NCBI GenBank assembly: GCA_964016885.1
Contig: OZ024743.1
Location: 171,492,001-171,556,000, forward strand
Length of the DNA: 64,000 bases
Direction of reading: 5' to 3'
From: Eledone cirrhosa
Lineage: Eukaryota
Shown here: positions 1 to 64,000 of the stretch, one piece after another
How the letters are laid out: each line of letters starts with the position of its first letter
Numbering within the stretch: the first letter of the stretch is position 1
Notes under the pieces: generated by a model
Seen by the model: the letters and a program-made list of their open reading frames with translations, nothing else
What the model was told of the DNA's origin: nothing
Databases searched by the model: none
Translations under genes and position numbers: made by a program

Positions 1-1420
1 GTAATTGTAGGAATCGGGTTGATTGCCCCCTATCCGGAAAATGCCTCTCTAGTAACATTGTCTACAAATGTAAGGTTGTCACACCCACGTCCCGTAGGGC
101 CTACATAGGGTTAACCGCCAATAGATTCAAGCAGCGTCTTTACATGCATACCCATTCTTTTCGTTACCCTCTAAGAAGGAATATGACGTCACTTTCAGAT
201 TATATCTGGAGTCTAAAAGGCAACCACACCCAATATAGGTTACACTGGGAGATCCTAGTTAGGGCCAGATCGTATAACGGAAATAAAAGACCATGTGACC
301 TCTGCGCTGCTGAGGCCCTGGAAATACTCTACGCCACAGACCACATCTTAAACAAAAAATCTGAGGCAATTTTGGCTTGTAAACATAAATTGCACAAAAC
401 TTTCCTGTATTACAGCCCCACATTATACACTAACGGATAGTACGATCTATACGAGGATATTTTACGTCTTGATGTGGTAGCTAAGTATATGTTATATTTA
501 TACCATTACTTATTTGCATAGGTAAGTATATATTACCTGTATGTTTTGTGAAGGTACGTATACTTTCTCACACGTATATCTGATTGTATATGTTATGGCG
601 TATATTTTATATATTCTGGTACATATGCTTTTGGTTATGTGTATACGTGAGTTTTGCGTCTGTGTGAGTATGCGGGTTCGTACGTATGTAGGGTCTGTGT
701 ATATGTGTACTTCATATTTTGGTTGACGTACGTCTCCGGACATTTGTGTATTTACATGTAGGTATGTGTGTGCGCTTGTTACATACGTATTTATTTATTT
801 ATATACGTTTATTTAATTATTTGTATACAGGCACACACACACACATATTTATATGTGCGTGTATTTGTATACCTATGTATGCTTGTGTATGTACTTATAA
901 GGATGCATGTATGTATTTATTTTATTTCAATTACCTCTGTATTTTATTTACTTTATTCTTAACTGTGAAGCCGAGAATCATTCGGTTTCCTAGTTAGAAT
1001 TTTAGTCTACGACTTCAGTTATACCATTTTCGTGGTTTTGTCTTTGCGTGCAATTGTTCTCCACGATCCACATATGACGTATTATCTTCGTTTTTTTTCG
1101 TTCATTGCCAGAGAACGTCTCTATGAATAACCTAAGAGAATATTAGTCTACGACTTCTTTTATACCATAAACGTGGTTTTGTCTTTGCGTGTAATTGTTT
1201 TTCACCGCTCCAAATAATGACGTATTATATTCGTTTTTTCCCCTTCTTTGCCAGGGAACGTTTCCACGAACCAAAGTATCGTCTTCCTGTCTTCCTCCGG
1301 TTGCAACGTTTTTTGAAATATTCACTTCTACGTTCACAGATTGACTTTGTTAGTTTCAGAAGATCCCGTTAAGGGTGAAAGCAGCGATTCTTTGCTTAAA
1401 CTTTAATCTGTCATTTTAAT
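1..1420 (+). mobile_element. PLE family A: 3' end (GIY-YIG tail) plus pseudo-LTR
   Basis: CNCRNRVDCPLSGKCL..IVYKC..AYIGLTANRFKQR followed by ORF 144-440; the 3' region matches 42720-44380 and 52405-54050 and ends in a hammerhead motif and (AT)n. Confidence 0.9.
1352..1402 (+). ncRNA. Type I hammerhead ribozyme motif, U4A core
   Basis: AGTTT-CAGAAGA-TCCC gttaa GGGT-GAAA-GCA gcgattctt TGC-TT-AAACT; predicted CUU cleavage triplet. Confidence 0.7.
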
Positions 1421-1938
1421 ATATATATATATATATATATGTATATATGTGTGTACGTGTGTATATACGTGTGTATATGTGTACGTATGAATGTGCGTGT
1501 GTATGCATGAGAGCGTGTGTGTGTGAGTGTATACATATATATATGCATATGTATGTACCCATATATATGTATGTGTGTATGTATATATTTGTATATATAT
1601 GTATGTGTGTATGTACCATTATGTATGTTTGTTGTGTGTGTGCCTGTCTGTGTGTGCGTGCGTGTATGTGTGTGTACGTGTGTAAGTGGGCGGGTGTGTG
1701 AATGTGCTTGTCGACACCTGGAATATATATTAAGAGAAACTTCACAATAAGGGGAATCACCCCAACACTTGAATCTGTTGATGGAACCCTTTGTGCCTTT
1801 GTTAATATTATAGCTTTAAAGAATTAGCTTTTAATGAACTCCCTTTTCTTTAAATCCTTCAACCAATGACCTCCACCCATCCCAATCTCCACTCTCTCCT
1901 ACCACCAGAAAAGAAAAGATATAAATACTACCACTTAC

Positions 1939-3211
1939 TTGGACAGCCAAGAGAGTACTAACGAACATGATTTAGAATATAGCACAATGGAAAGCATCCA
2001 GCAGATAGCTAACTCCATACACCAGAGAATAACTGTAACTATATACTACCCTTCCAAACACCCTAACAATAGACTACCTGTATTAGACACGGAACTCTGG
2101 ATTAACACTATAGACGAGAGGCCCCAAATTCTCTACTCACACTATGCTAAAGCCATGGCCTCCAAATACCTGATACTAAAAACTCAGCAATGTCCAGTAG
2201 TGCTAAGTTTAATATTCTGGTCGCAGACTTGGTACGAGTGATGAAGAACGTGTCCCGCATGTGCGACCCAACAGAAATGGAAAGACACATCCAACACTTC
2301 ATCAACCGCATGCAGTTCTCTGGCTACAACCAAAGAGACAGAATCAGAGTATACAAAGAGGCCACGGAGAAATATAAGACCCTGTAGAACTGGACACGAA
2401 AGTAATTTGCCAGGAGCAAATCATGGAATAGCTTAGATAGGACTAAACATAAGATAGGGAAAGCTACCTCATGGTACGACAACCAGACATACCAGAGTGT
2501 CATGTTCGTGGATGCTACCCGTGGCGGGAAATTAGCTAACCAAGAAAGACCCACTTAAAGATTAAAGTGGTAGAAAAGCCAGGAACTACCATAAAATCCC
2601 TGATCAGCAAAACATACACTTTTAAGAAAACCCACTGTACTAATAAGAAATGTGTTATATGTAAAGTAAACCCCCAGATAAACTGTAAAACTAGAAATGT
2701 AGTCTATAGCATAATATGTACAGAGGGTACTTGCAGAAATATGATAACGACATACATAGGTGAGACAGCTCGTAGTATAGGAGAAAGAATAGACCAACAC
2801 TGGGGGAAATTAAAAGGACAAATAAACAAAAAAAACGGTTCAGTACTATACGAACATGCCAGAAAGCAACATGAAGGTAACATAGACAACATAGAAATTA
2901 AAATAATATCTAAACATAGAAATGACCCAACAGGTAGGCAAATCAGAGAGGCAAGTGAAATAGAGATTAGAAAGCCAAAGTTAAACAGAAAAAAATAAAT
3001 GGAATAACAACATCCAAACAAACAATACTGACTTAAGAGAAATATAAATAAATAAATGAATATATACACAAGCACAATAACAACAAACACATATAAACAC
3101 ACACTAATAAACTAAGATAGAATACAAAAACGAAAACACATACACACAAACACGAACACAAACACCAAACATTATACGCATACGCAAACGCATGCGCAGT
3201 GACGGAGACAA

Positions 3212-3266
<55 letters not shown>

Positions 3267-3550
3267 AATAAAAATGGCGTAGACATTACAATACAATACA
3301 GCAGGAGAAATATGATCATAGTACCACAGATGATGTTGCAGATGTGCAACGAAAGAACTTTGTTAGACTATATATATTTATATCTGTATTTTTTACCGTT
3401 GTTCAGTCAGTGATAAACATCGCTGGCCAAATGAATTAACTATGGAGATATAAAAGATGCAGAAGCGAAAACCAACCAAGCAGAGAGTGTGCTCTGTTGT
3501 TATTTCTGGCAATAATATTACAACAATATGACCCTCCCCAAGTATAACAA
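1939..3550 (+). mobile_element. PLE 3' half (RT thumb + GIY-YIG; Naiad-like by recalled motifs) with pseudo-LTR
   Basis: Frameshifted ORFs LPVLDTELWI..YSHYAKAM, RMQFSGYN, CKTRNVVYSIIC..YIGETARSIGER..H; followed by (TAAA)n, a hammerhead motif and (AT)n. Clade label is inference. Confidence 0.85.
3319..3370 (+). ncRNA. Minimal type I hammerhead motif, U4A core
   Basis: CA-CAGATGA-T-GTTGCA gatg TGCAAC-GAAA-GAAC-TT-TG; same GAAAGAACTT as 46613-46655; stem I weak. Confidence 0.6.
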
Positions 3551-3553
3551 TAT

Positions 3554-3664
<111 letters not shown>

Positions 3665-3787
3665 TATATATATATATGAAAATATAGAAATTATTGTGAG
3701 CAAGAAGCCAACAGTATTTCATAATATATAAGTGACTATAACGTCAAAATTGAAAATAATTAACGTAAGATATGGGAAAATAATTCA

Positions 3788-5830
3788 AATTATGAAGTTC
3801 TCTGTAGTAAAGTACTAATTATAAGTTAACTAAATTAAAAAAACTAATTATAATAATATGTAAAATATAAGTGTAAGGTGTATATTAATTAGGTTTATAA
3901 TATTTGAAAATTCTTCTAATTCTATGATTGCAAGATATAATTAATTCTTGTCGTTTATTTAATAGGATATCCTTAGATTTCATTATTTCAAAAAGTTCCT
4001 GGGAACATAATCTACACTCATATCTGTTATTTTGATAAGGGGTGGCCCTTTTGAGCACACTCCAGGTCAGGTTGTAATAGATATTCTTTTTTCTATAATT
4101 ATTAATTGTTTCTGCCAAGGATGTTGTATTAGCTAATGCGGCATATTTAAAACTATGTTTGTGGGTATTAAATCTTACTTTAAATCTGTTAGACGTAGCT
4201 CCTATATATGAATAAGTTGAGTCCTTAGTGCTAATTTTACATTTATATACTATGTTATTAATAAGACAATTTCCCTTTAATGGGCAATTTCTTTTGTTGC
4301 TACAGTTACAACCATTCGTGAATATTATATCAGGAGAGTTAGTCAAATTTGGTGTGGAATTTACTCGACTTGTTATATGTGAAGGAGATGGTGGTTTGTT
4401 GTGGTTTATTTTAGTATTATGGTTGGTTTGATGTGTTGGTGGTATATTCGTGGTTATTTTACATGTATATGCGTTGTACGCAATTAGATTTTGTTTCATA
4501 TTTTTGGTAGTGGAGTAGGATAATTTGACAGTTGATCTATTTAAAATTTGATGGTATTTATGGTTTCGCGGGAAGTTTTTCTCTAGGATAGAAAAACATT
4601 TTTGAGGGACATTATCTTTAATTTTTAGATTAAATGGAGCATTATACCAAGTAACTCGTCTATTACGGTTTCGATGTTGTTTTTTATATTTATATGTATC
4701 AGGATGTTTAGTATTAGTGATTTTATTATATATAGGTTTAGTTAGATTAACTGATTTAGGTGTTTTAGTCTGATTATTAGGAATTTTGTTAGTAATGTTA
4801 TTAACGTATATTGGCATAAAGTTATTATATTTTATGTGAGAAGAGGTAGAGAAATTAAGTTTTAGGATGGTATTATTGGGTGTAGTGTGAGAGGCATTTA
4901 GGTCTGTGTTTTTCATTTGTTGTTTGTTGGTAATTAATATACACCTTACACTTATATTTTACATATTATTATAATTAGTTTTTTAATTTAGTTAACTTAT
5001 AATTAGTACTTTACTACAGAGAACTTCATAATTTTATTTCCCTCTTACAGCTCTCTTTTCCTAACATTAATACCTAAAAGTATACATATAAATTAATTTA
5101 ATTTCCTGTTATGAATCTAGATTCCTTGTAGTCTATATAAGATTGGTATTTCTCACTACTACACTTATCCGAAAATTTTATTTTCCTTCGTTTTTAAAAA
5201 CATTCTTTAATAACATCTAACTCTTATTTATCACATCCATATGAATTAATATAAATGTATCCCTATAAGTATACCTATCAATTAATTTAATTTCTTGTTA
5301 TAGATCTAAATTCGTTGTGTTTTAAATAAGATTGGTATTTCTCACTAATACCATTACCCTAAAATTTTACTCTCCTTCGTTTTTAACATTATTCTTTAAT
5401 AACATCAAATGTTCGTGTACCCTTCACCGGTTTAACCTCTTTTCATCCCCAAAGTATTCTTTTCATTCAAAGTATTCTTTCCATTCAAACATAAGTCTGC
5501 ATTCCTCTACCCCTAAATTAAATCTCTACTACTACTATTCTATCAACTTGACCTCTTACTACTTTTCTATTGGTCAATTCAAAACCTGTTCCCAAACAGA
5601 CCTATTATATTAAATCTTTGTTGTTTTTTTTCAATAAACAAATCTCATTATTTCTGAAGACAGCATATATATGTGAAGGTATGTATATTTCCTCTGATAG
5701 TTTGTAATATTTTTACATAGATCTATATGATATACATACCAACACACATATATATCCTAGAAACGATCGTAAAATGATGGATTTTTTAATATAAGGAACT
5801 TGTTCTTTGTTTTTATTAATTGTTATTATT
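3788..5830 (-). mobile_element. 5'-truncated PLE (open ORF 3885-4916, linker + GIY-YIG) with inverted upstream pseudo-LTR
   Basis: ORF has WYNAPF..KNFPRNHKYHQILNRSTVKLSYS, CNC..CPLKGNCL and IVYKC..YIGATSNRFKVR; 3788-3891 is the reverse complement of 4931-5033. Confidence 0.9.
5646..5779 (+). ncRNA. Type I hammerhead with 99-nt hairpin in stem II and palindromic stem III
   Basis: CATTATTT-CTGAAGA-[99 nt; atatatgtg/cacatatat and ggtatgtatat/atatacatacc pair]-GAAA-CGATCG-TA-AAATGATG; basal stem II pair mismatched. Confidence 0.72.
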
Positions 5831-5831
5831 A

Positions 5832-5894
<63 letters not shown>

Positions 5895-5895
<1 letters not shown>

Positions 5896-6103
5896 CGTTG
5901 CATTACCATCTTTGTTTGTTTACTGTCTCGCTCGTTCCCCCTATTTACGTGTCCCCATGACTTTCTTTAGCCGTTGCTCGCACCAACCAGAGGCATATGG
6001 CCTTTAAAGCGATGAAATACCAATGAAGGCTGGAAGATCACTGATGAAGGACTAATTTTATTCATATGTAACCCATTTGCAAACACGCAGCACGCCATTT
6101 TTT

Positions 6104-6110
<7 letters not shown>
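5895..6110. repeat. Unclassified ~200 bp interspersed repeat with a conserved structured core (copies at 39681-39860 and partially at 35296-35400)
   Basis: Shared cgttgcat..acca..tgtttgtt leader and GCTCGCAC..GG.AT.T.G.CTTTAA.GC...GAAATACCAA core; bounded by (AT)n. Confidence 0.7.
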
Positions 6111-6139
<29 letters not shown>

Positions 6140-6939
6140 CTTATTTACATAATATCCAAATTCCCCAATTTAGTCAACCTTGTATACCCTTATCTTGTCA
6201 AATGTGTGTATGCGCTGCCGAATTGATTGTTTTTTTTTCAGATAACTAAGAAATTATTCGTCACGTAGCTGATGATTATATCTTACCATTCGGTCAACTT
6301 GTACTATCATTTGATGTGGCCGATTTGCTGCCAGGACTGACACCAATTCTACAGACCTGTTTTCTCTGCCTGAAGGTCGTGATAACATGCCTTATAATAC
6401 ACACACGCGCGCGCGCGCCCACACAAACCCTAATATACTTTCTGGATAAATATATTTCTACCCCCTCTCCACGATTATTCTATCTAGAGATGTGAAGACA
6501 GATGCACTTGAACGCACATATACATGCACACATACATATCTCACTAAGCCAAATCGTTATACGGCAAACTTCCTAAAAAAAAAACACTTTCGTGAAAAGA
6601 TTCTTTACAATTGTATAAACAGTGTATGCCCTTATTTGGACAAATGATTCCTCCTGATAAGAAAGCCAGTTAACCACCAATTCCTTCGGCAATCAGTTTG
6701 GAACTAACTGTTGAAACGGCAAGATCTCAGCCTTCGGGGTCCTGACTCTTTATAATATCTGGTGAGTAATGATCCAACCAGTTTCTAACTGAATCCATCT
6801 TGATGTATGTAACTCCTGCTACAGTAGTGGGGGTCTCTTCAACCCATACCACACCTCTATCTCGGCTCTTATTAACACGTTCTTTTTCCTAACCCGGTTA
6901 CTGAACCCACCATCCGACGAACAATATTGCAATTCCACC

Positions 6940-8430
6940 GAGAAAAATAAACTTAAGTACTCTCACTCAATAAATCGATAAGTTTGTGAAACGTTTGAGA
7001 TAGAGAGCGTTCTTCTACGATAGACTCCACGATACACAGGAGCTTGACCAAAATGATAAGTACGGTTTCAAAATCCACAGGTCACCTCAGCCGAACCTTC
7101 TGCCCTCGTCGGTTAAATTCAAGCACCGTAGCAACCGATTCCAACAACAACCCCTCAATAAGATACGCAAGTACCAAAACACAGACGATATCCCCATTCA
7201 CTCCGACAAAACCGGCAATTTGTTTTTTGTCAACCAAGGCAGTTACCATTCCCTGATTAAGAACAGCTTGACCTCCATCTACAGAAAATCTAATCCTTGT
7301 ATGATCCAGGAGATAAATGCAGAGGGACGAAACATCACCTCCAGCCTCAGTATTTTTGATCAAACTTAACCCATCGACCCACAAGTTCCTTATTTCACCC
7401 CCAAGAACCATAAACCAGACTTCCATAGCAAACCTGCCACCCGGCTTATAAACCCGACGAAGTCTGACATAGGGAAAGATAAGTAAGATGATTCTGCATA
7501 AAATTATACCCAAAGTTAAGCAACAAGCGAGGCTCAGTCTATGGAATAGTACACAAAAATTCATCCCCTGGTTCCGAAGTTCGATATAAAAAATTACTAC
7601 ACTTTTTTAACTAAATCACTTTTGGAGGCCGCAATAGATGACGCCAGAACTATCACAGCCATGAGTGACCAGTAAATCGACATAATTCTCCACGCTAGGA
7701 AGACTGTCTTGCCTTTTGAAAATTTCACCTGGATAAAAAGTGCCCCAGTCTCACTCTTTGATGTTAGTATGGGAGCAACCGACTCGGCGCAGGTTACATA
7801 CTCCAGAGGCTTATATAAGGGTTTTCTGCGTTCGGAGGGGACTGTACAGAAATGTTGGGCTCGTAACTCTTACATCAGTAGTACTGACCGGGTTCACAAA
7901 CATCTCATCAAGTTCTTCCGTGAATTAGGGTTTAAGGCTACCTTACAGGCGTACCTCATCGGTATCAACTTCTTGGACGTAAACCTAAAGTTGGCGAACC
8001 AACTGCACTACCCCTTCCGGAAACCAGTTGAAAACTTACATTACATCCACCGATACTCAAACCACCAAATGAATATAACTAAAAATTTGGTGAAGAATAT
8101 CTCCCTCCGTATATCATACTTGTCTGCTAACGAGCAGATATTCAAGGAATGTGCGTCACACTACAACCAGGCCCTTAAAAAAGGAAGAACTTACCTACTA
8201 CCCAAGTACCATTATTAGAATCAGCAGGCGGAGTCGCCGCTCCCACAACATAACGTGGTTCAATCCTCCTCACAATGCCGAAGTCAAATACAGGAGGACG
8301 CCGCCTGTGCAATTTATGCACTGAGGAGACAATCCAAATGTTATTCGCCAAGGAACAATTATTAAATAAAAAGAATGAACTCGTCACCTCGTGCAAACAG
8401 CGGATTTACAAAACATATCTCAATTTCAGA
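6940..8430 (+). mobile_element. Degenerate, internally deleted PLE
   Basis: IDKFVKRLR*RAFFY N-terminal motif; ORF 7709-8218 FDVSMGATDSAQV..INFLDVNL..HYIHRYSNH; WFNPPHN; GIY-YIG tail remnant. Confidence 0.85.
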
Positions 8431-9407
8431 CCTCATGATCAAGGAGGGTAAGACAATTTTCCCAACATTCATTGTACATTTACGCACTGCAATAGGCACC
8501 CTAGTTTATCATAGTATATCTGCACACGCTATTATGTATCCAAACTGGCAAACACATTCCTAGGGTTAAAGAGTACATACACACAAACGAACACAACTCG
8601 ACACAAAGTTCAATAGCAAACACTAACAGCAACTAGGAAATAACACAGAACTAACGCTTACGACAAACGAGCACCGCTCCACACAAACGTCGTCAGCAAA
8701 CCTCACTAACACCCATAAATACACACAGAAATAGCTCTTATTGAAGCATTTGAGCCGACAGTTACACATCAAAACACACATGTCATCATTGAACAGAATC
8801 ATTAGCACATGTAACCAGTACATAAGCAGCTCATCTTGCACCTACCCGAGCTGCTCATCCAACCCTTCGGTCACATAAACATACTTCTAAAGAGGCACCT
8901 ACGACAACATTTTTTTATGATAGCGTCGTTAAAGCGAGTGCACTCACACTAGCACTCCACTACGTAAATATCAATAACTATTTGCACGTGGACAACCGCT
9001 GTGACCCCACTGGCAACATATATACGTACCCAAGAAAACAATAGGCCCTTACAATGCATAACCAATAGTAATTACTTATTCAACCTACTCCACTATAAAT
9101 CTACGAAATATAATCACCACCACAAACTCAGTAGCACCACGAAACATGAAGTAAATCAAATTAATACTCCTAACGGCAATTCATAGGGACTTAAGTACTA
9201 GAGTAGTTATAGTAAATATTTTCCACTAGATATTACTTTAATAGTACCGGCTAATAGGCTGTACGTGTATAATCATTATCTCATTATACTAAACGATTAT
9301 ATTTATTTTTTATTTATTTCAATCGGGATTTTATTATTGACTTCATTGGTGTATTCGTTACCGACATTTTCTTTTAAAACATTTCTGTGCAAACTGAATT
9401 CATTCTG

Positions 9408-9479
<72 letters not shown>

Positions 9480-9526
9480 ACACATATATATATATATATT
9501 TAATTAGAAAGTGAACAACACAAAAT

Positions 9527-9608
9527 ATAACTACGCCATTACCAAAGGTTTCTGGATCCCAGGCAAAATTAATGTACGTCGGGATTGGTCATCAGAAAGA
9601 AATGTTAT
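9527..9608 (-). ncRNA. Decayed type I hammerhead motif (mirror copy 15047-15130, +)
   Basis: Minus strand CTGATGA-ccaATCCC..GGGATcca-GAAA-CCtttGG-TA-atgg..gttat; stems imperfect in both copies. Confidence 0.55.
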
Positions 9609-9814
9609 GGATAAAAAATATGAGATGAGATTTAAAATCTGTTAAAAATTGGAAGTGAGGCTGGAAAAATAACGGAAAATAAGAGAAGAAGGGTAAGAAA
9701 AATAATATATAAAAGTATATAGAAATATAGAAAAAAATATGTGTGCATACATATACACACACATACACATATTCAGATAAAAGTAAAATATATATATATG
9801 TATATATACAGATA

Positions 9815-9880
<66 letters not shown>

Positions 9881-10996
9881 AACATACATGTTCACAGACA
9901 TACACATATGCTCACACATATATACACAATTTTCAAACTAAACTTGCTAATGATATTTCTAATATTAAGTCTTCTGATAATAAGTTCGTATTTTGCGATA
10001 AGATTAAAAACTTATATGAAATAAATAGCGATTTATATAACCAACTTTTAACAGATAGTATCACTACCAAATATCAAAAAGCCAAAAATAACACTCTTAA
10101 TAATATAAATAATGAAGCTAAATACATTGCAAATAAATTAAAAATAGACAATAGAACTGAAATCCTAGCTAAACCTAAGCCTATATTACACTGAAAGTCC
10201 ATAAAATAGATTTCAATAACAGACCTAGTTGTAGACTCATTAACCCTGCTAAATCAGAAATTGGTCTTGCCAGTAAAACAATATTAAGAAATATAATATT
10301 AAAAATAAGAAGTAAAACTGAACTTTATCAATGGCTTAGTATGTCTTCAGTAGTTTCATGGTTTAATATTATACCCCCTCAAAAAAAGTTCTAGATTCAC
10401 TCAATTCGATATAATAGACTTCTACCCTTCTATTACTCAATCCTTATTAGCCAAAGCATTAGAATTCGCTTAAAATTACGCTAATATATCCGATTTAGAA
10501 GAGGAAGTAATTTTACATGCCCGGAAAACTCTACTTTTTGCCGAAAATGAATCATGGGTAAAATAATCTAACCCAGAAAACACTTTTGATGTCTCTATGG
10601 TTTCTTTTGACAGTGCCGATGTGTGTGATTTGGTCGGTTTCTTCCTTCTACACGCAATAAGGGAAGAACTCCCAGGTCACATCATCGGGTTATATCGAGA
10701 TGACGGGCTAGTAGTCTCTCATACCACCAATGACCATAACCTCGACACTTTCTGTAAAGATTTAATTAACATTTTCTCTGACCTAAACCTTAAAATTACT
10801 ATAGATACTAATCTTACCAACGTAAATCTCGTTGATATAAATCTTGACTTACTCGCTGCTTATTTTAAACCATACCATAAACCTAATGAGAATCTAAAAT
10901 ATATAAAAAACAGTCATACCACCCTCCCATAGTATTTAAAAACCTCATCCCTAATATTAGCCGTAGGATATCTACCCTCTCCTCTTCTGAAGAAAT

Positions 10997-11350
10997 CTAT
11001 ATTAATAAAGCTGAAGGGCGTATGTATGTAACAAACTTTTAGCTAAGCAGCAGGACCAAACAGCACCAAATTTGCACTATAGATGTAACTTTTTCCAAGG
11101 AAGAAAGTGAGGGTATTTTTGTCTACGACATTTTGTTATTCTTGATTAAAGATATTTTATTGTTTACTTAAAGATTTACTTCTTTAAAATTCTCAAATGT
11201 CAACATTTTCGGTTAGCGATCGCTTAAATAAACATTAATATATTTTGCAGTTTATATATAATATCGTCTTTTTTAAATGTATCATGGATTAAATTTCTGT
11301 GTATATTGTTCATCTCTATTTATATTAATAAAGCTGACGGCCGTATGTAA
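10997..11350 (+). mobile_element. Possible non-autonomous Helitron-like fragments
   Basis: Two tctat(..)attaataaagctga.gg.cgtatgta starts (about 10997 and 11315) interrupt the PLE; resemble TC-started Helitron 5' ends; no 3' CTAG terminus seen. Confidence 0.35.
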
Positions 11351-11541
11351 AGTGAGGAGTACATTACTGGTACTTTATTATATATAATATATATAATACG
11401 ACATTCCTCTCTCTTTCTTACTCTGTATTTTTAGATAGATACATAGCTATAACTCGCGCGCTTATAATATCTGTCTGTATGCCTGACTGTCTGCATTGAC
11501 TTCGCTTCTAACCAACTTTTAATTAATTATATATATATATA

Positions 11542-11757
11542 TATTTTCAACAGTAATACTGTACTACATATTTTCAACAGTAAAACTATACGATATATTT
11601 TTAACAGTAATACTGTACTATATATTTTCCACAGTAACGCTGTACTACATATCTTCAACAGTAATACTATACTATATATTTTTAACAGTAATACTGTACT
11701 ACTCTATATACTTTCAACAGTAATACTGAACTGTACTATATATTTTCAACAGTAATA
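11542..11757. repeat. Minisatellite, ~29 bp unit, ~7 copies
   Basis: tattttcaacagtaatactgtactacata tandem units with small variations and no unique spacers. Confidence 0.9.
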
Positions 11758-12799
11758 AAATCTGAAATCTCCCAACACCTGTCTTAACTCTAATTCTGAG
11801 ATATTTAAAATGTGCCCACATATAAGAACTCATCTCCTTTCTCGGCATCAAAACACCATTTTGTACACTTACCTACCTTGAACACTATCTCCTTTTCACA
11901 CATTCAACACTTATCTTATATTACACCTATTTTATTCATTTCTTCATTTCCCTTACTTTTACCTTGAACAATCCTTCTTACTTTATCACGAACACTCTCT
12001 TTTATTTTAAACACTTATTTTAAACATATATTTAACACTTATTTTTTTATTTTATTTTACACTCATATTATTCACTTATTGACTTCATCATTTACCACCA
12101 AGGCCCTTTACCATATACTTCCAACACTTATATTTTATATTACACCTAGTTTATCCATTTCTTATTTTAAACACCCCGAACTTTTTACATATTCTACACT
12201 TATTTTACTTTATTTTAGTTTATTTTATTTTACACTTATTCTATACTTATATTATTCACTTATTGACTTCACCTTTTCCTGAACATTCTCTTTTCTTTTA
12301 ACCACCCTGGGCCTTTATCACATACATTCTACAACAACATATTTTTATAGCACTGTTCTATACATAGAGCAACCATTTTACTTCTGCCTTTATCACATTC
12401 TTTCAACAACAAAATATATTTATATATTTATATTTATATATTTTTATAGTTCTGTTCTATACATAGAGCAATCATTTTTCCTTTGCCTTTTCTTCGGATT
12501 TACCTAACACATATGTATATATATATATATATATATGAATATGTCATTTATTTTGTCTGACCTGTTTAGCTTGACTTGTTTTTTTGGCTTAGGTGGTTAA
12601 TGGCTTCTTGGCTGCTTTCTCAGTTTGTATGGCCTTTATAACCTATGTTTATTGCTCTGCCCTCTTTAGCCCATGGAACGCTTTGCCAGCATGACTCGGA
12701 ATTTGCGTTACATTTCGCTTTTTCTACCCGCCGAAATGCGATTCTCGCTGAATTTATATATATATATATATTTTTTTATTTTTTTTATTTTTTTTATTT

Positions 12800-12847
<48 letters not shown>

Positions 12848-13135
12848 AAGGTATATATTGAGTTAGGAACTCAAAATAGTCTCTTACAATAAAATAGTTC
12901 TAAGAAAGAGATTTTTTCGAGCCGTATATTATAATTGAAAAAAAAAAGAAAAACGAACACAGATATATACATAAAGGAAAGCAATAACTATTAACATGTG
13001 TGCGTGTGTATGTACGTGCGCGTAAGTTTATGTGTGTGTGCATGCGTGCAGCGTTCCACAGAAAGTAAAAACTATCAACATGTGTGAGTGTGTGCGTGTG
13101 TGTAAGTTTGCGTGCGTGTGCGCATTTCCATGCGA

Positions 13136-13183
<48 letters not shown>

Positions 13184-13566
13184 TTATGTGTGTGTGTATT
13201 TATGTGTGTGTTCGTTTGTATACTTGTGTGTGTATTTTGCATGCTTCCATATGTTTATACTTTAAATGGACACACACACGTATGTATCTATATGTAGTTT
13301 TGTGTATGTGAATGTATTTATGTATAAGTTTATCTTTGTGTGTGACGTTTTTGTATCATTTTGTCCGACCGCTTTCCTATATATTTATTTTATTTTATTT
13401 TATTTTATTTTATTTTTACCCTTGTATTTGCGTATGAACATATCTGTGTTAATACACTTCTGTCTATGCCATGTATATATATATATATAACGAAGGAAAT
13501 GTGGTAAGGAACCAGGTGGACCATAACGCACCAAAGTACTCAATACTTGGGGTAGTAGAGTGGGTA

Positions 13567-13605
13567 ATAGGAACCAGTAAGACCCCATTTGGGGTCTTAC
13601 TGGTT

Positions 13606-13610
<5 letters not shown>
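13567..13610. repeat. Perfect 44-bp fold-back
   Basis: ataggaaccagtaagacccc-attt-ggggtcttactggttcctat, abutting (AT)n. Confidence 0.95.
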
Positions 13611-13657
<47 letters not shown>

Positions 13658-13931
13658 CATGCGTATTTGTTATATTTATTTACTTTATTTTACTTATGTT
13701 TTCGCAGCCTTAACGTTCATATACATGTGTGAGTATATGTGTACATATGTATATTTATATATATATATGCGTATGTGTGCTTGTGTGTGTGTATGTGTGT
13801 ATGTATATATATGTGTGTGTGTGTGTTTGCCTGTATATGTATATGTTCTACGTATATATATGCGTAGATATATATATAATATTATTCAAAATATAACAAA
13901 TGAAAGATATTCACATAATCAAAATATATGC

Positions 13932-13992
13932 TTTATTATATATATTTCAATGGTATTGTGTTTTTTTTTTCAGTACGTCTTCATCAGATAAA
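13932..13992 (-). ncRNA. Type I hammerhead motif, canonical core
   Basis: Minus strand TTTAT-CTGATGA-AG..GTACTG/CAATAC..TT-GAAA-TATATA-TA-ATAAA; palindromic AT stem III, AUA site; stem II weak. Confidence 0.65.
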
Positions 13993-14220
13993 ATATATGA
14001 TTTTATATATCACATACCGCTACGGTCTTGATTATACAATGCCAGTATGAAATATATACAAGGAGGATTAATCATTTTTTAAAAGGTAATATTTGAGCTC
14101 TAGTTTAACTTTAATTAGTTACCTACCTAGCTATGTGTGATTACACACTTTACAAATTATCCTCTGTGATTGTTTCATATGTTTATTTTAAATATATATA
14201 TATATCAATCAATTTCTAGT

Positions 14221-14279
<59 letters not shown>

Positions 14280-14302
14280 TGTATAAGTATATATATACAC
14301 AT

Positions 14303-14845
14303 ACAGAGTGCGGAGGATATTTGTTCGCAAGATTACTGTCTAGGAAAATATAACAGAGTAGTTTTATTTTTTAAGATATATTTATCAAACTTGGGTCAGT
14401 TTGTCTTCATGTTCTTTCGATCTCACTCGACAAATCTGCCATTGGCTTTGATGACGGCCTCAAGGCGGCCTCGGAACCGGCTACAGGCCTTCGTCACTGT
14501 CCCCCGATTTAGGCACCTAAAGGCACTGGTGATCCTGGCCTTCAGATCGTCTTTCGTATTGCAGCCAGATCTGTTGGTATCTCGTTCCACTGTGCCCCAC
14601 ATAAAGAAGTCGAGAGGGTTGCAGTCAGGCGAGCTGGGAGGCCAGATATCAGGTGAAGCGTGGTCGACGAAGTTCTCTGACAGCCAGGCTTGGGTCTTTG
14701 GCAGGGCGCTGAGTCTTGCTACCACACGTACGACCTACCTGCAGCTACCTGGTCGATCCAGGGCTTTACTACATCGCCCAGAACGCGGATGTAGCCATCG
14801 GTGTTCAGCTTGAGGCCCTCTGGGAAGAAGTGAGGTGACATGACC
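14303..14845 (-). mobile_element. Tc1/mariner superfamily (DD37D/maT-like) transposase 3' fragment
   Basis: WPPSSPDCNPLDFFMWG and FRGRLEAVIKANGRFVE*; TACAGAGTG terminus at about 14303. Confidence 0.88.
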
Positions 14846-14849
14846 TTGA

Positions 14850-15225
14850 TTGCTATATATATTTTACTTTTATCTGAATGTGTGTATGTGTGTATATGTA
14901 TGCACACATATGTCTTTTTCTATATTTCTATATACTTTTATATATTATTTTTCTCACCCTTCTTTTCTTATGTACATTTCCCTTTATTTTTGCAGCCTCA
15001 CTTCCAATTTTTAACAGATTTTAAATCTCATTTCATATTTTCTATCCATAACATCTCTGTCTGAAGACCGATCCAGACGTATATTAATTTTGCCTGGGAT
15101 CTAGGAACCTTTGGTAATGGACGAGTTATATTTTGTGTTCACTTTCTAATTAAATAGCTCTGTTCTATACATAGAGCACTGTTTTTTTCTTTGCTTTTCC
15201 TTCGGAATTACCTAACACACATATA
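14850..15225 (+). mobile_element. Solo PLE pseudo-LTR of the 9500-12510 family
   Basis: Inverted match to 9500-9790; 3' end matches 12445-12510; contains a decayed hammerhead. Confidence 0.75.
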
Positions 15226-15310
15226 TACATACATATATATGATGGCTTTAAACTCTGGCAAGAGTATTGCAATCGCTTGTCAGATTATAGAAAAAGGATG
15301 CACCTTTAGG

Positions 15311-15740
15311 CTACCGCCAGACACACGAACCTGTAACAGATCTTGAACAAGCAATGTCTGTACTTCGAAGATTTTTTAAAGTGGGATAAGGCCTTGCACT
15401 CGACCAATCCCACTCTCTGAGCATCGAAAACACTACCCGAAAAGGAGAACTGGTCAACATCATCGGATGCTTCCGAAGCCGCAGGTTTTTTTTTTTTTTC
15501 AAAATTTCCCTCTCTTAGAAAGGTGTTGTGACAACAAATAGGGGCCTTTCACTTCCAGTTGAAAAAAAAGTGCTATTTGGATAGCCGTTGGCTCTGCTGA
15601 GTTCCTTCGCCCTTTGCCGCGTCTTGTTTTTCATCCCACAGGGTGTCCAAGTATTACCCTCCTCATCAAGCAAGCTTGGTGGAGTTGCCGCTTTAGTCGC
15701 CGACGACCCGACCATGAGACAGGTTGTACTGGGTTACATG
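15311..15740 (-). mobile_element. Degenerate retroelement fragment, probably PLE thumb region
   Basis: GC-richer island between microsatellites with a RANGYP motif; frames broken. Confidence 0.4.
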
Positions 15741-15844
15741 TTAACAGTAGCACTCGAGAGCGACCTACATACACACATGCACACACACAAGTATACAGAG
15801 ATATTTCTATATCCCTCCCGCCTCCCTTTCTTTCTTTCTTTCTT

Positions 15845-15876
<32 letters not shown>

Positions 15877-16039
15877 CATATATTTATGTACATATATAAA
15901 TATATACAGATATATATGTATACGTGTATACACACACACACACACAGACACACACACATATATATATATATATAGTTCAAAAAGGACAAACGAACAAACG
16001 CAGGAGTCAATAGTACATAGCCTTATTAGCTTCCCGCTT

Positions 16040-18506
16040 GGTAAGAGTAGGGGAGGTTTCAACGTTTCGGACATATGTCCATCTGCAAAGTACAGAGGAA
16101 CTCCGAGAGGGAGTGATGAGTGTAGTAAAGGGGGGAAATGAACAGGAAGAACACGAAAGGAAGGAAAATAAAAAACAGAATTAAGAAAAGTGAAAATGAA
16201 GGGGAAGGGAGAGGTCTACAGGTGCGGTATGGCAAGGGTATGGTATTGTGTATAGGAGTAGGTTGAGGGGGAATACGTGTATAGTCCCTGTATGGATGTT
16301 GGTGTGTATGTGTGTGTGTGTGGATGGAGGGGAACGGATAGGATGAGATCGTGTCAAATCCGGAGGCGGTATGGGGTGAAGTGTGGGTGTATGTGTAGAT
16401 GTGCATGAGTGTGTGGTTAAAAGAAGAGGAAATGTGGTATGTCTGTAGGTGATATGGCTTCGTGTAAGGTACGTAGTTGCATGTGTGCGGAAATGGTGCA
16501 AGTGTCTGTGTGTCTATGTTTCTGTATGGATATTGGTGTGTTTGGATGGTAAAAATCCGAGGGTAGAGCAAGTGGATATGAAGGTGAGATATATTCCTAG
16601 TGAACAGAAGTAAATGGCGATGAGGAAGTGAAATGGTAGTGTAGCGTGCGCAACCGGAAGTGTTCAAGTCGAAAGAGTGAGAGGAGGGGTGGAGAGGGTG
16701 GTGTTGGCGGTACAATGTGTGAGAGGGAGGAGATGGTGCCAACAAAACATAACTTGGTGGGTAAGAGTGGTAGTGCCACTGTCAGTGCGTGAGGGGTAGT
16801 TAGCTGTGTAGACAGGCAGGTGGGTGGAGGTGGGTGACAGTGGCATGTGTGTATGGCGTTATGTGCATGTGTGTGTAGAAAGCGTAATGGACATGCCAGG
16901 AGGTATTGTCGGTGTATGTGGAAGGGTTCTGTCGGTCGCTGTTTGTATGGGTGGAGGTGGCAGAGAGTGGCATTTGTGTATGTATGTGTGTATGGTATTA
17001 TGTGTATGTGTGTGTAGAAAGCGTGGTGGACATGCGAGGAGATATTGTTGATGTGTGTGGGAGGAGTCTGTTTTGATGTGTACATACACGTAATTGAGTG
17101 TATACACTGGTGTCTGTGTGCGTTTAGAGTGTAAGTGCGTGTGTGTTTTTGTGGTGTAAGGGTTGTAGGGGACGTGGGTGAGGTGTATGGTGGGGAGTTA
17201 GTGGATTAGGGTGACGAAGTGGGGGAAAGGTGTGTGGTTATTAGTAGGTTAGGGGGTGAAGGAAAGGGTGGTAGTATGAGGGGGTTAGTTGTATTAGTGG
17301 GGTGGCAAAGGGTGCGTGTGTATTGAGTGGGCTGATGGTAGTAGGTTATTGGAATTAGTGGAAGGTAGGGGTGGGTGATGGTCGATGGTGGATAGTGGTG
17401 TCATTCGGGGGCTAAAGCCAGAAGGGTGTGGAGTTCAAACCGGGGGCGGTGCATGTCTGTAGTTGGCATGTCTGTTGCTCGGCTCTCAGTCGGGTATCTG
17501 GGGTTCCTGGGCATGCAATCAGGCCGCAGACGGTCAAGTTGTGAGCGGAATGTCCGGCTGAGTAGAAGTGTCGGGCAATGGGGGAACACGAGCCGAGACG
17601 GATGTCACGGAGGTGCTCGGTGAACCGCTCCGCCAAACGGCATTCCGTCTGTCCGACATAGGTGGCACCGCACTCCGTGCAGCGGAGTCGGTAGACAAGG
17701 CTGAAGGAGGTGCAGCGAAAGGAATGCCGGGCAGAGAGAGAGTGGCCGTTGGTTCCCTGGAAGGTTGTGGTGTTGGTGATGTGGAGCATATGTGGCAGCG
17801 GGGTCGGGAGCAGGGAAGGGATCCGGGGGAAGAACGGGTGTAGGGGGTAGGAGCTGCGGACAAGGAGTTTGCGGAGGTTGCGTGCACGTTTGTATGAGGG
17901 GGAGGGGTGGGAGTGGGAATACGGGGGAAATGGAGGGTAGGGTGGTTGGGTGGTAGGTGAGGTGATGGGAGATGGTGGGTAGGGTGGTGAGGGCGGTGGT
18001 CCGGTAGATGCGCGGGTGCGTGTGAGGCGGCGTGTACAAGGGAGGGGCTAACCACTTCGGGTGAAATGACGGATCAAGGAAAGGGTCTGGGTTTCAAAGT
18101 CCGCATCTCGGCTGCAAAGGCGGTGGATTCGGAGAAGTTGAGAGTAGCAAATGCAGTGTTTGGTGTGAGTGGGTGGCAGGAGGTAAAGTCTAGGTAAAAG
18201 TGGGAGTCGGTAGGTTTAAAGAAAGTAGGTGTGATGAGTGAGCGGTAGGAGGGGTTGATGGTGACGGAGATGTCCAAGAAGTGGATGGAGATTGTGGAGA
18301 TGGAGGTGGTGAAGTGGAGGGAACTGAAGAAAGAGAGAAAGGAGTGGATCTGTTCCCTGGTGAGAGTCGTGGCACCGATACAGTCGTCAAAATAACGACT
18401 GTATAATTTCGGGGTGGCACCAGTGTACTGGGCAAAGATCTGGGCTTCAACGTGGTCAACGAAAAGTTTGGTGTAGTTGGGGCCCATTCTTGTGCCTATG
18501 GCTACC

Positions 18507-18510
<4 letters not shown>
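16040..18510 (-). mobile_element. Neptune-like PLE 3' half
   Basis: GVAIGTRMGPNY, YSRYFDDCIG, IHFLDISV..FKPTDSHFYLDFTSCHP, CSRPRCHIC, CTECGATYVGQT..RLAERFTEHL; ends in a decayed minimal hammerhead (ttgcaga-tGGACatatGTCC-GAAA-CG-TT, about 16058-16090). Confidence 0.9.
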
Positions 18511-18543
<33 letters not shown>

Positions 18544-18549
<6 letters not shown>

Positions 18550-19086
18550 TAGAATTGAAGCTCTGAAATAGCAATATATATATGGATGTATATATAATGT
18601 ATTTTGCAATACACTTTATGCTTAATTAAAAGCATTTTGAAGACCGTAAGCTATTGTTTTTTAGAGTAGTGACAAATTCACTTACTTTGATCTCAGCAAA
18701 CAGGGGAGATAAGCCGACAAGGCCTTGTTTCGCTTTTGTTGAAGCTTATCAAGGCTAACTACTCCCACCTGTCTACCGAGATCACTGATGTTATATTCTT
18801 ATAGAATTCTAGTAAATAATCAGGAGCTGATTATGCAGAGCGGTTGTTGGTCAGGCAGAAATTAAAAATTAGAATTGGAGCTCTGAAATAGCAATATATA
18901 TATGGATGTATATATAATGTTGATAAGCTTCAACAAAAGCGAAACAAGGCCTTGTCGGCTTATCTCCCCTGTTTGCTGAGATCAAAGTAAGTGAATTTGT
19001 CACTACTCTAAAAAACAATAGCTTACGGTCTTCAAAATGCTTTTAATTAAGCATAAAGTGTATTGCAAAATACATTATATATACAT

Positions 19087-19090
<4 letters not shown>
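18544..19090 (-). mobile_element. Non-coding hammerhead-bearing unit (320-bp period) plus inverted partial copy; retrozyme-like
   Basis: 18544-18600 recurs at 18864-18920; 18920-19090 is the reverse complement of about 18580-18752; flanked by (AT)n. Confidence 0.75.
18712..18756 (-). ncRNA. Type I hammerhead, U3-A8 compensatory core
   Basis: AGCC-TTGATAA-GCTT caacaa AAGC-GAAA-CAAGGCCTTG-TC-GGCT; all three stems intact; GUC site; palindromic stem III. Confidence 0.88.
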
Positions 19091-19124
<34 letters not shown>

Positions 19125-19127
19125 GTA

Positions 19128-19200
<73 letters not shown>

Positions 19201-19214
19201 ATACACATGAAGAC

Positions 19215-20010
19215 ATATATGCTTTAATCCTCCACATAACGGATTAGTTACCACTAAATTAGCAACACATTTCTTTAGATACTAGACGAAAGCTTTCCTC
19301 CAGCACACAGGTATCGTGAAATCCTGAAAAGAAAAAACAGTTCGGCTGTCCTACTTTACCACAGCTAACCATAACAGTCTCATAACTTGATTGAAGAGTA
19401 AACGCCTCCGGGATTTTGATAGAAACATAAAACCACACGAACGGTTTCTGAACCCTTCACACTGAACACCATTATGCCAACCCTCTCGGATGGACTATAT
19501 AATTTGCAAGCGAACCTAACACAACCTTCCTACACTTCGGATACCACGCCAAATACAGGTACAAACAACGACCCCAGACATTATGAACGGACACACTGTA
19601 ACTGCAGACAACCCGGAAACTATTAAATTGAAAGTGCATGTATAGGAACAATTTACCAATGTGTGGTCAATACAAACTTGGGGACATATAAGTATGTCGG
19701 TGCAACTTCTAACTTTTTTAAGAAGAGATGGAATGTGCACTCACATTCATTCATGGATCCTGGGCTGAGTAAATAACCACCCTCGCCAAAAAGATCTGGG
19801 ACTTGAAACGAAACAATACGGAATATACACTCTTATGGTCAGTGTTAAGGTTCGCCCGCCTATTCCAAAGTGAAAGGCGCTCTGTGACCTTTGTGTGATA
19901 GAGGTAATGGAGATTATGACTGGCTCGGGTCTGCTAAACTCTCGCAATGATAGAATTTGTAATTGCCAACACAAAGCATTACGTACTTTCGCTAAGTACC
20001 ACCCTGATTA
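19215..20010 (+). mobile_element. Degenerate PLE 3' fragment
   Basis: FNPPHN, FLRILDESFPPAHRYREIL and GIY-YIG remnants (CNCR, YVGAT, LCDLC). Confidence 0.8.
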
Positions 20011-20539
20011 GCATAAGACCTATTCCCGTATCCTCTAAGCCTCTTTAACTGCTTAATTAAGCACTAATTTCCTTCATTAAGGAAGCACTAATTTCCTTCA
20101 TAACTAGCATCAGGTTCGGTCTTACATCTCTCTTTTCACTCTACCTATAGTTCATACCCAATCTCCAACTGCCAAGACTTTATCGGCGGCAGTAGAAAAT
20201 GTATTACTCTTTAACTATCCCTTATCTATTCTAGACGCTTCGACCAGCGAAATACCTCCCTCTTCCTTCCTTCACCTGCCACATATCTCCCCTCCGGTTT
20301 ACTAAAATCGCTTTTTTAACTTTCCATTCTCCCTCCTCCTTAGTCATCAACACTCTTTTCTTTATATGTGTGTATGTGTGTGTATATGTGTATATGTGTG
20401 TACGTATGTGTGTGTATATATGTATGTGTGTGTATATATGTATGTGTGTGTATGTATGAATATATGTGTATATATATAAGTGTATGTATATGTATATTCA
20501 AAATAGATATATAAAAATGTTAGTTTCTGACGGGAAAAT

Positions 20540-20975
20540 AAATAATTGTTTCTACATTTAGCAGATGGTCGACAAATTGGGGTAGGGGTAAAGTCGATTA
20601 AATCGATCCCAGGACATTACTGGTGTTTTATTTTATCGACTCCGTAAAGATAATCTCGGCGGAATGTTAACTCAGAGCATAAAGCGGCGTATCTCTATGC
20701 CGCAAAGCATGTTTTCCGACACTCTATCAATGCTACCAACCCACTGGTATTGTTAATAATTGTTTCTAATGTAGGCACAAGCCCAACAACTTTGATGGGG
20801 TGTAAAATCGATTAAATTGACCTCATTGCGTTACTGGTAGTTTATTTTTTCGAACCTGCATCGATGAAAAGGAAAGCTAATCTTGGCGGGATTTGAACTC
20901 AGAACGTAAAGAGTGGTACCTCTATACCACAAAGGATGTTATGCGACGCTCTACCGATACTACCAATCCACCATT
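20540..20975 (-). mobile_element. Two tandem tRNA-derived SINE copies
   Basis: Reverse complements of the family at 31294 (A-box TGGTAGYATYG, B-box GAGTTCAAATCC, GTCGATAAAATAAA..CCAGT core, GTAGAAACAATT tail). Confidence 0.85.
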
Positions 20976-21277
20976 CTCACGGAAAATAAATAACAAAATT
21001 TCGTATCACATATTTACAGCTAATGGTCGTTAGTTAAACTGCCCTTGTTTTTCACTTTTCTCATCTTATTTATGTTTTTTTACTCCCATTAGCCTTCCCC
21101 CTTTTTATCTTTCTCTCTATCTTGTTTTTCTTTCTTAACTGTAATGGGTACTAGATGCCCTCCAGTCTGTCATAATTTACTAGCTCTGTACGAAAGTTTA
21201 AATTGATCAAATAAATATATGAATAAATAAATAAATAGGCGGAATGAAAGTGAGAAGTTAGGGAAAGCAATACTTAC

Positions 21278-21402
21278 TGTGTGGTCTTTGTGAAGTTGTT
21301 CGGTTAGTTGTTTCCACATAATCTCTTCGTAATTCACTCGATAAAAGCCGATATGATCAACATTTCCTAAAATCCAGCCGCTTCCGGTAGCCTTAATTCT
21401 AT
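21278..21402 (-). CDS. Next exon of the M1 aminopeptidase (start of ERAP1-like C-terminal domain)
   Basis: Acceptor tctattttgtAG, donor GTaagt; 125 nt; G|AT joins in frame to give DRIKATGSGWILGNVDHIGFYRVNYEEIMWKQLTEQLHKDHT (WIxxNxxxxGFYRVNY motif). Confidence 0.94.
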
Positions 21403-22108
21403 CTACAAAATAGAATAGAAATATAAGAAGCAACATGAATTTAAAGTCATGCAATAAAGAAATTCCACATTACAGATTTACCTTCTACATGTGAAACACT
21501 ATTGTGTTTCTTGTTTAAAAGGTGAAGTCCATCCCAATCTCGGAGGCTCTCAAGCCAGTGCTTAGCCCAGTTTTGTTGGCATTAAGCGGGGTTATCCCCC
21601 TTCCCTGCACAATCACTGCTGGTTCTCATTTTCAGCTGAATAAACTAGAGCATTGTGAAATGAAGAGTTTTGCTCGGGCCAAGAATCGAAACCACGGCAT
21701 TACGATTAGATAAAGATAGAAAGATTAGATAGATACATAAAGAGGGAGAGAGAAAGAGGGATAGAGTTTGTGTGTTTGTGTGTGTATGTATGTGTGTGTG
21801 TGCGTGTGTGTGAGAGACAAAACGAACTATTGTAGATTTGTGTCACCTCTTTGTATGTAATCTATCTATATGCTACTAAAAATCTGTGATAGTGTGTTTG
21901 CCTGCAATTTAATACAGCTAAAACGGCGCACAACGGGGAAATACTTTGAAAGGAAGTTGCCTCTGAAATGAGAATACAAATGGAATAAAACATGTTTCGT
22001 ATAAATCGCTGTACGGGCTCCCGAAATACGGGTTTTTTCCGGGTACATTCACAAATAAAGAGAGAGAAAGATAGAGAAAAAGAGATAGTGGTTGTGAAAG
22101 AGTAGATT

Positions 22109-22175
<67 letters not shown>

Positions 22176-22361
22176 GGTGATGTTGTAATGAAATTATAAC
22201 AAGTGACTTCAAAGAATCGAATGCAACATTACTGTATCTAACTTGAATGTGGTGACTGAATATTAGCTCAAATGTATCCTATAACTTGTGTTAGAACAGG
22301 ATGTGTAGCGAATATTTCCTGCTAAACAGGAAGGGTTTCTAAGTGTGTGCGTGTATATTTG

Positions 22362-22463
<102 letters not shown>

Positions 22464-22769
22464 TCTGTGACCTGTGTATATAGGTCAACCCCCCTCCCAT
22501 ATATATTTATATATATATATTTATATATATATATATGGACCTTCCAATTTGATTTTACATTATATACATGTCTGTGTATATTTTAATTATTTAAAAATTA
22601 TTTTTAAGTGAACATGATTTTTAAAAAATATTTCTAAGTGAACATGACCCAAGGTGTACGGGTGGTCTAGTTAAAATTTAAAAATGTGATCTTGATTTTG
22701 GAATGGAATGGACCTTCGTCAATCTCAATGTTGGATCAACGTAAAAGCCTATTAAGTTTAAATGGCTGA

Positions 22770-22995
22770 ACATTTAACAGACACGTTAACATAGTTTTCC
22801 GTGTGAGTCAACAAGACATTGTGGGACAAGGTTGGCTCTATGGATTTACAGATACAGTCCATTCGATAAGCTTCCAAATAGTTTCCGTCTACCCAGTTTC
22901 TCCCATATGTCAATGACACTTGACCAAGATGTCACACAGTGGAATCGAACCGAGGACTAAATGATTGCCAAGCGAGCTTCTAAACCATTTAGCCA
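22770..22995 (-). mobile_element. Second tRNA-derived SINE family (related remnant 26130-26470)
   Basis: Minus strand TGGCTAAATGG A-box and GGTTCGATTCC B-box; body shared with 26130-26470. Confidence 0.65.
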
Positions 22996-23049
22996 TAAGG
23001 CGTCCACAAAACTCGAAGTAAAATAGATTAGATGTCATATAATAATTCA

Positions 23050-23790
23050 ATGCAGGGTGGTGGATTGGAGCGTCGGAACATTGTTACGTTCTTTTACTTT
23101 CTGGGGTTAGCTTTCCCTTTCATCCTTACGGGTTCCATAAAATAAAATACCAGTAATGCACTGGGGTCTATTTAATCGACTTTCCCCAAGTTGTTGGCCA
23201 TGTGCCTAAATCAGAAACGATATATTAATTCAATGCCCCAGGTTCCTAAGTTCAAATTCTGCAGGGATTTTGAAATACCGGATTAAGTCAATAAAATAAA
23301 TATCAGAAGTGTACAAAAACTGAACAATCGATCATTTCTACACTTCTTATAAACATGAATCATCTGCATGGCTGCTCGATTTGCCAAAAATTGCAACCAA
23401 ATTTCCCTCAAATCAGACTCTGCCGCTAAAAATGAGCATATTGAACCTGTAGCCCTATATATATACTGTCGAAATACACATCCCCAAAAGATGAAATGAT
23501 TATGATTGGTATAGCTTTGGTGATAAGTCTATTGGCAGACATGGCGTTAAACAACACTAATAAGGTTTTGTACCAATATGGTTTCTGATTTAGGCACAAG
23601 GCCAACAATTTAGGAGAGAGGAGAAAGTCGATTAAATCAACCCCAGTGCGTTGATTTAATTTGATTTTATCGACACCGTAGGGATGAAAGCTAACCTCAG
23701 CTGGATTTGAAATTAGAACTTAATGGGTCGTAACTATATGCTGCAAAGCATTTTGTCCGATGCTCTACCGATATTGCCAATCGACCACCC
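23050..23790. mobile_element. SINE copies (23050-23220 +, 23575-23790 -)
   Basis: ggtggattgg head, cctttcatccttacgg core and tagaaac/cagaaac tail. Confidence 0.8.
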
Positions 23791-24143
23791 TAAGGTTTGT
23801 ACCAATACACAAAATAGAATAAAATATAGAATAAAGCGGTATAATTTATATGAAGTATCGTGAGATGTTATTAAAAATGTATTTGGAAAACCGGTACAAT
23901 GGGAATTAAATGGTTAAATTAGAGTAGAGGAAAATAAGAATGATAAATGAAAACAATAGTTTTTAGCTTATATTTCATATTTCGATTTTTTTAATTTTAT
24001 TTGATAAAGCGCTCCTTACTTTACTCTACTCAAGTTCCGCCATTTGTATTTCATATTTACATTGTACCAGCTTTCCCAATATATTCTTAAAACATAGATT
24101 TACCTTCCTGTCCATATTGCCACACGCTATCTAAAACACTTAC

Positions 24144-24226
24144 CCGAAGTGTCACTTAACCAGTGAAGTTCCGTATGTGATGGTTTGGACTTAAATGTAT
24201 AAACGAATGGTATGTGCCACTTGTAC
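24144..24226 (-). CDS. Next exon of the M1 aminopeptidase
   Basis: Acceptor ctctatacctccAG, donor GTaagt; 83 nt; AT|G joins the upstream exon in frame to give (M)YKWHIPFVYTFKSKPSHTELHWLSDTS (YxWxIP motif). Ends in phase 1. Confidence 0.92.
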
Positions 24227-24319
24227 CTGGAGGTATAGAGAAACAATGGACATGAGTTATAATATCACGATCTTCTATTTCATTTCAGCTTCTAATATAT
24301 CGTATTAAGATGCAATGTT

Positions 24320-24655
24320 TTGTACAGGGTTCCTAATAATTCTCTTCTACATCTGTCTTCTCTTCTTCTCAAATCATCCCTCCATCGAAGGTGAAGCATG
24401 TACAAAGTTATTTTTCCAGACTTCCTGATCTCTCGTCGCAACAAGAAGATTTCATCCAATGAAGCCAGTGTCCCTTGCCAACAGAGTTCTGATGGTTATG
24501 TTTGGACGTCTTATTCCGAGCTTTACATCTGATGACCAGAGAAGCAGTTTCCCTGCAGGTTCATCATGGGAAACATAACCAGCAAGAACCATGCGAGGAG
24601 ATCGAACATTCGATGAAACTTGTGGCAGATCACTATAAAGAATTTTGTGTGGTAG
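24320..24655 (-). mobile_element. RTE-like LINE 3' fragment between ~65 bp diverged direct repeats
   Basis: Minus frame ILYSDLPQVSSNVRSPRMVLAGYVSHDEPAGKLLLWS..RRPNITIRTLLARDTG; 24252-24318 is repeated at 24667-24731. Confidence 0.7.
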
Positions 24656-25319
24656 TGTGACTGGAATGAGTTACAACATCACAATCTTCTATTTCATCTC
24701 GGCTTCTAATATATCATTAAGATATAATGTTTCTCTATCTGAAATTTCTCCCCACTCTACAGTCATTTGTGATTTAAAACTTGCAGTATATGAAAAACAT
24801 GTCAAATCAACGAAAGATAGTTTCGTTGTCATTCAATCTGCTATAAATATTAGTTAATTCAAACAACACTCAATGTCGAAACCAAGAAACGTCCATCGAT
24901 TTTTATTGAACAATGATTTTAAAGCTGGGACCCGCGCCCAACAGGGGATGCAAATTGAATAATTTGGTGGGCAATGTTAGTAAATTTTAGGATATATCTT
25001 TTAAACACGAAAGAAGTTTTTATATGGAGGGAGTCACTATGTTTCTTGAGTTGTCGTCCTAAGTTATTGGGTAAAATCGTTAAGAACAATTGGTGTAGTG
25101 GTTACTAAGGCCTGTCCTCGGTTGTTGATACCCCTGATCTTATAAAGTTAATTAGATGACACTATTGCAGTTGTGCCTGGAATTGAAGACGAACTATTAA
25201 TTCCAGCGTGCCATGGGAATTTTTTGAAACTTAATGGAGCTCATTCCTTCTGAAAGCCAATTTTTCCAGACAAAATAAGATGAAAAAAGTTGAAGAACCA
25301 TCTCTAGAACTGAACTGGA

Positions 25320-25810
25320 GATTTTTTATTTATCGATTTCGAAAGGATGAAAGGTAAAGTGACCTTGGCAGGATTTAAACTCAAAATACAGGAAACCAGA
25401 ACAAATACTGATGTATTTTTATCCGACTTCCTAAGAACTCTGCCAATACGCCGCCTTAGTGTGTCTAAGAGATATATTTCTTCTTTTCTTTTGTCCCGTC
25501 AATCACGAAGGAGTGGTAGGGGCGCCGGAGTGGCATACGGTGTTTCTTGGGCACTTTTAAGCATGGCGAAGTCCATCTCCTTTCCAGATCTGAACACGAC
25601 AGATTTCTTCCAGAGACGGATTGAGAGTGAGAGAGAAAAAGTGAGAAAGAGATATGGAGAAGCATCGACCCCAGTACTAGAAAGGTACCTTTTTTATCGA
25701 TCTCGAAAGGATGTGAAGCAAAGTTGTTCTCGGTGGGATTTGAACTCAGGGAGTAGAGAGTCAGAGCAAATAACTCAAAGCATTCTATCCAACGTTGTGT
25801 CAATTCGCCA
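25320..25810 (-). mobile_element. Two decayed SINE copies (25320-25455, 25660-25810)
   Basis: tttatcga..cgaaaggatg core and ggattt(a/g)aactca B-box complement. Confidence 0.7.
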
Positions 25811-26474
25811 CATAGAGAGATACTTATAATTATGTAACATAGATTACCTTCCCTTGATAAGGTTTTATATCTGTAAATAAATAAATATTGGGGAATAGTC
25901 AGAATATCGGGCTAAAATATTCACAGTATTTAATTATGTTCTTTTACGATATTAGTTCAAGTTAAGGGTTAATATATATCTTTATCCTTCCAAGATTCGA
26001 AAATGAACTGCCAGTCAATTTCAATACAATGTACTCACCTTCCAGAATTTAAGACCTTATCACTCAATAAAAATACTATATGTTATATGATGTAGGATGG
26101 ATCCCGCACTCGTCTTACACAATGAGAGTTCAGTGGTTCGATCAACTGAATGTCCGACTCATTAAATTAACTTGTATGCGACTTAGTTTCCATAGGTACA
26201 TGCAACCATAACTTGTATGTGGCTGAGCATATCTAAATACAAGTACCCTTAACGAAATTTCCAAGCGGGATCGGTATGACCCAACATGTTATGTGATAAG
26301 GTTGGACGTTTGAAGTACAGGTTCAGTTCACCAGATGGGTTTCCCCACATTCTTCATGTATTCATTTCCACCCACAAGGTTTGGGTCAACACAAGGATAT
26401 GGTAAAGACACATGCCCAAGATGGTACATGTGCAAGATCATTAGGAAGCAAAGATTTTAACCACCCACTCAGTC

Positions 26475-26524
<50 letters not shown>

Positions 26525-26613
26525 AAGGTTTAATAAATGGTCGAGGTGCTGGACAATTTGAAATCTTTGGAAAATCTGGGAATTCCAAATGCAGAACTAA
26601 CACACGCACACAC

Positions 26614-26647
<34 letters not shown>

Positions 26648-26988
26648 TTAATATAGATGAGATTCTACAGGGCTAGAACTGTTTCATTCATTAGAAATCA
26701 TCTGGGTATCAAAAAATAAATATGGTATTTATAGGTCTCTACAAGTGGTAGGAGAGGGTGGGGAGTGGGATGGGTGCAGGTCATTGGTTGATAGAAAAGG
26801 GAATTCATTAAAAGCTAATTCTACAAAGCTATAGTTTATTTTTATTTTTATTTATATTTATTTATGTTTTTAGAGTAACAAAGGCAGACAGAATTCTATA
26901 AACAGGTTCCGGATGGCATACCATTCCTTGTCAATGAGTTTCTCTTAAGCTAACAGATGTCTATAAAATCAGTGGGGGGTCAGTCGTG

Positions 26989-26989
<1 letters not shown>

Positions 26990-27046
<57 letters not shown>

Positions 27047-27070
27047 GTATGTAGGTATGTATGTGTGTGC

Positions 27071-27114
<44 letters not shown>

Positions 27115-27134
27115 GTATATGATTGTGTGGGCAG

Positions 27135-27202
<68 letters not shown>

Positions 27203-27281
27203 ATTTGTATGTATATATGTATATGTGTGTATGTGTGTGTGTGTATATGTATGTATATGTATGTGTGTATTTATATATATA

Positions 27282-27326
<45 letters not shown>

Positions 27327-27327
27327 A

Positions 27328-27384
<57 letters not shown>

Positions 27385-27722
27385 ATGTGTGTATATATGT
27401 GTGTATATATATGTGTATATGTATGTGTCTGTGTATGTGTATGTGTGTATGTATGTATATATGTGTGTATATGTGTGTGTATGTGTGTATATATATATAT
27501 ATATGTGTGTATGTGTATGTATGTATATATATATATATATATATGTATGTATATATATATATATATGTATATATATATGTGTGTATATGTATATATATAT
27601 ATATGTATATGTATATGTATGTGTATATATGTATATATATGTGCGTGAGAGAGAGAGTGTGTATATATATTTTGTGTGTGGGTGTGTGTATGTGTGTATG
27701 CGCGTGTGTGTATATATATATA

Positions 27723-27777
<55 letters not shown>

Positions 27778-27881
27778 GTGTGTGTATATATGCGTTATAT
27801 GTCTGTATATATATGTGTATATTTATGTATAGGTCTGTGTATGTATGTGTATGTCTATATATGTATGGATATATATATGTG

Positions 27882-27979
<98 letters not shown>

Positions 27980-28158
27980 AATATATATGTGTGTATATGT
28001 GTGTGTGTATAGATATTTATACATATGTATACTCGTGTTTGTATGTATGCGTGTGAGTGTATTTATTTGTGTATATATGTGTGTGTGTGTGTATGTATGT
28101 GTATGTGTGTGTGTGTATCTGTTTGTATATATATATATATATATATGTGTGTGCGTGT

Positions 28159-28212
<54 letters not shown>

Positions 28213-28245
28213 ACACGCACACATATATATATATATATATATATA
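26990..28245. repeat. Compound (AT)n/(GT)n microsatellite, ~1.25 kb
   Basis: Almost pure alternating purine-pyrimidine sequence; source of many spurious ORFs. Confidence 0.97.
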
Positions 28246-28689
28246 GGGAGCTCTCAAGACTCAATAGCCATCCAAAATCACCGGGAGAGATGACCCCTTA
28301 GCCTTTGTCAAGGCAGAATTCTAGGAGAAGGAAAACTCTGATATAACACCTGCAACCCTGATGGTATCCAATGATGTTGACTTGTTCTTCTTTTTGGTAA
28401 ATATCATCTTGGTTAAGAGAGTGGGACTGGCTTTGTGCAGTGCCTTTGCTCACTATAAAAGCTTCACAGCACAGGCATTGCTTTATATCTGGAGATCTCT
28501 CTGCACTTGTCATCCCATGGTACCATGGGCCCTGCACTATGTGTCAATAATGGTCACAAGTGTAGTCTTTGTACCAGAGTTTTCAAGTCGCTGGCTGGTC
28601 TAAAAAGTCACATTCGTTCAGCGCATCGGTAGGGGTTCTCCTACATGGATATAAAGTAGTGGCCGTACTCGAAAACGAGTTGGCAGCCA

Positions 28690-28727
<38 letters not shown>

Positions 28728-29387
28728 GTATTATATATGTATGTATGTATGTGTGTATGTATGTGTGTGTACATGAATATATATTTATATATATTTATAT
28801 ATTTTTATATATGTGTGTGTGTTTTTATGTGTGTATATGTGTTTGTGTGTGTGTTTATGGTTGCGCGTAAGTGTGTGAGTGAGTATGTGTTTTTTTGTTT
28901 TTTTGTTTTTTTGTTTTTTTGTGAATGTGTCTGTTGATTTTTGGCATATAGTTGATTAGTTTAAGAGAAGTTCGAAGATAATAGTAAGATATGCACTCAG
29001 TTTTTTTAATCTGTCTGCAGAATTCTCTAGACCTTTGTCACTTGGTAGAACCTTAATGACTTTAGCTTTTAAAGAATCTCCCTTTTCTTTAATTCTATCG
29101 ACCACGACTGACCCCCCACTGATTTTATAGACATCTGTTACCTTAAGAGAAACTTATTGACAAGGAATGGTATGCCATCCGGAACCTGTTTATAGAATTC
29201 TGTCTGCCTTTGTTACTCTAAAAACATAAATAAATATAAATAAAAATAAAAATAAACTATAGCTTTGTAGAATTAGCTTTTAATGAATTCCCTTTTCTAT
29301 CAACCAATGACCTGCACCCATCCCACTCCCCACCCTCTCCTACCACTTGTAGAGACCTATAAATACCATATTTATTTTTTGATACCC

Positions 29388-29438
29388 AGATTCCTGATGA
29401 TTTCTAATGAATGAAACAGTTCTAGTCCTGTAGAATCT
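29388..29438 (+). ncRNA. Type I hammerhead, canonical core
   Basis: AGATTC-CTGATGA-tTTC taat GAAt-GAAA-CAG ttctagtc CTG-TA-GAATCT; GUA site, predicted cut after 29432. Confidence 0.88.
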
Positions 29439-29520
29439 CATCTATATTAAAACTGCTATACTCTGCTATGTATTGAGTACCTTACTTACTGTGGTTGCCT
29501 CCGATTCAACCCGGAATAAC

Positions 29521-29578
<58 letters not shown>

Positions 29579-29599
29579 ATATATATATATATATGTATA

Positions 29600-30330
29600 A
29601 GGAAAAAAGATGAAATCGGAAATGCAACTGGAGTCTTTTTTTTTTAAATATATATGTATTTGGTTCCTTTACCGGTTTCGCAGTTCTTCTGATTTTCAAA
29701 AGTAGAATTGAGATGGAAGGTCTGTGGTTTTTCTCACATCTGGTTGGTCTTTGAATGTTACTTCTGTTTCATATGGAAAAAAGTGGCTTGAAATGCCAGG
29801 TGTTTAGAGAAGTAATTTGGCTGGTTGGTGAATAAGTATAATAAATCGCGCGCGCGCCACCTTTTTTTAAGTAAAAAGAAATTCAAACACAAACTGGCGC
29901 AAAAGCTGATGTGCTTATTTACGTGACTGCATCAACCAACCAAACTTCACTCATATATGAAAAAATAACCTGAGCTCCCTCTTTGTTTGAAGAACTTTGT
30001 AACGCGAACTGGCGCGAAATGTATTATACTTATTCACCAACCAACCAAATTACTTCTCTAAAAACCTGGCATTTCGAGCCACTTTTTTCCATATGAAACA
30101 GATGTAACATTCAAAGACCAACCAGATGTGAGCAAAACCACCGACTCCCCATCTCGATTCTACTTTTGAAAAGCAGAAGAACTTTGAAACCGGTAAAGGA
30201 ACCAAATAAATATATATTTAAAAAAAAAAAAGACTCCAGTTGCATTTTCGATTTCATCTTTTTCCTTATACTTTCACTCGTGTAGGACACCTCGGTTATT
30301 TTTCATTTTGTAAAATAAACCCTCACTTTC
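29600..30330. mobile_element. Inverted pseudo-LTR pair (29600-29845 / 30025-30265) of the family ending at 58150-58690
   Basis: Reverse-complement arms, each with a TTGAAAA hammerhead (29664-29707 -, 30158-30201 +) carrying stem II lesions. Confidence 0.85.
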
Positions 30331-30331
30331 T

Positions 30332-30420
<89 letters not shown>

Positions 30421-30439
30421 TATATATAATATATATTAT

Positions 30440-31100
30440 AAAGAAAGAAGAAATATTAGATATAAATAAATACCCATTTTTTCTTCAAATTCCCCACTGT
30501 ACAGTTTCGTGGCTACTATGCAAAAATCCTATATCATAGAGATGTAAAATTTTTGTGAGGTATGCCGACTTTTCAAGGGAACACCTCATGGAAAATTTTC
30601 AGAACAAGTCTGCATCGCACGAAAGAATCTCTTAAAGGCGGAGGGAGACCCTATCACGTGATACAGTGTTCAAGAAATGGGGCTAAATCCCTTGTAGCAA
30701 TGAAAAATATCACAGAAGGCGGAGGGGATATTAATATGATGCAGAGGCTAAAGAAGGGGGGTGGGGTAAGGAAGACTAGAAGTGTATATAGTACTAGCCT
30801 TCTGTGATATTTTTCATTGCTACAAGGAATTTAGCCCCATTTATTGACCACTATATCACGTGGTAGGGTCTCCCTCCGCCTTTTCGAGATTCTTTCGCGC
30901 GATGGAGATTCTTTCGCGCGATCCAGACCTGTTCTGAAATTTTTCCATGAGGTGTTTCCTTGAAAAGTCGGGATACCTCACAAAAATGTTACATCTCTAT
31001 GATATAGGATTTTTGCATAGTAGCCACGAAACTGTACAGTGGGGAATTTGAAGAAAAAATGGGTATTTATTTGTGTCTAATATTTCTTCTTTCTTTATAA
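30440..31100. repeat. Long inverted repeat (about 30440-30720 / 30798-31100)
   Basis: Arms ~280-300 bp, spacer ~75 bp; each arm has a hammerhead motif. Confidence 0.9.
30490..30581 (-). ncRNA. Type I hammerhead motif, U3-A8 core, extended stem II, G17 (mirror 30955-31046, +)
   Basis: TTCCC-TTGAAAA-GTcGGC..CAAAAATTTTA/TAGGATTTTTG..GCCAC-GAAA-CTGTACAG-TG-GGGAA. Confidence 0.72.
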
Positions 31101-31293
31101 TATATTACATAGCTCTGATATAGAGTCAATTTAATTATTCCGATTATCATGTCTCTGATAGTCACCGAGGAACACTGTGTAATGTCCACAGCACACAATC
31201 TCACATACTTGTGAAAAATGTATGTGTATATATGCATGTATATGTATGTATACACATATATCTGTGTACCTCTCATTATTGTATATATATATA

Positions 31294-31825
31294 GGCGGTG
31301 GATTGGCAGTATCGGTAGAGGGTCTGACGCTATGCTTTGCAGCAAAGAGTTACGCCCCTTTATGGTTTGAGTTCAAATCCCGCCGAGGTTAACTTTGCCT
31401 TTCATCCTTACGGGGTCGATAAAATAAAGTACCAGTAATGCACTGGATAATTGCTGGCCTTGTGCCAAAAGTAGAAACAATTATTGTATATATATATATG
31501 TGGATTGGCAGTATCGGTAGAGGGTCGGACGCCATGCTTTCCAACATAGTTACGTCCCTTTACGATCTGAATTCAAATCCCGCCGAGGTTGACTTTGCCT
31601 TTCATCCTTACGGGGTCGATAAATAGAGTAATGCACTGGGTATTTGCTGGACTTGTGCCTAAAGTAGAAACAATTATTGTATATATATATATATAGTTAC
31701 GGTCCTTGCCATTCTGAGTTCAAAGTTTACTTTGCCTTTCATCCTTACGGGGTCGATAAAATAAAGTACCAGTAATGCACTGGGTAATTGCTGGCCTTGT
31801 GCCAAAAGTAGAAACAATTATTGTA
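31294..31825 (+). mobile_element. Three tandem tRNA-derived SINE copies
   Basis: GGCGGTGGATTGGCAGTATCGG (A-box), GAGTTCAAATCC (B-box), GCCTTTCATCCTTACGGGGTCGATAAAATAAAGTACCAG core (Meta-domain-like), tail GTAGAAACAATTATT. Confidence 0.9.
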
Positions 31826-31834
31826 TATATAGTT

Positions 31835-34800
31835 AAAGAATGAAGAGTAACATGGTTGGCTGTACAATAAGGGCTTTATTTAAATTACTGACAATTGTTT
31901 CGTTTAACAGGTGAGTCTAGAGTTTGCTAATCGCTTGAGTTTGCGTCACTCGATCTCCAATATATTAGTTACCTCTGGTCAACACATCAGAGTACATAGA
32001 TATGAAAATAATTCACTCGAGGCAAGACTTATATAGAAAAATAGCGTATAATTAAAACAACCTCTAACTGGATTACCTAGAACGATAACTTGTTATCCCA
32101 TATATCCAGCTCCCACTAGGTTGAGCAACAACCTTAACGCATGGCACTAACATAGAAAAGCACCACATAGGCATGTTACTGAAAAACATACCTATACCTA
32201 CAAACAAGGACTATACACTCGGCATGATACAGCGTACTAATGATTTCATCCGTCGAATCCGATGGAAGGCCTACCATTACGATAAAGGACACGCTAATAA
32301 CACGGAGGAATTTACTAGGAAAAAATACGGATTCAAATCCTGCAAAAATCCACCAAATAACCCCCAGCTCGACCTCATGAACATGATAAGTGTAACTAAA
32401 TTAAAAAACGGACACATCACAAATTGCAAAACGACATCAATGCACTACTAAAAAAACTACGCAACACCAACGGTATTATAGTAAAAGCGGACGTATACAC
32501 CATGAGCCTTAATACATACAATCATTTTATACGCCGTGAATTGCACAAAAAATACAAAAAGACAACAGAATCTTCACTCACTAGCATTAATAAGGAAGGG
32601 CTTAGCATAGTAAAAAAACTGAAAATATCTTATAGATCCGAGCCTCTAACCCCCTTTAACCCCACATTTAATCTAAAGGATCACAAAAATAATTTCGAAA
32701 TAGGCCCCACAATTAGATTAATATGCCCATCTAAGTCGGATATAGGCAGAATTAGCAAGCATATACTAGATAGAGTAATCGCACAAATTAAGGAGAAAAC
32801 TAATAATTAAGCTATGGGGTAACACTAACGAAGCAATAGATTGGTTCAGCAAAATAAACAGTAGAGAAACATCTAACTTCGTACAGTTCGACATTAATGA
32901 CTACTACTCATCCATATCCCCAGTCACCCTGGGTAAAGCGCTAACCTTTGCCCAGAAAAATTCGGACCTTACCTCGGACGAAATTAAAATAATAGGAATT
33001 TACAGAGACGATACACTCCTTCTAGCCAAAAACTTAAACAATCAAAATATGGAAAAATTATGAAAAAACATCAGTCTTCTTCAACAAACTAGGCCTAGGT
33101 ATCACTTTCGAACTTAACTCTAAAAAAGCAAATTTCTTAGATGTAACACTCAACCTAAACACAGGATTAATAGAGCCCTTCCATAAGAATAACGAAAATC
33201 TAGCCAACATTAGTTATTACTCAACCCCCACTCGATCCCTAATTAACTCCATAGCACATAGTATATCCCTCAGAATATCCCGCCTATCTTCTAACCTAGA
33301 AATGTTTAACGAACACGCAAACTATTATAACATAGCTTTACATAAAGTTGGACATAAGGAGAAGCTGGAATACATACTAGATAGAGACAACAACAACAAA
33401 CCTAACGACAACAACACTACCCGCTCATATAGAAATAACAAGCATATGACTAAGTATAGAATTAGACAACGAGCGCCAAAAATAACTGAACAGAACACTA
33501 ATATAAGGACCCCAAAAACTATAGAAGATCCAGAGATAGAAAGTACCTATTGTTCAATCCAATATTCAACTCCTGTATAAAAACTAAACTACCTTCTACA
33601 TTCTTTAAACTAATAGATAAGCACTTCCCTACACTACACAAATACCATAAAATCTTTAATAGAAAAACTATAAAACTTTCCTACTCTACTGCAGCCAACA
33701 TAGTATCGCACATACGTAAGATCAACCACAAAATTATCTCTAAAGAAATTAACCTACCAACATGCACCATAACACCAAATACAAAACACAAACACATAAC
33801 AACATCACAACCACAAACGCATCTGAACGCATAACAACAAAACATTAATAGGCCTAAATCACAACCCACCCACAACAATGAACCTGCACAAAATAAAACC
33901 TGTAATTGCCACCTACCGGATAACTGCCCACTACAGAATAGATGCCTGGATTCGAGTATGGTATACCTGTGTACTGTAGATTCAGGCAACTCTACTTGGC
34001 ACTACATAGGTTCCACGGCTGGGGCGGTGAAGAAAATGTGGTACGTCCACAGACACTCCATGAAGAACCGTGGACTGGAGGACTCTTAGCCGCTCGCCAA
34101 TAAAATCTGACGACTTAAGGACAAAAACCTAGAATATAAGATTAGCTGGTCAAAATTATCGGTAGCAAGAGCCTAAAGCAACGGAATGTCCCACTGGGGG
34201 CTTTGTAATTTAGAACTACTACATATTTTAAGGTACGATGGGATGCTGCTTAACATCAAAATAGAAAGATCAATTTTCTGTAGGCATAAAATAGCTATTA
34301 CATTCACAAACTTCAAGCCACCATGATTTGAACCAGCAACCCCAAAATTAGTACTGAACCACCTAGATTTTAACATATAGAATACACACCATCGCACTGC
34401 TATTATCTGTCAAACGGCCAACTAGTCACTGGATCATAAATCTCTGAACATTTCTTTCACCCTCTCTCCCTGAAACAGTATCAACCCTATTAAGATAGAA
34501 CAATCAGCAAAACATTTACAACAAGCGTCTATCAAGCGTCCCGTCATCACTAGCCCATAAATCTCACACATGTATCCACCAATTAATCACTAATTTATTG
34601 TATTTTCTTTTATCTGCCACTACATCGGACCCTCTACACGTATCTATGTACATCTTGAATCTGGTTTTTCATGTTAGCACTAAACTCACCAATGGATCCT
34701 TATAAGAACACTTATTCAAAAACTGCTACTAGCATACTATGTACTTACACGCTCTCACTTATTTATTTATTTATATTTTTCATTCTCTCATTTCCTTATT

Positions 34801-35280
34801 TTCTAATGTACCCATCTTATCTTTTTACTTTTTACATCTGTCACTTCTCTACCTATTTACCATATATGTTTTATTATTGATGTTATTGTTTTGATTATAC
34901 GCTATTTTTCTATATAAGTCTTGCCTCGAGTAAATTATTTTCATATCTACGTACTCTGATGTGTTTACCAGAGATAAATAATGTATTGGAGATCGAGTGA
35001 CGCAAACTCAAGCGATTAGTGAACTCTAGACTCACCTGATCAACGAAACAATTGTCAGTACTTTAAATAAAGCCCTTGTTGTATGGCCAACCATGTTAGA
35101 CTTCATTCGTTAACTATTATTACTCCAAGTATAACCTGCATAGAAATTACCGCGAATTCGCTGCATAACTATGGAAGCATCTTGTTGAGTCAAACAAACC
35201 CGTACGTTAAAACTCTCTACGACGTAGAGTACTCACAACCTCTAACTAAATTACCTATAACGATAACTTGTTATCCCATA
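31835..35280 (+). mobile_element. Near-full-length decayed PLE with inverted 5' pseudo-LTR (31835-32050) and 3' pseudo-LTR
   Basis: KNIPIP..FIRRIRWKAYHY, RLICPSKSDIGRISK, QFDINDYYSSI, GIYRDD, FNPIFN..DKHFP and GIY-YIG; 34900-35110 inverts 31835-32050; 35237-35280 repeats the leader at 32058-32105. Confidence 0.92.
34951..35061 (+). ncRNA. Type I hammerhead, A9U core, 82-nt stem II (mirror 31886-31994, -)
   Basis: GTACT-CTGATGT-GTT[..]AAC-GAAA-CAATTG-TC-AGTAC; CTGATGT present in both copies. Confidence 0.78.
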
Positions 35281-35390
35281 TATATATATATATAAATGAA
35301 ATACCAATGATGGTTGGAAAATCACTGACGAAGGACTATTTTTATCATATGTAACCCATGTGCAATCACGCAGTATTCTTCTTTCTTCTC

Positions 35391-35444
<54 letters not shown>

Positions 35445-35864
35445 TAAGGTTATGCAGGAAATGCTTAGTATTATCCTGAATGCAGTAATGGTTAATTACT
35501 ACACTAGATAGAGTCGACGTACGGTGAGGCGTTACTCAACGAGTTATCGAAGAATAGTTAAAGAAGCTGAGTTTCTGATTCTTCTGTAATCCGGAGTGTA
35601 GATAAAGAATGAATAATAAAACAGGTAGACATCATAAAAAGGTAATTTATTCCGAGTGCTTACAAATGTTTCAACAGTAGTTACACAGCCTAGTCATGCT
35701 ATGTGCAAATTGGTAGTTATTTATTTGCAGATACTCAATTTTCAAATGCTGCTTCTCCTATCTATCTTCAGAGCAGAATGGTTAAAGTGTAAATTCCCTT
35801 GAATTTCTTAAAGGATATTATTGGGGAAGATAGAGTAGAAAAAGGAAGAGAGAAAGAAGGGAGA

Positions 35865-35910
<46 letters not shown>

Positions 35911-35921
35911 TAGCGAGAGAG

Positions 35922-35993
<72 letters not shown>

Positions 35994-36592
35994 TGTAGGA
36001 GTCTGAAAAATAGGAGAGAATACAGATAGCTTAATCCAAATGTTGTGATAGGGGTCCAACAAGTGGTTTTATTATACTGCTTACTCTCAAAGTGACAACT
36101 GAGGTATTGTGTTGATAATGTTAAGTTGGAATTATTTATTTCCACAGAGAGCAGGTTGATAGATGTGCAGAGAGAAGAAGGTAGACAGAGAGAGAGAGAG
36201 GGGAAGGGAGAGTGAGAAAGAAAGAGAGAGAGATAGTGGACAGGGAAAAGCTAAGGACAGTATACATCGAGTTCATAGTTGTAGTCTGCTAATAGCACTC
36301 AAGTACTACCTATCCGAAAGATGCCCATTGAAGAATAATGCCTAGAGTCCAACATTGTTTATCAATGCACGGTCAAATCGAACGACCAGAAATGGTATTA
36401 CATCGGGTCTACCACTACCTCCTTTAAATCTCGCTGGTATCGTCATCGATTTTCGATTAAACATCCTGAGCACCGTCTTGTAACCATGCTCGCCAATAAG
36501 ACCAGGCAACTCCGTGAATGCAACCGGCAGTTCACCTTGAAATGGGATAAATTATCCAGCGCTAGTGCATAATATATATATATATATATATA

Positions 36593-36720
36593 TACGAGGT
36601 GGGTCAAAAAAGTTCCAGGACTGATGTCACAAAAGATTTATTTCAAACACAAGCTTCACACTCCTTCAAAGTAATCCCCTTGGAGTCTAATGCACTTCTC
36701 CATCTTTTTCTGCCACGCTT
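36593..36720 (-). mobile_element. mariner 3' end fragment
   Basis: TACGAGGTGGGTCAAAAAAGTTCC TIR-like end at a TA; minus frame AWQKKMEKCIRLQGDYFEGV*. Confidence 0.75.
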
Positions 36721-38443
36721 AATTTGAATACAGGACTGATACAACCCTTCCACAAGATAAATGAGAACCTTACCTATATTAATTGTAACTCGAATCACCC
36801 ACTTTCCATGATCAAATCGGTTCCTCGTAGTATTTCTCTCAGAATCTCTCGCCTATCGTCTAACTCTGAGATTTTCAGTGAACATGCTGAATACTATAAT
36901 AACGCATTAAGTAATGCAGACCACCGGGATAAAATAGAATACATTGATAAGAATCTCCATAGCACACATAGCTACACACGAAATCAAAGAATATGTAACA
37001 GGGGTACAGAAATACAAGCGCACACACGCAGTACCACCAGACATACTAATAATAGAAAATCATCACCAAACTCAAATATATTATACTGTAGAAAGTATAT
37101 CTGGTATAATCCCACTTTTAATGCTTCGATTAGTACAAAACTATCTCTTTCATTCTTTAAGTTAATTAACAAACATTTCCCCAATTCCCATAAATACAGT
37201 AAAATTCTAAACTCTAAGACTGTTAAGCTATCATACTCCACTGCACCAAACCTTGAAGAATACATAAAAAAAACTTAACTTAAAGCAATTATTAAACAAC
37301 ACTACAAAACAAAATATTTTAGAAACAGATGAGCATAACGTAATATCAGCCTCCCAACCACCAAATGGGATACGTGTATTACACAACCCGCCTGAACTGT
37401 TATCCCAACCTATCCAGGGTACACCTAGTACCCACAACAAAAACTGCAACTGCCACCTACCCGAAAGATGCCCATTGAAGAATAAATGCCTAGAGTCCAA
37501 CATTGTTTATCAATGAACTGTCGAATCGAACGACCAGAAATGGTATTACATCGGGTCTACCATTACCTCATTTAAATCTCGTTGGTATCGTCATCGACTT
37601 TCGATTAAACATCCTGAACACCGTCTTGTAACCATGCTTGCCAATAAGACCTGGCAACTCCGTAAATGCAACCGGCAGTTCACCTTGAAACGGGATAAAC
37701 TATCCAGTGCTAGTGCATATCGGAGTGGATTAAAGTACTGCAGATTATGCAACCTTGAACTCTTTTATATCTTAAAATCCCAAAACAACTTACTAAATGA
37801 CAGAATCGAACGATCGTTATACTGCAACTTCAAACTGAAGGCTAAATTTTCTCACTATCAAATAACTTAACATTCGAACCTGAGACTACGAACCACTTTC
37901 TCGCTAACTAATTTCACTTAATAACTACTTCCTAACTATCCCCCCACTACTGCCAGCCAGTACCCTGCTTACCATTATAAATGGATACTTGAGTGCGATT
38001 AGCAGACTACAACTATCAACTCGATCTATACAGCCTTTCCTTCCCCTTCTCGTAGCTTTTCTCTGTCCTCCCCTCTCTCTCTCTCTTTCTTTCTCTCTCT
38101 CCCTTCCTCTCTCTCTCTCACCTTCTGTCTACCTCCCTCCCTCTCCACATCTATCAACCTGCTCTCTGTGGCAATAAATAATTCCAAACTTGACAGTATC
38201 AACACAATGCCTAAGTTGTCACTTTGAGAGTAAGCAGTATAATATAACCACTTGTTGGACCCTATCACAACATTTAGATTAAGCTATCTGTATTCTTCAA
38301 ACCACTCTCTCCCATTTCTCCGACCCCTACATTTCTATCTCACTCTCCCTCTCTCTCTCTCTCCCCTTCTTTCTCTCTTCCTTTTTCTACTCTATCTTCC
38401 CCAATAACATCCTTTAAGAAATACAAGGGAATTTACACTTTAA

Positions 38444-38574
38444 CCGATCTGCTCTGAAGACACGGTAGGAGAAGTATCATTTGAAAATTGAATATCTGTA
38501 AATAAATAACTACCAATTTGCACATAGCATGACTAGGCTGTGTAACTACTGTTGAAACATTTGTAAGCACTCGG
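38444..38574 (+). ncRNA. Type I hammerhead with 93-nt stem II (mirror 35652-35775, -)
   Basis: ccga..TGCT-CTGAAGA-cACGGTAG[..]CTACTGTt-GAAA-CAttTG-TA-AGCA-c-tcgg. Confidence 0.75.
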
Positions 38575-38637
38575 AATAAATTACCTTTTTATGATATCTA
38601 CCTGTTTTATTATTCATTCTTTTTATAAATATATATA

Positions 38638-38771
<134 letters not shown>

Positions 38772-38924
38772 GTAAACGACACAGTGGGATGAAGAGATAT
38801 TAACGCTAGATATAATAGTGAAAGAGTGTTTACATTCCGGATACACATACATGTCCCATCTCACGACACATTCTTTTATGATCCTCAACCTTTTTTCACA
38901 GATATTTAAAAAAGAATTGTTTAC

Positions 38925-39094
38925 ATGTAGGGCGAATCGGAAGCGTTGAACGTATCACCGGGTTGCAGGAGGAAACGTTTCTGTTCAATGATATAATTGT
39001 CCTTGCCGTCAGCTTTAATGTTGACCACTGGGTATCCCATCTGGCGCGTCCACGTATCCATTATTGTCTTAATTTGATATCTTCCGTTCACTGT
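38925..39094 (-). CDS. Internal exon of an M1-family aminopeptidase (aminopeptidase N / glutamyl aminopeptidase-like)
   Basis: Acceptor tctttcatcttcAG, donor GTaaac; 170 nt; translates TVNGRYQIKTIMDTWTRQMGYPVVNIKADGKDNYIIEQKRFLLQPGDTFNASDSPY. IMDTWTxQMGYPVV and Q-x-RFL are M1 aminopeptidase hallmarks. Ends in phase 2. Absent from the ORF track. Confidence 0.93.
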
Positions 39095-39989
39095 CTGAAG
39101 ATGAAAGACAAAGCAATAGAGAATGTAGCAGACAGGGAAAACAAGATAGGAAGTGAGTTAGGAAATAGATAAAATGAATTAAATTGGGTTTGGAAATGGA
39201 AGGAAAGATATGATTATAGGAAACATGAAGGTGGAATGAAGAAGACTGCTTTAATACATGATAAATATTACAAGCTATCTACACTTCTCCCTTGTGACGT
39301 AAATGGTTTAAAGAGATAAATACACTATAGCGGTTATACACCACGTTGGGTGTATAAATTTGGGTGTAATAATTATGTAAATATACGTTTGGTCACACAC
39401 ACACACACACATACACACACACACACATATATATATATATACCACCATGTGTTTGTTTCCTTCCCTCTGATTTCACTCTCGGCTGGCCCCTTCCTCCCAC
39501 TTTCACTCGCTCCCTCTCTGCTTCTCCTCCCCCCTATCACTTCCTCCCGTCTGACCTGCTTGAATTTCTTTCCTCTCTCAATCTTCTCGCGACTCGGACG
39601 TGTCTATTTCTCCTCGTCAATTTGATTTGTCGGGCTTAAGCCCACAGGATTCATTGACTTGTTTCTATTTTCCTCTCTTTACGTTGCATACCACCATGTG
39701 TTTGTTTCCTTCCCTCTGTTTTCCCACTGTCCCGATAACTTAATTGAGTTATCGCTCGCACTGACTTTAGGTATCTAGTCTTTAATGCAGCGAAATACCA
39801 ACGATAATCAGCAGACTACTAAAGTGGACATTTTACCCCTTGTCTATTTTTATTCATATATATATGTATAAAAGGATATAAATAATTTTCTATATGGATA
39901 GTAAACACAACCACAAGGATATGGTCCGAACGTGGAAGATCCGAACTCCCACTGTCATCGCCTCCATCTCTCTGTATGGTGAGCAAATG

Positions 39990-40790
39990 GGATCCCACGT
40001 GCTGGCATCCCTACAGCACCGGCGGACAGAATGGAGAAGGCGTTTCCCCGGAGGATGTTAAGGGAGATGCGATGGAAGAGCCATGCCATCTAGCGAGGCT
40101 TACACCTGTGGCTGGCCAGCTCAGCGCCTATGGCGGTGAGTAGAGGAGTAGCCCTAGGGCCAAGGAAAGCGACCGGTACTTGGAGAGTTTGCCTCCTCAG
40201 TCGACGTGCAGCAGAACCTGGGTTAGTCGCAGACTGCACCAGGTTGCGGCTGGAGAAAGTGTCGCTGCAAGTGGCATCCCAGACGAGGGGTTTGCCACAA
40301 CGGAACGGGAAGATGGTCATACCGTCTAGCTTTTTGCCGTCCCTCGATCCAGCCCCACTGGCTCGAGGCGGGAGGGGAAGCGGGTGAAGACGGAAAGAGT
40401 CCACGGTGCATTTACAGTGACATTTATCTGGCTCGCAGATCCAGAGGCCAAACCTCAGGGAAACGCCGATGCGCAGGCTATCGTTATTCAGCTACGTGCC
40501 AGTGGAGAAGGAGGGCAAGGCATGGAGCCAGGCACCGCTGTGGGGTTTGGAGGCTGCGCGAAAACAGGCAAAGCGGTGGGGTTGAGCTGGCGCGTGAGCC
40601 TGTGTGAGGCCAGACTGCACTGGATGGCATCCCAAGTGCCTTGGGGGGACTTGACGTCAGCAGGAGGAGAAGGAGGAGGGACGTCTACTGGGCTAAGTCC
40701 CAGCCGGTCCCACGTCTCTCAGGCGGCCTCACCACGTTCCCCGATCACAGAGGGTTCCATTGTATTTTGGAGAACCCTGGTGACGGGGAC
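39990..40790 (-). mobile_element. CRE-like non-LTR retrotransposon 3' fragment (REL endonuclease)
   Basis: RDGKKLDGMTIFPFRCGKPLVWDATCSDTF matches the PDG..PW..G..LVWD.T REL motif; ISLNILRGNAFSIL C-terminal motif; GC-rich island. Confidence 0.78.
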
Positions 40791-40917
40791 ACGGCATGAG
40801 ACCCTTATCGGTCTTTTAATTCACACAAATATAATATATATATGTATGTACATATATATACATACATATATAATATAAAACGAAAAATCAGTGATGCATC
40901 TGAACTCAATTTATTGT

Positions 40918-41005
40918 GTGTTACAATTGTTTCGCCGGCAGACAGCTCGAGACAGGATCATTGTATGGATCTGTCTAATTCTAGACCTACAGGTTCGTCG
41001 GACAC
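40918..41005 (-). ncRNA. Type I hammerhead motif, U4C core, extended stem II
   Basis: GTGT-CCGACGA-aCCtGTAGG[..]TCTGCcGGc-GAAA-CAATTG-TA-ACAC. Confidence 0.65.
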
Positions 41006-41233
41006 TTGCAATAATTTCAGAGCAAATTTTCTCACTGGGGTGTTAGCATCAAAAAATATTTTCCTCGTTTGTCCTGCTGTTGGCTCTTGTTTTTCTACGT
41101 CATCATAAATTCTGGCCAATAGTTGCTGTCACTCTGGTCAATAGCTGTTTCTCCGCCTGACACTCTTCAATGAATCCATGCTGGGTTTGGTATTTCACAA
41201 GCCCACTCGCGCACTCACACACACATATACAAA

Positions 41234-41314
<81 letters not shown>

Positions 41315-41639
41315 TCACATACACACACACACACGCACACAACCATATAAGTAACAACATACGCGTCCACAGACGCCTGCCTACATGCCCACGTACATCA
41401 GCTCTCACACACACACACGCACACGCATTCATGTGCACACACATGCATACGCGTATATCTACTCGTATACACAAACACGTACTGACATATACATAGACAC
41501 TCAGACGCACATACACACACGTGTCCGTATATACAGGCACAAAGACAGACTCGCTCCCAAACACATATATATGTATAATTACACACACAGAAATGTACAC
41601 ACAAAACAAGCCCTTACCCTACAGTAGGTGCACGTACAC

Positions 41640-41726
<87 letters not shown>

Positions 41727-42719
41727 CTCATATACACTCAAACAAATACGCGCCTATTAGCTACATGCCCACTTACATCTACAAAGATACATACATACAT
41801 ATGTATATCTGTCCGTACTCAAATATGATATACTAACAGAGTCATATAAATCTACACAACGGGTCATACAGGGTCATCCATGAAAGGATGCATGTTGCTA
41901 TACACATGCACAAATATAAACAATGTAACTAAATACATATATCCATGCACATACATGCATTATAAATACACACATATAAAAAAAATAAATAAGTAAATAA
42001 AAAATAAATAAATGTATATATATACACATATATACACATATATACACACACATGTACACATATATACACGTACATACACACACATACATACACATCTGTA
42101 AAAAAACTTACAATATACTAAAATATCCATATAACGTCATACATTAAAAGATGTATCTTGTACTAAACATGTGCAAATATAAACGGTATAATCATATACA
42201 TACATCCATACACATTCACATAACATGTACATATATATATCTCTACATACACACGCATACATATATACACACACATACGCATACACATATACACACATAT
42301 AAAAACATAAAATAAATATACAATATATTAAAATATACATATAACGTCACATAGAGATATATAAAAAAAAAGAGGAGAAAGAAGAAGGGACGTGTATGCG
42401 TATGATATAGTACATATGGGGAGTATGAGATGCACAACTGGGCCTGTATACGGAACAAATAATGTGTTCCAAAATGGAACACGTGGAGAGTATGGATTCT
42501 CGATTGAAAGGTACACATGCATGGGGGTGCGTAGCCCGGCCATATTGGAGTATGTCACTGTGTTTGAGGTATGTTGTCCTATATGTGTAAGGTATTTGAC
42601 TGAAAGACCGTGGAACCCGGGTCAACCTGTCCCGGCTCAGGCGATGTTCTTGCCTAGGGTGACGTGCAGAGTCGGGGATGCATCTTGGGTTATTTTGGTT
42701 TACCCCAAGGGGCATATCC

Positions 42720-43512
42720 GGGAAATGCCTCTCTAGTAACCTTGTCTACAAATGTAAGGTTGAAACACCCACGTCCCGTAGGGCCTATATAGGGTTAACC
42801 GTCAATAGATTCTAGCAGCGTCTTTACATGCATACCCAATTCTTTTCTTAACCCTTTAAGAAGGAATATGATGTCACTTTCAGCTTATATCTGGAGTCTA
42901 AAAGACAACCACACCCAATATAAGTTACACTGGGAGATCCTAGCTTGGGTTAGATCGTATAACGTAAATAAAAGACCATGTGACCTTTGCGCCGTTGAAG
43001 CCCTGGAAATATTCTACGCCAAAGACCACATATTAAACAAAAAATCTGAGGCAATTTCGGCTTGTAAACATAAATTGCACAAAACTTTCCTGTATTACAG
43101 CCCCACTTTATACCCTAACGGATAGTACGAACTATACACGGATATTTTACGTCTTGATGTGGTGGCTAAGTATATGTTATATTTATACCATTACTTATTT
43201 GTATAGGTAAGTATATATTACATGTATGTTTTGTGAAAGTACGTATATTTGCTTGTATATGTTATTGGCTTATATTTATATTATATATACTGGTACATGT
43301 GCATATGGTTATCTGTATACGTGAGCTTTGCTTCTGTGTGAGTATGCAGGTTCGTATGTATGTAGGGTGTGTGTATATGTGTACTTTGTGTTTTGGTTGA
43401 CGTTTAGTGAACATATGTGTATTTACATGTAGGTATGTGTGTGTGGGCGTTATACACGTATTTATGTGTGTATATTTATATACATTTATATAATTATTTG
43501 TATACACGCACC

Positions 43513-43545
<33 letters not shown>

Positions 43546-44380
43546 TTTTTATATATATTTTTTATGTGTATTTGGTGTATACGTTCGTATGTGTGCGGGT
43601 ACAGGCGTTGCGTTAGTTCTGTATGTGCGTGCGTGGTTTTTTGTGTACGTGCTTGTATTTGCATACCCATGGCTGGTGTTTTCGCGTATGCATGTGTATG
43701 TACGTATACTGATGCGTGCATGTGTATATTAAATTTTTGTTGATTTCAATTACCTCTGTAATTTATTTACATTATTCTTAACTCTGAAGCCGTGTATCAT
43801 TCGGTTTCCTAAATAGAATTTTAGTATACGACTTCAGTTATATGATAAACGTGGTTTTGTCTTTGGGTGTAATTGTTCTCACCGTGGCACATAATGACGT
43901 ATTATCTTCATTTTTTCCGTTCATTGCCAGAGAACGTCTCCACGAATCCCCTAATAGAATATTAGTCTACGACTTCATTTATACCATAAACGTGGTTTTG
44001 TCTTTGGGTGTAATTGTTCTCACCTGTCCACATATTGACATATTATCTTCGTTTTTTTCCGTTCATTGCCAGAGAACGTCTCCACGAACCACATAATAGA
44101 ATATTAGTCTACGACTTCATTTTTACCATAAATGTGATTTTGTCTTTGCGTGTAATTATTTTCACCGCTCCTAATTATAACGTATTATCTTTATTTTTTT
44201 CCGTTTTTTTGCCAGAGAACGTTTCCACGAAACCAAAGTATCGTCTTCTTGTCTTCCTTCGCTTGCAACGTTTTTCGAAATATTTACTTCTGCGTTCACA
44301 GATTGATATTTTTAGTTTCAGAAGATCCCGTTAAGGGTGAAAGCAGCGATTCTTTGCTTAAACTTTAACCTGTTATTTAA
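42720..44380 (+). mobile_element. PLE family A 3' end plus pseudo-LTR (hammerhead at 44314-44364)
   Basis: GIY-YIG tail ORF 42868-43125; three ~141 bp subrepeats; near-identical to 52405-54050. Confidence 0.9.
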
Positions 44381-44463
44381 CTTTAACCGGTTCTTATATA
44401 TTTGATATATATTTATCCTTATCGAGCTCTCTTTGCATTTTAGTCTTCTAATTTATTATTATT

Positions 44464-44551
<88 letters not shown>

Positions 44552-44750
44552 TTAAGGATACTATTTATGGTTATGTAAATACTAAAACCTTTTATAGTTA
44601 TATATATATTATGCCCTAAATAGTGAAAGACAGTAATTTATTACTATCTTATTACCGGTAAGATAAATAGCTCAATGTAACAACATCAGTTGTTTTACAG
44701 AGCAGTTATATAGAGATTACATGAAACAAAATTCTGTTTAAATCATTTAT

Positions 44751-44799
44751 TTGCTTACAATTGTTTCTTCCAAACCGAGGTTTGAAGGCTTCGGAGCAA
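44751..44799 (-). ncRNA. Type I hammerhead motif, variant core CCGAAGC
   Basis: TTGCT-CCGAAGC-cTTCAAACC tc GGTTTGGAa-GAAA-CAATTG-TA-AGCAA. Confidence 0.62.
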
Positions 44800-45299
44800 T
44801 TATTCAGTGATTTTTAACATACTTGACCCGCTTTTCAACACAAGAGACATATAGAAACATATGTATATATTGACCCACAGTGGATTGACATCCATTATAA
44901 TAATATAGCATGGTAATTTACATACACAGATTACAGTCATATTAAAGGACAAAATTAAAGTTAAAATTAAAATTTAAATTTAAATAAAACATTGGCAGTC
45001 TACTAAGATAAAGCAAAAGGAAAGTTTGGAGTAGCCAGTGTATGCAACAGTCACACGTGTGGCATGCACGCGTGTCCTATTTATACAAGATTATAGTGCG
45101 GCAGATTGTTACAAGTAAAACAAGCATTCAAAGTAGGCAATCAAGAGCATCATGGGGGCTGAACTGGTAAAGCATTATTCACACACACCTGTACGATATA
45201 GAAGCCCGTGTGCGGAGAAACACCAAAAATAGTTTTTAGATAGTGTATGTAGCTAGATAGTGAAGTGGAGTTGGCTAGACTGTGTTTTTTGAAAAACTA

Positions 45300-45628
<329 letters not shown>

Positions 45629-45884
45629 AGGTATACGAGATATCATTTTCGGTTTCCCTAGTTCTGGGTTAGAGTAGCCAATAACGAGATGTTTTTTTAG
45701 CGTCCAGTAGGTCGATCATAGGGTTGTTATTTGATAGTTCCGTGATCAGAAATCCTTGGAGTAGTTCCAGAAGGTAAACAAGAGGATTAACATAAGTGAT
45801 GAAACATGTAAATGCTAGACATAAACCTTACTGTATCGCTCATCTGTGTTAATCCTCTTTTTATCTTATATATATATATATATA

Positions 45885-46272
45885 ATTAGTGAAAGAATGA
45901 AGAATAGCATGGTCAGCAATAAAAAAGGGTTTTATTTAAAGTATTAACAATTGTTTCATTGATTAAGTTGTCTAAAAAATGCTAATCACTTGAAGTTGTG
46001 TCACTCAATTTTAAATACAATGTATGCTTAATTAAATCATCGGAAATACCGATTAAAATTATACACGGCGTTTGTAATATACTAGGAAAAAAACGCCGTG
46101 TATAATTTTAATCAGTTTTTCCGATGATTTGATTAAGTATACATTGAATTTAAAATTGAGTGACACAACTTCAATGATTAGCAATTTTTAGACAACTTAA
46201 TCAATGAAACGATTATTAATACTGTAAATAAAGATCTTTTTGTAATTTTGACCATGTTATTCTTCACTCTTA
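45885..46272. repeat. Pseudo-LTR palindrome with two CCGATGA hammerhead motifs (45941-46049 -, 46113-46224 +); duplicated at 54862-55255
   Basis: GTATTt-CCGATGA-tTTGATTAAGT[..]ACTTAATCAAt-GAAA-CAATTG-TT-AATAC; arms meet at tatacacggcgttt..aaacgccgtgtata. Confidence 0.8.
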
Positions 46273-46275
46273 TAT

Positions 46276-46809
46276 ATATTGTTATACTTTGGGAGGGTCA
46301 TGTTGCCAATAAGAAACACACGCACCAGTTGCTTTCACTTCAATTTATTATAATAAATTTATAAATTTAGGAATTTATAAATTTCTGGTTGGTTGGTTGG
46401 TTGGTTCCACAACCAGATAGTTGTTTATATATTGTCAAAGTTCTTTCGTCACACATTCTGTGACCTCTTCAGTGACTGGCGATTCTTTTCTTTGTTTTTG
46501 TGCCTCTCCTTTGTTCTGTCCTACGCCATTTTGTTTCTGTCACGTATCTGAGAAACAAAATAGCGCAGGACAGAACAAAGGAGAGGCACAAAAACAAAGA
46601 AAAGAATCCCCAGTCACTGAAGAGGTCACAGAATGTTTGACGAAAGAACTTTGACAATATATAAACAACTATCTGGTTGTGGAACCAACCAACCAACCAG
46701 AAATTTATAAATTCCTAAATTTATAAATTTATTATAATAAATTGAAGTGAAAGCAACTGGTGCGTGTGTTTCTTATTGGCAACATGACCCTCCCAAAGTA
46801 TAACAATAT
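46276..46809. repeat. Near-perfect 534-bp palindrome of a PLE pseudo-LTR
   Basis: ~260 bp arms, ~12 nt spacer at 46539-46550; ends resemble 3520-3552 (atgaccctccc.aagtataacaat). Confidence 0.93.
46613..46655 (+). ncRNA. Minimal type I hammerhead, canonical core (mirror 46434-46476, -)
   Basis: GTCA-CTGAAGA-g-GTCA cagaatgtt TGAC-GAAA-GaaC-TT-TGAC. Confidence 0.82.
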
Positions 46810-46884
46810 CGGTTTCAACACACGTTTTCAGATAAAGAATCTTGCTAAACAAATTCAGAAACGAAATATATATATATATATATA

Positions 46885-48345
46885 AAGGACTGAAATTCAC
46901 ACCAACACCACAATACTCTAACCTCAATGAGATAAATGACGATATCTCACACTTCTGTAGAAAATTACGTCTCACAGAGGAATTTTTTGACAGGGAGAAT
47001 AACGACCAATCAATTGTACGGAATGAAAGCAGCTACAACCCAACAAAGGGTAGGAACAGAGTTCTGGACAAATTTTGTGACCACATAGCAACTTTCCCAT
47101 ACCATGAACTACCGCAACTTAAACCCAAACCCAACACGAGTCGAAGGGAATGGGAGATTATCCATGAACTAAAAAACAATACTGACATTGTAATTAAGGA
47201 AGCAGACAAGGGAAGTACTGTCGTCATTATGGATGCTGAACAATGTAAAGATTCTATGTTCTCTCTCTTACAAGATACTAACTACTATGAAAAAGTAAAT
47301 AACTACCAGCAATCAAAAACGATGCCCAGATTAAACACATTCATTTGTCGATAACAGGAAGACTTAACTTAAAAAGAACGCGATTATTTAACACATTTTG
47401 AATACAAAACCATCAACCTTTACGGACTTCCGAAGATCTACAAGTGTAAAATAATTAACGATGCCTGTAAAGAATCCACCCCAACCTGTGTGAACACACA
47501 AAACGCAACTGACCTTAAATTAAGACCAATTGTAGCCGGCCCACAATGTGAAACACACAGACTAAACAACTTTATAGACATACTACTAAAACCAATTATT
47601 AAACACATACCAAGCCTTGAAAGAGACGATCTGGACCTCTCAAACCACCTCCCCAAACATGTCAACTATTATTGTCTTTCGATGTAGTGAATCTCTACAC
47701 AATGATCCCACACCAATACGGACTAGAAGCAATAGGATTCTGGCTAGAGAAATATCCCAATAAGATACGTGACAGAATAGAAATAAGCTTCATCACCGGG
47801 GTATTACAATTTATTTTACAGACCGGCTTTTTTGATTTCGATGGCAGTACTTACAAGCAAATATCGGGGACTGCAAATATCCAACTTATGCCAACTTAGT
47901 CATGGCATACTTGGAAGTCCAGATATATGAACACTCCAAATAAAAATACGGATTGAACTTCCACAAATATTTATCAGAGAATTGGAAACGCTACTTGGAT
48001 GATTGTCTTATTCTTTGGTCTCACACACTCGACTAACTAAATGATTTCAAAAATTTAATTTAACTGCATCAATGACGACATACAATTCACAAGATCAACT
48101 CCCATTTCTGGACATCTTAATCATAAAAAGAGACACAAATATTGAAACTGACATACACTACCAGCCAACAGATTCCAAACAATACCTGCTATTCACCTCC
48201 AACCATCCAAAGAACACGAAAACGAACAGCCCTTTTAACCTAGCATGAAGAATTTGCACAATTGTCTCCAATTATAAAACGCGAAATAAAAAACTTCAAG
48301 AATTAAATGAAATTCTGCTCTAGTACCCACCATTACTAATAAATA
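46885..48345 (+). mobile_element. Neptune-like PLE RT region, decayed (duplicate of 55320-56690)
   Basis: KGLKFTPTP, IVIKEADKGSTVVIMD, YGLPKIYK, LRPIVAG, SFDVVNLYT, WKRYLDDC; ends in a SINE piece at 48345-48435. Confidence 0.9.
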
Positions 48346-48544
48346 ATTGTTTCTACTTTTGGCACAAGGCCAGCAATTACCCAGTGCATTACTGGTACTT
48401 TATTTTATCCACCCCGTAAGGATGAAAGGCAAAGATAATATTGTCATCAGGGTATGGTGTCTGATCCCTAGAAAGTAGAAAATATATATACATACACATA
48501 TATATATATATACTATAATTGAATATAAAAGAAAAACGAACACA

Positions 48545-49370
48545 GATATATACATATATGAGTTCAAATCGCAAGGACCAGATTCGCTAAGGTGAAAAGA
48601 ATAGATAACAGGGTTTGCATGCCTCAATTTAAGAATAAATCAAGAAAATAAATACAAACCGGAATTGTGATAATTACCAATCACCCAGACAGCTCTTGGT
48701 GCTGTTTCGCAATATTAATTGTGAATAGGGTGATTGGTAGTTACCACAATTCCGGTTTGTATTTATTTTCTTGATTTATTCTTAAATTGAGACAGGCAAA
48801 CCATATTGTCTATAGTTAGTATTCTTTTCACCTTAGCGAATCTGGCCCCTTGCGATTTGAACACATATATGTATATATCTGTGTTCGTTTTTCTTTTATA
48901 TTCAATTATAGTATACGGCTCGGAAAAATCTCTTTCTTAGAGCTATTTTATTGTAAGAGACTATTTTGGGTTTCTAACTCAATATATACATTTGATATAT
49001 TAGGCTCCGTTTATTGGTTGAGCTAATTCAAATGTCGAATAAACCTGGCTGCTATTTTTAGTGGTGTAAGTTTGTGAGACACGCTAAGATACCATTTGCA
49101 TTATTATATATAGCACACTATTCAGTTTCTTAATATACTTAGTAGTGTCTAGGATACTAATTCTTCACCCACTGATGAGCAAGAATTGGCATTTCTATTC
49201 GCAATTAATATTGCGAAACAGCACCAAGAGCTGTCTGGGTGATTCATAGTTACCACAATTCCCGTTTGCATTTATTTTTTTGATTTATTCTTAAATTGAG
49301 ACAGGCAAACCCTATTGTTTATAGTTAGTATTCTTTACACCTTAGCGAATCTGGTCCCTTGCGATTTGAA

Positions 49371-49380
<10 letters not shown>
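48545..49380 (+). mobile_element. Non-coding hammerhead unit (~509 bp period) with inverted upstream partial copy; retrozyme-like
   Basis: 48728-48870 recurs at 49237-49378; 48545-48728 is an inverted copy containing only the 3' half of the ribozyme; a further fragment lies at 12845-12972 (-). Confidence 0.78.
49165..49242 (+). ncRNA. Type I hammerhead, fully canonical
   Basis: TCACCCA-CTGATGA-GCAA[28 nt]TTGC-GAAA-CAGC accaaga GCTG-TC-TGGGTGA; GUC site, predicted cut after 49235. Confidence 0.93.
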
Positions 49381-49434
<54 letters not shown>

Positions 49435-49574
49435 GATAAATCTACCAATCAATGGTAGGGTCTAAACCGTATGAAGAACTCAATGTAATCCGTATGTAGA
49501 AGATGTCGTGAAGCAAAATTTAAAATACAAACATTTTCAACGATATAATTCAATTGGATACAGAGTCAAAATAG

Positions 49575-49947
49575 AAATATTAAAACAATGAAATTAAACA
49601 CAAAACTGTTAATTCATAGTAAAACTCATTACTTTACGATCGTTTATGGGAGGTAGTTCCCTGTATGTTCATTCAATTATTGATCTATGTAAAACATATT
49701 ACAAAATATCATAGTAAGAAAAAATACATACGTCTTCAGAAATTTCTGAAGACATGTATTTTTTTCTTACTATGATATTTTGTAATATGTTTTACTTTAG
49801 ATCAATATGTAATATGTAATATGTAATATGTTTTACATATATCAATAATTGAATGAACATACAAGCACCTACCCACAGAAACGATCGTAAAATAATGAGT
49901 TTACTATGAATTAATAGTTGTGTGTTTAATTTCATTGTTTTAATATT

Positions 49948-49950
<3 letters not shown>
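49575..49950. repeat. Palindrome centred on back-to-back hammerhead cores (family of 5646-5779)
   Basis: Centre tcttcagaaatttctgaaga at 49734-49752; right arm CTGAAGA..GAAACGATCGTA-AAATAATGAG; left arm has GAAA changed to TAAA. Confidence 0.82.
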
Positions 49951-49981
<31 letters not shown>

Positions 49982-49994
49982 ATATATATTTATT

Positions 49995-52900
49995 AAAATA
50001 ACATTAAAGTTTAAGCAAAGTATCGCTGCTTTCACCCTTAACGGGATCTTCTGAAACTAAAAATATCAATCTGTGAACGCAGAAGTAAATATTTCGAAAA
50101 AGGTTGCAACCGGAGGAAGACAGGAAGACGATACTTTGATTCGTGTAAACGTTCCCTGGCAAAGAAAGGAAAAAATGAAGATAATTCGTCATAATTAGGA
50201 GCGGTGAAAACAATTACACGCAAAGACAAAACTACGTTTATGGTATAAATGAAGTCGTAGACTAATATTCTATTTAGGAAACCGAATGATACACGGCTTC
50301 AGAGTTAAGAATAATGTAAATAAAATACAGAGGTAATTGAAACTAAATATATACATACACGCATCCATATACGTACATACACATGCATACGCGAAAACAC
50401 CCGCCATGGGTATGCAAATACAAGCACGTACACAAAAACCACGCACGCACATACAGAACTCACGCAACGCCTGTACCCGCACACATACGAACGTATACAC
50501 CAAATACACATTAAAAAATATATAAAAAGAAAAAAAATATATATATATATATGTGTGTGTGTGCGTGTATACAAATAATTATATAAGCGTATATAAATAT
50601 ACACACATAAATTCGTATATAACGCCCGCACACACATACCTACATGTAAATACACATGTGTTCGCTAAACGTCAACCAAAACACAAAGTACACATATACA
50701 CACACCCTACATACATACGAACCTGCATACTCACACGGAAGCAAAACTCACGTATACACATAACCATATGCACATGTACCAGTATATATAATATAATATA
50801 TACGCCAATAATATATACCAGGAAAACATACCTAAAACTGATACAGAAAACAGACGCGTTCATTAAAAGGTTGCGTTGGCACGCCTTTTACTTCGATAAT
50901 CAGGGAAAAGCGGATAACAAACAGGATAAATTTGGGTTTAAAACCTATAATAACCCTCTGAGTAACCAAGCCTTGCTACCCATCGAAATGATGTCTTGGA
51001 ACTTATACGGAGTATCAAATTTCAGAATAGGAGCAATTCCTTCCAGCAGGATCTGAAGAATAGAATTCGTTCTATTAAGGATTCTAATGCCATGCACGTC
51101 CACTCCGACAAAACAGGCAATCTATATCAAGTGGAGCGCAGTACTTACCATCAACTGCTACATAATGCTGTAACTAAGGATTACCGTAAAACTAATCTGA
51201 GCATCATTAATGACATCAACGATGCTGGGTTTAAAATCACCTCTGATCTCAACATCCTGGACCGGACTGAACGTCTGGACCCTATTTCTCCCCACATTAC
51301 CCCGAAGGATCACTAATCCAATTTCCCGAACAACACCTCTATTCAGCTTATTAACCCTACGAAGTCCGATTTAGGTAGACTTAGTAAAATGATTTTAGAT
51401 AGAATTATACCTGAAATTTGAAGTTTGGCCCCAATTGCACCGTGGAACAATTCTTTCGCGGTGATTGATTGGTTCAACGGCATATGCAACAAAGAACATT
51501 GCTGTTTTATCCAATTCAACATCAATAATTACTACTCCTCCATCCCTTTACCACTTCTTCTGAGAGCTATCAATTTCGCTAAAACACTCACAGTGGTTAA
51601 GGATTTCGAAGTTGATGTCATCCTCAATGCCCGTAAGTCGGTAATTAATTTCGACGACTCTATTTGGATAAAAAAATCTAATAGTACCCCATTCGACGTG
51701 AGTATGGGCGCCAGCGATTCTGCGGAGGTTACTGAACTTATCGGCCTTTTCCTTCTTTTCTCTATCAAGGAAGAATTCCCCTACGTGGGTGGTGGTTTGT
51801 ACCGTGATGACGGTCTTTTGACCATGACAAGGTGCGGCCCACGCGCTTGCGACAGGTCAGAAAAGAACTCACAGCCTTCTTTTAAGGCTTCGACCTCTCC
51901 ATACAGGTTGAAGCCAATCTCTCGGTAGTTAATTACTTCGACGTTACCCTCAATTTGTCGAATGGCTTGCACTACCCGTATAGAAAGCTGAATGATACGC
52001 TTACCCATCCTGCCAGTATAACCAAGAAACAAACAAGCATATTTTCACCGACCATTCCACATATTACAATGAAGCTCTTACTCGGAGTGGATTTGTCGAT
52101 AAGGTAGCATATACAGAGTATGAGAATAGACCTAGGAAAAATAGATCCCGACGCATTATATGGTATAACCCACCATATAATATGGAGGTGGCCACACCAT
52201 TAGCTAAGATCTTTCTCTCCCCTATTATGACCCCCCCCCAACACATAAATATAGTAAAATGTTTATAGAAATACTATTATAATTTCTTACTGTTCGACTC
52301 CTAACCTTGCCTCAAATTTAGCTAAATTACCTAGCCGTAGAAACACGTGCAACCCTGTAGCTAGTACTAACTGTAATTGTAGGAATCAGGTTGACTGCCT
52401 CATATCCGGGAAATGCCTCTCTAGTAACATTGTCTACAAATGTAAGGTTGAAACACCCACGTCACGTAGGGCCTACATAGGGCCTACATAGGGTTAACCG
52501 CCAATAGATTCTAGCAGCGTCTTTACATGCATACCCATTCTTTTCTTAACCCTTTAAGAAGGAATATGACGTCACTTTCAGCTTATATCTGGAGTCTAAA
52601 AGACAACCACACCCAATACAAGTTACACTGGGAGATCCTAGCTTGGGTTAGATCGTATAACGTAAATAAAATACCATGTGACCTTTGCGCCGTTGAAGCC
52701 CTGGAAATATTCTACGCCAAATTCCACACATTAAACAAAAAATCTGAGGCAATTTCGGCTTGTAAACATAAATTGCACAAAACTTTCCTGTATTACAGCT
52801 CCACTTTATACCCTAACGGATAGTACGAACTATACACGGATATTTTACGTCTTGATGTGGTGGCTAAATATATGTTATGTTTATACCATTACTTATTTGT

Positions 52901-54050
52901 ATAGGTAAGTATATATTACCTGTATGTTTTGTGAAAGTACGTATATTTGCTTGTATATGTTACTGGCGTATATATTATATTATATATACTGGCACATGTG
53001 CATATGGTTATCTGTATACGTGAGTTTTGCTTCTGTGTGAGTATGCAGGTTCGTATGTATGGGTACTTTGTGTTTTGGTTGACTTTAGCGAACATATGTG
53101 TATTTACATGTAGGTATGTGTGTGCGGACGTTATACATGTATTTATGTGTGTATATTTATATACGTTTATATAATTATTTGTATACACGCACCCACACAC
53201 ACATATATATGTATTTTTTTTATATATATTTTTTATGTGTATTTGGTGTATACGTTCGTATGTGTGCGGGTACAGGCGTTGCGTGAGTTCTGTATGTGCG
53301 TGCGTGGTTTTTTTGTGTACGTGCTTGTATTTGCATACCCATGGCTGGTGTTTTCGCGTATGCATGTGTATGTACGTATACTGATGCGTGCATGTATATA
53401 TTTAATTTTTGTTGATTTCAATTACCTCTGTAATTTATTTACATTATTCTTAACTCTGAAGCCGTGTATCATTCGGTTTCCTAAATAGAATTTTAGTATA
53501 CGACTTCAGTTATATGATAAACGTGGTTTTGTCTTTGGGTGTAATTGTTCTCACCGCCCCACAAATGAGGTATTATCTTCGTTTTTCCGTTCATTGCCAG
53601 GGAACGTCTCCACGAATCCCCTAATAGAATATTAGTCTACGTCTTCATTTATACCATATTCGTGGTTTTGTCTTTGGGTGTAATTGTTCTCAGCGCTCCA
53701 CATATTGACGTATTATCTTCGTTTTTTCCCGTTCATTGCCAGAGAACGTCTCCACGAACCACATAATAGAATATTAGTCTACGACTTCATTTATACCATA
53801 AACGTGGTTTTGTCTTTGTGTAATTATTTTCACCGCTCCTAATTATGACGTATTATCTTCATTTTTTCCCGTTTTTTTGCCAGGGAGCGTTTCCACGAAC
53901 CAAAGTATCGTCTTCTTGTCTTGCTTCAGTTGCAACATTTTTCGAAAGATTTACTTCTGCGTTCACAGATTGATATTTTTAGTTTCCGAAGATCCCGTTA
54001 TGGGTGAAAGCAGCGATTCTTTGCTTAAACTTTAATCTGTTATTTTAATA
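49995..54050 (+). mobile_element. PLE family A, near full length, with inverted 5' pseudo-LTR (49995-50818) and 3' pseudo-LTR
   Basis: FIKRLRWHAFYF, DKTGNLY, LINPTKSDLGR, FDVSMGASDSAEV, GLYRDDGL, WYNPPYN, GIY-YIG; multiple stops and frameshifts; hammerheads at 50008-50058 (-) and 53981-54031 (+). Confidence 0.93.
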
Positions 54051-54347
54051 AATATTTGCTCTACGGTTCTTATATATTTGATATATATTTATCCTTATCG
54101 AGCTCTCTTTGCATTTTAGTCTTCTAATTTATTATTATTATTATAACATATATATATATATATATATATATAAGTTGGAATAGGATGAAAAGAAATTTCA
54201 TTTCTCACTCTTAGTTATAATAAACTTCCGCTAAACTGATACGTACATATATATATATGTGTACCTGTATGTATATATATATATATATATATATACATGC
54301 TACTGTACGTCTGTATACATGTATGTATGTACGTATACATACATACT

Positions 54348-54428
<81 letters not shown>

Positions 54429-54659
54429 AGGTATACGAGATATCATTTTCGGTTTCCCTAGTTCTGGGTTAGAGTAGCCCAAACGAGGTGTTTTTTAGCG
54501 TCCAGTAGGTCGATCATAGGGTTGTTATTTGATAGTTCCGTGATCAGTAATCCTTGGAGTAGTTCCAGAAGGTAAACAAGAGGATTAACATAAGTGATGA
54601 AACATGTAAATGGTAGACATAGACCCTACTGTATCGCTCATCTGTGTTAATCCTCATTT

Positions 54660-54724
<65 letters not shown>

Positions 54725-55255
54725 ATCCAGTTAGAGGTTGTGAATACTCCGTATTGTGGATAGAATTAGCGTACTGCGTTGTTTGACTCAACAAGAGGTT
54801 TCATTAGGTAGCGAGTTTGCGAGTTCTCGGGAATGCCTATGCAAGTTAATCTTGGAGTAATATTAGTGAAAGAATGAAGAATAGCATGGTTAGCAATACA
54901 AAAAGGGTTTTATTTAAAGTATTAACAATTGTTTCATTGATTAAGTTGTCTAAAAATTGCTAATCACTTGAAGTTGTGTCACTCAATTTTAAATACAATG
55001 TATGCTTAATCAACTCATCGGAAATACCGATTAAAATTATACACGGCGTTTGTAATATACTAGGAAAAAAACGCCGTGTATAATTTTAATTTTAATCAGA
55101 TTTTCCGATGATTTGATTAAGTATACATTGAATTTAAAATTGAGTGACACAACTTCAATGATTAGTAATTTGTAGACAACTTAATCAATGAAACAATTGT
55201 TAATACTGTAAATAAAGACCTTTTTGTACTGTTGACCATGTTATTCTTCACTCTT

Positions 55256-55324
<69 letters not shown>

Positions 55325-56686
55325 GACTGAAATTCACACCAACACCACAATACTTTTACCTCAATGAGATAAATGACGATATCTCACACTGCAGCAACTT
55401 TCCCATACCATGAACTACCGCAACTTAAACCCAAACCCAACACGAGTCGAAGGGAATGGGAGATTATCCATGAACTAAAAAACAATACTGACATTGTAAT
55501 TAAGGAAGCAGACAAGGGAAGTACTGTCGTCATTATGGATGCTGAACAATATAACGATTCTGTTCTCTCTCTTACAAGTTACTAACTACTATGAAAAAGT
55601 AAATAACTACCAGCAATCAAAAACGATGCCCAGATTAAACACTTTCATTTGTCGATAACAGGAAGACTTAACTAAAAAAGAACGCGATTATTTAACACAT
55701 TTTGAATACAAAACCATCAACCTTTACGGACTTCCGAAGATCTACAAGTGTAAAATAATTAACGATGCCTGTAAAGAATCCACCTCAACCTGTGTGAACA
55801 CACACAAAACGCAACTGACCTTAAATTAAGACCAATTGTAGCAGGCCTACAATGTGAAACACACAGACTAAGCAACTTTATAGACATACTACTAAAACCA
55901 ATTATTAAACACATACCTAGCCTTGAAAGAGACGATCTGGACCTCTCAAACCACCTCCCCAAACATGTCAACCATTATTGTCTTTCGATGTAGTGAATCT
56001 CTACACAATGATCCCACACCAATACGGACTAGAAGCAATAGGATTCTGGCTAGAGAAATATCCCAATAAGATACGTGACAGAATAGAAATAAGCTTCATT
56101 ACCGGGGGATTAAAATTTATTTTACAGAACAACTTTTTTGATTTCGATGGCAGTACTTACAAGCAAATATCGGGGACTGAGATGAGTATAAAGGTCGCTC
56201 CAACTTATGCCAACTTAGTCATGGCATACTTGGAAGTCCAGATATATGAACACTCCAAATAAAAATACGGATTGAACTTCCACAAATATTTATCAGAGAA
56301 TTGGAAACGCTACTTGGACGATTGTCTTATTCTTTGGTCTCACACACTCGACTAACTAAATGATTTCAAAAATTTAATTTAACTACATCAATAACGACAT
56401 ACAATTCACAATGGAATACAGCCAAGATCAACTCCCATTTCTGGACATCTTAATCATAAAAAGAGACACAAATATTGAAACTGACATACACTACCAACCA
56501 ACAGATTCCAAACAATACCTGCTATTCACCTCCAACCAACCAAAGAACACGAAAATAAACAGCCCTTTTAACCTAGCATGAAGAATTTGCACAATTGTCT
56601 CCAATTATGAAACGCGAAATAAAAGACTTCAATAATTAAAGGAAATTCTGCTCTAAAGACAGTACCCACCATTACTAATAAATAAT

Positions 56687-56863
56687 TGTTTCTACATTTG
56701 GCACAAGGCCAGCAATTACCCAGTGCATAACTGGTACTTTATTTTATCGACCCCGTAAGGCAAAGTTAACCTTGGCGGGATTTCAACTCAGAATGGCAAG
56801 GGCCGAAACTCTATGCATCAAAGCATGGCGTCCGACCCTCTACCGATACTGCCAATCCACCGC
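56687..56863 (-). mobile_element. SINE with 18-bp target-site duplication, nested in the PLE
   Basis: ccattactaataaataat at 56669-56686 and 56864-56881; head GGCGGTGGATTGGCAGTATCGG. Confidence 0.93.
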
Positions 56864-57557
56864 CCATTACTAATAAATAATGGAATAGAAAGGGCTAAAG
56901 CAATAGGCATTGATGAATTACGAAAACAGAAACAAATTCAAGGTACATCCAATATTCTACCATATATCTCAACACACAACCCAAGAAATGCGGAAGCTTA
57001 CAACATTATTCACAAGAACATCCCACTATTGAAACAAGAATGAAAAAGCCCTTGAAACACACAAATTATCAAAAGCAAAAGACAACTGAAATCACTAAAA
57101 ACATTACTCACCAATGCCAAATTTCCTACCACAAACCCACAACCAACTGTGGAACCTGCACTCACCTCATTTAAGGCAACATGTATACATTTCAATCAGG
57201 ACAAAATTTTGTTGTAAAAAATGACGTCACTTGCTCATCAAAAAATTTACTTCATGCCATTAAATGTAAAGGATGCAATGAAGATTATATAGGACAAACT
57301 AAACTCACACTCATAAACAGAATGACAATTCATCGCCAACAATTACGAGACCCTACCACAGGATATATACCACTCATCTAGACATATGCGCAAGTGATAA
57401 GACACCGAAATTCCAAGTCTTCCCATTTTATCTTTGCGCTGACAATACAACAGAACAAATACGAATAAATAAGGAAAATATGTTTATTCAAAAATATAGA
57501 CCAGCATTAAATATAGTTTAATATACATTATGTTAACACCATAACATGCAAACTATC

Positions 57558-57657
<100 letters not shown>

Positions 57658-58517
57658 TAACACCTTCTATATTCGAAAATAAAAACCAGAGGTAGATAAA
57701 TCTTAACATACGTTAATACTCTAACATCTTGACATGCTAAACATGCCCCCGCACACACATAACTCCTTCCTCCATTCCTAACGGAATCATGTTCCTACAC
57801 ACACACACACACAAATATATATTCTCTCCATCTTAGCATGCTAACCATACTCCCACACACACATATAACACTCATACACACACACACAACTCCCTCCCCC
57901 ATTTCTACTAATAGAATCATCTTCCTACACACACACACACCAGCACACAAATAAAAATACATATCTCTACTTTCAATAGAAAGTCTAAAGTTTGACACGC
58001 CAGCAAATCAGCCATACTCACTGAACCAGAACAATTCTCCCCATCCCATTTTTCTTGACCATTATCTTTTGTTTGACACAACATTCTCTAAATGACTACA
58101 AAGGAAATTCCCAAATACGGGTGCGAAATTAAATGTTCTTGTTCACGTGACAGTTATAATTTCATTTATAACCAATCAAATTACATTTATAAAAAAGCCT
58201 TGGTAAGCCACTTTTTTAAAGTAAAAAGTAATTCAAACACCCACTGGCACGAAAGTTGATGTGCTTATTCACGTGACTGCATCAACCAAATTTCACTCAA
58301 TAATGAAAAAACAATCTGAGACCCCCTTTTTTTAAAGGCAAATATAATAAGAACTTTGTAACTCGAACTAACGCGGAAATTATTATACTTATTCACACGA
58401 CAGTTATCAAAATGACTTTGCTAAAAACCTAGCATTTCCAGCCACCTTTTCCATATAAAACAAGTAACATTCAAATACCAACCAGATGCGAGAAAAACCA
58501 CAAATCGTCCATCTCAA

Positions 58518-58561
58518 TTCTACTTTTGAAAAGCACAAGAACTGCGAAACCGGTAAAGGAA
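58518..58561 (+). ncRNA. Minimal type I hammerhead, U3-A8 core
   Basis: ttc ta CTT-TTGAAAA-GCA caagaac TGC-GAAA-CCGG-TA-AAG gaa; palindromic ACCGGT stem III. Confidence 0.8.
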
Positions 58562-58686
58562 CCAAATAAATATATTTAAAAAAAAACAAACTCCAGTTGC
58601 ATTTTCGATTTCATTTTTTTTCCTTATAATTTCACTCGTGTAGGACATCTCGTTTTTTTTTTTCATTTTGTAGAAAAAAACCTCAC

Positions 58687-58717
<31 letters not shown>

Positions 58718-59009
58718 ATAAATGTTATAGTTTGCTAGAAGCATTGTATATCTATACTATAATAAAGGGAGGAGTGCGGGATAGCACGAATTTTATATTT
58801 TTTAACCCCGTTAGTAAAATAAGTTTGATTACTTTCAATAAATAATGAATGCATATTACATAATTTATGTACTAAATTTCGTAACTCATGATTATACATA
58901 AATAATTTTATTGCCTATTTCAAGATTCACTTCTTTTAAAAGATTTCAATTTAAATACATCCAGTATATCCCCACCATCACCACCATATATATATATATA
59001 AATATATAT

Positions 59010-59765
59010 ATATATAAGTAAGTATACGTACAGACATATTTGTATACAGACGTACAGTAGTATGTATATATATACATACATGCACGCATATATATATATA
59101 TGTACGTATGGATTTACCGAACATTTATTATAATGCTCGGTTTGTTTGTAAACAAACATCCCGAATTAAGCCGTACTGTGTTTAGCAACCATCGTTGTCC
59201 TTTTAGCAGAGAAGTATTTAGAAGTTGTAATGTTGCCACGAGGCAGAGAGATATGATAGGAATATCGACAACGACTTTTAGCTTGTTTTTACATTATTTA
59301 TTAACAAAGGTTGAGCTGGCATACCAAGAGAAATAAAACAAATCAATTAAGATTACAAGAGAAAGTACGGTCGACTGGCTGAGGCATTTGGCCTGGCCCG
59401 TAGTAATGTTTTGTCGTTACATATTGTTTGTGCTTGCGGAGCAAAAGAATAAGTGGTCTTTACCTTGGCGTCGGCAAGCTGCAAGAGTGAGATTCCTCAA
59501 ATCTTCGCGGGCTATTTCTCCCTCAGGACGCGTAGGGATACATCCTCTTCTCCTGGCGCTGATTGGCTGAGCTGAGCCAAATCACGCACAGAGAATGTAT
59601 GTGAGCCCGCGGAATGTAGGTCACTACACCCTTTTGTTCGAGCATTATAATAAATGTTCGGTAAATCCATACGTACATATATATATGTGTACATGTATGT
59701 ATATATATATACATGGTATTGTACGTCTGTATACATATATGTATGTACGTATACATACTTATATT
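59010..59765. repeat. Inverted repeat (perfect 41-bp core 59099-59139 / 59639-59679) around a ~500 bp unique spacer
   Basis: tatgtacgtatggatttaccgaacatttattataatgctcg and its reverse complement; related pieces at 54185-54350. Confidence 0.8.
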
Positions 59766-59901
59766 TAAGTAACAGCCGTACTAAGATTGAGAAATGAAAT
59801 TTCGTTTCATTTTTTCCATTTATATATATATATATATAAAGTATATCGCCAGGCCCAGGAATCGAATTTACGACCTCACGATTACGAATCCAATTCGCTA
59901 A

Positions 59902-60000
<99 letters not shown>

Positions 60001-60014
60001 GGTAGTTTTTTTAA

Positions 60015-61650
60015 AATAGATAACCGGATTGAAAGCCTAGCCAAATGTAAAGAATATATTACCCTTAAAAACCATGAATAGACTTTACTAATCGACCTAG
60101 CTGTAGACTGATTGAACCGGCTAAATCCGAAGTTGGCCTTGCAAGTAAAAAAATGTTAAGAAAAAGAATTCTCTAAGACTGACTTATCACAATGGTTAAA
60201 TACATCCTCTGTTATTTCTTGGTTTAATAATATATAAGGCAAAAATAAGTGTAGATTTACCCAATTTGATATTGTTGAATTTTACCCCTCTATTACTCTC
60301 TCCTTATTAACTAAAGCCTTAGATTTTGCAAAACCTTTCATTAATATTTCTAAATTAGATGAAGACATTATCTTTCAGGCTAGGAAAACCCTACTCTTTA
60401 CTAATGAAAGTATTTGGGTTAAAAAGTCAAGCCCTGAACACTCTTTTGATGTTGCGATGGGTTCATATGACAGTGCGGATGTGTGTGACTTAGTAGGATT
60501 ATTCCTTCTCCACACCCTTAAAGAGAAATTTCCTTCCCATAATATCGGTTTATACCGTGACGACGGATTGGCTGTTTCTCATACCACCAACGGCCATAAC
60601 CTTGATAAATTCCGTAAAGATTTAATCAATACTTTTGCTAACCTAAGCCTTAAAATTACTATAGATTCGAACCTTACCAATGCTAACTTTCTTGACATTA
60701 ATCTTGATCTACTTACTGCCTCTTTTAAACCTTATCATAAATCTAACGAGAATCTAAGATATATACACAAAGAGTCTTGCCATCCCCCTATAGTTTTTAA
60801 AAATCTTGTTCCCAATATTAGCCGTATGATTTTTACCTTATCTTCGTCTCTAGAGATTTTTAACAAAGCCGCTCCTTATTATAATATGGATCTCAATAAC
60901 AGTGGCTTTACAGAACATATTAAATATTTACCTACTCCTTCCCATAAAACTAATCACAATAATAGGAAAAGGAAAATTATTTGGTTTACACTCCCCTTCT
61001 CTCTAACTGTCAAGACTAATGTAGGAAGGAAATTCCTTGACCTCCTAGACAAACATTTTCCCCCTAATCATAGATATTATAAGATATTTAATAGAAATGT
61101 AGTTAAAATCAGTTACTCTTGCAGTCCATCAATGAAGTCTAAAATCACCAACTCTAATCGTACGAGAATAAATCCAGGATGCAGTTGCAGGAAGTAGGAT
61201 GAATGCACATTACAGGGAAAATATTATACCAAATCCGTTGTATATGAGGCCAAAGTGACACCGTTGATTAAAACCCAGCCAGCCAGGAGTGAACGATATG
61301 TTGGCATGACCTAGGACAGGTTCAAAACCAGGTTTTATGCACATGTCACTTCTTTTAAACACTCTGATAAAAGAACAGCAACGGCTCTCGGAAATAATTT
61401 GTGGGAATTCAAAAACAAAAACATCCCGTACTCTATCGATTGGTCTATTTTAGACCATTCGAGGGAATACCAAAGGCGCACAAAGAATTGTTCTTTGTGT
61501 ACCACTGAAAAATTTAGAATTCTACAAAATTTGAAAGCCACTTCCATTTGCCTTAACTCCAACACCGAGATCTTCAGATGTTGTCCTCACCTGAAATCAC
61601 ATCTGCTCTGTAACTGGATTGACATTCCTACGATAACTCAACCACCTTGA
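60015..61650 (+). mobile_element. PLE (YRDD-type RT + GIY-YIG), 5'-truncated
   Basis: ORF 60457-61197 MGSYDSADVCDLVG..GLYRDDGL..KTNVGRKFL..DKHFPPNH; VYEAKV..YVGMT; related to 9920-10990. Confidence 0.92.
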
Positions 61651-61854
61651 ACTTCTGCTTTGCTCTCTACGTCTTACATCCACTACGATTTTTATTACTC
61701 TCTGAACTCACTTTCTCTACCCTTATATTCGTTTTCTCAATTATCTCCTCTTATATTTAAACATTTTTCCTATGTTACTTATTTTTCTTAACCCCCTCCC
61801 TACTTTCTACCTTACCCTTTACATACCCACCTCTTTTTTATTTAGAGATATTTA

Positions 61855-61885
61855 TTTCTGTGTATGTGTATGTAATTGTGTATAA

Positions 61886-61952
<67 letters not shown>

Positions 61953-62087
61953 ATTATATATATGTGTGTATATATATATGTATATATATATTATGTGTGT
62001 GTGTGTTTATGTGTATGTGTGTTTTTATTTATGTGGTGATGTAACAATTTGTGTATATGGGTGTGTGTATATAAGTCTACGTATATG

Positions 62088-62166
<79 letters not shown>

Positions 62167-62412
62167 GTATATAGTTGTGTGTGTGTGTGTGTGTATATAT
62201 ATACATACACACACACACATACATTATTATATACAGAGTTATTAAATGTTTATTTTCATTGATTATTTGCTCCAGGAAACTGTTGAGTGCTCTAAATCAG
62301 CTATAAACATTTATACCTTTATTTTTTATTTTTCCTATTCTTAACTATTTGAATAGCCCTTCCACCTTTTTATTTTTATATTTATATATGTATATATGTA
62401 TATATATGTGTG

Positions 62413-62477
<65 letters not shown>

Positions 62478-62488
62478 GTATGTGTGTA

Positions 62489-62519
<31 letters not shown>

Positions 62520-62862
62520 GTATGTGCGTGCGTATGTATGTGTACGTACTTATGCGTATGTGTGTATGTATATCTTAATCTATTGTTTTTTATATTTAGG
62601 TTTTTTATATATATGTTTTTTATATATGAGTAACTTTATATATATATATGTGTGTATGTCGTTGTATGTATTTTTTCTCATGTATATGTGTACGTGAATG
62701 TATTTATATGTTTTTCGATATATGTATATTCACATACATTTATATATATGTTCCTATTCGTGATTGTGAGTATATGCATGCGTATCAATGTGTATGAACG
62801 TGAATATGTATATGTGTGTGTATGTTTTTTATATATATGTATGTGTATGTATATATGTATGA

Positions 62863-62910
<48 letters not shown>

Positions 62911-63072
62911 GTATGTATATACATGTATATATTTATGTGTGCGTGTATATGTATTTGTATGTATACACTTTTCTGTGTATATGTTTGTACTGTGTATAAT
63001 TATGTGTGTGTATTTTTCTGTGTATGTGTATATATATATGTGTATGTGTATGCATGTATATATATATATATA

Positions 63073-63150
<78 letters not shown>
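61855..63150. repeat. Compound (AT)n/(GT)n microsatellite region
   Basis: Low-complexity alternating purine-pyrimidine tracts. Confidence 0.93.
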
Positions 63151-63153
<3 letters not shown>

Positions 63154-64000
63154 TTAGTTATACTATTTATGGTTATGTAAATACAAAACCTTAAGCAGTT
63201 GTAAGTATTTTACACACACCCTAAATAGTGGTAGGCAGTAATGTATTACTACCTTATTACCAGTAAGTTAAGTAGCTCAATGTAAAAACATCAGATGTAC
63301 ACAGGTACACCATACTCGAATCCATGCATCTATTCCGTAGTGGGCACTTATCCGGTAGGTGGCAATTACAATTTGAGGTTTTTCTGTGTGCAGGTCCTCC
63401 GTTGAGCATGCGTATCAATGAGTATGAATGTGAATATGTATATGTGTGTATATGTGTGTGTATGTTTTTTATATATATGTGTGTGTATGTATATGTATAT
63501 ATGTATGTGTGTATATATATATAAATATATACGATATTAAATAAATGGAAACTATATTTATAAAACCATATCTATTTCATTATATATATTTCAGGGATAT
63601 CATATTAACAATATGCTATGCCTTCCTCAGACAAAATACAATATAAACAGTTTTATAGATAAATAGATTTGACATACCGTACAACATCGACTTGTATTTG
63701 AAAAGTTGAATTGGCAGTGAAAAAATTGTACACAATATATTAATATTAATATATTGAAATCTGCTCTCTATTTCTGCTTGATAGATAATCTTGTAGAGTA
63801 AAGACAAGAATAGTAGTAATATAGACTCTATATATATATGTGTGTATATATATACACATATATGTATACTTAAATTTTTATAGCACAATGAGAATGTTTT
63901 CCGTGAACTTAGGGTTTGCAGAGTTGATCATGTAAATTCACATAGATGTTTGTACTTATCACATAAACATATGAATTTTTTTTTTTAAACTAAACATAAG

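What the first reader, a model, noticed from the sequence alone, without database searches (positions are those of the whole stretch)
39749..39825. Unidentified repeated motif with covarying, pseudoknot-like pairings: candidate new structured RNA or ribozyme
Seen: 39749-39825 and 5969-6047 (plus a 3' half at 35296-35335) align colinearly as GCTCGCAC..AC....GG.AT.T.G.CTTTAA.GC...GAAATACCAA......T..G.AGA...CT.A. Variable positions are largely compensatory: CTGA/TCAG versus CCAA/(C,T)TGG; TAGTCT/AGACTA versus TGGCCT/AGATCA; GGTAT/ATACC versus GGCAT/ATACC; outer TTATCG/CGATAA versus AGCC-GTTG/CAAT..GGCT. The helices cross. Like the pseudo-LTR ends, it lies next to (AT)n, but I could not fit it to hammerhead, twister, twister-sister, pistol, hatchet or HDV consensus. 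TCAGCAGACTA and GGTATCTAGTCT loosely resemble group I intron R and S (P7) elements in reversed order, which is speculative. Only 2.5 copies support this.
Basis: partly seen in the sequence, partly recalled or inferred. Interest (0 to 1): 0.72.

Follow-up and report, generated by a model that had tools for sequence, protein, structure and literature searches.

The report
Rewired hammerhead ribozyme in animal retroelements
The motif holds every conserved piece of a hammerhead ribozyme in a knotted, non-standard order, in about 15,000 copies of a small repeat in this animal genome; it is predicted to cut its own RNA, and the same fold ends several Naiad retrotransposons reported to lack a normal hammerhead.

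Summary
It is a hammerhead whose three core strands run cut site, GAAA, CUGANGA: type SGC of Eckert et al. 2023, who found it only in metatranscriptomes. Here a 17-base pattern gives 14,965 hits (control 2), in non-coding tandem units of about 450-750 bp that are 5'-truncated and end in (TA)n. Six helices covary across 20 copies (20 of 32 pairs changed on both sides; 0/500 shuffles). Unlike published SGC forms, stem II is replaced by a junction built with an upstream splint strand, and a kink-turn consensus extends stem III. I read the same architecture at the 3' ends of 8 of 54 published Naiad consensus sequences (targeted look, not systematic). Copy 5' ends are enriched near the predicted cut (p about 0.001), partly confounded by TA microhomology. 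Cleavage and expression are untested, and no intact Naiad was found here. The scan reported this motif before on other pieces of this genome.

The parts
39473..39873 (+). 5'-truncated copy of repeat family A (530-bp unit), ending in (AT)n
   Evidence: 92.5% to the tandem unit of L008; unit length from tandem loci
39728..39831 (+). Type-SGC hammerhead domain, copy with a broken core (likely inactive)
39728..39732 (+). P0 5' strand (splint); pairs with 39826-39830 behind the core
   Evidence: helix 1, 83% paired; family A sits one base out of the common register
39733..39754 (+). Hairpin H1: 7 bp and 8-nt loop
   Evidence: helix 2; MFE fold
39756..39759 (+). P3 5' strand (splint); pairs with 39787-39790, the strand before GAAA, and stands in for stem II
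   Evidence: helix 3, 93.8% paired; 3 of 4 pairs in this copy
39761..39766 (+). P4 5' strand; pairs with 39806-39811
   Evidence: helix 4; 5 of 6 pairs in this copy
39767..39769 (+). Non-bulged strand of the predicted kink-turn; bulged strand at 39800-39805
   Evidence: G.A at 1b.1n in 145 of 156 copies; A.G in 114 and A.U in 39 at 2b.2n
39770..39781 (+). Block S: stem III 5' strand, UC cut site (predicted cut after 39775), stem I 5' strand
39787..39799 (+). Block G: P3 3' strand, GAAA (39792-39795), stem III 3' strand
39813..39830 (+). Block C: stem I 3' strand, core at 39819-39825 (CTAAAGT: G5 and A9 changed), extra base, P0 3' strand
   Evidence: close relatives read CTGAWGA
5893..6125 (+). 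5'-truncated copy of family B (514-518-bp unit) between (AT)n tracts
   Evidence: 95.7% to the unit of L033; array of at least 6 units in L060
5951..6052 (+). Type-SGC hammerhead with intact core (GAAA 6014-6017, CTGATGA 6041-6047; predicted cut after 5997); one mismatch each in stems I, III and P4
35296..35410 (+). 3' half of a family C copy; begins 14 nt downstream of the predicted cut and lacks block S
   Evidence: 95.7% to the unit of L076; full copies

Best explanation
The motif holds all hammerhead core elements in the non-circular order cut site - GAAA - CUGANGA, is predicted to cut its own transcript after the UH triplet, and sits once per unit in non-coding tandem repeats that are likely copied by a Penelope-like reverse transcriptase. 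Shown: the core sequence, six covarying helices, the tandem non-coding units, the 5' truncations and inversions, and the (TA)n ends. Inferred fold: a strand upstream of the cut site acts as a splint. It pairs with the strand behind CUGANGA (P0), forms hairpin H1, pairs with the strand before GAAA (P3) and extends stem III (P4). P0, H1, P3 and at most one or two core-closing pairs would form a junction in place of stem II, and a kink-turn between stem III and P4 would fold that arm back to the far ends of stems I and II. Inferred life cycle, by analogy with non-LTR retrozymes: tandem transcripts are cut into unit-length RNAs, ligated into circles or left as multimers, and reverse-transcribed into (TA)n starting about 60-130 nt behind the cut site. 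Inferred origin: the 3' end of Naiad elements, which carry the same fold.
For: Core conserved in families only 70-76% alike. NUH, GAAA and CUGANGA are intact in 65 of 80 copies found by DNA similarity and not by a core pattern. The U before the cut is kept and H is never G in the tally of 156 copies (UA 92, UC 54, UU 5, other 5). 91.5% of cells paired, 20 of 32 pairs with two-sided change, 0/500 shuffles, slid controls 27-47%. The four best MI-APC pairs are all predicted pairs. The same block order and short stem I-stem II linker are described for type SGC, which cleaves in vitro (PMC10085705); its alignments show the extra base after CUGAUGA. The same helices can be read at the 3' ends of 8 Naiad consensus sequences; the two octopus ones keep the kink-turn and the 8-nt H1 loop and change the middle P3 pair on both sides. 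In a 3'-anchored sample of 84 copies, 5' ends fall at 5.7 per 1000 nt from +20 to -5 of the predicted cut, against 1.5 downstream and 2.1-2.3 upstream (one-sided p 0.0009 for -5..+15).
Against: No cleavage assay exists. A conventional stem II is nearly absent in the commonest families: the base after CUGANGA pairs with the base before GAAA in only 55% of weighted copies, so activity depends on an untested junction. Three of the four P3 pairs show no two-sided change within this genome, and P0 is the weakest helix (83%). I chose the 20 rows of the alignment for diversity and intact pairing, and the structure was derived from these sequences. The 5'-end excess is not sharp: 4 of the 11 ends lie on the TATA that spans the cut site, ends also gather at another TATA near -160, the zone was chosen, and tandem copies are not independent. 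No intact Naiad was found in this genome, only decayed pieces, although the repeats are young (copies 95-97% alike). Several Naiad consensus ends, nematode ones among them, show the ordinary type I order instead.
Confidence: 0.8

Rival explanations
1. Same ribozyme, but it works as a domain-swapped dimer. Blocks S and G of one unit would pair with block C and the splint of a neighbouring unit, so only tandem transcripts would be cut.
For: A rough helix-length estimate (rise, coaxial II/III and kink angle are recalled values) leaves a 24-32 A gap between helix axes for the kink-turn form. The gap is 37-49 A for the coral-type Naiad ends, 47-56 A for the 3-nt-bulge family of this genome at 90-120 degrees, and about 70 A for one Naiad end whose stem III and P4 are almost continuous. 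Linkers of 0-2 nt cannot bridge the larger gaps in a monomer. Units occur in tandem. Dimer cleavage by Penelope-associated hammerheads is in print (title seen in the reference lists; paper not held).
Against: The kink-turn form looks closable as a monomer. Eckert et al. met a similar geometric puzzle, and their SGC RNAs cleaved during transcription. The estimate is not a 3D model.
Confidence: 0.3
2. The splint helices P0 and P3 are an off-state or protein-gated state. They would block stem II until a host protein (15.5K on the kink-turn) or the element's own protein remodels the RNA.
For: P0 and P3 use the two strands that form stem II in published SGC ribozymes. Family A could form a 3-bp conventional stem II instead. 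Box C/D-type kink-turns often need protein to fold (PMC5579392 passage); U.U at 3b.3n occurs in 73 of 156 copies.
Against: Families B, C and D have no usable conventional stem II, so there is no obvious on-state. In published SGC ribozymes the peripheral helix is required for cleavage.
Confidence: 0.15
3. A hammerhead-derived but non-catalytic structure, kept as a binding or priming signal for the reverse transcriptase.
For: It lies at a fixed distance from the 3' end (108 of 249 (AT)n starts at +110 to +119 from the cut). Most copies run through an intact cut site. In a preprint 8 of 9 tested frog retrozymes did not cleave.
Against: The conserved bases are exactly the catalytic ones, while stems vary freely. 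5' ends are enriched near the cut.
Confidence: 0.07
4. A categorically new ribozyme or a group I intron-like core.
For: No Rfam family reaches its gathering score among the listed matches.
Against: Complete hammerhead core in a published permutation; the supposed R/S strands vary between families.
Confidence: 0.02

Closest known systems
Type-SGC hammerhead ribozymes (HRIMA-1 and SGC variants; Eckert et al. 2023, PMC10085705; read: abstract, parts 2-4, discussion part 1, supplement part 1 and alignment passages)
   Same: Block order S-G-C; crossing stems; 5-6 bp stem I; 3-5 nt linker from stem I to the strand before GAAA; an extra base after CUGANGA; full core.
   Different: Those were found only in metatranscriptomes; the paper states none in genomes of known organisms apart from one GCS candidate. 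They have a continuous 4-5 bp stem II and a helix between the two strands flanking block C. Here both of those strands pair with an upstream splint (P0, P4), stem II is a junction with hairpin H1, and stem III is extended through a kink-turn.
Non-LTR retrozymes (Cervera and de la Pena 2020, PMC7229834, passages; Li et al. bioRxiv 10.64898/2026.07.22.740005, parts 1-3 of 5)
   Same: Non-coding tandem units with one hammerhead each, GC 43-45%, monomers to multimers, coexistence with Penelope-like elements.
   Different: Defined there by type I hammerheads and searched with type I (and III) descriptors; units there 150-450 bp against mostly 510-540 and up to 756 bp here. Circular RNA is shown there and untested here.
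Naiad Penelope-like elements (Craig et al. 2021, PMC8557442; passages, supplement table S1 and searched passages of the consensus file)
   Same: (TA)n targets, partial tandems, 5' inversions; the same S-G-C fold with splint at the 3' end of 8 consensus sequences that I read.
   Different: The paper reports no canonical hammerhead (10 'core' and 8 'half core' labels in the supplement). The repeats here encode no protein, and I found no intact Naiad in this genome.
Box C/D-type kink-turn (PMC5579392, passages)
   Same: 3-nt bulge followed by G.A and A.G, C-G before the bulge in 148 of 156 copies, U.U next in 73 of 156.
   Different: Sits inside a ribozyme arm; A.U replaces A.G in 39 of 156; one family has a plain 3-nt bulge. 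I found no natural hammerhead with a kink-turn among the 20 titles and abstract starts listed (of 32 papers).

Membership tests
Hammerhead ribozyme | CUGANGA directly 3' of stem I | tested here: met
   (65 of 80 unselected copies intact at all core positions); broken in the copy at 39819-39825
Hammerhead ribozyme | GAAA directly 5' of stem III, last A paired with the U before the cut | tested here: met
   (U-A in 19 of 20)
Hammerhead ribozyme | NUH cut site between stems III and I | tested here: met
   UA 92, UC 54, UU 5 of 156; no G at H
Hammerhead ribozyme | Stems I and III supported by covariation | tested here: met
Hammerhead ribozyme | Stem II closing the core between CUGANGA and GAAA | tested here: inconclusive
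   0-3 conventional pairs by family; 55% pairing at the first position; helices P0 and P3 take its strands
Hammerhead ribozyme | Site-specific self-cleavage | not testable with these tools
   Only indirect: 5'-end excess near the site
Type-SGC hammerhead (Eckert 2023) | Block order S, G, C with crossing stems | tested here: met
Type-SGC hammerhead (Eckert 2023) | Short linker from stem I 5' strand to the strand before GAAA | tested here: met
   5 nt in 151 and 3 nt in 10 of 163 well-paired copies
HRIMA-1 / SGC-variant motif as aligned in the paper | Continuous stem II and an interaction helix between the strands flanking block C | tested here: not met
   Published rows; here both strands pair with the upstream splint
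Non-LTR retrozyme | Non-coding tandem units, one ribozyme each, low GC | tested here: met
Non-LTR retrozyme | Type I hammerhead | tested here: not met
   Order is S-G-C, not C-G-S
Non-LTR retrozyme | Expression as linear and circular monomer RNA | not testable with these tools
   No RNA holder listed
Naiad-derived non-autonomous element | (TA)n targets, 5' truncation and inversion, tandem units | tested here: met
   Naiad traits
Naiad-derived non-autonomous element | Shared 3' end with an autonomous Naiad of the same genome | tested here: inconclusive
   Same fold in published octopus Naiads; only decayed Naiad pieces and no linked ORF here
Kink-turn | 3-nt bulge, G1b.A1n, A2b.G2n | tested here: met
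   (sequence level); definition
Kink-turn | Kinked fold and L7Ae/15.5K binding | not testable with these tools
   Needs FRET, gel shift or a structure
Group I intron core | Conserved R and S elements forming P7 | tested here: not met
   The stretches vary between families; no Rfam match listed

The most novel reading that the evidence does not exclude
A wide branch of Naiad retrotransposons (cnidarians, arthropods, cephalopods) and their non-coding derivatives use a non-circularly permuted hammerhead of undescribed build: stem II assembled from a separate splint strand as a junction, and a kink-turn arm that a host L7Ae-family protein could fold. In some lineages it can close only as a swapped dimer, which would restrict cutting to tandem transcripts.
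Probability: 0.5. Interest if true: 0.82.

Novelty: new variant of a known kind. Interest (0 to 1): 0.68.

Why it matters
It would be the first non-circularly permuted hammerhead in a cellular genome with comparative support that I could find, and at high copy number. It answers, testably, why many Naiads seemed to lack a ribozyme: standard descriptors look for other strand orders. So hammerheads and retrozymes in animal genomes are probably undercounted. The split stem II and the kink-turn arm make a new scaffold for structure work and a possible natural protein-gated ribozyme.

Tried and rejected
Rfam: no family at gathering score among the matches listed for the window (150 of 176; microsatellite hits to miRNA models). 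Locally only E 1.4-7.9 hits, among them a hairpin-ribozyme hit on the minus strand at 39680-39721 (12.7 bits against a cut-off of 65), which I rejected. Single-sequence folding without pseudoknots is uninformative (z -0.4 to -2.2). RNA evidence: no RNA holder listed; two contig sets of unknown kind (X1, X4) hold the repeat but cannot show ends, strand or level. Parent search: 24 of 160 loci have Penelope-protein hits, without a constant distance or orientation; no shared coding region upstream in the part of the output shown. The abundant young coding family of window 3-437 has no hammerhead by my scan behind its ORF in 30 of 30 loci. Naiad motif searches gave 1 and 6 hits near control level, with decayed pieces and no ribozyme within 7 kb. 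A motif from the octopus Naiad ribozyme found 10 old non-coding copies. Patterns with shorter GAAA-CUGANGA spacing gave 8 hits against 3; longer spacing gave 856 against 2. The ungapped 5'-end test suffered from indels; one search had a wrong offset for one subfamily and was redone; the core count had an offset error and was redone. The paper on dimeric Penelope hammerheads was not held. Supplements of the bioRxiv preprint were not seen and could list further motifs; most of the Naiad consensus file was not read.

Full report
Observation. The three stretches are at the stated places and align without indels across the motif. They are pieces of three related repeats, called A, B and C here: window 39473-39873, 5893-6125 and 35296-35410, each 92-96% like a tandem unit elsewhere in the genome. 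DNA searches gave 1061, 2756 and 90 first-look candidates. Units are 514-532 bp for these families and 445-756 bp over most families, pyrimidine-rich on the plus strand and 43-45% GC. They show no Penelope-like ORF. Copies are 5'-truncated, often carry an inverted 5' part, and end in (AT)n: 249 of 320 copies against 30% background. These are the traits that Craig et al. list for Penelope-like insertions.

What the motif is. With that, all hammerhead core parts appear. First comes stem III 5' strand, UH, stem I 5' strand; then GAAA with the stem III 3' strand; then the stem I 3' strand with CUGANGA. This order cannot be reached by circular permutation of types I-III. It is type SGC of Eckert et al. 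2023, shown to cleave in vitro and found only in metatranscriptomes. A pattern made of GCG, GAAA, CUGANGA and fixed spacing has 14,965 exact matches against 2 for the reversed control. A sub-pattern for a distant family has 691 against 1, and a longer-spacing pattern 856 against 2. One change in the lead copy is at G5, the position mutated in the paper's inactive controls, so that copy is likely dead. The copy at 5951-6052 has an intact core with single mismatches in stems I, III and P4.

Structure. From 192 distinct copies, 169 passed a stem I and III pairing filter and 159 kept the upstream part; they fall into 18-35 clusters by threshold. The four top MI-APC pairs are predicted pairs. On a 20-row alignment that I picked for diversity, six helices give 91.5% paired cells and 20 of 32 pairs with two-sided changes; no shuffle of 500 reaches this, and slid controls give 27-47%. 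The tool warns that related sequences can beat shuffles without structure, but the count of pairs with two-sided changes is its more robust measure. The helices are stems I and III; P4, which extends stem III; hairpin H1; P3, between an upstream strand and the strand before GAAA; and P0, between an upstream strand and the strand behind CUGANGA. A conventional stem II has 3 pairs in family A, 2 in some families and 0-1 in the commonest. So P0, H1 and P3 most likely form a junction in its place (inference). Published SGC rows instead show a continuous stem II and a helix between the strands flanking block C. Between stem III and P4 lies a 3-nt bulge followed by G.A (145 of 156) and A.G or A.U (114 and 39), the kink-turn consensus; one family has a plain 3-nt bulge.

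Link to Naiads. Earlier notes of this scan on other pieces of this genome pointed to Naiad elements; I had reached the SGC and kink-turn readings before that (notes). Craig et al. state that Naiads lack canonical hammerheads, though some hold core halves. In targeted searches of their consensus file I read the S-G-C order with stems I and III and P4 at 8 of 54 Naiad 3' ends (names by file and table order): Octopus bimaculoides, Octopus vulgaris, three Acropora species, Euprymna (P3 degenerate) and two whose names were outside the passages (near parts 12 and 19). The two octopus ends keep the kink-turn and the 8-nt H1 loop, and change the middle P3 pair on both sides. This was read by eye and was not systematic. 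Several other ends, nematode ones among them, show an ordinary type I order with a long stem II. In this genome I found only decayed Naiad pieces, which fits the paper's remark that cephalopod Naiads are remnants; that the animal is a cephalopod is my inference from these pieces. Which enzyme moves the young repeats is open. A young coding Penelope-like family is abundant (63,948 candidates, open frames up to 761 aa), but my scan found no hammerhead behind its ORF.

Is it cut in vivo? No RNA run was listed. As an indirect test I mapped 5' ends of copies anchored 3' of the ribozyme (780 pattern hits, first 100 listed; 84 distinct copies with enough upstream DNA). Ends fall at 5.7 per 1000 nt in the zone +20 to -5 around the predicted cut (11 ends), against 1.5 downstream (6 ends) and 2.3 and 2.1 upstream (8 and 11 ends); one-sided p is 0.0009 for -5..+15. 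The window's third copy also begins at +14. This is what a reverse transcriptase running off a cleaved RNA would leave. But four ends lie on a TATA that spans the site, where microhomology with the target suffices; ends also gather at a TATA near -160; the zone was chosen; and tandem copies are not independent. It is a hint. Most copies run through an intact site, so their templates were ligated circles or uncut multimers (inference; circles are shown for type I retrozymes).

Monomer or dimer. P4 joins the far end of stem III to the far ends of stem I and P3 by 0-2 nt. A rough estimate (recalled helix parameters) makes this closable with a kink-turn. It does not close for the coral-type or near-straight Naiad forms, or for the bulge family at typical bulge angles. 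A swapped dimer of two tandem units would fit any arm length. I give this 0.3.

Verdict. It works like a hammerhead and meets every sequence-level test except a conventional stem II. It belongs to the SGC order but not to the published HRIMA-1 or variant alignments, and it behaves like a non-LTR retrozyme without the type I ribozyme that defines them. I found no report of SGC hammerheads in animal genomes or Naiads in the held library (listings only, apart from the papers named). New variant of a known kind; interest 0.68. The scan has noted it repeatedly in this genome; those notes are not independent evidence.

Noticed in passing
window 29394-29440 (+) and 49172-49245 (+): Two ordinary type I (C-G-S order) hammerhead candidates with paired stems I and III in other repeats.
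   Followed up: no
window 1-774, with copies at 42715-43443 and 52373-53126: 3' end of a young coding Penelope-like family (GIY-YIG-like by recall; no Pfam hit). 63,948 candidates and frames up to 761 aa genome-wide; no hammerhead found behind the ORF in 30 of 30 loci.
   Followed up: partly
window 39439-39474: A 36-bp piece from further downstream in the same unit (39688-39723) sits at the 5' junction of the lead copy, next to (AT)n; looks like a template switch.
   Followed up: no
window 43812-44231 and 53484-53902: 142-bp tandem repeats (3 copies each), related to 995-1418 and 49990-50274, behind copies of the coding family.
   Followed up: no
window 18599-19073, 26645-29453, 30473-31105, 46276-46809, 48562-48915, 54860-55266: Many long inverted repeats, as expected from 5' inversions of Penelope-like insertions.
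   Followed up: no
L219-L228: An older, decayed non-coding family whose stem III, kink-turn and P4 region resembles the octopus Naiad end; cores mostly changed.
   Followed up: partly
L240:2000-2300, L237 (minus strand, about 1050-1300 from its end), L236, L238: Decayed Naiad-like coding fragments with stops and frameshifts.
   Followed up: partly
L223, minus strand, ending about 550 nt before the motif: A 316-aa open frame that looks like a glycosyltransferase (recalled resemblance, not searched), with an old repeat copy behind it.
   Followed up: no
L091/L092, L154/L155, L293, L298: Head-to-head inverted pairs; in L091/L092 and L154/L155 the junction lies within a few bases of the predicted cut site.
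   Followed up: partly
PMC8557442 supplement, nematode Naiad ends: Type I order with a long stem II, so Naiads seem to use at least two hammerhead wirings.
   Followed up: no
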